This document shows positions 1 to 64,000 of a stretch of 64,000 bases of DNA, piece by piece. The notes beneath the pieces are model-generated. The model did no database searches. It was not told the DNA's origin and saw only the letters and a list, made by a program, of their open reading frames with translations. The translations under genes and the position numbers were made by a program. Positions within the stretch are counted from its first letter, which is position 1; every line of letters begins with the position of its first letter. Source of the stretch: Lingula anatina (lineage: Eukaryota; Animalia; Brachiopoda); assembly GCA_051362555.1 (NCBI GenBank), contig CM120641.1, positions 4,154,001 through 4,218,000 on the forward strand, written 5' to 3'.

Positions 1-1400
1 GTGAGAAGGATAATTTCAAACCCCTTTCAGTTTATCTTACCTCACGTGAACTTAAGATAGATTAAATCACTGCGTTAAAAACTATTTGTAAATAAATTAT
101 TTACAGAGCATTTTAATATTGTTGTGGGTAGAAGGCGGTATACTTCCCTTCCCCCTCCTGTCTCACACTGGATCTGTAGGAAACCACTTATCTAAATCTT
201 TACCTCAGTATCACCTTTAAATAACACTGGAATGCAGTTAAGTATTTATTTTATTGTCTTCTAGTGACAGCGGTGACTGGGCATTTATTATGCATCTTGT
301 AAAAATGCCAAGGAGCCGTTACTGGGGACCCATACGGCCCTGATAAATAGCTTATTAAATTGCTGGTCATTTTACTTTGAACACACCCATGGCCAGCTGA
401 ATATGGGCAGCTTTTGAGCTGATTTTCTTGTTTTTTCTTTTTCTTTACCTTTTTTTCTAACACAATTATGGAGATGTCAATATTAATTTTTCTTAAGAAG
501 TCTTTAAACAGCAGTGAGTCATTATCAATGTTTATAAATACCATAGTTCCATTGCAGATATTTTCATAAAGTTTCTTTTTATCTATTTATTTTATTTATT
601 TATTTTTTTTTTGTTTTGTTTTGTTTATGAATTATATATCCGGAACTATAAAAAGGCTTTATCGCTACAGATTTCCACCCAAACAATAAGCATTGAATAT
701 CCTCATAGGTATTGTAACACAGAAAGAATTTATGAAACTATTTAGTACTTTGGCCTACAGGCATTGTTTCGACCCCCACCCAATTATTGCCAATTATGAC
801 TGAAATGATTTGTGCCAGTCTTCGGGTCTACACTGACCTTTCATCAGAATTTGTAGGTATAAAATAACTTTTTGTTCAAACTTCCAAATAATTTTGTTAC
901 TGTTTTAAGGTCTCGTCTAACCTTTAATCAAAAGCCACGTGAATGATATGAATATCTTTGCTTAATTGCATTAACCTTCCCTTCAAATTTGTTACAATTT
1001 GTAAAACTTGTATCTCAGATAAATACTAAAATTTAAAAAGTCTGATGATATATTAATCTCACTTTAAAGAATTCAAAGTGACCAGAAAAGGGCAGAAGAG
1101 ACATAATCGGGGTCAAACTTTCTTCAATATATGAAACAATCATATAGGTAAATTATACAAAACTTTAACATAAAAAAGGCCTATATTGTATGCTCTAAGG
1201 ACTGCAGTGCATGTGAATTCTTGCATGTTTTTTGTTCTGTGACAAATTTTTTACAGGATCTCAGCTGAAGGTGACAAATTGTAAGTCACACATGCAGGTG
1301 TTGTTGACAATGTGTCTGCTGCTACTGAACACTGGAACACAGGTGGTGGTCTGCATGGAACAGGAAACTTCAAGGATGACTTTTAAATCAAAGGTCAAAA

Positions 1401-1441
1401 GTGTGTGTGTATGTGTGTGTGTGTGTGTGTGGGGGGGGGGT
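1401..1441. repeat. (GT)n microsatellite plus G run
   Basis: Read directly from the sequence. Confidence 0.9.
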
Positions 1442-1744
1442 GTATGTGTTTTCATATGCTTGCACACCTGCATGTGTGAGTGCATAATTATATGTTTTTG
1501 TCCTAGGTACATCTGTGGGGAAAAATGGGAAATCAAATAAAATTACATATTTTTGGTGTAGTAGTGTCTTTACCTTTTTTGCAATTCATTATTTCCTTTT
1601 ATTTCATTCACATAAATATGTTTCATTTTTGAAATTCAAAACTAAACTCACTTGTGACAAAGAAGCTTTAAAATCACAAAAATAGAAATAAAAAGTAAAC
1701 AAAAAAAAAAAAAGAAAAGAAAAAACTGTCACTGAATTCTTTAC

Positions 1745-4700
1745 CTTATCCAGTGCTGCCTTCTCCCTGACCAGTTCCTGCTGTAACTCCTCCTCCAGTT
1801 TCTGAATGGTCACCATCTCTTCTTTTAGTTTCACAGCATTCTTCCTCTTAGCTTCCAGAAGCTTGTTCTGTAGTCTGCGCACCGTTTGTTCCTGTTTCTG
1901 CCTGGCATACTCTGCCTCTCGTACTTTATTGTATAAGCTGTGCTCATACTCTTCTGCTTTAGTTACTGTTTTCTGTAAGTCAAGTGTAGGATTTTTCATT
2001 AAATTTATTTTGACATGGTTTAGATAATATAGATTTCAATATAGAGTATAAAAAAAGCATACCACACAGCAATTAAAAAGATTATAACTTGTAACCATGT
2101 AGTTAAAAAATATACAGGTATATTGGTTTGGCATAAAAAAATCAAGATGCATCTGATTAATCAATTTACATTTGTTTGGTAATATCTTCTCTTTTTCTAA
2201 ACACAAAAAAGTGATAAATATTCATTTAAATACTTGGAAAAATGAAATAAAATTTTAAATAAATAAATTGCACATTAAAAGTTGGACAATAAGCCTTACA
2301 TAGGGTAGCACTTTTACACAACAATAACAAATAGTACTACTACTATTATTACTTATAATAATAATAATAATAATAATAATAGTAAACACCTACCTGAAAA
2401 TGTCTAAGATGGTCTTCATGTTCCCTTCGTCTTGCCTCAATAAACCTTTTCTGGAATCTCTCTGAGTACTGGTTCTCCATTATCTCACTCTTTTCCTTCT
2501 TCTCCTTCACTGCTTGCCTCAGTCTTGATACTTTTCTGGCATCATGAGCCTATATGGAAAAATTTCGAAAGTTAAATCATAAGAATACAGAAGAGGACAT
2601 GACAAAATTCAGTTTTTTCTAATAATGCTGAAAAAATATATAGTAACTGCTGACATATGCAGGGAAATTTCAAAATAAGTAATAAATTTAGAAAATCCTT
2701 CAAAGATAAGACTTCTAGCATGTTCAATGCAGCAGATCTAGCAGTTTAGCTAGTGACTGACAGGTGGTTTAATTTTTTGTATCACATTTAAGAAAGGCCT
2801 AGCATCTGCTTTGAGCTAAACAACAAATACTGTACTTATGAAATTTGTATTTTTCTTTAAGACTCTATTATAAAATGGTGCCCAGTGTTGTTTCATGCTG
2901 TAATCAAATCTTTCATGCCACAGCCTGAAACCACTTTAAAGTTCTAGGTTAAAATACCTCTTGCCTCACTGAAATATGCCTAAGCACATCATCATTCTTA
3001 AATCACATCACTGACAACATAATTAAAGGGCAAATGTATACTTATGTGGTCTCTCTATATCTTTATTACTATGATAAGATTACATGTACTTCAGTATGAA
3101 AATTCACTACATGATATGAATGATAAATCTGCTATCTCATTTTTCCCCAATAGGTGCATACTAGGCGAGGTGAATTTAGCCTCACATCTGGAGGGTTTTA
3201 AAGAATTCTTTAAATGCAAATTTCATAACGCAAAATGGGTGATGTACAATTTGATTTGACTTTGGAAAACAATTAAGATGGATGAAATACTGTTTGCGTA
3301 CCTGTAGACAGCAGGGCACACTTTTTGAACTTTTTTTTTTTATACAAAAATATGTCACAAATGTCACAACCTGTGGGTGCTATTTACGTACATGTAAGTT
3401 CTGCTCAATTTGCTTGGCCTTGAGATCTAACTCTGCATGGAGTGCTGCCTGATTGAGCTGGCGTTGAATATTGCTGTTGTCCTCAAGTCTAATCTGTGTG
3501 TCTTGTAAATGGCGCCCCTCTAGAAAATAGATTGATATTAATTAATTTTTCTTCACTTGAAAATGAAATTACATTTAAAAAATGGTTATTCTGTCATATT
3601 GCCTGAAAAATTCAGAAAAATCTATCTAAATATGGATTGAATGACAATAAATTTTGCCTTTTCATTAGAGCCTAGGGTAAAACTTATTCTATTACCAAAC
3701 ACAAAAGGTAAAAAAAGAAAAACATTAATAACGAAGCAGGCATCAAATAAGAAAAAAATAGAGAAATCTAATCTTTGACAATAATATATTTCTCTCATAT
3801 TTTTGTTATTTTAACAAATAGCAAAGCTGTAAAAGGTAAATTAAAATGTCACCTTCTCTTCCTTTCAAATTGAGGTGAGCCTTGGTCAGGGTGAGATCTG
3901 CACTCAGTTTACGGCGGTTCATCAGAGCTGTTTTTACATTGGAATCACTTTTCCTGCAGACAAAAAACAAAGAATCTTCAAGTTACAATACTTTATATGA
4001 AATTAATGTTTATTACACAGCCAGATGTCAGATTTGATAGGATTTTTTTTCTAGAAGTTAATGTGACAAAAACACTTCCTACAAATACATTTTAGCAACA
4101 TTTACTGGTTTCTGTATATACATAAATACTTTAGATCAGTTCTGGAGCCAGTTAATCCTTGTTAATCAGTGAACAATAGACATCTAATCCTCTAAGCTTG
4201 ATAATCTTATTTGTGGATTAATCCTTATTCCCACTACTTACGTCAGTTTGTGATCTAAAGTCCTTTGCATTGTCAGATCTTCATCTATTCGCTGCTTGTT
4301 CTCCTTCTTGCTATCTCTGAAATATTAAGTTTAATTACAATTTAACCACATCAGGGATCAAGAATTAAGTAATACTTGGTAATACTGTGTACCAATTAGA
4401 AACCAAAATATTTCTCTGGCCCCCTCCCCCTTGAACTTTTTCTTCAACTTCTCCTCAAAAATAAGGGTGGAGAAAACTAAGAAGAAGACAAAATTCCAGC
4501 TATGCAATTTAAGTTTTAAAACTTTCCACCATACTCTAATTTTTTCAACCTGTGACAAATCTAAAATTTTCATATCATGAACCTTTACTAACCCTTAACT
4601 TTGTCAAAATATGCATACACAGTTACAGGGGATAATTGAAGATGGAATATGGAAATAAAGAATATTATAAGTCAATATGCATTCAGATTGACAAGGGATA

Positions 4701-7700
4701 ATTAAAGATGGAATTAAAGAATGTCATAAGTCATGAAATGGACAACTGTCATTATATGGTACTGTCTGAACCATCTGTAAACTACCAGATCAATCAGTGC
4801 TGCATAGTTATAGTTTATATTCCATCTTGACTAAGGGCTCATTGCCATTGAAGCTATCAGTCTACGTAGATTGCTCCAACTGAGTGGGAACTTTCACTGA
4901 ATGCAATCACTTTCATAGATTAACATGCCTCCTGGTATTGAGTAGAATACAGAAAAGCTGGTAATTATACAAGTACTTTGGAAAGAAGAGGAGGCGTGAT
5001 AATATGTTAAACTGATTGCATTCAGTAAGAGTCCCCACAGAGCTGGAACAATCTACATAGACCAACAGCTACATTGGAAATGAGCCCTAAGAGGCCCATC
5101 AGGTTACATTTAAGGACAAAAATGCATTTTTCAAAAACTTAAATTTTTTTTTATTTAGTGCCACACTGAATCCGTTCATACGTTAATAATCTTGACCAGA
5201 AATTGACTAAACTGCATCACCAAATATCATTAAATAACTACCGTAGATTACATGAGGACTCTTTAGACCTTAAAATTCCAATTAAATCCAACTGATTATA
5301 TAACAAACAGTAAAGCAGCTAGTACAGTTTTTATTTAAAAATAGATTTCTGGCCCAAGTGTATGCAAGTCTCCTGTGAGAAGAATAGATTGACAATTTCT
5401 CATTCATTGTCAACTTGTCTTTGCAGAGCCCTATACCAAACCATGCTAAGGGCCCACTCCAAATGAGTTAAGTGCCAATAGCTAGTGTGCAGTAACTCCA
5501 TGGGGACTCTTGCTGAATGCAATCAGATTAACAGATTAACACAACTCCACTTATTTCCAGCATTACTCAAATAATCACCAGTTTTTCTTTATGTTCTACT
5601 TAATGTCAGGAGGAGGCATATTATTCTGTTAATCTCATTGCATTCAGCTGGAGTCCCCATAGAGTTAGTGCGTCGCCTGTTGTGATCTAACACATACTGA
5701 ACGGCCCCTTATTCTGAGACCACACAGACCACACCAAATCCAGGCTAATACAAACCAGCCTTGTTGCTGGCGTGTGGGAGGAACCAATAAAATACTGTGT
5801 GATTATTTTCTCCCGCACATCTGGTGGAAGACAAAAGGTTGTTATTAATGGCAGGATATAGCCCTCTTGCATGTCTCACTGCTCTAAAAGATGGCATAAC
5901 TCAAATAAAGGACAACATTTTTTATTTCCAATCTACAGTCATTCATAAATCTGTTGGTGTCCTCACACAATGCACTTGTGACTATATTTCTAAACGCTTT
6001 TTTTAAATATATAATAGCCTATAATTAAATGATAAGGTATAACTTTTCCCCTTTCTGTATGATATGACTAATTCTTGTATTTTCAACTCCTGACCTTAAT
6101 TCTGACATTCTATTTATTGTGCATTTGTTTTCCCATTTTAAGAAATGATGAGTAAGATCAACATATTTAGATACTAATGGCAATATTTCTGTATGATATC
6201 ACTGCTATTCATATAATCTACTTTTTCTTTTGGATGTTATGGCTAATTATTGTGCCAGCAATGCACTGTTATCTGTGATACTCAATACTTACTAGTGCAT
6301 TTTTAACTGTCATCACCTAATTATGAATATCTTAATGAATAAACTGAATGCACAAAGTACAACTTACATAATTTTACTTTGCATTTTTACCCTGTATCAT
6401 CCTTGTCAGGGATTTTAATACTGAAGTTTAAGATTGAAGAGAAATTTTGCCAAACATTTTTCATAAAAAAACAAAGATATTACCTATTCTAACAATATTA
6501 TAACAGGGTGTGGTCCATGTACTGTATGTAATGCAGAGAATTATGAAGGGAAAAACATTTAAATCTAACTATCCAGAAAAAAAGACAACACTTCTTTATG
6601 CCCCACCCTCATATTTCAATATGTTATCCAAGTAACATGAAAGTAAATATTGGGTGTGGGTATGCCTGGGGGGAGGGTGGGAGTCACTTCCAAACTTGAC
6701 ATTAAACTTACACTACCAAGGTGACAATCACACTTAAAGTTTGTAAATGGCATAATTTAATTCTAACTTTTCAACATCAGGCAGATGGATTATTTCATTG
6801 TCTGTCTAGAAATACATGTCAACAGTTACGAGTTTGTCAAGAGAGTTTCTCCAACTTAATAATGATAGCATCTATTTAGCAGTGCCTGCATGGATTAATT
6901 ATCTTAAAAGAGAACAGCGCCACATTGACACTGCTCATTGATACAAAGATGTGGGCAATTCACACACTGAGTTCTGTTACTCCCTTGTTGCACTCAAATA
7001 TGAAAAAGGTCTGTAACATACATCTATCATGATCAACATTTTGGCAAGTCTTAATAACTTTCTTATGTTAACTGATAACAAATTTTATATAAAGGCTACT
7101 TGTATGGATGGATGCTGTGGACTAGGCCAGATTTAATAGAATTATCTGATGTGTTGACACATCTGATTGACTCCAAAACACAGAGAGGAAAAACAGGACC
7201 GATTCATGTGAACTGCTTTGTACATGCTGCAGCACAGAAGCTCCCAGGACTATTTTTCTCCCTTAATGATGATGATGATGAGCGTGCTATGATGGCACAT
7301 CTGATTCAATAGGATGAGGGTGGGACAATACAATGTGTCCTATTACTGTCCTTATTTATATCACAGAACACATCAGGACAATCAGCCTGTTGAAATGACT
7401 TCTTTCTTGTTTTATTGCTTCTAAATTCAAGTTGCGTGACAGAATGCCTAATTGTTTGCCTGGATGTTGTGATTGAAATTTTCATCAGCACCACTTGCAA
7501 TTCTTAAGCTCAAGTAGAAAATTTCAATCTACTTACTACTAAATGTCAAGTATGCAAAACTTGAATCATGAACCCTTTGTCAGAATTGAATTAAAAATGC
7601 ACAGAATAAGGAAAATATGAAAACAATAGTTTCATGATTTTAAAAGAAAATTCAAATTCGAAGTAAAAGTGAATTTTTACTCAGCTAATACTTTGCACAG

Positions 7701-10700
7701 TGGCTTATATTTCAAAATAAAACGGTAAACAAACAAAAAGAAAATAAATACAGATGGATGGGACACAAATTGGACTGACATTAACCTTTGGGTCAATTTT
7801 GTGGTCATGTCAGCAATTTTTAAACCTGCTATCCCATAAATATATCTGATAAGCAACAAACCTACTGAAGAGATAAGGGTACCTTTTTTTAATCTCTAAG
7901 ATATCATACCTCTGGGCATCCTCCTTGATAGATCTGCCTTTCTGAGCCTCCATATTTAAAGATATGGACAGTTCTGCTAGCTCTTGCTTTAGCCGAAACT
8001 GCTCTTCCTGAAAAATAAAATAAATGTATTGTATTTTTAACCTTAACACTGCAGTCTGTTTTTTTTCTGACAAATGCATAATAATTTAAGTGTTTAGATA
8101 AAGCCATGTGGTCTTTTAACTACATAATGTAGTATTGAAACAACACGAGGCTTTAAACTTTTAAAATGTAACTACTGTATGAGCAAAACATTTAGCTAGA
8201 CAATCTGCAGAAAAAGATTATGTTTGAAGCTTAGGAATAAAATTGTGCTTTTTCTACATTTCTTTCTAACTAAAGTAGAATATTGTTCATTCTTTACAGA
8301 TGTGTAACAGACCTCTTTCTTTTTCATCTTCAGATCAAATTCTTGTTGAATTTTCATCAGTTCTATTCTTCGTAGTTCCATCTCACTCATTTTGCTTTTA
8401 TACTTACGAGCAAGATCTGACCTTTAAATAAAAAACAAGTAACTTCAAATTAATTCACCAAGATAAACTGTAATTCTTAAGTTGAACTAAACAGTTAAAT
8501 AGAGTAACAGCTAGTAGTTCTGGCTACCTGGTAAAAGCCGTATACATGTGTAAATGTGTTTATATGTGTAAATGTGTGTAGTTCTTTTTCTAAATGATAT
8601 ATATTTCACTTAGAAAAGGGACTATTCTTCAATTCAGGAGAACCAAAAAGACTGACATACTGAAGTTTATATGCAAATCATAAATACATATTGCATGTCA
8701 CTCATATCAAACAACTACATTACTTCATCATTATGTGCAGTTGAAGCCAAATGTGTTAGATGTGCCAAAGAGCACATCCAATCATTTCTGATTGCACCTG
8801 GAGAAGGAATCTGTTGTTATAAACTATTTTTGACTATCACATAGGGCTGTAAAAATTATTTCTTTCTCTAATGAATGAGAACAATTGAATAAAGGTTTTA
8901 ACAGTATTCTTACTTGGCTAGCTCAACTTTTCTTCCCTTATCCTTGAGAGAGTTATCAAAACTAATTGATTTTTCAGTTCTTTGTTTTGTAAGCTCCTCT
9001 TTCTGGTGAACATGATCTCGCTGCAAGTTAGTGTATTTTTCCATTCCTTGGTTAAACTTGCGATCCTCTAGAAATCTTTTCTTAGCAATAGCTGGTAAAA
9101 AAAAATAAAACAATATAATTAAATTTATCACATGCAAATGAATTCTATATATGTCTCTTTTTCACTGGATCAATTGTGATTTTCAAGTTACATAAATAAA
9201 CTACATGTGTATTGTATGTCTGGCAATAAACATATTCCTTGCTTTTCTTTAAATGCACTTCAAAAGAAAAGCATTTATATAGAGACTAAGTTCTGATCTA
9301 ATTTTTGTTAATCTTCTTTAACAGCAATTAAGAAAAATCTTTTGTCTACTTTTTTGTTCTAAACTGAAGCAAACTAAAGTAATTTTCACCTTGTTCAAAA
9401 TCTTTCAATGACCTCCTGACAGATCTTTAATTTTTGTTTATCTTCTTTAACAGCAATTAAGAAAAATCTTTTGTCTACTTTTTTGTTCTAAACTGAAGCA
9501 AACTAAAGTAATTTTCACCTTGTTCAAAATCTTTCAATGACCTCCTGACAGATCTTTGATTTTTGATAATATCTCCTTCAACTCTCTTCAGCTCTCGCTC
9601 CTCCTGCTTGTGTTGCCACATGTGATCCTAGAAATATAGTACAAAATAATGGTACAGAATATAGTACAGTATACAGTACAAATTAGAATAAAAAATTAAA
9701 CAAGAGTTGATATCATAAAACTCATGAAATACTGTACATAGCAAGCATAAAATATATAATATCATACAATAGAAAATAAAATACAAAGAAAAAGTTTAAT
9801 AAAATATGTAGAGGAAAAGACTTCTATTGGGAAAAGATTCAACAGCTTGGCATAACATTGTGTTTTGAAAACTCCTCACAGAATAAAAATATAACTGTCC
9901 ATGTTCTACCAATGATCCCACTGCTTTCCATATTTAATTACTAGTACATGCCATGCCCTGAGTTAAGGCCTGGCAGTGGTGGAAGGACAGCTAAGAAAGA
10001 TATCATTTGCCTCCTATAACAAGAATCAATAAATCATTAAATCCCATCAAGAAGGATAGACCTAAAGAACTACAATGTCCATACCTCCACTAATCGGATG
10101 CGCTTTTCATAGTCCTTCTGGTCCTGTTCAATTTTCTGGGCCAAGTCCACGACACTGCGTGGTGTGGCTCCTGGGCTCCTTGGTGACTTGCCTTCCTTTA
10201 CATTAAATGTATGAGTGTACTTGGAGGAATCCAAAAAGCCATCTGGTCCACACTTTCTCTCTGTCTCCCTTAAATTAAAATAAATCCACTGTTAACTGCT
10301 GATGGTATCAATTTATTCTACAAACATATATGACAAATATGTTAATATGAAATTCACTCACATGTTGAAAAAAGGCTGATATATTTTACAAACAACAAGT
10401 TACAGAGGTAGAAAGTGTGACAGTGTTTTCTATCCAGATTATTTTTTTCCATAAAAACATTGACAAGCATGTGTCCTGCAAGATGATTTTGGTTCCCCCA
10501 CGGAAAGAATTATGTGAAATCATTTTGATATGTTCTGGGACCAGTGTCACACAGGAACTTAAAATCAAAATTTGGTCATAAAATTTGACAAAACATTTTC
10601 AGTCTACTTTGACCGATGGTAATCCGTGCAAGTCTACTTGATTGAAATATATTGACTCTACTTCATAAAAAGAAAGACATGGCTAAAGTCATAGACCAAC

Positions 10701-11003
10701 AGTTCTTCATATTCTAACTTAGTAGACTACCATGTACTGGTATTTATCATGAATTAAAGTAGACTTTAGCTGAAATTTTTTGTCTAAAGGTTAAGTCCAT
10801 TTGTCAGTCTTCAGTTCTTTTGTGAAATTATCTCTTGTGTCAAGAACCAATACATACTTTAGGAAGGCAGCATATTCCTTGGCTTCTTTTGATTTTTCAT
10901 CCTCCTCATCTGAATCTGGTGGAGGGCTCCCAGGCCGCTTGATAGACATGTAGCGGCTGTGCATTAGGGGGTGACGATTGAACGGCAAGTCTGTCAACAC
11001 CAT
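1745..11003 (-). CDS. Uncharacterised E/K/R/Q-rich coiled-coil protein (>=504 aa, 11 coding exons found; 3' end unresolved)
   Basis: In-frame GT-AG exons 11003-10858, 10268-10085, 9627-9519, 9091-8914, 8421-8313, 8007-7910, 4316-4242, 3953-3853, 3519-3392, 2549-2394, 1972-1745 (1512 nt, no stops): MVLTDLPFNRHPLMHSRYMS...DHMWQHKQEERELKRVEGDIIKNQ...ELVREKAALDK. A donor follows 1745 but no convincing next exon was found. Probable 5'UTR exon donor near 11653. Confidence 0.85.
4622..4733. repeat. Short imperfect direct duplication (~65-bp period)
   Basis: GGGATAATT-AAGATGGAAT...TAAAGAAT...ATAAGTCA occurs twice. Confidence 0.7.
4835..5087. mobile_element. Tourist/PIF-Harbinger-type MITE with long imperfect TIRs
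   Basis: About 100-bp inverted arms (GGGCTCATTGCCATTG... / ...CATTGGAAATGAGCCC) flanked on both sides by TAA (4832-4834 and 5088-5090). Confidence 0.75.
5450..5708. mobile_element. Second, more diverged copy of the same MITE family in opposite orientation
   Basis: Shares the GGGGACTCTT-CTGAATGCAATCAG arm. Its central spacer is an imperfect reverse complement of the spacer in the 4835-5087 copy. Ends are taa|GGGCCC...GGCCCC|tta. Confidence 0.65.
9300..9557. repeat. Near-perfect 129-bp tandem duplication including an exon 3' end and splice donor
   Basis: ATCTTCTTTAACAGCAATTAAG starts at 9311 and 9440. Both copies end GACCTCCTGACAGATCTTT (9428 and 9557). Confidence 0.92.
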
Positions 11004-11214
11004 CTTGAACGGGCTGGTAACTACTGGAAAGAAAAACAATGCCACTGAAAACATTCCATTTTTGCTAATGTGCATTATGAACATTCGATATGGGAAATTT
11101 CTTTCCTAGTGGTTATGATTATGGGATAGCCTTGTTTAGTCATCTGTACCAGCAGATTGCTGAGCAGACCAGTGCTAGAAAGAACTGGGGCCAATTATAC
11201 TCCACAGTAAGTCC

Positions 11215-11420
11215 TAGACTGGGTTCTCATCCCTAAATCGATCTAACAGGATCGGTCCATCTCCACAGGGTCCCTCACTAAATTGCTTTCAGCCCAAGCG
11301 ACTTAGACTTCTGGGACACCCACTAAAGCTGCTATTGCTAAACAACAGTTAATCACCCCTATCAGCCTCAGTAAGCATGACAGACATCTAAGCTGCTTAA
11401 GTTAATTGCATTTAGTTCTA
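11215..11420. mobile_element. Degenerate MITE-like element related to 23036-23260
   Basis: Collinear blocks AGACTGGGTT, CTAAATTGCT-TCAGC, TTCTGGGA, CACTAAAG and ACAGACAT-TAAGC are shared with the reverse complement of 23036-23260. Confidence 0.5.
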
Positions 11421-11653
11421 CCCAAAGTTAGTTCGAAACCGGATAGTCTCTAGGCATATCTTCTGATAGACCGGTATATGATAATATAAAGCATATAATA
11501 ATATAAAATTATAAACACATTATATTATTTGATAATTTTTTTATGCTACTGTATGGTAAGCTAATCACTAAATCAGTACCAATTAAGTCTTGGATTAAAT
11601 ACTGATTAGAAATAAAATAACTGCAACAAATTATTAAATCAAAATTATCTTAC

Positions 11654-12228
11654 CAAAAGACGATGATAGTCCTCAATGTTACGGGTTTAGCACCGAAACA
11701 ATTGTGCACTAAACCAATGTTTTGATAAGGTATCGACTGTGCCGTGTCAGTCTGACACACAGGCCTTCACACACCTGCAGTCAACGTCGTCTTGGAGACG
11801 GCTTGCTTCGAGAGTATATTGATGTTCGCGGAGTGCAGGAGATCTCGTTGTTCTACAAGGCAAAAGCCAGAAAAGATTCGTTGCTGCAATTGTTTTAGAA
11901 TTAATTAGAGAGTTTATAAAAGTCGGCAAATACCAAAATATTTCCATATTTTTTATGTAAAATACTCGTAAAATGAGTGGTCGAGAGTATATATAGTCCA
12001 TAGCAACGTTATATTAATGCGCGTCAAATAAAACTTAATATCATATTTTTAAATCTCATAATATCAACCCAATTCTTTTTTTACTTCATCAATATACAAA
12101 TCTGTGTAACTCCTAATATTATTCAACAAAAACTAAGCATATTACATACGGATGCCATGTACAGACAGCGCAAGAATAAATGTTTACTATAGACGTGAGC
12201 AGGTCAAAACAATTTTAGTGACTGAAAG
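11654..12228. promoter_or_regulatory. Putative bidirectional promoter between the coiled-coil gene and CFAP299
   Basis: Divergent genes with local CpG enrichment and an RFX X-box-like GTCCATAGCAAC near 11996-12007. Confidence 0.55.
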
Positions 12229-14225
12229 ATGGAGGAAGAAGTGCCAAGTGGAGGTGACAATATTGTCACCGAATTTAATACATATGAAGACTTTCTTGAC
12301 TCTCAAATCACATCTTTAGATTTATATTATCTTGAGGTAAGCATTGTGTGTAGTTGCTACATTTTAACAGAAATACAGCTGTGAGTAATGACGAAAGCAA
12401 TTCTTTCAAAAGACTAGAGAAGGGAGGCTTGTATTTATTACTAGTGGGCACGTTGAAAAATGACAATTTCAAAGGAGTATTTCTAGAGATTTTTGAAATA
12501 GTTACAACATAAAAGATTGACCAGTATTCTTAATTTCAGTCATGTCACATGTAATGTACTCCATTCATCGTTTTAATGACACTACACTTCTATATAAATA
12601 TTAGGATACAATACAATACAATACAATAAATTTTATTTCATGTCGGTTAGGATGAAGAATTGGCACGTCAATTAGTGGAGTTAGGTTACAGAGGAAGTGG
12701 TGAGGTTTTAAAAAGGGAGGAATTTGAAGCTAGAAAGGCTGCAGCAGAAGCCAGTCGTCTGTCTAAGAGAAGTCAGCAAAAGTGAGTAACTGGTGGTTAT
12801 TATTATTATTATTATCATTATGAAGATGATGATGATGATGACAGTTTAAAATCTGTCCAATATTAACACACTGCACGTGCTTCTCTTGCCTTACCAATAT
12901 TTACTGTCAATTATATTATCTGAAGAGGAATAAAATCTTTTTATGAAATGATGATAAAAGAAATGATAAATGTTATAATTATAATAATAATAATAATAAA
13001 CCATGTCAGATACATGTAGCATACTTTATGTAGGCTATATAATCTTGGTGTGACTGAATATAATACTTGGTATATTTAGACATAGTAAAAGTATTTCATT
13101 TTTTTCCCTTCAGAACATTAGCAAGCTCTGGAAAAGAACTTAAAGATCCATTCTTGAAAGCCTTGGCAAACCGGGAAGAGGCAAATAGAAGTGGGAAAAT
13201 GACAGTATGTATAGATAAATTGATTTTTTCCAGTTCCAGCATATTTAAACAATTTATTGTGCAATAAACCTAAATGAATGTGTGTTGTAATTTTTTTGTC
13301 CAATTTTTTGTCTCATAAATTTTCAGTCAAATATATTTAACCTTGAGATGAATCAAAATTATAATTTAAATATTTTAATTTTTCTTTGCAGTCTATCATA
13401 TTTATTAGAGACAGAAATGCAAGGAGCCAAGAAATATCAGGATATATAGATTTTGCCCACAGGCTGAAAACAGAGGACTTCGAACCATACTTTAATGGGA
13501 AAAAGAGATTACTACCAAGGCCATCAGATTTGAGGTAATAAGCAATTGCATATTCAGATAATTCTGTTTTTATTATTATTATTATTATTATTCATAGTTC
13601 ATTCTATTAGTGGACATTGCCTTTAAAAGTAAATCCACTTAAAGCTTTTTGCATGAAATGTGTTTATGTTGGTTTTGAAACTTAAAATTTTGCATTTTAG
13701 TTTCTACAACTGGGAAACGCAGACATCCACATCAAACCCCACACCAAATTACCAGGTCATTGCTGAAAATGCATCTGGCCTGCTTTTTAAGAATAAAAGA
13801 GACAGAAAAATTATCAATGTTGATCCAAAGGTAAGCTTGGATAAATGGCAGTTTTATGATTTCAGCTATTTGTTTTATCAAGATAAATAAAAAGTTTGGT
13901 GGTTGATAATGTTTGATAGATCTTATTCTGTTTGATAATGCTTCAATATTATTCAAAATTAGGGTTTAATTAAACATATTATCAATGTTAGACAGATTGC
14001 TGATTTTACATAGTTTTACTACCTCTGCCATCTTAAGCCTTGCATTTCCAAAGGAATGGACATTTGTCATGTCACCCTTGTAAAAAATTATAACAATATA
14101 ACTCAGTTTCATTTTTATTTATTTAGGCACCTACACCTGGAGATAATTCAACAAGAACTATAGTAGAGACTCCACGTTATATCCAAGCAGTCATTTATGA
14201 TCACATTACTAGGAGGAAAACATAG
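12229..14225 (+). CDS. CFAP299: Cilia- and flagella-associated protein 299 (C4orf22 family)
   Basis: Exons 12229-12336, 12651-12781, 13114-13204, 13392-13534, 13701-13830, 14127-14225 give [53 protein letters not shown]...[28 protein letters not shown]...[15 protein letters not shown]...[12 protein letters not shown], which matches the family's conserved motifs. Confidence 0.93.
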
Positions 14226-15988
14226 CACATCAGATCAAACAAAGCCTGACTCTATCGTGGGTTTTAGCACATTTATCCCTGTTCAAGAATTAAAAGGAAT
14301 ACATTAACTCTCTTGTCTCTTTAAGTGGGCAAATAATATTCATGAGAAACAGTTAAGTTGTTGAAGACTATGGATTACGTTAATGTAAGAAATATAAAAG
14401 AGAAGCCAAGTTGAGGTTTAATATTATGGAAAAAAAAACTGTGCTCATATATTTTTTTTATAATAAATTGAATCAACAAAATAGAAATGTATTATTATAA
14501 TTGTAGTTAAATGTATCACATGCTCTCTTTTCCTGTTCCCTCTCCTTTATACAATTAGAAACAGTGCTGCTTTTGCTGCTTTTTACTCCTTCTGACACAC
14601 TTATTTTTGTTAAGCGAAATCAAAATTTACAATGTTAATTGTGTTCAAAAGATGTTCTCACATTTATAATTTTTGCTCAATATTTTTACAGTTTTCCAGA
14701 GAATCAACAAAAGTTATAATTGTTTCTTTAAAGTGTTTGTTATTTTCTTTCTGTCATTAGATAACGCATATTTGAAGTTTGTAGGGTTGGGGGTGTGGTA
14801 ACATTGCCTACTGCATTTTAAAGAGAACATTTCTACCTCTGTCGATTCCTTTTCTTCGTGTCAAAACATTCACCCAGGATTTTGTAATCTAATGGAAATT
14901 CATCTCTATAAACGTCAGACTCGAATAAATTTTGATAATTTTTTTGCATCTTCAGCAATGCTACAGGTGGTCGGGTCAGGCTGGGGTCGGGTTGCACTGC
15001 GAGCCTACATGAAAGAAACACCTCTATGCCCTCATATTCAAAAGATTTCTTTTCACATATCCATATATAAAGTGTTAGAAAAATTCCTTGTTGTGGGCTA
15101 ATTCAGGATCTTTATAAATAGGGCGGGCGAGGCGCACCCTTTCTGTTAAGTTTCTATCGTTCGTTTGCTTGTATACGTATTACGACAGGAAGTGTAGTGG
15201 AGAACCTCTATGTTGGGTGGGAGGGCGGGGTCCACGTGTGAAAGCATTCCACGTACCACTAATGTGCGACATGAACGGAGGATCGGTGTACGGGTGGGGC
15301 GGTCCGTCTAATTAACAGCGCGTTATTTAGACAGACCCAAGGGTCGGGCGTGCCACATGCAGTACGTTGTTCCTAAGTTCGCTTACTGCGTGGCATACAT
15401 GCAAAATGAAATAAAATTGTACAAATGTATATAAGGGCCATATGATAAAATACATCGCATATATATATGCGCCATGTCGGTAGCAAATTTCCTGTATTGC
15501 CAAACAGCGACTTGACGTTTAATGCCCCGTTCAAATGCTGTGTACCGTAAACACTCATTCTCAGTATATTGGTCCATTTAACTTTTTAAAAATGTTAAAT
15601 AAAAGTATGCCAGCAGAAGATCTGTCCAAAATGAACTTAACTAACAGGAGTCTAGCAATATACAAATGAAACAATAATTACTAGCTTTATCTGTTCTCAT
15701 AAACAGCATAAGCGGACTAAATTTAATACCTCAATTATTTTCGCTCGCAGAACCATCTCACCTTCTCCAATCGATCTAGTTCATTTTTACATTTTTAAGT
15801 AGAAAATATGCAACTTGTCAGGTAGCGAGTATGGTTTCTAACGATTCAGGAAATGTCTTGAATGTTTATTTCAAATAACTCAATAAATAGCTATAGTTTG
15901 CGGCTACTAACATGTGTCGCAGGATTTTTAAAAATTGAAAAACATTTGTTACGTTTTTATTTTGGCGCATGTCATTATTTTAGGTGCT

Positions 15989-16026
<38 letters not shown>

Positions 16027-16838
16027 GTAATATTACAGCCATTAATAAAATCATCAATTTAGTTTTATCCATTGTTAGCAAGAGAATATGATAACAGGTC
16101 ACAGTCAATTGTTTAGACGGAGCACGGCAAAACTGCATTCTCATAGAAACTAGAAAGTATTTGAAGAAATGCCATTTAGAAAGGCATTGTGGAAAATATA
16201 CTTGAGGTTGAGGGCAAAATGTGTCCGTCAAATAAATGTGCGTCTCGTAAAACCCTCAGCGCGGGCACTGTTTGTTGGTATTAAGAACGTGTGAGTATTG
16301 TCCCAAAGGGCTATTTTTACAACTTTTGTTGCCAAAATTGGCCTAACCTTCGTTCCTTAAATAAGCAAATCAAATTCATATAGGAGATTGGGAGAAAAGT
16401 CTGCTAAAAAGCGGGATCGAAATCCGTTTCATCCAGTATTTGTCAATGTACCATTACTAGTGACGCTTGGGAGGGGAACAAACAGGAAGTATATAACAGT
16501 CAACCCAATCCGCCAACCAAAACATATGACCCACTTAGACGGCGAAGACGTCCCAGGCAAGAGGAATGTCTCTAGTCGTGTCTCTTGTATATTTTAGCTC
16601 CTTCTGGTTTTAAATTGTGTCACCAAAGTCACAGGTCTGACTACAGGTAATTATGGTCACACAGAAAACTTTTAATGATGTTTTTGTTACTAGATGAACA
16701 CTCTTGTCTTAAAACTGCAAAGTGAAAGTTGTGACGTCAAAATACATTGTACACAAACTAGTACGTGTAAGTAATCGAGAATGGGACCCCATTTTATCCT
16801 AGTAAATAAACTAGTATATGAATATACATAATAACAAA

Positions 16839-17084
16839 CAGAGGCGGATCCAGAATTATTTGTTGGGGGGGGGGGGGGTCCGTGGGTTCGGGGCCTGCTT
16901 AAGGGCCCGGAAAACTTTTGGTATTTTAAAAGGCGAACGGTGCCATTTGGTACGGTTTAGAACTATGATTCAACTAGTCAAAATTCTAATTTCAAGAGGG
17001 GACCATTGGTGTGACTTTTTTCAGAAATCGAAGGGGGGTCAGGACCCCTGACCCCCCCCCCCCCCATAAAAAAATCCGCCACTG
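16839..17084. mobile_element. Non-autonomous DNA transposon (MITE) with CAG(A/T)GGCGGAT TIRs
   Basis: Termini CAGAGGCGGAT...ATCCGCCACTG with subterminal poly-G and poly-C runs; ACAAA is duplicated at both flanks. Confidence 0.78.
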
Positions 17085-17612
17085 ACAAAGATATATTGCA
17101 GAGACACCCATCCCTAGCTTCTAAATCACTTCTCAATCATTGAGTTGGCTTTTTTATCTTAATTCAAGTGCTTTGTAGTACATGTATGGTGCAAGTAACA
17201 TAGGATTTTTTACTACATATAATATTTGGCAACAAAATTTCTCTTTGATACTACAGTAATGTTGTGTTTAAAAGTTTACTCACATTAAAATATATCTAAC
17301 AGCAAGATGTTAACACAATGTGTTGATTGGAAGACTGCAAAACATGTTATATATGTATATATAGCCAAGTACAATGTATATGTAGGTTATCATACTAGTA
17401 AACATACAGTACTGCTGTACTTAGCAGTACTGATTCCAGTACTCCCACATAAAATAAACTTACTACCAGGTACTTTAAAGTCATGTAAAAACCAACAGTT
17501 TACCTTTTGATTTTGGATAAGAATTCTGTGCATACCAGTATATGATACATCAGATTGTCATGATTTTCTCTTCAGATTCATTTTGAAAACATTACAGTGC
17601 ATGTACTTCACA

Positions 17613-20600
17613 ATGGAAGAAAAAAAAGAAAAAATGGAAGAAGGAGCAGCAAAACCGACAAAAATCAGTATAAACAGCACTAAAACATTTAAAAGAGATG
17701 TAAAAGATATCTTCCTCTTGAAGAAAAAGAAACAAGCAAACACTCCAGAAATTCAGAAACTGAAGCATTTTCCTGAAGCAGATTTATACAAAGTCATCTA
17801 TTATGTTGCAAATGAAATTGCTGTTTGCTACGGGTGCCAGATTGGATCTTTGACCACTGACTCTGATGTTCACTCTTTGGCAGAATTTGCCGTCTTCTGC
17901 ATGCTTGAAACACTAAGAAGTGAAGAAGACCCCTTTAATAGGAACCGCATGTTGTTGTCTATTCTGGAGAGAAATGATTTGTCAGTTCTGAAAAGGAATC
18001 ATGGGTTTGAGGATAGAGAGGTGCTTACTGCATCAGGCAAAACATGGCGTCTGTCTGAAATCTTCAGAGAACCAGGTATTTGTATGCCAGTTGTGGAGAA
18101 AGGAAAAGGAGACATCAAAATGATGTTATATCAAGGAACAGCAGGTGAAGAGAAATATGGCTATAGATTTCCACTCACTGTGTGGGATGAGGATCAACAG
18201 AAGTTTGCTGTATGTGACAGCGATCAGCAGTATATGGACAGCTGTGACCAGAGAGAAGATGATAAACACTCTCTACTGTCAACTCAGAGCCTACCAACAT
18301 TGGTCCTCTATAACTCGGACCTTTTCCTAGAGTACATTCAGAAAGCTGCATCTGAAAAGAAAAAGATGACTTTTGGTGATTTTGTGAACGGAAAAGCCAA
18401 AGAGCCCTACTTGTTCATTGTGCTGCGGCCTGTTGATGGTTTTTCATCTACCACTATGCCATTCCTTGAGACTATGACACAATGCGACTTTTCAAATACC
18501 GATTTGTCTTTCCTGAGGTTTTCAAAGATCACAAAAGAAATAAAGGGCTGTAGTTTCTCAAGTGGAAATTTAAGCAATACAGATATGTCAGGTGTTGTCA
18601 TAACAATGTCAGATTTCAATTACGCAAATCTTTCATTTGCTTCTTTGATTGGCAGCAACTTAAGAAACTCAGAAAATACATGGAAAGACACAGTCTTTTG
18701 GTATACAGACCTCAGTAATGCAAAGCTTTCAGAAGAATTAGGACATGTGTTGAAAAAGGGGGATGATACAAATTTGGAAGGCTCTTCCATATTATCCCAT
18801 CCTTCAGGTAAAAAAACTAAAAAATTACACGTTAATATTGATAATGACATGAAGTCAAGACAAGATGAAGTTAAAAATCGTATTTATTGGAAGTACTTTG
18901 CTCATTGTCCATTATCACTGTTATATGTGTTCTAATAGTTTTGTTCATGTGCATAATGTGGCACAATTCTAAGGTAATTCTTTGTGTGAATACAGCAAAA
19001 TAGCCAACTAATTTTTACTGTTTATAATTATACACATTTCAGAAGACTGACTTGAAGTACTGGTATTGATAGCATATGAAAATACAGTTGTAACTGAAAT
19101 TTAGATTTAAAAATTGGAATAACAGTTTGATCGCAGTTTTCCCTTTTCAGAGGAGATGGCTACTAAAAGTAAAACAGTTCATGAAGATGATCCCACAACA
19201 GCAGTCAAATCACGTAGAGAAGGAGCAGAAGCTGTTGGTAATACATATTTAAAATTTTGAAAAGTTGTGTGAAGTTGATTTAAAAACCAAAACCAAAATA
19301 AACATTAACTTTAAGAAAATAAACATTAATTGTTATTTACTTGCATTATTTGATTAAGAACTTCGTAGTAGTTGAAATTGCGAGTGTGCCCCTGTACATT
19401 TAACATTAGAGTTCATACAATTTTCTCAAATGCTATAACAAGCAATTTTGAATGATGTTATCATTTAATTATGTTTTATCAAGAGAAAGACTTCCAAGAT
19501 GTCCAGTCTAAGAAAGGAGCTTCCCAGTTACCTGAGAGTGAGGAAGAGTCTTCAGATGACAGTGAAGAAGATCCTGATACAGTGGACAGTTTCCAGGAGT
19601 CTGGTGGCACTTACGCAGTTTTTCTACCCATGGAGCCTGACAGAGGTACTGGTCTACATATTTATAACTGCATGAATATGATGACTAAATGGTTAAACTG
19701 GATGATATCATATTGTAGATGATGCATGTAATAATTCTTGGATTGGAGCCACATCTTATTAATCTTTGTAGTTGACAGTTCCTTAACCTTATGTGAATGT
19801 GAGTGTGTTGTCTATGTTATTACATCATACGTCACATTCCAAATGGAACCAAGTTTGTAAGATAAAAGCTCTATGAAGGTGTGTTGGACTTTTTCATCCA
19901 TGCTAGCAGACCTGTATTGTGCATTATGTTTTCTAGGGAAGATGCAAACACCTTTGAGTGAACTTAGTGAAGACAATTCTCAGCGTAAGTTTAACTAATT
20001 CCATGATAATTAGTCAATAGAGATAAATTTTCATTGCCTTTGACTGGTAAATTACCAATCATGCAGAATACAGAATTTCAAAGATTTTAATAAAGAATAA
20101 AGGGTCAACGAAGAATGTTCCAATACCGTACATCCAAGCAGTTGAAAAACAGAGCAACAGTTTTGTTCAAAGTGATCTATGTGTAACAGAAGATAGGAGG
20201 TATAATGAGAAAAATATGGCAGAACAAATGAATAGTATTATATAACATTGTTTCAGAGATCAGACAAGAAGCAGACCAGCTAAATGCAGCAATGGCAGGG
20301 TCAGGGGACGTCAACTTTGTGTATGCCTGGGCGGCATGCGATGCCAGAGACCACCATAATGTATTCCTGGTAGTCTATGTTCGTAGCCTGGAAGAAAATT
20401 GTTGCTTGTTTTTGAAACAGAAGCTGGAGGAAATGAAATGTGCCAAGTACAAAATATGGCAGTTCAACAAACCAATTAGATCCAAGTTTCCTAGGTGCCA
20501 CAATATGGAACCAGTTCCACCTAATTGGGTTAGTAAAATGTGGAAGACTTTATATGAACATTCCATGAAGTTATTCCAAGAGCACAGTAATATTTCTTAT

Positions 20601-22649
20601 ATGACTGCCAGTAAATTTGAAATTGATCGAAATGGTCATTGTCACAGAAAAGATTGTGTTGTAGTGTACGTTAGGGACAAAGGTTACATTCCAGCCAATG
20701 AAAGAAGTTTTCCAAAAAGATTGCCCAACGGTATATCTGTGGATGTCAGAGAAGGTTATTACTGCCCATTAATGGACCACGAAGAAGGGGCTGGGACCAC
20801 TCTTGGTTGGGCTGGGGCTCCTAGAAGGGTGGCAAGAGCTGGGGCTGCTGGGGAAGGGACTGGGTCTCCAACAGAAAGTGCTGGTGCCCTAGAAGAAACG
20901 GCAAGGAACCGTAGTGGAGATGGTGCTCCTGGTGTGGAAGCGGGAGGTTCTGGGGGCAGGGATGGGGCTGCTGGGGAAGCAACTGGGTCTTCAGTAGAAA
21001 GCACTAGACCTGGAGGAGTAACAGGGGCCATGAGAGGAGGTGGTGCTCCAAATGTGGAAAACAGAGGTATTAGGAGCAGAGGTTGGGCTCATGGGGAAAA
21101 AATTGAATTTCTAAGAGCAGCAGTTAGGGGTTTTGGAGGAGAGACTAGAGGTGAATTTAAACAGCATTTAACTATAGGTTGTGGTATCAGCAGGCACAAT
21201 GACCATTACTATGGCACAGGGACACTGGGAATGTTTGTCAAAGATAAGCTGACCAAGGAGATTGGTCTGCTTACTGCTGCTCACACTCTGATCGCTCAAA
21301 CACAGATGGTTATTCCTGTGCCGGAGGAAATTGATCCACTAGCACTCCCAATGGAAGGAAGTATGTATCCTAGTGACAGAAGTTTTACAGCGCAAGTGTC
21401 TGATGAACAGACTGAAGAAGCCAGTGGGGAGGGTACTAATTCTCCAAGTTCTGTACCTACAACCACCCCTCCAGAGAGTGCCAATGCCTCCCCAGATTTA
21501 AGGCCATCCCCTGTTGTTGCACCTGTACAGCCATCCCATCAGATTTCACCCTTCACTTCCTTGCCAGCAGGTTCAAGACCGGCAACATTTTCGACTGGCA
21601 AAGAACCACTAATGTTACCTGAAGCTTCTGGCTACACATCATGTCCTGATGCAGTGATTCGTTCTCAGTCTCACAGTCCAGTGGCACGGACTTGTGTAGC
21701 TGAAACAAATCAATCTATCTCAAAAATGGCAAATGTGTCATCCACTTCCAGACCACAAAACATAACGACTTCTACTTTAGACTCATTACGACATAGGACC
21801 CCATCTGAAAGTGCTGTGCCTCAGGATATGCCACCCACCCTGGTCCCCAATCCCCAAATATCCCCTCTTAACCTACGGGGTCCACAATTCCGCATGCAGG
21901 GGAGCTCTGAAGAATTACCAGCAGAAACATTTGTGGTACAGCCGTCAGAGGGGGAGGTCAGCTGGCTGCGTTGGTCTTCAGATGGGAATGAAAGATATGA
22001 TGTGGAAAAAAGAAAATGTGCTGAAGTTAAAAGCCCACGGATGTATTGTTATGGGGTCAGTCAAAGTAGAAATTGCGATTTTTTGCTAAAATTGTACCAT
22101 CAGAGAGATCAGCCTGGTCCTGTTCCAGTGGGTATTGATGCCGTTTTTGCTTCAATTTTGAAACCACGCCAGCCAGAAAATTCTTCATTCTTGCAAGGTA
22201 AAGTGTCCTTTGATGAACCCAATATCCTCAATTTGGATAATATTGTAGAGATTTTAAATGGTGAATGGGAAGCTGAACCATGTATAAGAAAAGAATTAGA
22301 TGGTACATTCAGTTTGGAGGTCTTCAAATATGGGTATAGGACACAACTCACAAGGGGTAAATTGAATTTTGTTGGTGGAATTCCCTCAGTCATTTCCAGG
22401 TATGGTTGTAGTTCAAATGCCAACATCTTACCAAACCAAATGGAAGTTCAGTTATTTGATCAGTCACCAGCATTTGCAGACCATGGCGACTCCGGTGCCA
22501 TCGTTTTCACAATTTTGAAACAATCTCTGTATGTAGTGGGAATGGTGATAGGAAGGATTGGTGAAAAAATTGTAGTGACACCAATAGAACCTATCTTTGA
22601 AAAATTAGGGCTTGAATTTTTGGAAAAGCAGGATTACCCAACAGCTTGA
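17613..22649 (+). CDS. ~1294-aa fusion protein: unknown N-terminal domain + pentapeptide-like repeats + acidic linker + NAL1/Ssy5-type trypsin-like serine protease
   Basis: Exons 17613-18807, 19151-19237, 19484-19645, 19937-19984, 20257-22649 join in frame through four GT-AG phase-1 introns (3885 nt). Repeats: CDFSNTDLS, CSFSSGNLSNTDMSG, SDFNYANLSFASLIGSNLRN, TDLSNAKL. Protease motifs: GTGTLGMFV, LLTAAH, GIDA, VFKYGYRTQLTRG, FADHGDSGAIV. An alternative in-frame ATG is at 17601. Probable 5'UTR exon donor near 16646. Confidence 0.8.
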
Positions 22650-23035
22650 AATACATGAACTGGTTGTGATAGGATTTGAAAACTTGCAGAAACATAATTG
22701 TAAATATTGTATTTTTTTATTTATATAACTATATGTATAACATGCAGGAGAAGAAAAAATAAAGGCACAAGTCAGTCATTATTTTTATTTTTTATTACCG
22801 ACTGGAACGTACAGGAAACTTGAAGAAAAAACTGAAAACTGATAAATCTCCAGCACTCACAAATTATGGTGTAATATTAAAAGTTTCATAAGTGTTTCCT
22901 GCTCATGTAATGTTGTCACCACAATTGTTACAACAGCATTTCTTTCTACAGATTCAATTGCTTTCAGAGACAAATAATAAATGGGCAAAAACTATCAAAC
23001 AGAATCATGTGTACACATGTAAATTAACTTAGAAA

Positions 23036-23260
23036 CCATTCCCACAGACATTTAGATTGATCTATCCCCCTGGGGAGTCTCACTAGATTGCTGTCAGCTT
23101 ACCCGGCTTAAATGTCTGTGCCTCCTACTAAAAGCTGTAAGGGGATAATTAACTTTAGTGTGTGCTCGGCTCCCAGAAGCTGACAGCAATTTAGCATGAA
23201 CCCCCAGGGAGTCGAGTTGATCCAGATGGATCGATCCAAATCTGTGGCAACCCAGTCTTA
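23036..23260. mobile_element. Palindromic MITE-like element
   Basis: Inverted arms CCACAGA..TT.GAT.GATC.ATC...CCCTGGGG...TTGCTGTCAGCTT / AAGCTGACAGCAA...CCCCAGGG...GATCGATCCAAATCTGTGG. Confidence 0.6.
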
Positions 23261-23369
23261 GAAAAATATAAAAGGTGTCCTGTCCAGGAAATTCATGCTT
23301 AGTATTTTCGTTGAATAAAATTTACTTCCCTCTCACAAGTCATTGCTTGACGCATCTAAATATACACTT

Positions 23370-23960
23370 GGATTCAATGTCTTATACCTCATTCAAGCAT
23401 TGTATGAGAACCAACCAGCCACTATCAGAACAGAAGAATGTGAATCCAAGACTATGAATATAGAAAGAGTCCAGCAAGGCTGCATCTAACCAGCGTCCCT
23501 TTTGACCTATACAGTGCACAGATCCTACAAAATAATCAGCAAAACTCGACCTCTGCTATGCAGATGATATCACACTCACAGCAAACAATAAAAATGACTT
23601 TCAAACTCTCACAAAGACAGTGACGGATGAAAGTAAAGATGCAGGTCTTTGGCTGAACATCAAGAAAAAATTCCTAGCCATACTGATGGCAGCTGCAGGC
23701 CAAAGATATTGAAGAACATACAACGAGGGCGAAGAGCAATGGCAGACATGACAAGAATTTGGAGGGATCGTGCTGTATCAGCAAGGACCAAATAACACCC
23801 AGTGAGAAGAATAGTGTTCTCAACAGTCTTGTATGATGCGGAGACTTGGACCACCAACCCCCGACAAGTGCAAGAATTTTCAAGCTTTTGAAATTTGGTG
23901 CTGGAGAGTGGTGTGAAAAATTTTATGGATGAAACACATCAGAAATGCAGAAATCTTGAA
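23370..23960 (+). mobile_element. Degenerate non-LTR retrotransposon (RTE-like LINE) reverse-transcriptase fragment
   Basis: Frameshifted, stop-interrupted translation: LIQALYENQPATIRTE...RVQQGCI*...LCYADDITLTANNKNDFQTLTKTVTDESKDAGLWLNIKK...AMADMTRIWRDRAVSARTK...RIVFSTVLYDAETWT...FQAFEIWCWR. QG and YADD are RT motifs; ETWT and FE.WC.R are typical of the RTE clade. Confidence 0.85.
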
Positions 23961-24484
23961 CAAAAAGGGTATTCACAATGGATGGTCAAGTTACCAACAT
24001 GGAGCCAATTTCCTTTTGTCAAGTTGCCAGAGTTATCACAGATGGAAAAAAATGCTGATAAAGGAGAGAAATGTTTCCCTATTGTGACTTCCCATCAGAA
24101 TTCCCATTTTTAAACTAGTATACATAGTATATGCTTTCATAATAACAAAGGAAAATGTCAAAAAAATGACAAAAATTCAACCTTTGCTTCCATAATAATT
24201 TTCATGTAAAAGTATATATTAGAATATAAATTTGATCACTGATATGATAAATTTCAAATAACATTTTTACAAAACAATCAAAATCTTTGACTGCATTAAA
24301 GTTTTACTAATTAAAATACAGTAACTCACAAAAACTGCATATACAAAGTTTACCAATGTCTTTTTTAACATAAATAAATATATACATTTTAGAAATCTTA
24401 CAAGTAACTAAAGTAATATCAATACTCAGACAAAACATGACTGCTATACATAATGTACTTTCACCAGAAATTCTACAACACACT

Positions 24485-27400
24485 TCAAGATTTAGAAAAA
24501 TAATGATGTAGGGTATTATAAACTGATGTTTTGCTTTTCTTAGGATTATGTCTCCCGGGCTGATTATCAGATTTTCTCTTTGCTGCAGAGGATGGAAAAC
24601 CAGTGGCATTGGTGGAGGCACTTGCACCGTTACACTGTTTCTGTAACTCCAATGCAAAGTGATAGTCCAGGTGTTCAGGTAGCTCCCAAGCCGAGATTTT
24701 CCTACCACATTTCTCACATGTTTGCATGTCCAATTCGTCCACTGCACTTGTGGAAGGATTGCCAGGCAATGGGCCTGTGGTCATTTTCTGGACTGACCCT
24801 ATGTGGTCATTTAATAGCAAAGAAGCTCCCTCTTTGATTTCAAAGTTGTATTCCCGTTGTTCTCTCTCTGCACAATTAACTTTAATATTAGCATTTCCAT
24901 TCAACTTTTCGTAAGTTCCTTGACAAGTTCGTGCATTGGTCAATACTTTACTAAATGCTGAATCATTTTGCACTTTATCACAGTCTACTTCTAATACTTC
25001 ACATACTGCAGAGCCATGATCCCCATCTAGTGCTTCCAGAGAACAGTCAACTTTATCATATTTTGATTCAAAATCCTTTTGAATCAATTTGGAGTTTCTG
25101 TGTGATTCATTCAGAGGCAATTTGGTTACTTTGCTTTTGAAGAAACTTTCAATTCCCCCTCTAATTTTCACAGGAGACTTACTTGCACTAGGACTGGAAT
25201 CATTGTTGACAACAGTTGCACTTATTTTGGACCCTTTTTTACTTTTAGATAAAGGCTTTTGTTTACTTTTGCTGTCACTGACAAGGAATTGCTTGATGGT
25301 GGGGTTAGCAGTATTGGACATTTCATCAAATTTCCCTGCAGACATACCAAGGCATATGATGGCCGGAACCCTATTAAAAATTATATAAATGTTAGTTACT
25401 CATCTTAATAAATGGCTGAAACAAAGATCATGGTGGTCAATATTCTGACAAAAGTGTTGAACATTTTAATTTTTCACTGCAATATTTTTCATTTAATTTT
25501 ATAAGAATACAATGCCAGCTAGAGGAACCAAAAATAAACTATTAAAACTCGAGAATTTTGCCTCATGGAAAAACTAAAATATCCTGCAGTTTTAGTATTT
25601 AAGATTTTTTTAATCATTATGAGAATTAAATATTGTAAGCAGAATTCAAATCAGTCATAATTGAAAATGACACAATATTACCATGCAGACTGATGAGGAC
25701 CAGCAGTGTTGAACTTCTGTAGCAAAGAGAAAGCATCATCACAAATCTTCTTCCTTTCATATTTCACAATCGCACAAGAGCGTGATGACGACACTGGATT
25801 GGGGTTGCTAAGGTAGCGCACACTTACATTTAAGTGTTTAGCAACTCTGTTGTTCTAGAAACAAATGTATTTAATACAGATCTACAAACATGTATTTCAT
25901 GTTAACTCCATGCATGGCCTGGTAAGATTTACCTTTAGGAACAATTCACCTTGCTTTTAGGAATTAACCAAAAAAACAGTTGGACAGGACTGTCCACTAC
26001 CAGAGACAAATTTTGTGAGATTTAAATTTTAAGACGCAAACCTTCATGCCAGTCACCATCTTTGCAAACCAAGAGCACATATCCTAACTTTATTGCCCTT
26101 GACTAAAAAGTAATGTTTCTACTGTCAAATCAGAAAACGAACAAAGTTACGTTCTAATAAGTGAAGATTTCCCCAATTACATGCAGACTTGTGTTATATT
26201 TAATATCACCAATCTTCAGAGAAATACATTAAGAGACAGTATGTGCGTGTCTGTGTGCATGCGAGCATGCGTGTACCTGTGTATGTGCATGAGAACCCCA
26301 CCACATATACAGGATGGCATTATGAATGTACTTGTTTATCACTTGTACTTGTTTACAATCAATCATCACATAATTCTGTGTTACATAAGAGAATTATCTG
26401 TCAAAAGAAATTTTGCCAGACTTTACATACCACTTCTTTGTCTTTGATCAAACGTTCTTCCAACTCTCCAGAAAGTTGATCCAACCAATACCTTACCTAG
26501 AAAGATTTAAAATCTGTACGTTTCAATTTTATCTAACTGGGAGCTGATTTCCGTCTGCTTTAACTACAAATGCAATCATTTCATTTTGAGAAATATGAAA
26601 ATATTTTTAATCAATTCTTTTATTTCATTTTGAGAAATATGATAATATTTCAAATCAATTCTCTTGCAAAACATCCACTAAGTATTATCAGACTTTTCAC
26701 CGAAAACAGACAAGTTGCACTTACTTTTTCCCTGGTGTCAAGGCAGTTCTTTCCAGTGAAATTCTTACTACATCCAATAGACTTTGCCAGTTGTCTGGCT
26801 GACACTGCTTCATGTTCTTCCCCTCTACACACAGCAAACAGCCAAGATCTAAATAAACATTATTACAGTAGGTAAAAAAGGGTTTAAAAGAAATGAACTA
26901 ACACCATTTTTATTCTCAAATTCTACTATGATATGCATAAGTTTATCACCAAATGGAAGTTCCAACTTGAACTGTGAATTCACCACTTTTGACATTTAAA
27001 TGCAATTTCAAAGGAGGTCATTTTATATGTGCATCTACTCTAATACTGTTCATCAATCTTCATAGAGAATTTATGCATAATATTATCAAGTATTTGCTAA
27101 CATTTGCTTGTATATTTTCCAAGTGTTCCATAAGCCAAGTCTTTGAAAACAAATAAAAAACATTTTCTTTAATCCTTTAATATAAAATTACCTTTCATGA
27201 AAATACTGTCTTCCCACATATCCAATATATCATCACTGCACCATTCTGTTATACATACCCAGCTTTTTCTCCAAAATAGTTCTGCAGCTGTTGTTCAGAA
27301 TATTTACAGATGTCTGCCACATTTTCAACTCCCAGTTTTAGAATGACTTCCTCCCCAAACTTCCCACCAAAACCTCTCCTACAGAAAACAATTATGATAC

Positions 27401-29714
27401 TTTTAATTCATTCCCTTGGTTCTACTCATCTTACATGCAATCACAGTATCTGTATAACTCATGTAAATTGTTTTAACAGTTGCAGATGTGCAGATAACCA
27501 ATTTATCTAAAAATGCCATCCAATGTCTTGAGTAAAACCTGTCATTAATTATATAACCATTACTTAATTACCATTCTTTAGTTCTAATATGCTATAAAGG
27601 AAGAACCTTTGCTTGTTCAACACAATTTTCTTTTTTTTTTTTCTAATGTAATAGTCAAATTTAAAATTCAACATGATCCAACTTACAGCTTAGTAACCTT
27701 CAAAGTAGTAAACATTTTATGAACTGATGAATGAGGAAGAACTGTCTGCTTGTTAGGCTTATGTACGCCACAGGAAAACTTTGCTAGCATCTGAAAAATA
27801 TTTATAAATGAAGATATGATAGTCAAGTTACCAAAGTAGGCATATTGTGATCTAGTCCAAAAGAAGCCATTTTTAAAAAACCTTGTGTTACTCCTTGTCC
27901 CCTCTTGCTAGGCCTAGGTCAATCAAAAACTAAGGTTGCTTTATGGCCAAGGTAACTTTTATCCAGATGATGCATGTGTCAAGCACTTATGCCAAAAATT
28001 GTGATCAAGTCAAATAAAACTGAAATATCTTAGTGAAAACGACATCTAAGAAATGGAGAAAAAACACTCAGCTTACAACTAGTTTTCAAAAGGAAAATTA
28101 TTTGTTATAATGTAATAACTTGTTCTTCACCTTATTGTGAGCAATACCAGCTGAACACCTGAACCCAGTTTCCTTGTACACAGCAGCCCTCATCTCCTCT
28201 GCTATGACAGCCCCCACAGCCAGCCTCAGGTCCTGGTCACTGACAGCGTCATAACATGTGGACAGCCAGTCCTTAACTCCTTGCTCACGGAGATCTGAGG
28301 AGGAAAATGGATAGTCAAACAGCCACAGCTTATCAACTTTGAAAAATAAATTATTGCACTTGTTTTCACCTCTGAATGAGACCTGCATCAAAAACTACAT
28401 TATAAAAAGTATATGCATTTGTAAATGTCAAAATGATAGGTCACATTTAACATGTAACGCAGACTTCAGATTGCTGCTTATTTTACACAATTTTACCATA
28501 TATTCTAAAACTTCTGACGAGTACGAATCATGGATAGGAACACAGGAAAATTCTACCCATCCCTAAGCCTTCACTGAAATTCCCTTGCAAGAAACAAAAC
28601 AAATAAAAAAATTAGCACTTTTTTTTAAACAGAAATCCTCAAAAAAATTTTAAAATCTACGAAAGATACCTAAGCCATCTTGTGTCTTCTGGCTATCTTC
28701 ACCCTCCCATCCTACAACATAAGTGTTCTGGAGTTGACTTGCAAGTATCCTGGTGTTCCCTATTTCATTTAGCCTCTCCTCAACTTCTGCAGTGAGGTCA
28801 AGATATGCCTCGTCAATACTGGCCCTCTCTACACATTTACAGAACTTGGACAAAGTTGCAATCACTTCTGCTCCTGCTTCTCTGAATCTGGGAAGAGCAG
28901 TGATAAACAGATAGAATTTTCTTTATTTAAGTTCTGTTGACTGACATCTTTTGTTGATTTTATCCTGGCAATAAATATACTCAAGAAAAAAATGAAATAA
29001 TTTCTACACTTCAACTAAACAACAATTACGAGAAAGTGACTATAAATTAATTTTGTAATCAACCAGTCTTTCTGATACAAGAATCTTCAACTTTTAAATT
29101 ATAATAATGCCTACATTTTTAAATCTCAATAACAACTCACTTAGTAAGATCAGCCTTCCCTCTTACTTCTGGCACTCGACAGAGAACAATATCTGGACAT
29201 TTTTTCTTGGCCTCATCTCCTCTCATCTGCCTGGTTACACCACAGGCTCTGGCTTCATAACCCACGGCAATTATACTGTAAAACAAACTCTTAACTCGTG
29301 AGCATTGACATCTATCAACTTAGTATAAAAATGATTTTACTTCTTACTTATCAAAGACATGCGATGCAACTCAATGACACAAAGTGAGATTTTTTTCTTA
29401 AAATTTGTTACAAAGTGAAAGAGAATATTTCGCACAAAGAAAGGTGTGTAACATGTGTCATTCCACTTCATTTACTAAATTACTACAAAAATCTTCACAA
29501 TCTTTAAAGATCAGTAAACCAAATACTTCTTGCTTATGCACACATGCCACTGATCAAACTATTTAGCATTATGTCAAGCAATCACTCACCCTCCTCCTTT
29601 CCATGCATTATACTGTACTACAGCACATGGTTTTCCTTTCAGTGCTGGGTTAAGTCTCTGTTCCACTTGTACATAGAAACAGTCCATATCCACCAAAGCT
29701 ATAACTCTGTCCAT
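24485..29714 (-). CDS. POLH: DNA polymerase eta (Y-family translesion polymerase)
   Basis: Exons 29714-29590, 29275-29141, 28887-28670, 28294-28131, 27790-27687, 27378-27259, 26848-26725, 26496-26431, 25854-25682, 25370-24485. Motifs: VIALVDMDCFYVQVE, VERASIDEAYLD, CSAGIAHNK, AKSIGCSKNF, UBZ finger CEKCGRKISAWELPEHLDYHFA, basic NLS-like stretch and C-terminal PIP-like TLHHYF. Confidence 0.95.
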
Positions 29715-30214
29715 GGTCTTCTGAATTCTGAAAAAAAAAGGACACAAAACTTCTGTTTATAAAAATAAGCTTTAAAAGACATTAATACCAATCATTAATA
29801 CCTCCCCCCCCCCCCCAGTATTACCCTCCAACACAGCCAGTATATATCAGAACCGTCAACAGGAGTGCTAATGAATGGATTTTTGTGCTACTCCATAATA
29901 GGTTGCATATGAGGTGAGTAGGTTAATCAATGTCTCTGCTACTCAAATTAGTCTGGGAATTTATTAATTATCAATATTTTTGGTTAAACTATTAAACTTT
30001 CAAGTTCTTAGACTTGTGAGACTATTTATGTGATCAATACCCGTTACAGGTAAGGCCATCATTCTATGGCCAGTTCTTGCGTTGGCGTTGCATAATCTCA
30101 CTAGTAAACTCAATGACATTGTTAGCTCATTCCCAGAGTGTTCTATCTACAGAAATCTAAATACATGGAAAAATATGTGCATATAACGTCTTATCAGTGA
30201 AAAATACATCCCTT

Positions 30215-30850
30215 ACCCCTTCAGGTATCATTAAATGTTTAATCCGACTGATTCATCTCTTCCCTCAATTTTTTAGGTAAACCATTTCTGATCTTCTTTT
30301 ACTGAAGAGCTAATAAGGTGAAGGTCACTTGGTAGGTAAACGATCATTTTTTGATAAAAAAAAATATGCAGATTTTCCAAGCACTAGACAAGTTTTTGTG
30401 CTTCTGAAGTATTTTAATTTTTTCTCGGTTTAAGGAAGGCGACAGCTGTGGCACAGGTGTACCATCTAATATCTGCTGATAACTCAATTTACTTTTGTTT
30501 CAAACCACCCAAAACGGTGCAGGAAGCGATGTTTGTTTACAGAGGCGTTAAGTTATTATGTTAAGTAGCTGTGCAAAGTGAAACTAGGATGCAGATCATG
30601 CAGTTGTGTTGATTCGTGCCCGGTGCATTAGTGCGCCCCTTATCTCTGTTTGCGTAAGCAGTGAGATATGATAGCGACTGTTCATACCTGATTCCACAGC
30701 ATTTAGATTAGACCTACAGTAGTGGGTTACATGTACATGTACAGCGTACTGATATCGGATCTACTGGACTGGTATTAGAAGTGTATACACAGCAATGTTG
30801 TCCCGCGTCATTTTATAGGGCGCGGGTTACATGTTTTTTATGTGCTGAAA
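30215..30850. promoter_or_regulatory. Putative bidirectional promoter and 5'UTR exons for POLH and FRMD8
   Basis: Divergent genes, a minus-strand donor near 30215, a plus-strand donor near 30332, and local CpG enrichment. Confidence 0.45.
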
Positions 30851-31237
30851 CTTTATTATCTTTACATACAGTACAACATAATGGCAAGTATCGGTGTTTG
30901 TGGCAGCCAATTGAGCTTAATGTTGTTTGATCTAATCCAAACTGAAATATGTGAAGTTGACGTCCATGGCATGATAACTTAGCTTGAAGTTTAGTTTTCT
31001 CCAGTTATTTAAACATAAATCCAGTATCAGAACCTCCACTATTTACCCTTGTTTATTTATTCTTGATTATTTTCGGCTTATAGAATATATTATCAGTTTA
31101 TCTTATTATAAAATTTAAAAACTGATAAAATATTCTCTTGTCGCACAACTAAAAAAATGTTACATTTATGATTTAAGGAAAATTTTAAGAAAAAAACGGG
31201 TGACCAAGACCCAGAAGAAGAGGTCCACTTGCTGACC

Positions 31238-34200
31238 ATGGAAGACCACCCAGGGGACAGTGGCCAAACAGCTGCAAGCAAGGAACAGGAATTGCAAGGT
31301 AGCACTCATATAGACACAGAAGATAGTGTCAAGATTCCTCCCCCTCCTGAGTTTGAAAGAAGGCGAAGTCAGCGTGAACGCGGTTCATTTAAAGGTGACA
31401 ATTATGGGTAGAACACATCTGCTGCAGATATTTGCTTGTTTACAACATTAGGCTTTGTTCCAGAGCAGCATTTTTGTTTTGCATTGCATTATATCTGAGT
31501 GAGGGTTGACCTTCCTTCAAATTGTGTGTAACATTCTTAGTATTTTTTTGTTTTTGTTTTTGCTGTACTGATGTGTTATATGCAGTAGAGATGTACAATC
31601 AAGAGATTACTAACATTTTAAAAGCTTTTAACATCAACAAGGGAAGGAAAAAATTTACTTACTGGTATGCATATTTCTTGCTTTCAACTAAATCCACTAA
31701 AATGAACATTTTAAAAGCTTCAGTTATGGATTAGTTAATATCTGTTTTGCTATTAACCTTTTATTTGAAATCTCCAGTAACATAATTGCATGTAAAATAT
31801 TTGCTTATGTAAGAACATATTTAATGCATTATTTAATGTTAAACACTCAACTTGCTCTCGTTTTTCTGAAAAGGTATGAATACTTCTGTAATCTGTGCTC
31901 TTCTCTGCCTTTCTGCTTGTTATATATAATCTATTCACTGTTAATTTACAGTTTTCTATTTTTTCCTTACAGATTAAGGTTGCATTTCATTAGTTAATGA
32001 ATTTTTTTTTTATATCTGATATGTATGTTCTGCACATTTTTTCACGCATTCTATCTTAATTCTTTTTAATGAAAGTCTCAAAGACGGCATTAAATGGATA
32101 AATTTACATTACATATAACAAGGTATATATCATTTCTAGTGTAAATTAAACTGTATTTGCATGAGACATGTTATTCTATATTAATTACTGATAATGGGTT
32201 TAATATAATTAAATCTGGTCATGATTTAAAAAGTAAAATTCTAGAAGTAATTTTTATTTGAACTAGTTTTTACTACTAGTACAGATCTGCTTGTGAACAT
32301 CATCAAATGTTAGAACTGCACAAATATTGACAAGCTGTGGCAGTATAACTATGTTGTTATGTTTACACAGTTATTCACCTTGATGTTTACTCATACAGCA
32401 CACACAGTTTAATATTTTATTTGGGCTATAATTGACTTGTGCATGTATGCATTTATTGCTCTAATTGGCGACCCTGGAACCCACAGATTTTGAGATGTAT
32501 AAGACACTCCAAGGCATGTCATATTTATCACCAATTATGTAGTAGACATTGGTAGTAGTACATGATATTGAAACAGTAATTTTTCATTTCAAAGTAAGCT
32601 TTCTCCATCTTTTTACAGCCAGTAGGAAGCTACATGTAACATGGGCAGGCTTGGAACAAGGTGTATATATGAGCTTTGTACTGTAAGGTGGATGTTGTAG
32701 TATTGTTGAGATGTGTTCTGCACCAAGTTTGTCAAAATTGGACATGAGTTGACTTAAACTGATTTCACATATATTTTAAAGTCATTGAATCCACGTGGAC
32801 TTATAATTTACATAATTGTTGTTTTTTTAATGTATGATTTGATTTGATTTTATTTCAATACATACAAGAAGTACTATTTCATTTTTACATTTTTCTTCGT
32901 CTGCAATAGTGAAGGGGATGCTGGAAATATTAATATTGTCATTTAGGTAACATCTTAGCTTTGGAATAAGTACCCCTTGAAAAAATACTAGAGTATGTAA
33001 AATATTAGATATGTTGATGATGTATATTTGTTGATGTGTGCACATCCATATTTTATGCTTTTATGACTATATTTCTGTTGATTTTACTATAAAGTACAGA
33101 CTGCTTCAATTGAAATGGGTTTGCTTTGATTATTGAAACAACATATGTACATTTCAGAATGATCTGATGCTCAAAGAACCAGCTATTACTCTCTGTCACA
33201 ATTATATATTTTCTAAAAGCCTGCTGTATCTTTGCATCTGTTCATTTGTTTGATAAACTGCAATTTCTGTAAGAAAAATGAAATATCAGACAAGACTAAC
33301 TTTATACATGTATAGATTTATTCTGGACAAAGATTATCGATATTTTAATTCTTTCTGACTTATTCTATAGATTTTAAATAATTACACCACATATAAATTA
33401 CTAGTCAGAATAAAATTACTACAAAATCAATACTGTAAACAGTGATAATTTTTTATGGCTTCAGTTAAATTTTTTGTTTTCTTTTCAGATGATAAAACGT
33501 CTACACCTCAGAAGACGAGACCGCCACCTCTTGCAGCCCCTCAAATATCTCTCTCACCAAAGGGTAAGTTTCTTAGATATTTGGCTGGGGATATTTCCTG
33601 GTGGCATTGATTCACTGTTCTCTTGTTTTTATGACTCATTAAAGTGATTGTGCGTAATGATGACAGTACAAATTTTTTTTTCGGTTCATGTCATGAGATT
33701 TACTATCCTTATCAGGCAAAAGATAAGCTGTGTACAAGGAAGTGTGGTAATCATTGTCAGAAAATGAAGAAAACATATGCATAATTTAAAACAAGGCGCC
33801 AGTAATCTTTTTTGTTGTTGTTTCATTAAATGTAGGTCGGTAAGAAGTGATATCAAGTAGGATATAGATGGGAAATGTTCTACTTATGAAGCAAAGGATC
33901 TCAGTCAAATTTATTTAATTTTTGTAAAATTTATGTAATTCCAGCCATGGATATCTGTGTCTTCCTCCCAGACATGACTGGGATACAGATGACTCTGGAA
34001 GATGGCAAGAATGCTACAGCTAGTGAAATATTTGAACTGGTGAAAGAGGAGCTTGAACTTCCTGCATCTTCGGCCTCTATATTTTCACTTTGGCTGACAT
34101 CTCCTTTACTTGGTCAGTGCTATAAGGAACACTGAGTATTGTATAGGCATAAACCTTGAAAATAATTTAATGTTTTATACCTGTTTTAAATTATATATGC

Positions 34201-37200
34201 ATTGCTGTTTTTTTCTCTACACAGTCAGATTTATGTAATGGAATTAGTGTTTTATATCATAGCTCATTATACATCTCTTGGTACCTATGATACAGACATA
34301 GTACATTTACAGCAAAAAAAATTACACCTTTTGCACCCTTTCAGAAGTTCAACTGAAACCTCACCATAGCCCATTCAAGTTAACTATGCAGTGGGATGAA
34401 TTTTTGAGGAAATATACAGTGGAAACAGAAGATGAAATATTAAGAGGTGACTCTTAAAAAGAAAAATATTTTGTCATTGAAAGTTTTTGGTATTTTACAA
34501 AGTTTTTTTTTCAATTTACTTGATATTTTCGTGAGTGAATGAGTGGTATTTAATAATGATTATCTTTGCAGATGAACCATCTTTGGTTTTCCAGAGAAGT
34601 GTGTACTGTTCCAGAGCAAGAGAGGAGATGGTAAGCTTAGTTGTCTATTGATATTTTAACTCTGACTGTGTTGTGAGGCTGGGAGAATATGCCAAATAAA
34701 TTTGTTGATTGAACTTTTCTGTATCTCCACAATTGAATATGTTTAAGATAAGTACATTGGAAAAGTATTTCTCTATGCATTGCAGAGTGTTTAATGATAT
34801 CCATACTCTAGATAAGATATGATTAATAAGATAAACATTCATTTTAGGTCTCAAACAACACAAGATTAATGATGAATTTTAAAAGTGAGTCACGCAAATG
34901 TAATTTTATTTTCTTCCAGGAGGCAGATCCCAAAGTGCTGCACCTGCTCTACCAAGAAGCAGTGCGTAATGTTGTAGAAGGCAGATATCCATGTGAAGAA
35001 GAAGTATATCTGAGATTAGCTGGACTGCAGGCATTAGAAACAATGGGAGCGTATAACCCAGAGACTCACACTGAAGATATTTATGAGTACGTTACACTTT
35101 TCAGAAAGATATTTGGAAACAAGATATTATTATAGCATACTTATCAACACTGAATGCACTTCACAAAACATTTTGGCAGATATGCAAACAACATGTTGTT
35201 TTTGCCTGCATTTCCATTAGAGCAATTAACTGAGTTAAACAAGCATCCTTCTTTATAAGCGCTTCACGGCATGTAAGGTAATTAAGATTTTTTTCTTTAT
35301 TGGTGCAGCATTACTTGACACACAAATATCCTTTTTATTATTGTTAAAATATAATACTTGTACCTTTTAATCATTATTTTATTTTTCGTAGAAAAGAGCT
35401 TCATCAATATTTCCCAGATTATGTGATATCTCATGGACAAAAGAAACTGTCCCGGCTGTTCTCAAGCACAAAGCACCCTTTGGTGTACAGGTTAGTGCAC
35501 AGTCACCAGGAGTTCTCTCAAAAGAAAAGAGAATCCATGGACATCTACAGAGAATACATGCAGATATGTTGGCAGTTCCCATTTTATGGGTGAGTGTAGA
35601 CTGTAACATGTACTAAGCAAAGTAACCGCCTCTCTCTCTCTCTTTGTTATGAATTATGAAATGGTTCAACTTTTTAGTTCTTTTAACTGGTCTTTTTTGT
35701 CAGCTAGCATAACTTTATATCATCAAGAAGCAACGTAACATGTTATAGAATTAAATTTTAAAGGAAGCAAATAGATTCTGCTGAGAAGCTTATATATGTG
35801 CACTTTTTTGGAGAACATTTTGTGTCAATATATGTGGAATTCGACACTCAAATCCATCACAGCTTCCTAATATAAATTCTTCACCAATGCTATCCCTGTG
35901 TTGTTTCAGGAGTGCTTATTTCCATGGTCAGATAGAGAAGCCTGCAGGTGTGCTGGCAAAGATTGGCATACAGCGCAACCCTGACACTGAAATTACTGTA
36001 GCTGTGAACAGAGAGGGGATATTTGTCATAGATTCAAGCAAGGCAGTAAGTGACAGAATATGCAAGGCTTTGTAGTTAGGCTTTGTTTTTGTGAAATGAT
36101 GTTTATGTCTGAAACACTGAGGTACAAATAGGATATACGAAAGATAAAGGACTATACTGCTCAAAATTTGATGGATGCCTACAATTGTCCAGTAGCTGTA
36201 GTTGATCCTAAGGGATTTTACTGAAGAGTTCTTATGGTTTTTATGCAGATTCATCTTGATAGTCATTCATTTACAGAGTTTAATACTTGGTCTACCTTAT
36301 GAAGACTTGTCTTGGGAGTATGCGGAGTCGGGATCAGCCAAAGACAACCCAAACTGTCAACCATGTTTGTTCCTGCAGTTTGAGGCCACAGAAAATAACA
36401 CGACGGTCACAAAATTATTACAAATCTTCTCTAAGGAGGTAAAATGTGCACATTTTTAGTTATGATATTTTTGAGTACCTGGCTGTGAAACAAGTTTCAG
36501 ATTTTGATGTAACTATAGAAAAATTCATATAATATTATTTATTTATCACCATTTTATAACATTAATATGCCTATGTGAAAAGATATAAAATTTATATTTA
36601 TGTATATTTTTATTTTCTTCTCCTGTTTGGACTGGTGGCACTGTTTTCTGTATAGCTGGTTGACTAATCCCTGTGTTAAGATTAACTTTTTTTATGGAAA
36701 ACAAGACAATTTAGACAAACAATGGAATTTTCATTTGTTTTTGGATTTTAGGCCAAACTGATGGATGCCCTGATAGAGACTTGTGTAGCAATCCTTCAGG
36801 AGACAGAAGTTGAACCTGCCATATTAAAGGAAGAACATGCTCAAGCCCAGGCAACTCCAGACAATGCAGACCTGGACTGTGTAGATGCACCATTGCCAAA
36901 GGAAAAAAGGGGTGAGATTTGATTTAACATAATAATGACACATGAATCACAGTAGTGCAATAAATTTTCCCACTTCAAGTAAGTGAATAATTTTCACATT
37001 TTATTATTTATCATATTGTAAAATTATATCAACTGATGGTTATCACTTCTCCCTAGAATATATGACTTAGGATAAAAAGGCCCAATGTTTATTATCTTTT
37101 TTTTCAGGGCAGCTATTTAAAAGTCTTCAGTCAGGACAACTTTGTAATAAGATGGACAAATTATGCCTTGCCACATTCAGTGTAGAAGGTATGCAACTTT

Positions 37201-37479
37201 ATAGTTTAATGAGATAATAATTGGGTTAACTCTCTATTCTTCCCATCCCTTCAGTGGTCAGGAGGGTGAATTTGTTCTTGAAGCTTTTCATAATAATAGA
37301 AATTTAGTTTTTAATTTACTTAAAAGTTAAAAGCTCAAAAATGTGTCTTTTTAATCCATGAGGCACAGAACATAAATTTTATTGAAGAAATAAATTTTGT
37401 GTCCTTTCTTTATTAGTTCTGTAATTGTTTATGTTTTACAGGTGAATGCATTGATAAAGGTAATGTAAGGACGCCCTAG
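31238..37479 (+). CDS. FRMD8: FERM domain-containing protein 8 (iTAP)-like
   Basis: Exons 31238-31394, 33489-33563, 33945-34112, 34345-34446, 34572-34630, 34920-35086, 35392-35589, 35910-36045, 36277-36438, 36752-36911, 37108-37188, 37442-37479. Motifs: FSLWLTSPLLEVQLKPHH, DEPSLVFQRSV, LLYQEAVRNVVEGRYPC, CWQFPFYGSAYFHGQIE, LLQIFSKEAKLMDALI. Confidence 0.88.
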
Positions 37480-38860
37480 GAACTAGAACCATGCAGTCAC
37501 TGGGAGGTTGAATCAATTTCTGAAACTTAAATGACCAAAGATAATGCAAAATTGTAGTTACAAAACCATGGATTATAAATCCCTGTAAAAAAAGAAAGAC
37601 CAGTCTTTTGCACTATTATAGTAAAAAGATCATAGATTATGCAGTTGTGTAGAGGAAAAAATACCTTAGATTGTGTAATATAATTTGAAAAAAAAAATGT
37701 CATAGAGCGAGCTATGTTGAAAAAAATCAAGGTCATCTGTCACCCACAGAAGGTCAACCCATCTATTGAATATAAGATGGTGCTCAAACCTTTTTTCTGT
37801 ACTATGAAGGCACCAGGTGTTGGTGTCCCAGGTATTTTGACTATGTTTTCATTTTAGTTTTATCATCACTATTATTCTCATCACTTAAGTCTAGGGTGAT
37901 ATGCTGTTATACAGACCGAAGAAGAGATATCAATTGAGGTTATCATTTTATAAAGATCTGCAAAACTACACTTTAACTAAAATAAAAAGTTGAAAATTAT
38001 TTTATTATTTTAATATCTGAATGTCAGTTATCTCCGAGATAACACCAAAAGTTGCAATATAACTTTCATTTGACATTATTGTTGTCTGGTCAGTGGTCAC
38101 ACACACTGGTCAATATTATGTTTGGTGATGACTTCATTGGTCAATTTGATGTTTTATCAGACAAATTCATGGATATAAGATATGCCTACTATTATGTACA
38201 GATATATTATAATATATTTAAAATACCTTAAGCCAAGTTTCCTCTCTTTATGAGACTTAGTAAAACTGGTTTCCTGCTTAAGTGTCTGCCATTTACTTAA
38301 AGCAGATAGCAAATGAGTACACATCACTATAAGTGTTGTTTTGACATCAGTTGAGGCAATGATGTATCATTGTGTAAGTAAAATGTGTCCAGGATTTTTT
38401 TGCAACTTTGTCCACTTAGTCATTGTCAAATATACAAAGAATCTTTCTGCATTTGATTTGATATTTGTCTTTGCAGCTCAGAATGGAAAAAAATTTAAAA
38501 ACCATGGTCTACAGCTACCTTTGACCACCAAAGCATTGCAGTTTATCAGACACATAGCACTATCTAGTTAAAATGTTCCCCTTGAATGGTGCAATTGGGT
38601 TTCAGTTTATTAATAGACACTCCTTATATAGGTGTATGTAATATATTTGTAAAGATGTTCATTTTGATACCATATACTAGTACCTAACCATTTTTTTTTC
38701 ATTAAATAAAAAATTGAAACAAATTTTACCATTTTCTAGTTATCCATTTATAGATACATAAGTTGCAAGAGTAAATAACCTGTAGCATATATGAATACAC
38801 TATAAATAAACTATAAGAACCAGTTTCTCTTGCAACTTAAATCCACATGCCAATATTTGA

Positions 38861-39132
38861 AACTAGAAATGCATTCAGAGAGGGTAGACCTCTGCCAAAG
38901 TGCTAATATATTGTGGTAGTTGAGAGCACAGCCATTGCGCAACGTCATTGACCTATCTCTCAATGGTGAAGTACACATTCTTAAACCCAGATCACTGATC
39001 ACCACCAGTATCATTCCACTTCATGTTAGCCTATTGCTGAACTATCCTGTAAAATTCGTCAAAATCCATCTGAAACAGTTTGATTTCGGCTGGTGATGAA
39101 CAGAGAGACATAACCTCACTGGCGCTAGTAAT
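38861..39132 (-). mobile_element. Helentron/HINE (DINE-1-like) non-autonomous element, degenerate
   Basis: On the minus strand it starts ATTACTAGCGCCAGTGAGGTTATG and ends TTGGCAGAGGTCTACCCTCTCTGAATGCATTTCTAGTT. This resembles the remembered TTACCTCCGCCAAGGAGG...TTGGCGGAGGT-hairpin-CTAGT layout of these elements. Confidence 0.6.
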
Positions 39133-41263
39133 TTATCTCTCGGACAGCAGAAAAAGCTTTAAAACTGAACCTATCACAAATTTCTGGTCGTAATGTCCAA
39201 ATTATTTTCCCTCCAGTCTGCAAAGCACAGAAAGAAAGAAGATATCCGCACAAATATCATTTTTCAGGAAATTAAATCTGTGGTTCTTCTTAGAGTTATA
39301 CTATTTGAAACATGTTGATGGCATTTGGTTAAGTTTAGCACTAATTACTTGACAGAAGCACTCACTTTACATCACTTCACGGAATCATTAAAATGATCAT
39401 ATGAAAACAAGCACACTTGTCAAAAGAAAACATTTATTACCAATAATACAAAACACTATACAAAATCGAGTCTTACGTGTTTTTTATTTTTATTATTTAT
39501 AAAGAGATTCATAATTCTCATTTAAAATGCACGCAATGGTCATTCATCCAGGATATTTGACGTTATTCTTAAATTCAAAGGTGACTAGACTAGCTGGCAG
39601 GAAGAAATGCACACTTTATGTCAACAGATTGAAAACCTTGGAACTTCTGCAACTGGGGAGTCAAATTCATGCAGTAAATTAGGCCAGTCTCTGTGTGCAA
39701 CATGGCAATAACTTTAGTTTTTTGTCTTAAGTGCCAGTCTTCAGTGCTCCTGCACCACGCACTATGTTTCATGCATGCAACAAGCCATTTCACATCAAAA
39801 TGAATTACAGTTTATATTTTCTAACCAAATAACTATCATCTGTATATACTGAATCCATGATTTCTTAAAATATTTTTCTGCTTCAGTCTATTTTTTGATA
39901 TATCTAATTTTTTTTCTAAAAAAAAAAATGGGGAAATGCATGTTGGTTAAATAAATTAGTACTGCCATGACACAAAAGCCAAAAAACATCAACTGAGAGG
40001 CAAAATACAGAAAAAAAGACAACAGTACTATAGGCCATACAAAATATCTAACAAATATCACATTATGAACATAAATAAATTCATACATCAACACTCAGTT
40101 TAAGCAATTAAAATGTTCAGCACCGCTTTTGATTTAGATTATATCAGACAAGATAGTTTTATTATAGTATTACAAACAACGTGAAAAATTGAACAAGCAC
40201 CTTAAATACTATTAAACAACATACATATATTTAAATAAAAAGCACCCTGCATATCAAAATGACTGACCTTTTTATTTATCAATAGGATGGGATAAAGACC
40301 AATTCAAAGGATCCCTGATAACACTATAATGACAGGCTTATCTCCTTGTAGCAAGTGTGAGAGAACAAGGGCTCAAGGTACTGGGTACTTAAGAACGAAA
40401 GTGGTCTTATCTGTAACACCACAATTTTTTTTACCTTTCTGGCACAAGAGGAATCATAAGTGATATACTTCAATGACATATTATGCTTGTTTTCTATATA
40501 AAGAAAAAAACGTTTTAAATGACTATTGTTGTTAACTTACTTCAGTGGACTACTACAAATTTATCCTGAATTGAAGAAGACCAAAATGTTAGGTCTAGAA
40601 GTTAAGTCCAGTTGTTTTAAGTTAAACTTGCCTCTGCTCCCGACTCCTAATTGGGAATGTCTACTTATCCTGCCATTTCACAAGGCAGCGATTACAAAGT
40701 GTTATCTTTCAAAGTAATTTTTTTCTCCACCCTTATTTTCACAAAATATAAATCTAATACATGCAAAACTGAAACTGGTCCATTACACAAACCACTGAAA
40801 GAGCCGTAGTTTGGGATAATACTAAACCCTCCATATTTGTTGCCCCTTTAACATTGGGGCTTACAACAAAATTCTTTTAAGTAGAATTAAGTAGTTTAAA
40901 AAACTAAAAGTGAAATAAGAAGAGTATTATCTGAACTCCAAGATGTGAAACACCAAATAAAAAGCCCATAAAGAAATCAAAAATGAGAACCCAATTTCAT
41001 GATGATTTGACAGCCGACAACTTCCCTGTCTATATTACACACAATAAACCACATTATATCAAACAATACATATAAAAGTAAATTAAATAAATTAGTCCAT
41101 TGACTTTCTTTTTATATCTGTAATATATATACCACACTTAATAAATAATATTGCACTTTGGCTGCAAGTTATGCTGTGTGTCCAACTTTCAACCATCCCC
41201 CAGCCAGGCCTTTAGGTAAATAACAATTAGTGGACCATAGGTATATGGAGAGTTGTGCCAAAG

Positions 41264-41976
<713 letters not shown>

Positions 41977-43972
41977 ATGTCTGCGCCCATGGAACAGGAG
42001 CCGTCTCTGGTTTCAAAGGGATTACTTGGAGATTTTATACCAGAGAATGAAAAAGATTTTATCAATTTGGCGTCCTATGTTACTATAATAACAGGGGCGT
42101 TAGTTGCACTAATATTACAATTCATAAGGACCCCATATGGGCGCTATGGGAGCTCAAGTTGGGGTGTGCTAATTCCTAGTCGTGTAGCATGGCTGATACA
42201 GGAGTTGCCAGCATTGTTTGTCCCAGTTTATCTTATATTCTGCACCGATTCTTTGAAAAGAAGTGCTACTGCTAATCAAGTTCTTCTGTCGGCCTTTATA
42301 GTGCATTATTTCCAAAGGTGAAGCGTTGTGATCAAAAATGTTCATTAGCTTGGTAGTTGGAACATCAGGTCTTCATCAGACTGATGTGAGTAGATAGCGG
42401 TCAGTGAGTGTCAACATCTACTCACATCAGTCTGATGAAGGCCTTCACCCAGGTTGGCCCTAAGCTAACGGTATGAAAATATTCGGCTTGTGCTTGATAA
42501 TTTTCATTTGTGTGAAACGTTGTATTCAATGCTTTTGCAGACCTTCCAAACTCTTAGCACTTTTGTCTGCAATCTTCGGAGAGAAATATTGAAGAATCCG
42601 TGAGATGTAGGTTAAATACTTGAGTCTCTTGGCAAATTGGTGAGAGTTGGAAGGTCTGTTAAACTTGAAGCAGTTAAGCTGTTGGTGGCAGTGATTGAGT
42701 AAGAGTAAAGGAAGACAATACCATGTACGTAACAAGCACTTGTGATAATTTGTAAAATTTTTGCGTATTCCCTGATTGGTGAGACTCATCTTAGTGAAAT
42801 TCATTACCTATAATTGGATTTGTCTTGTCATTTTCAGGGCTTTAATTTATCCCTGTTTAATCAAAGGAGGGAAACCCACGCCATTTATACCTTTCTTCCT
42901 GGCTCTAGTTTACTGCACATTTAATGGATATCTGCAGGCCAGGTTCCTTTTGCAGTATGCAGACTACCCAAACCACTGGGTCCAAAGTCCAAACTTTATC
43001 ATAGGTAAGTTATAAGGGGATGAAAATTGAATGATTTTTAAGAAGCACTAATAGATATTGGATGAAGGTAAGCTGGTCTTACTACATTTAGTACTGAGAA
43101 ATATTTTGTGGTCCCCTTTTATGTTATTTATTATCATTTTTTTTATTTCATAATTAATTTAATCCACATAACCCATTAATTGTGCTCACGAGAAGTGCAT
43201 TGATATCCAAGAAAGAAAAAAACTGATGTCAATTATATATTTTCTCTATGCACTGAAATTGAATTCGGCCTTTTGACCTTTTCAGGTTTACTGTTGTTTG
43301 GTTTTGGAATGTTTGTTAATATACACTCTGATCATGTTTTGAGGAATTTACGTAAACCTGGAGAAACTGGGTACAAGATCCCACGAGGTATTATCACTCT
43401 CACCTTAGATTTTTATGTAGCAATACAAGTTATTTTATATTTAAAACTCAAACTGATTATTTCTTAAACCTATAAGTCTCTAGTTGGTTTAACTAACATG
43501 ACATTATAACTATAAGAATGACATGTATGTCTTGAACCTTATTATGATCATTTTACTTTTATTTTTCTGACAGGTGGAATGTTTGAATATGTTTCTGGAG
43601 CAAATTTCTTTGGAGAATGTTTGGAATGGACTGGTTTTGCCATTGCTTGCTGGTCTCTCCCAGCTTTGGCTTTTTGTATTTTTACTTGGCTGAACACTGG
43701 GCCAAGAGCCTTCCACCATCACCAGTAAGTTGTATATTAGTGATTGCTATCAATAAGTTTTGATTTGTTGTCTAAGGTAAAACAAAGGAATGAATTCTTG
43801 ATTATACATCATATAAAATCTGTTGATAGCCTAAATAAATAACTATATGAGGTTTGCAAAATTTGAGTAAAATTAGAATTGAAATATTTATATTTTTATT
43901 TACAGGTATTACCTAGAAAAGTTTGATGACTATCCAAAAGAGAGGAAAGCTTTGCTACCCTTTTTGATGTGA
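41977..43972 (+). CDS. SRD5A1: 3-oxo-5-alpha-steroid 4-dehydrogenase (steroid 5-alpha reductase 1-like)
   Basis: Exons 41977-42317, 42838-43004, 43286-43387, 43574-43724, 43906-43972. Motifs: PYGRY, AWLIQELPA, HYFQRALIYP, NGYLQ, NIHSDHVLRNLRKPGETGYKIPRGGMFEYVSGANFFGE, HHHQYYLEKFDDYPKERKALLPF. Confidence 0.93.
42367..42444. repeat. 29-bp inverted repeat (1 mismatch, 20-nt loop) in SRD5A1 intron 1
   Basis: AGGTCTTCATCAGACTGATGTGAGTAGAT (42367-42395) pairs with ATCTACTCACATCAGTCTGATGAAGGCCT (42416-42444). Confidence 0.9.
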
Positions 43973-45983
43973 AATGTATTGAACTTATTCCTAGTGGCAT
44001 TGCTTAATACCTGACAAAATAATTGTCAGTATTATATGATCTATCATGCACAAATTTGTTGATTCACACCATCTATTTTTTGTTTGTTTTATTATTATTG
44101 TAACACTGACAATCATTTTTAACCACATAATGTTCAGCACATTTACATTATTTCATTTCATCTATTTTATACATATAGTAAACTAAGAACGGTAGTCTCT
44201 GTACAGACTGCTGTCAATCTTATAAAGAGATATTTATAAAGAACTAGAGATTCGTGCATATATTTGTTATTACACTGCAGATCTGATGAAAAAGTAATGC
44301 ACAGAAATAACATTTTAAGTAATTCCTGTAGGTCTATTTGATATGGCTTTGATCCATAGTAGCAGTATTACTTTGTGATTAAGAATATAGTCAGTTATTT
44401 TAAGGAAAGAGAATTCCAAACACAACTGATGTACAAATACAAACATTTTAATATGTTCTTATTTACATTTATTAATTCCGTTTGTTCTTTTATTTACGTT
44501 TATTGATTCCGTTTTGTGTGTTTGTCTCAAAACTTACGCAAATACACATGAAATTCTTTGTGAAGAAATATGTTGCTATGTAGAGGTGTTAATGTACAAT
44601 TGCCATACAAAATTCCATCTCTGTTTGTGCTTTGGGCCAATCCAGTCGCTATTTTTTCAGGAAATTAATAAAAACTAGATGCTTTAAAGGACATTTGTAT
44701 CTCGTTTGTCTAATTCCTTTTTGTTTACTTTGCCTGAGCGAGTTTTAAAAAAAAGAAAGAAAAGATTGCGGTCTGTTCCTCTGGTTTTGCTCCTGGGAAC
44801 CCTGGTCAGAAATGATAAGCTTGTGTTAATGCCTGGACGTCGTGTGCCAGAGCGCTTTGCCGTAATGAGAAAATGGTTTACTTATTTCGTTTCATTGATA
44901 ACTACGCGATTCACGAAATTGTACGGATTCACTCAATTATGGTGATGTGGAATGGATGATTGGACATGTTTGTCTCTAAGCTTATCTACATCAAAAAGAT
45001 GGACTGGGTTAAGTGGTAATTCAGTATGTTGGACATTACCTAACAGCACAGACTTCCTGATTAAAGAATAACGAGAAGAAACTGTACTCTATCTTCACAC
45101 GCCGGGCTAGCAGTCTTTGGTTACAAGGAAATCGGTCACAGACAAATGAGCGAATTCTTGACATTTCGCCCGCAAAGAAAATCCCTCGCCATTTTTTCTC
45201 CTTGCGCACGATCACCAGGTCTCAATAATGTGTTTCAATTGCAGACCTTTCACTTAGTGCAGGACTAAATCAATTGTAAACTTGGGGGTGGGAGAGCAAA
45301 AAAGAAAGGAATGATAAGTTGCACCGTTTCATTTTGTAATTTTAAGCTAGCCCCATAAACTACACCACACATTCCTCTAATTTCATCTCGGATTGATTTA
45401 CGTAAGTTTAGTACATTTTATTGAAAAAACTTACCGTTTATGAAATTGATATATACATATAAATCCACCTGCCTTTAAATGTAATATAAAAGGTATAAAG
45501 CGATTACCTGCTTGATAGCAGGATTCCTAAACACTTAGCAACACTGTTCTTTTCAACATGGCTCTAGAAATGAAAACATCCTTTTACCCGTCAATGCTCA
45601 AATTTGTCAAACGTTTTTGTAATCCTTCAACTGTTTGGTGCTTGAGTCGCATAAATTAAATTCATAAATTGTATAGTCGACCGTAATTTTGATCGTATTG
45701 CTTATGGTTTAAATATCGATTTAATATCCACGTATTTTCGCAAAGAAATCATTCTATGTAGTCAAATTGGCTTCATAATGAGACTACTCAATTTATGTGA
45801 GAAATTATGCCATAAATGAATAAATAAGTGAAGTCAATAATGGCATTCTATGAGCAGAGAGTTCATTACACACGAAAGACCCCGAATAATTTAACGGTCT
45901 TTTAGTCTTCATAAATCTTACAGCTTTTTTAGTTTTCAGTGTCATCCATGTTTGTTGCCCCATCCGAAACCAAGACACAGCAC

Positions 45984-46022
<39 letters not shown>

Positions 46023-46270
46023 TAAAAAATGTCTTCGTGTACTGTAAAAAGACTAATGTCATTGTCAACTTATCTTTCAGCGTGTAATGAGTCTGAAATA
46101 GCCACGACCCGTCGCCTTTAGTCAGGTTTCCACGAAACCACGAAGCTTATTGCTGGAATTAAGAATAATCGTAAGCTTCATGTATGAACCTTTGAGAATA
46201 CTTCCTTTTGTCATTTGTTTCCAATTTGTGCTACATTTGTCATTTGAATACGATTTATCCATGTATTTTT

Positions 46271-47083
46271 TTAGCCATCGTCATCTTGTGGTTCTTTGGG
46301 TACGCTGTGCCTCGACCTATAAGCTAAAAATCGACTTTTGTCCGTTTCTTCATCGTAATCCTCTTCCTCGTCAGATTCATCCTCATCCTCATCCTCGTAA
46401 CCTCCGTCAGCATTCTCTCCATCATCAGCACAGCATTGATCATTTTCACCATCATTTTCATCGTCGTCATCATCATCATCATCATCGATTCCTTTGTCCT
46501 TCTTAGCTTTATTTGTAGCTTCTAACATTACTTTGATCATAGCAAAATCACTAGCGTCCACTAGATCGAGAGGCCGTTCCCCCTCGTCAGTTCTGATCAA
46601 TGGGTCGGCGCCTCTTTTCAGTAAATACCTGGTGAAAAGGGAAGAAGAGATAGTTACCAAGGACCTGATGTATCTGCGAGAGGCGCAAATGACTTAGCGA
46701 CTGGATGATTATTAGCTGGCGAGATTAAGTTGCTAAGAAATGTGGCAGATATACATGGGCAAGGTTTCAAAGTGTTTTAAAATTACGCGTTCTCTTATAG
46801 CCTTATTGCCGTTACTTTCCGATATCAACGTGGCCATAACACGTACCATTTGATGAGGCAATTAGATATATCAAATATGTAAATATGTAAATTTAGGCGT
46901 AAGTCAAAATTGATGTGGGTTGTGTGAATGATATGTTAATCAAATAAATATAAAATCTGACTTCTCATATGTTCCCCGTGCTTTAATTCTGTCACATTCT
47001 GTACAGTTAATGTGAACATTTTGCATATAAATACAACATCGGCCCATGTATTGTAAGGTTTAAATTGAAAGTTAAAAATCAAA

Positions 47084-47129
<46 letters not shown>

Positions 47130-48528
47130 ACTCAAGATCACGTGTCACCTTGCGATATCAACGTGTCCTTCAGAGCAGGCGGCGTGCAAGGCTGTCCACG
47201 TGTCTTCGTCTTGCTTGTTGATATCCGCTCCATGTCGGATCAGCAGGCGGACTGCGGCAAAATTACCATCTAATACGGCTGTGTGTAATGGAGTCAGGCC
47301 TGCAAATAGATGCGGCATTTTTTTTTATTTACGCTTTAAAGAAGATCATTCAAGTTTTCGACAAGAATTGACGGATCACTGCAACGAGAGCACAATTTTC
47401 TTGTATCCCCAGCCCAAATTTGTCCAGTATTTAGCAATTTTTTTCATGATGATGATGATGATGGTGGTGGTGGTGATGCACGTTATTTATGCCCCCCACC
47501 CCTCAGACGACCCCCCCACCCCCCAACCCTTCCAGTAGAAAGGCGGAAGATTAGTAAGTGGTGTCAGGCGTTGATGGATGTGTATATTCTATGACCAGCA
47601 GAGTGCAAATATAGTGTATGTTTACAACAGTCCGTATGTCAAGTAGCAGCGAATTTTTGTGGAAGCACATGTACCTTTACGTTCATTTCTACGTTTTGAG
47701 AGAATACTCAAGTTCCCAGTACAGTTTTTTGTTAACAACAAAACAACCTGCGAAGGTCGTAATACAACCTATTTAATTAAGAAGTGCACATGATTTGCGA
47801 GACATGTTAACACCTCTTGCTGATACGTGCAAGAACGTGAATAAACCGGGGATAAAATGTGTAATAAACTGTTAAACTGCCTTAAATACCAAGTCCGAAA
47901 AAATGGGATAAGAATTTAAAAATTGTGACATCTGATACACTTACACATATGTAACAGTGAGAAGGCTATTAAATTTCTTAACCTGTAAAACGACCGCTTT
48001 ATTTGGAGGCGCTTGACCTAAGTTTCTGGTATAATCATGAACGTTGAGGTCGAATAGTTGAGGATACAAAATAATAATGCTCAAACTTCAACAAGACATC
48101 TTTCAACAGCAACACTAAATACTGAACTCTATCCTTCAACGCACCCTGACTCTAGTCTTCGAGTTCTATGCGAAACTTGCCCATATTATATCCAAACCCA
48201 TGTCGCACAAAACGATAACGCATGCCGAATGTATTTGATATTCAGGGTGCCGTAACGTGAGGATGTGTCAATTTGCATGTGTAAACATTTGAGAGTAGCA
48301 GAATTTGTGCCCCTCACTGTGTTCACGTTGGTTTGGAAATGTCAGGGTTATTGCGCACCTTCTGTATTTACCGAAGAAATAAAAGAACTGACAAAAGTTT
48401 GACCTTAAAGAGAATAGGACCTGTTGAGCAACGTTTATATCTGCGTTTTGGTTATCTTCTCTTTCTTTTTATATTTTTAATTTTTCACCGACAAAATGTT
48501 TTTTTTTCCTTTTTTCGTAATACTGCGA

Positions 48529-48580
<52 letters not shown>

Positions 48581-49415
48581 ATGTGTGCGCTAAAAGTGAG
48601 CTGGCCTGAACATGGCAGGTGTTAATGCAGCTGGCTTTAGATTTTCCGGTTTCTAAAACTGACCGATGTCCTGTCATATCTTAACTGACGGCTCATGTCC
48701 ATTTATAGTTGGCGTAATTCCAAACTATGTGTTTCAGTTTCAGTAACCCGCCTGAGATATTAAAGCAACGTTTTTTTTTTTGTATCCTTTTTTAAAGGCA
48801 GCGTCTTTACTTAGGGGAATAAAGCTTAGGTTATCAATGACCAGGTCGCTCGTCCTTACACTGTATATCATTAAGTTTGTATAAAGAATGTAGGACAAAA
48901 TAAAGTGCCCTCCCTAAACCAAATACGACTCGATCTTTAAATGCCGCCATGGAACCGGGTTTCGGTAGTATAACTTACGTACACTGATACACCCAAAGAG
49001 TATCTTTATGAACCTGTGGAAAATACGACATTCATCACAGTCAAAATTTATGGCACTCTTTGGCATTTAGGAACATAATGTAATGAAACCTCAAATGTTT
49101 ATTTACAAACCTATGCCTTGATTGCACGCAATTTTTAGACGTGGCTTAAAGAATTTTTTGGAGAATTCCCCCCTTTATTTTCCCTTTTTTTCTTTTTTGT
49201 TTGTTTAATCGTAAGATGGTTTCCGTGCGTTATATATACACACCTGCGGTATTGATGGAGTTGATATCCATCTGCAGACTGGCTCGCCTCAGCATGGTAT
49301 GCACTGCCTCTAAGTCATTTTCTTTCAGATTATCATCAAAGACGATCTCGTCCGGAAAACGTACCCTGGGTTTCCCCGGGTGTTGTTTCGCGTAGAGACT
49401 GGCTCTGCGGCTCAT
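46271..49415 (-). CDS. Protein phosphatase 1 regulatory subunit 27-like ankyrin-repeat protein with long acidic tail
   Basis: Exons 49415-49244 (Kozak gccgccATG), 47299-47149, 46628-46271. RVRF (RVxF PP1-docking motif) is followed by ankyrin repeats GLTPLHTAVLDGN, TWTALHAACSEGHVDIARYLLKRGAD and GERPLDL, then a D/E-rich tail. Architecture resembles the PPP1R27/PPP1R12/PPP1R16 family. Confidence 0.8.
47085..47127. repeat. (TA)n microsatellite
   Basis: Read directly; lies in intron 2 of the PPP1R27-like gene. Confidence 0.95.
48529..48577. repeat. Compound (GT)n(GA)n microsatellite
   Basis: Read directly; lies in intron 1 of the PPP1R27-like gene. Confidence 0.95.
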
Positions 49416-52400
49416 GGCGGCTGTGATGAACACCAACCCAAGACCCACAGGGTGCAAGGTTATCGCATTGGTTGCAAAAGAGGCAGGCAGGCAAGCTCTT
49501 GGATGGCCTACTGTTCCTCCCTGGAACTTGTGATAATGAGCGTATGATGAGCGTTCCCTGGAGGCACTCTTCTGCTACCTGAAGTAATTTCAAATCTGAT
49601 AGAGAGCTGCCTTTAGATTGTAACTCCTTGCCTGTCGATCCCTGCTGGAATCTTCAGTGTGCTATATCTAATCCCGTACAAGTCGTGCAGTTCCGTTCTC
49701 AGGTTCAGCAGGCAAATGGCTGAGAATGTTTGCCAATGTTTATTTTTTTATGACGATCAGGTTTTACAAACATTCAGTGAAAATTGGTTTAGAATCGGGA
49801 CGTCCACTATAATGATTTCACTTCTGGCGCCGTAAGGTTATTAGTGGTATTGGTGCTCTTTTTTTAGCTGCCAGATCCACCTGAAATAAGAAATAATCAA
49901 AATAATTTTGACATTTAGGCTTACTTCCAAATGCCCTTCTCATCACATAGTCAAGCAAAAGCAGCATTGTCTTTATTCTAGTTCTGAAATTTGAATGTGA
50001 AAAATTTTCGTCTGAATACATTTTTGTGTAATGAAAAGCAATTTTACGCCTAGTGGCACTATTTTTACTGTAACAGTTATATACTGCTAGTCAAATAGTA
50101 AAAAGAATAGTGCCTTTAGGAAAAGACATCCCCTGTGCTATCTAGAAATCTGAAGTGTGCCAACGTATTGATCTGATACAAACCGATTGTAACTTAAAAC
50201 AAGTAACACTTGTCCGGTTTTGAGTATTGCCAGCTGTTGTCGAATGCGAACTTTTGCTTGGTGTGTCTGTCTAATACCCCTGAGTCTCTCAAACACAATT
50301 TTTTTATAAGTCATCCGAAACGTAGTGATATGATTCTGAGGAAAACCCTGCCGCATACCTGCCTGTAAAATACCGCTGTAGCCCATTTTTTAACAGATTT
50401 TGAAGCCAGTAGGCTGTATTCACTTACATGTAAAAATGCCGAGATTACCTATCGCCAGTTTTGATGGAGCCAGTTTGATGTTCATTAGGGGAACGCGTGG
50501 AAAGACAAGCAAATATGATGCACCTGCCTTTACTTCTTTGAAAGAATACGTAATTCTAAAACACCGCGTTACCGCTGCCAATAAATCTTTCAGGAAAAAA
50601 AACTTTCAAAACGGATGTTATTAAGCTCTGAACATTAACCCATGACAGTGATTAATGTGGAACGAAGGCTGTTAATTTTTATGATATCAGAACGACAAAA
50701 TTATAATCTGATGTTGTTGCAAAAAATGAATTTTTATCGTACTCCCTTTATCCATTATCCAACCGTTTTTGCAGCTATTTCTTCAGCATACAGCCTTCGT
50801 TAGGGGCAGTCAGCGATGTTTGACGGACTTTATCCTGAATGTGTATGTGTCTCTTAGTTTAAACAGTTGAATTTTATATACAAGTATAAGCCTTTGTAAT
50901 ACTGTATTCATTAATAGTGATACGGCTATAAATATCTAAAACAAAATGTGCTCACCATGGCTACACATTCTCTCCCTTTCCAACTAAAGTATGCTAAATC
51001 ATTCCTTTCTTTTTACTGGGTTGCCAGTGCCGTTACGAATGTGAATACAATGTGTAGTGTTACTTTGTGGTGATAAGACTTTGACAAGCTCGAGTAGATG
51101 AGAGTAGACCCCTTTTGATATATCGATATTTCATCAAATAGTTATCGGGTTACGTTGTCACTTCATAGGTGGTCTACAAAGGATTATTTATAATTCAACT
51201 ATGTCTGGGGTCTCTGTGTACATAACCTTGTGCTAATATATCTATCAGGTTAGACAAAATATTTTCCTAAAGCCTATTTAGTCTGTGACATTGTCCCCGC
51301 CCTCTTTCTCTCGGGGCTCCACTCCCTCTTCACTTGAATTTCATGGTTCTACTCCCGCTACATTTAAATCTCTCTCACACACATGCGCGCACGCAAGCAC
51401 ACACATGCACGTACACACACACACGCGCGCGCTTCCACTCACCAAGATATTGATTTCAGTATTTTGGCCTTCTGACGTCCACGGTTGTTTTGAAAGTAAC
51501 ACATCCCCCATATTTTAGTTCACGCGTGAATTCGTTATCCTTGAATAAGTGAAATCGCCCGTGTTTTTTTATCCCTCACACACTTCACGTGAATAATTTA
51601 AACTAAAAAGAGCAGACTTCACGCTTGGACTGACACTGTTGTCCTAAACGCATGGAACTATCAGGAGTCTACCGAGTCCTTTACGCATCCAAGCTATTAA
51701 AACCTACCCTAATGGGTTTGTGCTATATTTTAGGCCTAGCACCGCGACCCTAACAGATAATTGCACCTCAAAGCTAAAATCTAGACCCGACTGCATTGAA
51801 ATTATATGTATATATACCTACATATCTGGGGTACATCTTCGGTGTAAAGTATTATTTTGTCTGATCATTGTGATGACTGTCACTTGACAATGGTAATTGC
51901 GGGTTTGCTATGTCCAAAAGTGGGATTTTGGCACGCACACATGAGATCCATTGTATGAAACTGGACTCCCAGTTGAAATTGAACTTAAATTTTGCTGTAC
52001 AGCGCCCCTTAATTTCCTCATTGTTCTGAAGTGTTGAACTTACCGATATGCAAAACTAGAAGGAAATAACAGTTTAACAAGCAACAGATGGGCTGTTGAA
52101 TTTCTTTTTGGACATCACCGAAAACATAATACGTGCAATAAAAGCTTCTTGAAAACCTGAAGTAATAGCATTAGCTAATTCAGTGAACGGTAAGGCAACT
52201 GACGCACCTATGTTCTTTTTCCTGAGGAACCGTGCTTAATAATTACGTAAAAACGGTATAATAGATGTGCATCATTCGTTATTCAAGAGCGCCAGGTGAA
52301 ATTGATCGGGGATTAAGGGGATTGCGAGGGGAAATAATGCCTAAGTCAAAATCGACCCCCTGGTTTAGCCACCCATGTTAAAACTGACAAAATCTCGTTA

Positions 52401-55400
52401 GGTAATTAATTCAGGAGTTTTGTTGACATACCCTGAAACGAAAGATATTGAAGCATTTGATTCTCAATCATAACAGTTAACATTTCGTCTTGAAGTGTCG
52501 CACAATCAACTTGGTAATCTTGCAGTATTTACAAACACGATCCTGGTGAATATCCATTTACATTCCATTAGAGTGCACTCGTTTTACATTAGTTTGCCCT
52601 TTTCGGGCTCTATTTACTAAACTAAACAACCAAGACTGCCTAAGGCTGTTTAATCTATTTTGATTTACAGTAAAAAGGAATTGCTGAATCAAAGAAAAGT
52701 GTACATTTCGGAATAAATTTTGCGTTTTAAGATAATAATCAAACGTGTGTAATAAGGAACCCATTATGTCATTACAAATTACCTATAATCCGCTACTCCG
52801 ATGCATGTCAAACATAAAGGTTACTGCATGACGTTTTACGTTTGATCCTCAACTGGTGTCAGGTTAAAATATGTTCACTGGTCGAAATGAACCCTTTCTG
52901 TTTACGGTATAAACCATAAATAAAGTCATAAGGGATTCGATTGCCCAGAGATGCAAGAGATTGTTTTTTACCAGTCGTATGTACACTAGGGTTGCTGGAA
53001 TCTATCTGTTGAAGATTATCTGTGAATGTATTTTACTAAACAAAAACCCGTGTATACACGAAAGCTCTGGCACTCCCAGCGCCAAGTGAAATCTTGAAAT
53101 TATTTCAGTTTAGCTGCCTTTCACTCCACAAAAATAAGCAGAAAGAAAACGAAAAAATACCACTTTCAACCAAAATTTTATCTTTTTTTCATAAGAATAA
53201 ATTCTTGTATATTTTAAAATCGGGTTTTGTCCGGAAATTTACAAGTGACGCACCTTTATACGAGTGCGCATCCATATATACCTATACCAATCACTGTAAA
53301 CGATAACGACTGTCCTCAAAAATACGCGCTCAATGACAAAGTCTAAAGTAAGAAAGACAGAATAGAAATGATGTATTAAAGAGAACAAGTATACTTGAAG
53401 GCCAGAAAAAAGAGGCACTCTTGTACCAATTCGTAATCACTTGTTTTGTAAATCTAAGTGCGCCCCAGGAAAGTGTCAGATATAGTTGAAACATCCCACT
53501 ACAAGTAAACCTGTAGCCGAACATATCAATCTTGTTTGACATGGTTGCAATTTTTAAGATAAAAAAAAATAAAAGCAAATCTGTAAGACAGAAAAATACC
53601 CTATCATACTTTTACCTATACTCGTGCAGCCTTCCTCGTCAATTCATATTCATCTATCATTGTCATCTGAGTGATGTTCCTTAGCCCATAAAGTCCGTCG
53701 AATACTAATTTACAGTCGTTCTATTTCAGTGTTGAATGTCTTTAAATCTATATTATTCTTAGATTAACTTGATAATATATTAATATTTAGTATAGGCCAT
53801 GAACAGAAAACGCGACTGAAATATGATAAAAAATCGATGTTAATGTTATTTTATATCTCTCTTGTTGGCCGTAATGTAATTATTACGTGCATAATTACAG
53901 TGTGAAAGATTTAGTGACGTATATGAAGAGTTAGGTAACTGAAAAACGGGAAATGCATTATTTGTAGCTTGGCCTATTAAAATCCTTGACTGCCATGGTT
54001 GATAATAAGCATCGGTGTAGAAACATATGGTAGGCATACAGCAGTAAAACGACGAGGCCTTGTCGGGTTTCAGCTAGCATTTTGCAGTAAATGAAATTCT
54101 GAAAGCTTAAATGAAAGGCACCATATCAGTTGAGTCTCACGTTCACTTAGAAACTACATGTACATTGTAGCTTTTTGCTATGGCAAGGTTACTCTTCTTA
54201 TTGTAATTTTAACACCAGGCGATTCTTGAAAGCTTGTTGAATATGGTGAAGAAACACAACCTACATACCTTTCCGAAGCACCTGCACTTATTAAAAATGT
54301 GTTTGTCGTAGAAATGACAGGCCAAATCGCCTGTACGAAAAGCACAGACATTTTTCTTAGCAAAAATAGTAAACAGTTCCTTAACTAACACAAAAGATGC
54401 CAATCTGAAACAATAGGAAATCCCATATCTGTCTGCCACTCACGATATATACACTTTCGTCCATTTGATCCCTGAGAGCGTTTGGCCCCTGGTCAAGTGC
54501 CTGGCAGTTAAAAGAATATAACCCAGCAAAAAACCTAATGGAGTTAAGGAAGGATGCAGAGTTTAAAGATGTCTTGTATTCTATTATTTTCTCATCTCGA
54601 CAACAGAAAAACAGCTGTAAATACATTCCCCGGGGTCAAGTGACTTACATAAACACTGTCTCAGATTTTTGTGTTTAGTTCTATTTCTGTGCTTAAGTGC
54701 CCCATAAAAAACTCGAATGTCAAGTCTTTGTTGTTTTTAAAGACGCCGGTTTTTGGAGAAGAATGAACGCGGTTCAAATTCATATAATTGAAAGATTATT
54801 AAGGAAAGTTTGCGTGTTTTTCTATTCGATTAGCAAATCGGGTTCATGTTTTTGCCTTCTTCTTGTAGACTCAGATCGGCTTCTTACACACGGAACTCTG
54901 CTGCACTCCTGTATAAGTACGCGTGTAGAACCTAGTTTTCGGACAGTAAGTTATTCCAATGAGCTATATACACCCATTGGTTATTCTTACGGGCAAATGC
55001 AGGTGTTGACCTGGAGGTGATATGCACGCGTGTCCTTGCTGATGCAGCTGCCCACTTTGCACTGATTAAATTAGGACAAGGATCGTTCCCTAGTCTTAAA
55101 GTTATAGTATTTTTATTTGATGAGAATGTGGTCGTTTTCGCTGACACCCAACCTGGCGAACGTTACGACTTTCGATAACAGCGAAAGACGACGCACGCAT
55201 GCACACGTTAACAGCAAACGCTCTGGCTAAATAGACGTGCAGGGACACCAGTGCAACGTCATGTTATGAAAAAGAATTATCACTGAACAGCAAAGAAACA
55301 AAAAACAAGCTGCAAATCAAAGCATTGTGGCGCTGCGGCTGCAAAATGTTAAAGCCCACAATTCGAAGCAGAAAAAAACTTGTCGGATCGCGTGTCCTAC

Positions 55401-58335
55401 AACTCGAAACAAATCCGACAAATGTGACATTTCTCCGCTAATTTCAGTTCCACGGTAAGGGCGTGTATCTAGCAAAACCACTACCACAGCCAAGACAACC
55501 AACTAAGTGTTTTCCGGAACTGAGAAAAGTAATTGCTGATGGAGAACGCTGCTCTAATGTAACACCAAAGCGACTGTAGCAAGTCCAATCAATATATGAT
55601 TCTATAGACTATACGTTAAGTAATACCGCCAGTCTAACAATATTATCAATAACTTACTTCATAGGATCTCTGCCACCATGTCTCCGTATGTGAATATCAG
55701 AAGATACAATTCCGATCTAAATATTCGAAAACAAATGCGGTCATAAAAACTGCATTTTTCATGTTATGCGGTGTCTGGAAGGTTGGGCGGCTTACCTTCT
55801 TTGTCAGACCGTGTGTGTGCCCTCGCTGTTCCTGAGAGCTGGTTAATGTCACAGAAACAAGTTACGATTAGACAAGTGGTTCAGAATTGTAGAAGTTGAG
55901 GCATACAGTTATAGTCCACAACATTCTCTGCTTGGTTGATCCCTGAATGTCTCAATGAATGCGCGAAACAGTTGCGCTGCTTTCAACGTTTGGCGCAGTT
56001 GTACAGCGTGTCGCGGAATTCAAGCCAAAAACACGTCGGTCGACATGTGTTTTAGTTTATGACAAATGCTAATAAGATGTGAAATCTACTGTCGTTTTTG
56101 AGTGGGGAAATTGTAGAAACGTGTCTCATGTGTCTGCAGTCAACAGGTATTTTCGTTTATGACAATTCTAATTATAAGTGAGATGCAGCATATTGCTGTG
56201 TGCAGGAAAACATTGTAGAAATCGTTTGGTATAAATCGTGAACCCAAAAGATATATCAACTGGGCCCTCCATGTACATTAATGACTTGGAAGTAATTTAC
56301 TTAAGATAACAAGGGATTAAGTCTGAAACTTAACATTGAGCCCATACAACCAGAGAAAAACAGAGTAAATAGTTTCCTGATAACACTCTCCTTTCAGCGT
56401 TTCCACCACTGAGTATATTTGTTCCAATAAGCTCTAATTGTATGTACTATGGAAACGAATTTGAAATATAAGCTTTCTACGCACAGCACTATGTACAAAC
56501 TGTACTCATGATACATAATATTGCAGCTTACATAACCATCACGGCGTTCGACAACACTAAAACTGTGGCAACTACGCACAAAATCTAATACAACACTAAA
56601 ACAACTGAAATTAAGCATCCTACCTTGGCGAATTGTTCAGGTACGAATGTTCAACTACGATAGCGAGAGCGCAGAGTACTTAAGGCCCGGGGTTAAACCG
56701 ACATACGAGGAAAATAAACTAGTAAAACGATCTATCGATTAGTCAGCTATATACCATCCCATACTGGAAGGTGAATAGACAATAAAATGAATAGGAAATC
56801 GCCGTATCTTGGTCGAAATCCACATATAAGTTTTATTGCTGTTTGGCTTGTGAAGTGCTTGTTGATAGGCAACAAAAGAGTATTTCGATAAAGTACCCTG
56901 CGGTCGGTGTCAAGCTAATAAAGTGTAATTTGGGATTCTAAAGTATTTGACCCCATTCCTGGAAATTGACCTTTACCACATCAGAGAACATGATTCCTAA
57001 TTTAATAATTGTCTTTCTCACTTCAAAGGTGTCACACTGGCGTGTTTATGAATCACCTGGTCAAGCGTAGGTCGATCTGTTTCGCAATAAAATTAAAACT
57101 GTAAAACTTAAATGTATTTCGCAGAAGTGACCCATACAAATACATCAAAAGTTATAGGATTTTAGTCGGATGTGCCAGAAATCCGTCACAGGGTACCACA
57201 TAATAGTCTAGTAATAAAATATCATGAAAGACATTATATAATATCAGGACTTGATAACAGACAAGATGAAACTTGAAATATTGTTAATCAGACTTCGCTT
57301 TTTGGGTTTTCATTTCCGTGCGTTCTGTAAAGTGCCGGATCAGGTTATGAGCAAGAGCTCTGATAACCAATTTGAATAATTTGATCCTATTCTACTCTTC
57401 AATTGCCATTTAATAGATTTTCCATTTACGACGACAGTCTGTGAAGGTACAGCCAATGTAAGAGACAGTGGGGTCGAATTTATTCAAAATGCCTTACATC
57501 ATAGTAATCAACTTTTCCATTTAGCTGCCAAACACCACAAGTAGGCTACATAGTTATTGATCTTAGCAGGTTTATCATTGTGTCGTCAAATTGTGTTTAT
57601 TTCGCCCAGATCTCATCGCCTGTTGTGAAAATCCTAACCCATATTGCACTTCCACAACGCGATAAGGGGATTATATCGGAGAGCAGGTTTTTACATTTAT
57701 TAGCTACATTTTGATTGTGCACTGTTATAAAAACACAACTACAACTACTACAACAAATTTCGGCAAATGTACAATAGTACTGTAAAAATTAAAGGTTGTA
57801 GATTTTCCTGGTATAATAAAGGTTTGACTGATTATATTCTATTTCTTTTTCTTTGGAACAGAAGGGACTAGGAGAGGAAACAAATGGCATAGGCTGGTAA
57901 AATCTGGGAAAACGCATCATTCACCAAATGTCGACATATATTCTTTATTCATTCCACATTCATATCATATATACATAAATACAAATATTTACAAATCTTC
58001 TCTGTTCATACATTGAAAAAAAAACTTATTTGGTGAACATTTTAAAAATACCGGAAAAAATTCCATCATTTCTATTAAGTCCAGGTACCACGATTCCCAA
58101 TCGTATACACATTCTTTTTTTCTTTTTCATTGGCGTTCACTGTCAATATCACAGACGTCTTAACAAGATAACATAAAACGTGCATTGAAGAAAATATTGG
58201 AACTGAAACATGTCAAAAATCATCAAATGTCTTTGTAATTCAGCAAATCCTGTTTTCATTTTGTGATGACCAGATCACCACAAAGACTAATGTGTGGCTT
58301 TGAAATGTTCAATAAATCCTTTTCTAAACTTTGGT

Positions 58336-61300
58336 TTATGGATTCATAAAAAATTCGGCAAGTCTGCTGTCTTGTCGTATTCTTTGTTCCAGTGCCATAT
58401 ATTTCTGTGGAGCAAGCTCTCGGTGTCTGAAATTGTATATTGGTAATATTATTCTGTAGAAATTTCAAAGATCCATGCTTCCAAAATTTCTGTTTTAGGG
58501 GGCCTATTTTTTGGTTTTAAAGTTATAGGTTTTCATTTAAAAATCAACACAATACCTTATTATTCAAACATCCGAAAGGAATTCAATTAAAAATTCTTCC
58601 ATTTGAATAGATCTCAACATTTGTCTCTAGAGGATATTTAACACATAACACTATACTTCACTCACCTGTTAAGCCTGGCCTCAAATATGTTAAGTCTGAA
58701 CATCATTTCACTGCAGTAGCTCATATAGTCTTCCTCATCTTCAGGTGACATATTCACCTGGTGCTGCTGGAACCACAGCTGTTTCTTCTGCAGGGCCTCA
58801 GTTTCCTGGAGTAAAGAAGAAAAAAAGTTATTTATACTTGTCTCTGAGGGAATATTCCTGCTGTTCCTACTGAGTAAATTTATTATTTATTTGGTTTATA
58901 TTTTTGGGCCAATTTCTGTACTTTTATAATTTTACACACAATAATTAAGGAATTAAACCATCAGTAAGTTCATAATCACCTTCTCAAACCGGGCCTGGAT
59001 TAAGTTAGCTTTGTCAATGAGTCTCTTCTTGAGGTCTGTCAGTGCTGCCTCCTTCAGTCTAAATGCAGTTTCTTTGTTGATTTTCTCTGGATCTCCAAGC
59101 TGGGCAATAAATGGAGCCAAATAGTCAATCTCCATGTCTTGTCTGCGCATTTTCTCTTCCAGTTGAAGGCGCTCCTATAAATTATTATTCAGAAGTGATG
59201 GATAAAAGGGAAAATACTAGCAAATGTGCTGGAAATCTTAATATCAAAGCTGTACATTATTGCTGCTGCAAGTATGAGCATAGCCACAATCTAAAAAATA
59301 TTTTATATTACTACAATCAGCAAGGCACCTGTTCTTTGAATAAGCATGTACTCAGTGAAGAGAGCAATAATACATAACTGAAATTTTAGACGTTTTACTC
59401 TAAACATTGATTAAGAAAGCAGTTCCTCACCAGTTCCTTCCTGTGTTTCTTTGCCTTTTCATTTCTCTCCGTATCGTACACAGATATTTCTAACTCTGAT
59501 GCTACTTCCTCCTTCATTCTATCATTCAGTATATCCCTCACCTGTTTAATGAGAAATATCATTATCAGTTTACAAATTAAAAAAACATCAATCTCCCATT
59601 CAAAAAAAAAACAAAAAAAAAACATACATTTATGACACTCTCTGAGTCCACAAATTTCGTCTTCAGCATAATAAAAATCAAAACTATCATCAAATATATA
59701 TCTAATATCTATCTGACTCACATACAGACAGAAACAGCATACTTACCTCCTGTTCTGAATCTCTGACTTTATTTCTGCTTTTTTCCTCTCTGCGCACCAA
59801 GTCCACCAACATCTGGTACAACTCTACCTGCTTCTTACTACTCTGATTGGGATCCACCTGAGAAAATATAGGGAACAAGTTGATCAATCACCATCATATC
59901 ACTATTACCTAAGAATATTTTTTGAAAGTTGTGAAATTTTGCACCTGGGGATTTTGCACATATTAAAGGTTGTTCCAAAAATTGTTCAAAATAATAATAA
60001 TAATAAATACAGGTCTGCTTGAACTTTGACATCTAGACACATTCTTTTCATGGAAAACTGACATTTGTGTTCAAATGACAAATTCCTCTATATGAAAATT
60101 ATGCACGGTTTTATATTTCTGAAAATATTCTACAACACTATAAATGTTATTTTCAGATATTTTACCTGAAAGGTGGTATGCATATCCGGAGTCATCAATA
60201 AAGTTGCACCTTTCTCATCTGCATTGGGAGGTTTAATGAACTCTCTGGTGGAGGCAGACACCCTGACATCCTCCGTGTGATAGGTCAGCAGAATCTTCTC
60301 TTCTTGGATGCTGAACACCAGGTCTGCTATGTCTTCATTGGCAGGGATATCCTTGTTACGGTGGAATTTTTCATGGATTTTCTGTATCAAAATATTCACA
60401 TAATTATTAGGGAGTAAAAATTAAATCTTGTCACAATTAGTGGTTGTCAGTCTAATCTTTTTATGTGAACAAATTTCTAAAGTGAAATAAATGAAGAAAA
60501 TAATGCAAGCAAATAACTTGATTGGGATTAATGCTGTTCCTGTAGGCTTGTGGTCAGTATGTGGCTAAAAGCATGGTAGTTCTGTCGGATTTACAAATGG
60601 GAACAAAGAATCATCATTAAAATCAAGTAAAAACAAAGTTGCTTACCCAAATAGGCCTATGATTTGGACCCTCGGATGGACCAAACTTCTTGGCTCTTTT
60701 TCCAAATAAGATGTGTCTGTAGTACAAGAAGTCATCTCTATTCTTAAAGTGTTCTGTCATCTCTACAGGGGTCTCTTCTCTCTTCAGAAGACCATCTACA
60801 CGAGCCTCGTGGTAGAACACCATGGTCCTCTCATTCTCTGGACCAGAAGCACTGCGCTTGTAGGTATGTTCTGAAAGAATTTTTTTTCCACTGATACCTT
60901 TGCCACATAAATAACCATTTGAAAGCTAAGTCCATCAATTCAAAGAAAAATATCTTTTAAAATTTTACTGTATAAGATGCAAAAATCGCCTCTTAAAAAT
61001 TAGCAACAATGCACAGATACATGGACCTAAGAGAGCAGTATACACTTTGCTGCTATAGAATAAAAGCTTTTGTCATACCTTTTAAGCATCTCTGCCTTCC
61101 AGGGTAGTAGTGTTCTATGACCCAGTCTGTCCGATGGTTGTAACCCCTCATATAGAGTTTGTCCAATCTATGATTGAAAAACTCTTTAACTTGCACCAAG
61201 TCCTTCACTGTAACAAAAATGTCACATTACAGATGGGTGTGTAATAAAGTTAAACAAGTTAATTTTTCTTTTACTACTAGATGGGTGCAACGTACTATTC

Positions 61301-63894
61301 TGAGCACTCCTAGTAACTCTCTTCTTACCAGTATACATCCTCCATCACCATGTTAGTACTGAAAAGTCCCCTGCATGCTGGTTATGGGGAAGAGTTACTG
61401 ATAGAAGAGTCTGGGTGTCAGTTAAAAAATTGTAAGCAATTTGGATGTTTATAAAAATTAATGAAAATAGCACTCATTATCCACATATCTATCATTATCT
61501 ACAGTATTTACGTATATCTACTTACATTCATTATCATCATAGACTGATAACTTTGCAGTCAATCCATCCTTCTGCAGATAATGAGCAAACTTTTCCAGCT
61601 TAGACTTCTTGTAAAGTTTAATTTTTTTGCCTTGTGGGCAACGCATCTGGAAATCTGCAATAAAGAATTTTCCATAGTCAAAATTATAAACGATTTGTCA
61701 AGGATGTTGATTTTCTTGTTTGTATCATCATTCTTATTAATAAAATCATAAAAGCAGTGATACATAATGATGGTTAAGTGATAAAGATCAATTTCTCTCA
61801 TGTGTATCAATTAGTAAATAATAGATGGAAGTTAACTAACTATTTTTGTTATGAATGAAATAAATTAAATCTGGAATTTCTACATATTATCTTGAAATTT
61901 CTAGTGGAGGAACAGCATTTAAATGTGGATTAAAGTAAAAAGTGAAAAGTACCTCTGAGTGTGATCTTGATAGCCTTCACCCAGGATGGGGGCATATCTA
62001 ACTGTTTCTCTGTCTCATCCTCCTCTTCCTCTTCATCATCATCATCATGATCATGGAATTCTGGGATCTCCAGCAGAGGTTTCTCATTGCTTTGGAACAT
62101 GAATTCCCACAGAGTGCAGTCACCTAGGTCATACTTCATACCCTATCAAGGAAAAATAAAAATCTAGTTAAAACTGACATCATGTAAAAGTATGAGGGGA
62201 AACCGGGTTTGAAATGTTCTAATTTCAACTGGATGATCAAGATTTACATTGGTTGAAACTTCTAATGTCACAAATTGAAATTCTCTTTATTTTATATTAA
62301 TGATTGAGTACGTATAAAATGACAATCATATTTACTGAAAACAAAACAAAAAAAATGTATATAGTACATAAACATCAAAAACAGAGAAAGCAGAAAGGGG
62401 AGAAATGTTTAACAAAACAGATATGATAAACCCCTAACTAAACAAACTTTAGGGTACATCTATTGTACTAGAATTTCCTCCACTGACCTTCACTCCATCA
62501 GAACAGTCCTGCATGTTAACCCAATAGTTCTGGTGGTTCCAAAGACTTTCAATACCAAGATACTGGTGGGTGTCCAAGGGGACAGACAGACCTGTCAATG
62601 GTTCAATGAAGAAACTTTCTGCAACTTCACGTTTGCCTTGCAGGACAAGTACCCAGGAGTGGATACGTAGACCAAATAAAGGATCTGGAGGTGGCTTTTC
62701 TGCTTCCTACAAAAATACAAGGGTATTGTTATGTTTAAATCATAGCATGTTCATTCATCATAATTTATTTTGAAAATTCTACTTCTGTGCATTATTATTC
62801 TTATCCTGTTCATTCACTTTAGTTTTCTTTTGTTGTAGCATTTGTTAGAACAAACTTAAATAAGTGAGATAAAATTATGAGAAAGGATATAATATGATGA
62901 TTTTCTTTTACAATCAAACTTATTTTTAAATAAAAATTAAATATGATCGTTGATGTCAAATAGACCATTTCAATTCCTTAAACATTTTTACTCACAGCTA
63001 TTTTCTCTTCCTCTTCTTTTCTTCTCTTTGCTTCTTCTGCCTCTCGTTCAGCAACCTTTCTGCTTGCCATCATCTTTTCAAATTTACTGGTCAAATCCTT
63101 TGGAGGCTTAACTGTGTATTTCTTTACTTCTTTCTTTGCTGCTTCCTTTACAGCCTAAAATTTTAATTAAAAAGACTTAAATATTTCCTCACTCATGCCA
63201 TGCTGTCTAAAGCTTCAGTTAAATTATTTTTAAAATTGAAATATTCTCTGCCTTGGCTGTTATCAGACACTATTTGAATAATTGATATAAAAATATTACC
63301 TCTTCTTTCTTTTGCAGGAGTGGACAAATTTCTCTTGTTTCATCCATGAGGCAAGTCTCCTTTGTGGCATATCCACTTACAACATATGCATCATATCCAT
63401 TTCCTATCAGCAAAGAACACAGAAGAGTGCTGTATTCAAAGCAATTTCCCTTCTGTCTGTTTAAAACTGTGGTTGACGACAGCAGTCTCTTTGGCTATAG
63501 GAAAAATCAAAAAGACTGATAATAGGAAAACACAACAAAATGTTACTTAATGGCAACAATATCATATAAGACAATTCAATAAATTGCTAGAATATTTGTT
63601 TTCAATGCTTTCACTGAAGGAACACCTACTTTAACTTTTGCAATTGCGTCATTTTCATTCTGTGTGAACAGTTTTACAACATATTATATATCATACTTTG
63701 ATCTTTTTCTTAAGTTCATTTTTATTACAACAAGAGTTCAATATTTTGTAAATTGGTGAAAAACCTACCAAGTCAGTTGGAGGATTTAGTGGCTCAAAAT
63801 TGAGATAATCAGCCACAAATTCTGAAGCCCCATCCCAATCATATACTTCAGGAAACTGCAGTTGAGTTGGTCGGATAGTAGTAGAAACAAATTT
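58336..63894 (-). CDS. DRC7: Dynein regulatory complex subunit 7 (CCDC135); 5' exons lie beyond the window
   Basis: About 14 exons, from 63894-63769 (KFVSTTIRPTQLQFPEVYDWDGASEFVADYL) through QKGNCFEYSTLLCSLLIGNGYDAYVVSGYA, GLRIHSWVLV, YLGIESLWNHQNYWVNMQDC and FYHEARVDGL, to the last exon 58426-58336 (HRELAPQKYMALEQRIRQDSRLAEFFMNP*). Confidence 0.93.
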
Positions 63895-64000
63895 CTGAAA
63901 AGGAAAAGTTCTCTTGAAAAAAACTTGTGAATACAAAGGAAATGCAAAACAAACAACCTACTGCATGGTTTTAGACACATGCATGTTTTGAAAAATACTC

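Follow-up and report, generated by a model that had tools for sequence, protein, structure and literature searches.

What kind of protein is encoded at positions 17,613 to 22,649 of this stretch of the Lingula anatina genome, and is it the product of one gene or of two? The sequence-only reading had proposed a single gene in which an orphan domain and pentapeptide-like repeats are fused to a serine protease resembling both plant NAL1 and fungal Ssy5, and had suggested that its product might act as a cytosolic sensor-protease. The window (the whole 64-kb stretch of DNA that was analysed) carries one copy of the gene, adjoined by a DUF4464 gene and a gene encoding a UBZ-bearing polymerase-eta-like protein, neither of them immune. 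The features of the locus are as follows.

16560..16646, + strand: non-coding exon upstream of the coding ones, its 5' end placed approximately and its donor at 16646 (joint 16646/17576, GT..AG, 4 reads in run X9)
17613-18807, 19151-19237, 19484-19645, 19937-19984 and 20257-22649, + strand: the five coding exons
17601..18435, + strand: first part of coding exon 1, with start codons at 17601 and 17613, a Lys-rich N-terminus and the orphan domain (~aa 40-275)
18462..18728, + strand: pentapeptide-repeat block, aa 284-372, ~17 partly irregular repeats (PF00805 E 9e-9, PDB pentapeptide matches, register, ESM Atlas features)
19151..19984, + strand: three linker exons (19151-19237, 19484-19645, 19937-19984) encoding 99 acidic, Ser-rich residues (reads over the 3' joints, composition)
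20257..20504, + strand: start of the last exon, a first, diverged ATP-domain-like repeat (~aa 498-580; profile-profile match, folded in the model)
20520..20768, + strand: second repeat, the NAL1 ATP-binding domain equivalent (~aa 586-668; VVYVRDKG, VDVREG; conserved block, aligned from NAL1 residue 90)
20775..21134, + strand: insert 1, ~120 Gly/Ala-rich residues (spacing, repeats D1/D2, pLDDT <50)
21162..21311, + strand: first part of the protease, with GTLG and LLTAAH, the latter containing His840 at 21282 (His in 99/100 rows)
21312..21911, + strand: insert 2, ~200 Ser/Pro/Thr-rich residues between the catalytic His and Asp (spacing, pLDDT <50)
21912..22649, + strand: second part of the protease, with Asp1125 (22137), K.G..T..T.G, Ser1243 in GDSG (22491) and the stop codon (conserved columns, fold)
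22758..22763, + strand: candidate poly(A) signal AATAAA (from sequence only)

The five exons form one stop-free frame of 1,294 amino acids, interrupted by four GT-AG introns that are all in phase 1, with an in-frame ATG at 17601 (the start in P0151) four codons before that at 17613. Frame alone is little proof of this model because 20 other GT/AG pairs near these joints also give an in-frame outcome. Two NCBI Lingula anatina models, LOC106180801 and LOC106180797 (both 'uncharacterized'), span the entire protein, however, and the first of these (P0001, 1,286 aa) aligns with the five-exon model without internal gaps, bearing out the proposed single gene. RNA evidence was drawn from raw runs carrying the same species label (four of nine runs). 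Joint 19645/19937 is crossed by 16 reads, in three of the four runs, joint 19984/20257 by 11 reads plus 10 others that carry a variant letter there, and joint 19237/19484 by five reads, from a diverged copy carrying nine extra bases at that point. The gene is therefore transcribed, with expression that is uneven between runs (run X1 has zero sense-strand reads over it). The one predicted junction not seen among the joints listed from these four runs, at a depth of ~1-3, is the fusion joint itself, 18807/19151. We regard this joint as probable on the basis of its splice signals, the two NCBI models and the stranded run X4, in which same-strand coverage is non-zero in every bin along the gene.

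The whole protease cassette lies within the last exon. The catalytic triad falls exactly where the sequence-only reading had placed it and, as judged from the family alignment, His840, Asp1125 and Ser1243 sit in conserved columns of a chymotrypsin-fold domain: across 100 aligned family members the columns hold His in 99, Asp or Glu in 100 and Ser in 97, the full combination being His/Asp/Ser in 80 rows and His/Glu/Ser in 16. Neither a hydrophobic N-terminus nor a membrane-length segment was found in the protein (the best 19-residue hydropathy, 1.76, lies within the protease), in agreement with the earlier prediction of no signal peptide or transmembrane segment.

The likeness to NAL1 proved to be the strongest of the comparisons that had been drawn. 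Searched against the PDB, a profile of 100 family members matched nine NAL1 sequences with E-values of 1e-12 to 1e-11, the next match having an E-value of 0.13. When a model of the cassette (pTM 0.66) was compared with 48,161 chains, NAL1 ranked top (Z 23.2, rmsd 5.0, 315 residues aligned; Z ~24 in other comparisons), followed by a chain that matched the protease part alone (Z 16.7, 190 residues aligned). The alignments place model residue 75-77 onto NAL1 residue 90-92 and cover 303-316 residues in most rows, as against ~185 for protease-only chains, and the last exon is predicted from this model to fold like the NAL1 ATP-binding domain plus protease. Rice NAL1 (PDB 7Y77, 8PMG, 8PN2, 8HAS; PF25608, PF25819) shares with the Lingula protein this order of domains, the His-Asp-Ser order, the GTLG, K.G..T..T.G and GDSG motifs and the lack of a signal peptide. 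The two differ in that identity is only ~16% and that the Lingula protein has a 500-residue N-terminal extension (orphan domain and pentapeptides), an additional diverged ATP-domain-like repeat up front, two long low-complexity inserts and acidic residues partly replacing a basic patch. The additional repeat stands N-terminal to the NAL1-equivalent one throughout the family, in which the second repeat is the best-conserved block; HHalign pairs the two repeats at 73.6% (score 25.3, with 30 shuffles reaching at most 16.2). The Pfam families Nal1_C and NAL1_N gave no match to the window's protein at E<=1. Here the inserts split the Nal1_C domain, which is matched by 18 of 115 relatives at E<=0.001 and reaches or exceeds its cut-off in four. 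NAL1 contacts ATP through R120, R122, K123, K139, D166 and V167. By spacing only, K639 and D660-V661 could correspond to K139 and D166-V167 (kept in 99, 95 and 84 of 100 rows), and Glu619 and Asp621 would occupy the place of the basic patch; the Glu619 position is Lys or Arg in 79 of 100 rows and that of Asp621 is also mostly basic in relatives.

Two other groups of proteases were compared. The alpha-lytic protease group (S1E; 2ALP, 2SFA, 5MRT) gives the second-best fold match to the protease part (Z ~17, rmsd 2.3-2.5, 185-190 residues aligned), but these are secreted bacterial enzymes and the match leaves the N-terminal repeats of the cassette uncovered. The pro-regions of this group consist of two alpha/beta repeats. 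Fungal Ssy5 (MEROPS S64, PF08192) is likewise an intracellular signalling protease of the chymotrypsin clan, with a self-cleaved inhibitory prodomain (PMC6761765). The Peptidase_S64 profile scores 23.6 bits, equal to its cut-off, for the C-terminal piece and 20.6 for the whole exon, a weak match around the catalytic Ser limited to profile positions 589-682 of 692 (~94 positions). On sequence, Ssy5 is thus a weaker comparison than NAL1 rather than the equal one first suggested; S64 is treated as fungal, and a Crassostrea entry doubted, in PMC5567314.

The inserts set this cassette apart. Insert 1, partly an internal duplication of ~120 bases (repeats D1 and D2), lies in a spacing of 155 residues against a family median of 32, and insert 2 raises the His-Asp spacing to 285, against a median of 55 and a maximum of 139; neither has a parallel in 99 relatives. 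The window gene is a mosaic relative to LOC106180801 and LOC106180797. A frame of ~1,290 residues is open in the window and in both reference copies, with inter-copy indels in frame, and comparison with LOC106180797 finds 5 changed positions among 299 in the protease halves and 32 among 325 in the inserts, a pattern as expected if purifying selection acts on the enzyme. Reads from run X7 are at best 2-11 letters off the window over the gene and 0-2 over the adjoining DUF4464 gene. Among the best-supported coding differences listed, 21 of 33 alter the residue; these may stem from a paralog or another population. Three X9 reads show a one-base loss followed by a one-base gain three places on.

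The head of the protein is harder to place. The pentapeptide-like repeats are upheld by PF00805, which scores 35.2 bits, its cut-off being 20.2, and share the repeat pattern of MfpA, Qnr and HetL. Unlike those proteins, the block is short (~90 residues), irregular at both ends and set within a multidomain animal protein, and it scores far below the NCBIfam cut-offs for Qnr, HetL and PipB (18 bits against 240 for penta_rpt_Qnr), leaving the earlier idea of DNA mimicry without support. Its ESM Atlas neighbours sharing PF00805 are bacterial or viral clusters. For the orphan domain, which may resemble invertebrate proteins labelled 'DDB_G0287875-like' (a label whose retrieved literature concerned only Dictyostelium), only two Lingula records were found among proteins of near or greater length, genome contigs and fetched relatives; ESM Atlas, Pfam, NCBIfam and PHROGs gave no match, and a plasmid search with the head returned pentapeptide matches but none to this domain. 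These blanks are weak negatives, the full HMMER scan having been run with the protease. Three loci (L001-L003) were rejected as relatives, being short chance matches around the seed word in unrelated reading frames. A model of exon 1 (from three near-identical sequences, pLDDT 30) gave no fold match at E<=0.001 and is uninformative on fold. Since the head has no known relative and this model failed, a sensor role for it is a guess from position. A Pfam search of exon 1 and the last exon found no NACHT/NB-ARC or Roc-COR domain, and PADLOC analysis of 32 proteins returned one helicase row and nothing relevant. The N-terminal run of Lys could be a nuclear signal; the acidic, Ser-rich linker, whose residues are identical in P0001, is likely disordered.

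The protease does not stand alone. A word-based search with the last exon yielded only P0001, but the full HMMER scan found 207 cassette relatives at E<=0.001, those that are named being from brachiopods or bivalves. A Pfam scan of 115 relatives of at least 400 aa recognised a head in 22: ankyrin in nine, DUF4559 in four, NHL in two, and CARD-NACHT, CARD, DED, Roc-COR, HSP70, ubiquitin and Ig in one each (one ankyrin head and the CARD head score below the Pfam cut-off). The other 93 have no recognised head, in four of the 115 the head is a death fold, NACHT or Roc, and the orphan domain and pentapeptides are absent from all 115. Lingula LOC106157810 (CARD-NACHT) and LOC106167508 (Roc-COR) and Mercenaria LOC123545053 (DED) share the cassette and triad but differ in their heads. 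The Lingula cassettes P0073 (CARD-NACHT), P0005 (Roc-COR) and P0010 (head-less) are sisters with support of 1.0, a grouping that points to head exchange inside the lineage. NACHT and Roc-COR, the domains of NLR and Roco receptors, occur in these paralogs of our protein; in the tree, our protein itself groups most closely with P0002, which lacks a head (support 0.965, on long branches), and not with the NACHT or Roc fusions. The family is expanded and fast-diverging (22-30% identity), and just five of 117 proteins begin with a hydrophobic stretch. A literature search, with most subscription papers outside its reach, turned up nothing published on NAL1-type proteases of animals, and four Lingula accessions were not found in the parts of PMC8195603 and its supplementary files that were searched. 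By sequence comparison, what is particular to this gene is its orphan and pentapeptide head, the two long inserts and its mosaic relation to the reference copies; within the family it is atypical and does not make the best representative.

How might such a protein work? We give about an even chance to its being a cytosolic serine protease with a NAL1-like last-exon cassette behind a lineage-specific, swappable head, acting as a regulated effector in innate immune or stress signalling. Of this, the gene model apart from its first joint, transcription, the conserved triad columns, the fold of the model and the many heads in relatives are observed. Splicing would join the cassette to the head as a sensor or targeting module; the enzyme would be active with its two inserts looped out, held off at rest, plausibly with the extra ATP-domain-like repeat as a built-in pro-piece. 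Binding of a trigger by the head would gather copies and switch on the protease, which would then cut a cytosolic or nuclear target. Clustering is proposed as the switch because rice NAL1 cleaves only as a hexamer (PMC12012508), and the cassette could move behind new heads because it is a single exon following a phase-1 intron. The relatives with CARD-NACHT and Roc-COR heads, both in Lingula, and those with DED, CARD and ankyrin heads lend the sensor-protease idea real but indirect support; the 93 relatives with no recognised head do not. A bolder version, which we regard as doubtful, makes the lophotrochozoan enzyme a clustering-activated executioner in place of caspases, its inhibitor-bearing one-exon cassette having been moved around among NLR, Roco, death-fold and ankyrin heads, with a new-fold, bacterial-style pentapeptide decoy head in this case and heads swapped between diverged copies of the locus. 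Against the main reading stand the low count of death-fold, NACHT or Roc heads (4/115), the head-less nearest relative, the inserts, Glu619, the missing fusion-joint reads and the non-immune neighbours.

Other explanations deserve consideration. Rather unlikely, in our estimation, is an active but non-immune NAL1-like regulatory protease whose substrates, either trimmed or degraded, are transcription regulators or condensate proteins, the head only recruiting the substrate or setting location. The only characterised structural relative, NAL1, acts in this way on FZP and OsTPR2 (PMC12012508), and the possible nuclear signal, the lack of a recognised immune head in most relatives and the uneven expression would all fit; a developmental regulator would, however, be expected to be a single conserved gene, not an expanded, fast-diverging family with lineage-specific heads that include NACHT, Roc-COR and death folds. 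Less probable again is a degenerating or catalytically muted copy in which the inserts and altered basic patch block the active oligomer, leaving a decoy, a scaffold or a neutral by-product of exon shuffling. The unmatched inserts, Glu619 and Asp621, the long branch, low read depth and the paired one-base changes in the X9 reads favour this, whereas the intact triad and family motifs, the open frame in all three copies and the scarcity of changes in the protease halves do not.

That two adjacent genes are involved, exon 1 ending alone at the stop at 18935 (to which its frame continues if unspliced) and a protease transcript beginning at exon 2, near whose start an ATG lies, seems very improbable. 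The missing fusion-joint reads, a pairing of head and cassette found in no relative and the existence of head-less cassettes in Lingula are consistent with separate genes. Exon 2 is preceded, however, by a strong pyrimidine tract and AG, the GT donor of exon 1 is in matching phase, intron 1 contains neither AATAAA nor ATTAAA, both NCBI models are full-length fusions and X4 coverage is continuous.

NAL1-type proteases are known from work on rice, and their relatives of the Ssy5 family are described as a fungal innovation (PMC5567314). If the innate immune or stress-signalling effector reading is true, an expanded animal family whose cassettes, with intact triads, follow CARD-NACHT, Roc-COR, DED and ankyrin domains would represent a novel class of invertebrate innate-immunity effector, with a bearing on farmed bivalves. 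This gene, with a head not assigned to any fold type and a cassette more heavily interrupted by inserts than any other examined, probes the modularity of the enzyme, and the Lingula CARD-NACHT fusion offers a cleaner test case for the immune reading. Because relatives in Lingula and in clams bear the cassette behind immune-receptor and cell-death domains, the protein is likely part of a protease branch of invertebrate immunity that has yet to be studied.

The five exons that the sequence-only reading had joined into a gene (window 17613-18807, 19151-19237, 19484-19645, 19937-19984 and 20257-22649) yield a 1,294-residue open frame with GT-AG introns throughout, and all four coding introns are in phase 1 (splice check of the window sequence). 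As 20 alternative combinations of nearby splice sites are also in frame, the model needed outside evidence. A protein search returned a single near-identical entry, the uncharacterised Lingula anatina protein LOC106180801 (P0001) of NCBI, which aligns to the model without internal gap; LOC106180797 (P0151) is a second such NCBI record. The catalytic residues are exactly as proposed (His840 at 21282, Asp1125 at 22137, Ser1243 at 22491).

The last exon encodes a cassette that is no one-off: a full HMMER scan with this exon as query finds 207 relatives at E<=0.001, the best 150 of which were returned. The top-scoring blocks in these relatives are the VVYVRDKG-VDVREG domain and the surroundings of GDSG, and the triad occupies conserved columns of a 100-sequence alignment (His/Asp/Ser in 80 rows, His/Glu/Ser in 16). 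Searched against the PDB, the 100-sequence family profile matches nine rice NAL1 sequences (E 1e-12 to 1e-11), with the next match at E 0.13. NAL1 is also the top Foldseek match of an AlphaFold2 cassette model (pTM 0.66; pLDDT mostly 80-95 where folded and <50 in the inserts) and ranks first among 48,161 chains in VIA-align (Z 23.2, rmsd 5.0, 315 residues); since this match spans NAL1 residues 90-455, it covers both the ATP-binding and the protease domain, whereas the alpha-lytic-type proteases that come next (Z ~17) resemble the protease part only. Profile and model together point to the NAL1 likeness first suggested. Ssy5 is the weaker comparison: its profile, scoring at the cut-off, matches only 94 of 692 positions. 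By fold and motifs the protein is thus predicted to be NAL1-type, though below the Pfam cut-off, with a lineage-restricted head. A further match of the last exon is to PHROG 20754 ('protease'; E 3e-7). No description of animal NAL1-type proteases was found in the literature searched; PMC5567314 refers to a single oyster sequence in Pfam S64, which it regards as doubtful.

In the head, residues 284-372 match the pentapeptide repeat profile PF00805 (35.2 bits, cut-off 20.2), in agreement with the sequence-only reading, and score far below the Qnr cut-offs. For residues 40-275, protein, metagenomic-atlas and genome-contig searches detected no relative besides the two Lingula NCBI records. Their 'orphan' status is provisional, and the head appears, from these comparisons, to be found only in the Lingula lineage.

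The segment preceding the ATP-domain-like part of the cassette is a second, diverged copy of the same fold (HHalign probability 73.6%, score 25.3; shuffling the columns 30 times gave <=16.2, reversing the profile 9.6, and four other segments scored <=11). A profile of this first repeat matches 111 of the fetched proteins, the window protein included (E 7e-6), and the extra repeat is therefore a family trait; rice NAL1, as described in PMC12012508, lacks it. The window protein also has two inserts far longer than any relative's: 155 residues separate the ATP-domain-like part from GTLG (relatives' median 32, maximum 45) and 285 separate His from Asp (median 55, maximum 139). Within the Gly-rich insert lies an eroded tandem duplication (window 20835-21105; repeat unit ~120-123 bases), and no other part of the protein varies as much among the copies as this insert (20/130 residues). 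Glu619 stands where 79 of the 100 alignment rows have Lys/Arg; judged by spacing alone, this position may correspond to the phosphate-binding patch of NAL1 (PMC12012508).

Names were retrieved for 19 of 30 proteins looked up, P0001 included: five from Lingula and 14 from bivalves (Mercenaria, Mya, Sinanodonta, Argopecten, Saccostrea, Mizuhopecten, Dreissena, Tegillarca), all labelled uncharacterised or hypothetical by NCBI. Pfam recognises a head in 22 of the 115 relatives of >=400 residues and none in 93, although in 45 of the 115 the conserved domain is preceded by >300 residues.

Heads recognised by Pfam among 115 relatives
Ankyrin: 9/115
DUF4559: 4/115
NHL: 2/115
CARD-NACHT: 1/115
CARD: 1/115
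DED: 1/115
Roc-COR: 1/115
HSP70: 1/115
Ubiquitin: 1/115
Ig: 1/115

A looser domain scan of 30 relatives added only weak hints. Neither Pfam on the 115 nor comparison with the fetched proteins found pentapeptides or the window gene's orphan domain in any relative. The family looks intracellular, because just five of 117 proteins have a hydrophobic N-terminus.

Lingula encodes at least four further NAL1-type cassettes: in P0073 (LOC106157810) behind CARD-NACHT, in the position of leucine-rich repeats, in P0005 (LOC106167508) behind Roc-COR, and in the head-less P0010 and P0002. In a midpoint-rooted FastTree phylogeny of 118 complete cassettes from 155 proteins (incomplete ones and two isoforms omitted), the CARD-NACHT and Roc-COR cassettes group with that of P0010 in a single clade (support 1.0), and the window gene pairs with P0002 on long branches (support 0.965). 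P0109, a metagenomic relative of 708 aa from a JGI/ENA cluster of 15, differs in sequence style and is placed near the window gene on a very long branch; it is possibly a non-animal family member.

At distinguishing residues the window gene is a mosaic, LOC106180797-type in exon 1 (25/25) and LOC106180801-type in the remainder (44/46); the changeover falls somewhere in residues 383-416, around intron 1. Reads from RNA runs X7 and X9 carry the reverse mix at six diagnostic sites among those listed (in exon 1, three residues of the 801 type; downstream of it, two residues and one inserted codon of the 797 type). The mosaic may mean that diverged copies have truly recombined and exchanged heads, or that phase was switched in the older assembly. 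RNA reads are more divergent over this gene than over its DUF4464 neighbour; of the 33 coding differences among those listed, 21 are residue-changing, a count rather than a dN/dS. Other features of the window are:

12226-14230 (+), upstream DUF4464 gene, well expressed, the strand control for RNA; presumably CFAP299
16850-17080 and 23030-23240, short inverted-repeat elements (arms 31 and 33 bases), likely non-autonomous transposons; both attract many partly matching RNA reads and one sits in the first intron of the window gene
24485-25399 (-), downstream neighbour with a terminal UBZ zinc finger, as in DNA polymerase eta
41424-41885 (-), reading frame with an InaF motif (TRP-interacting helix; E 8e-17)

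Four RNA runs of the same species label were mapped to the gene region. Reads span three of the junctions proposed for checking: 19645/19937 (16 reads), 19984/20257 (11, plus 10 carrying a variant letter) and 19237/19484 (five, from a copy with nine extra bases at the joint); four more join a non-coding exon at 16646/17576. The head-to-protease joint, 18807/19151, is absent among the RNA joints listed for the four runs, and is supported by good splice signals, by intron 1 being free of poly(A) signals in a sequence scan and by the two NCBI models; that head and protease belong to two separate genes is very improbable. In the stranded run X4, reads fall in each bin along the gene, on the strand shared with the upstream plus-strand gene, and X1 has no sense reads over it. 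Low opposite-strand coverage in X1, possibly read-through, extends from the downstream neighbour into the gene's 3' half.

For rice NAL1, activity requires the hexamer, and the ATP-binding domain builds its trimer (PMC12012508). By analogy, the cassette would cut upon assembly, as a proximity-activated effector behind its head, a scheme that fits the need for assembly, the one-exon cassette and the NACHT, Roc-COR and death-fold heads of relatives. The first ATP-domain-like repeat might inhibit the enzyme, as do the pro-pieces of proteases such as Ssy5 (PMC6761765). A regulatory protease outside immunity is a rather unlikely alternative, and a muted copy is in our judgement distinctly unlikely; that the window gene's product is a regulated protease of immunity or stress, its head serving as sensor or targeting unit, we consider an even call. 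For an immune test, the Lingula CARD-NACHT and Roc-COR fusions are cleaner candidates than the window gene itself.
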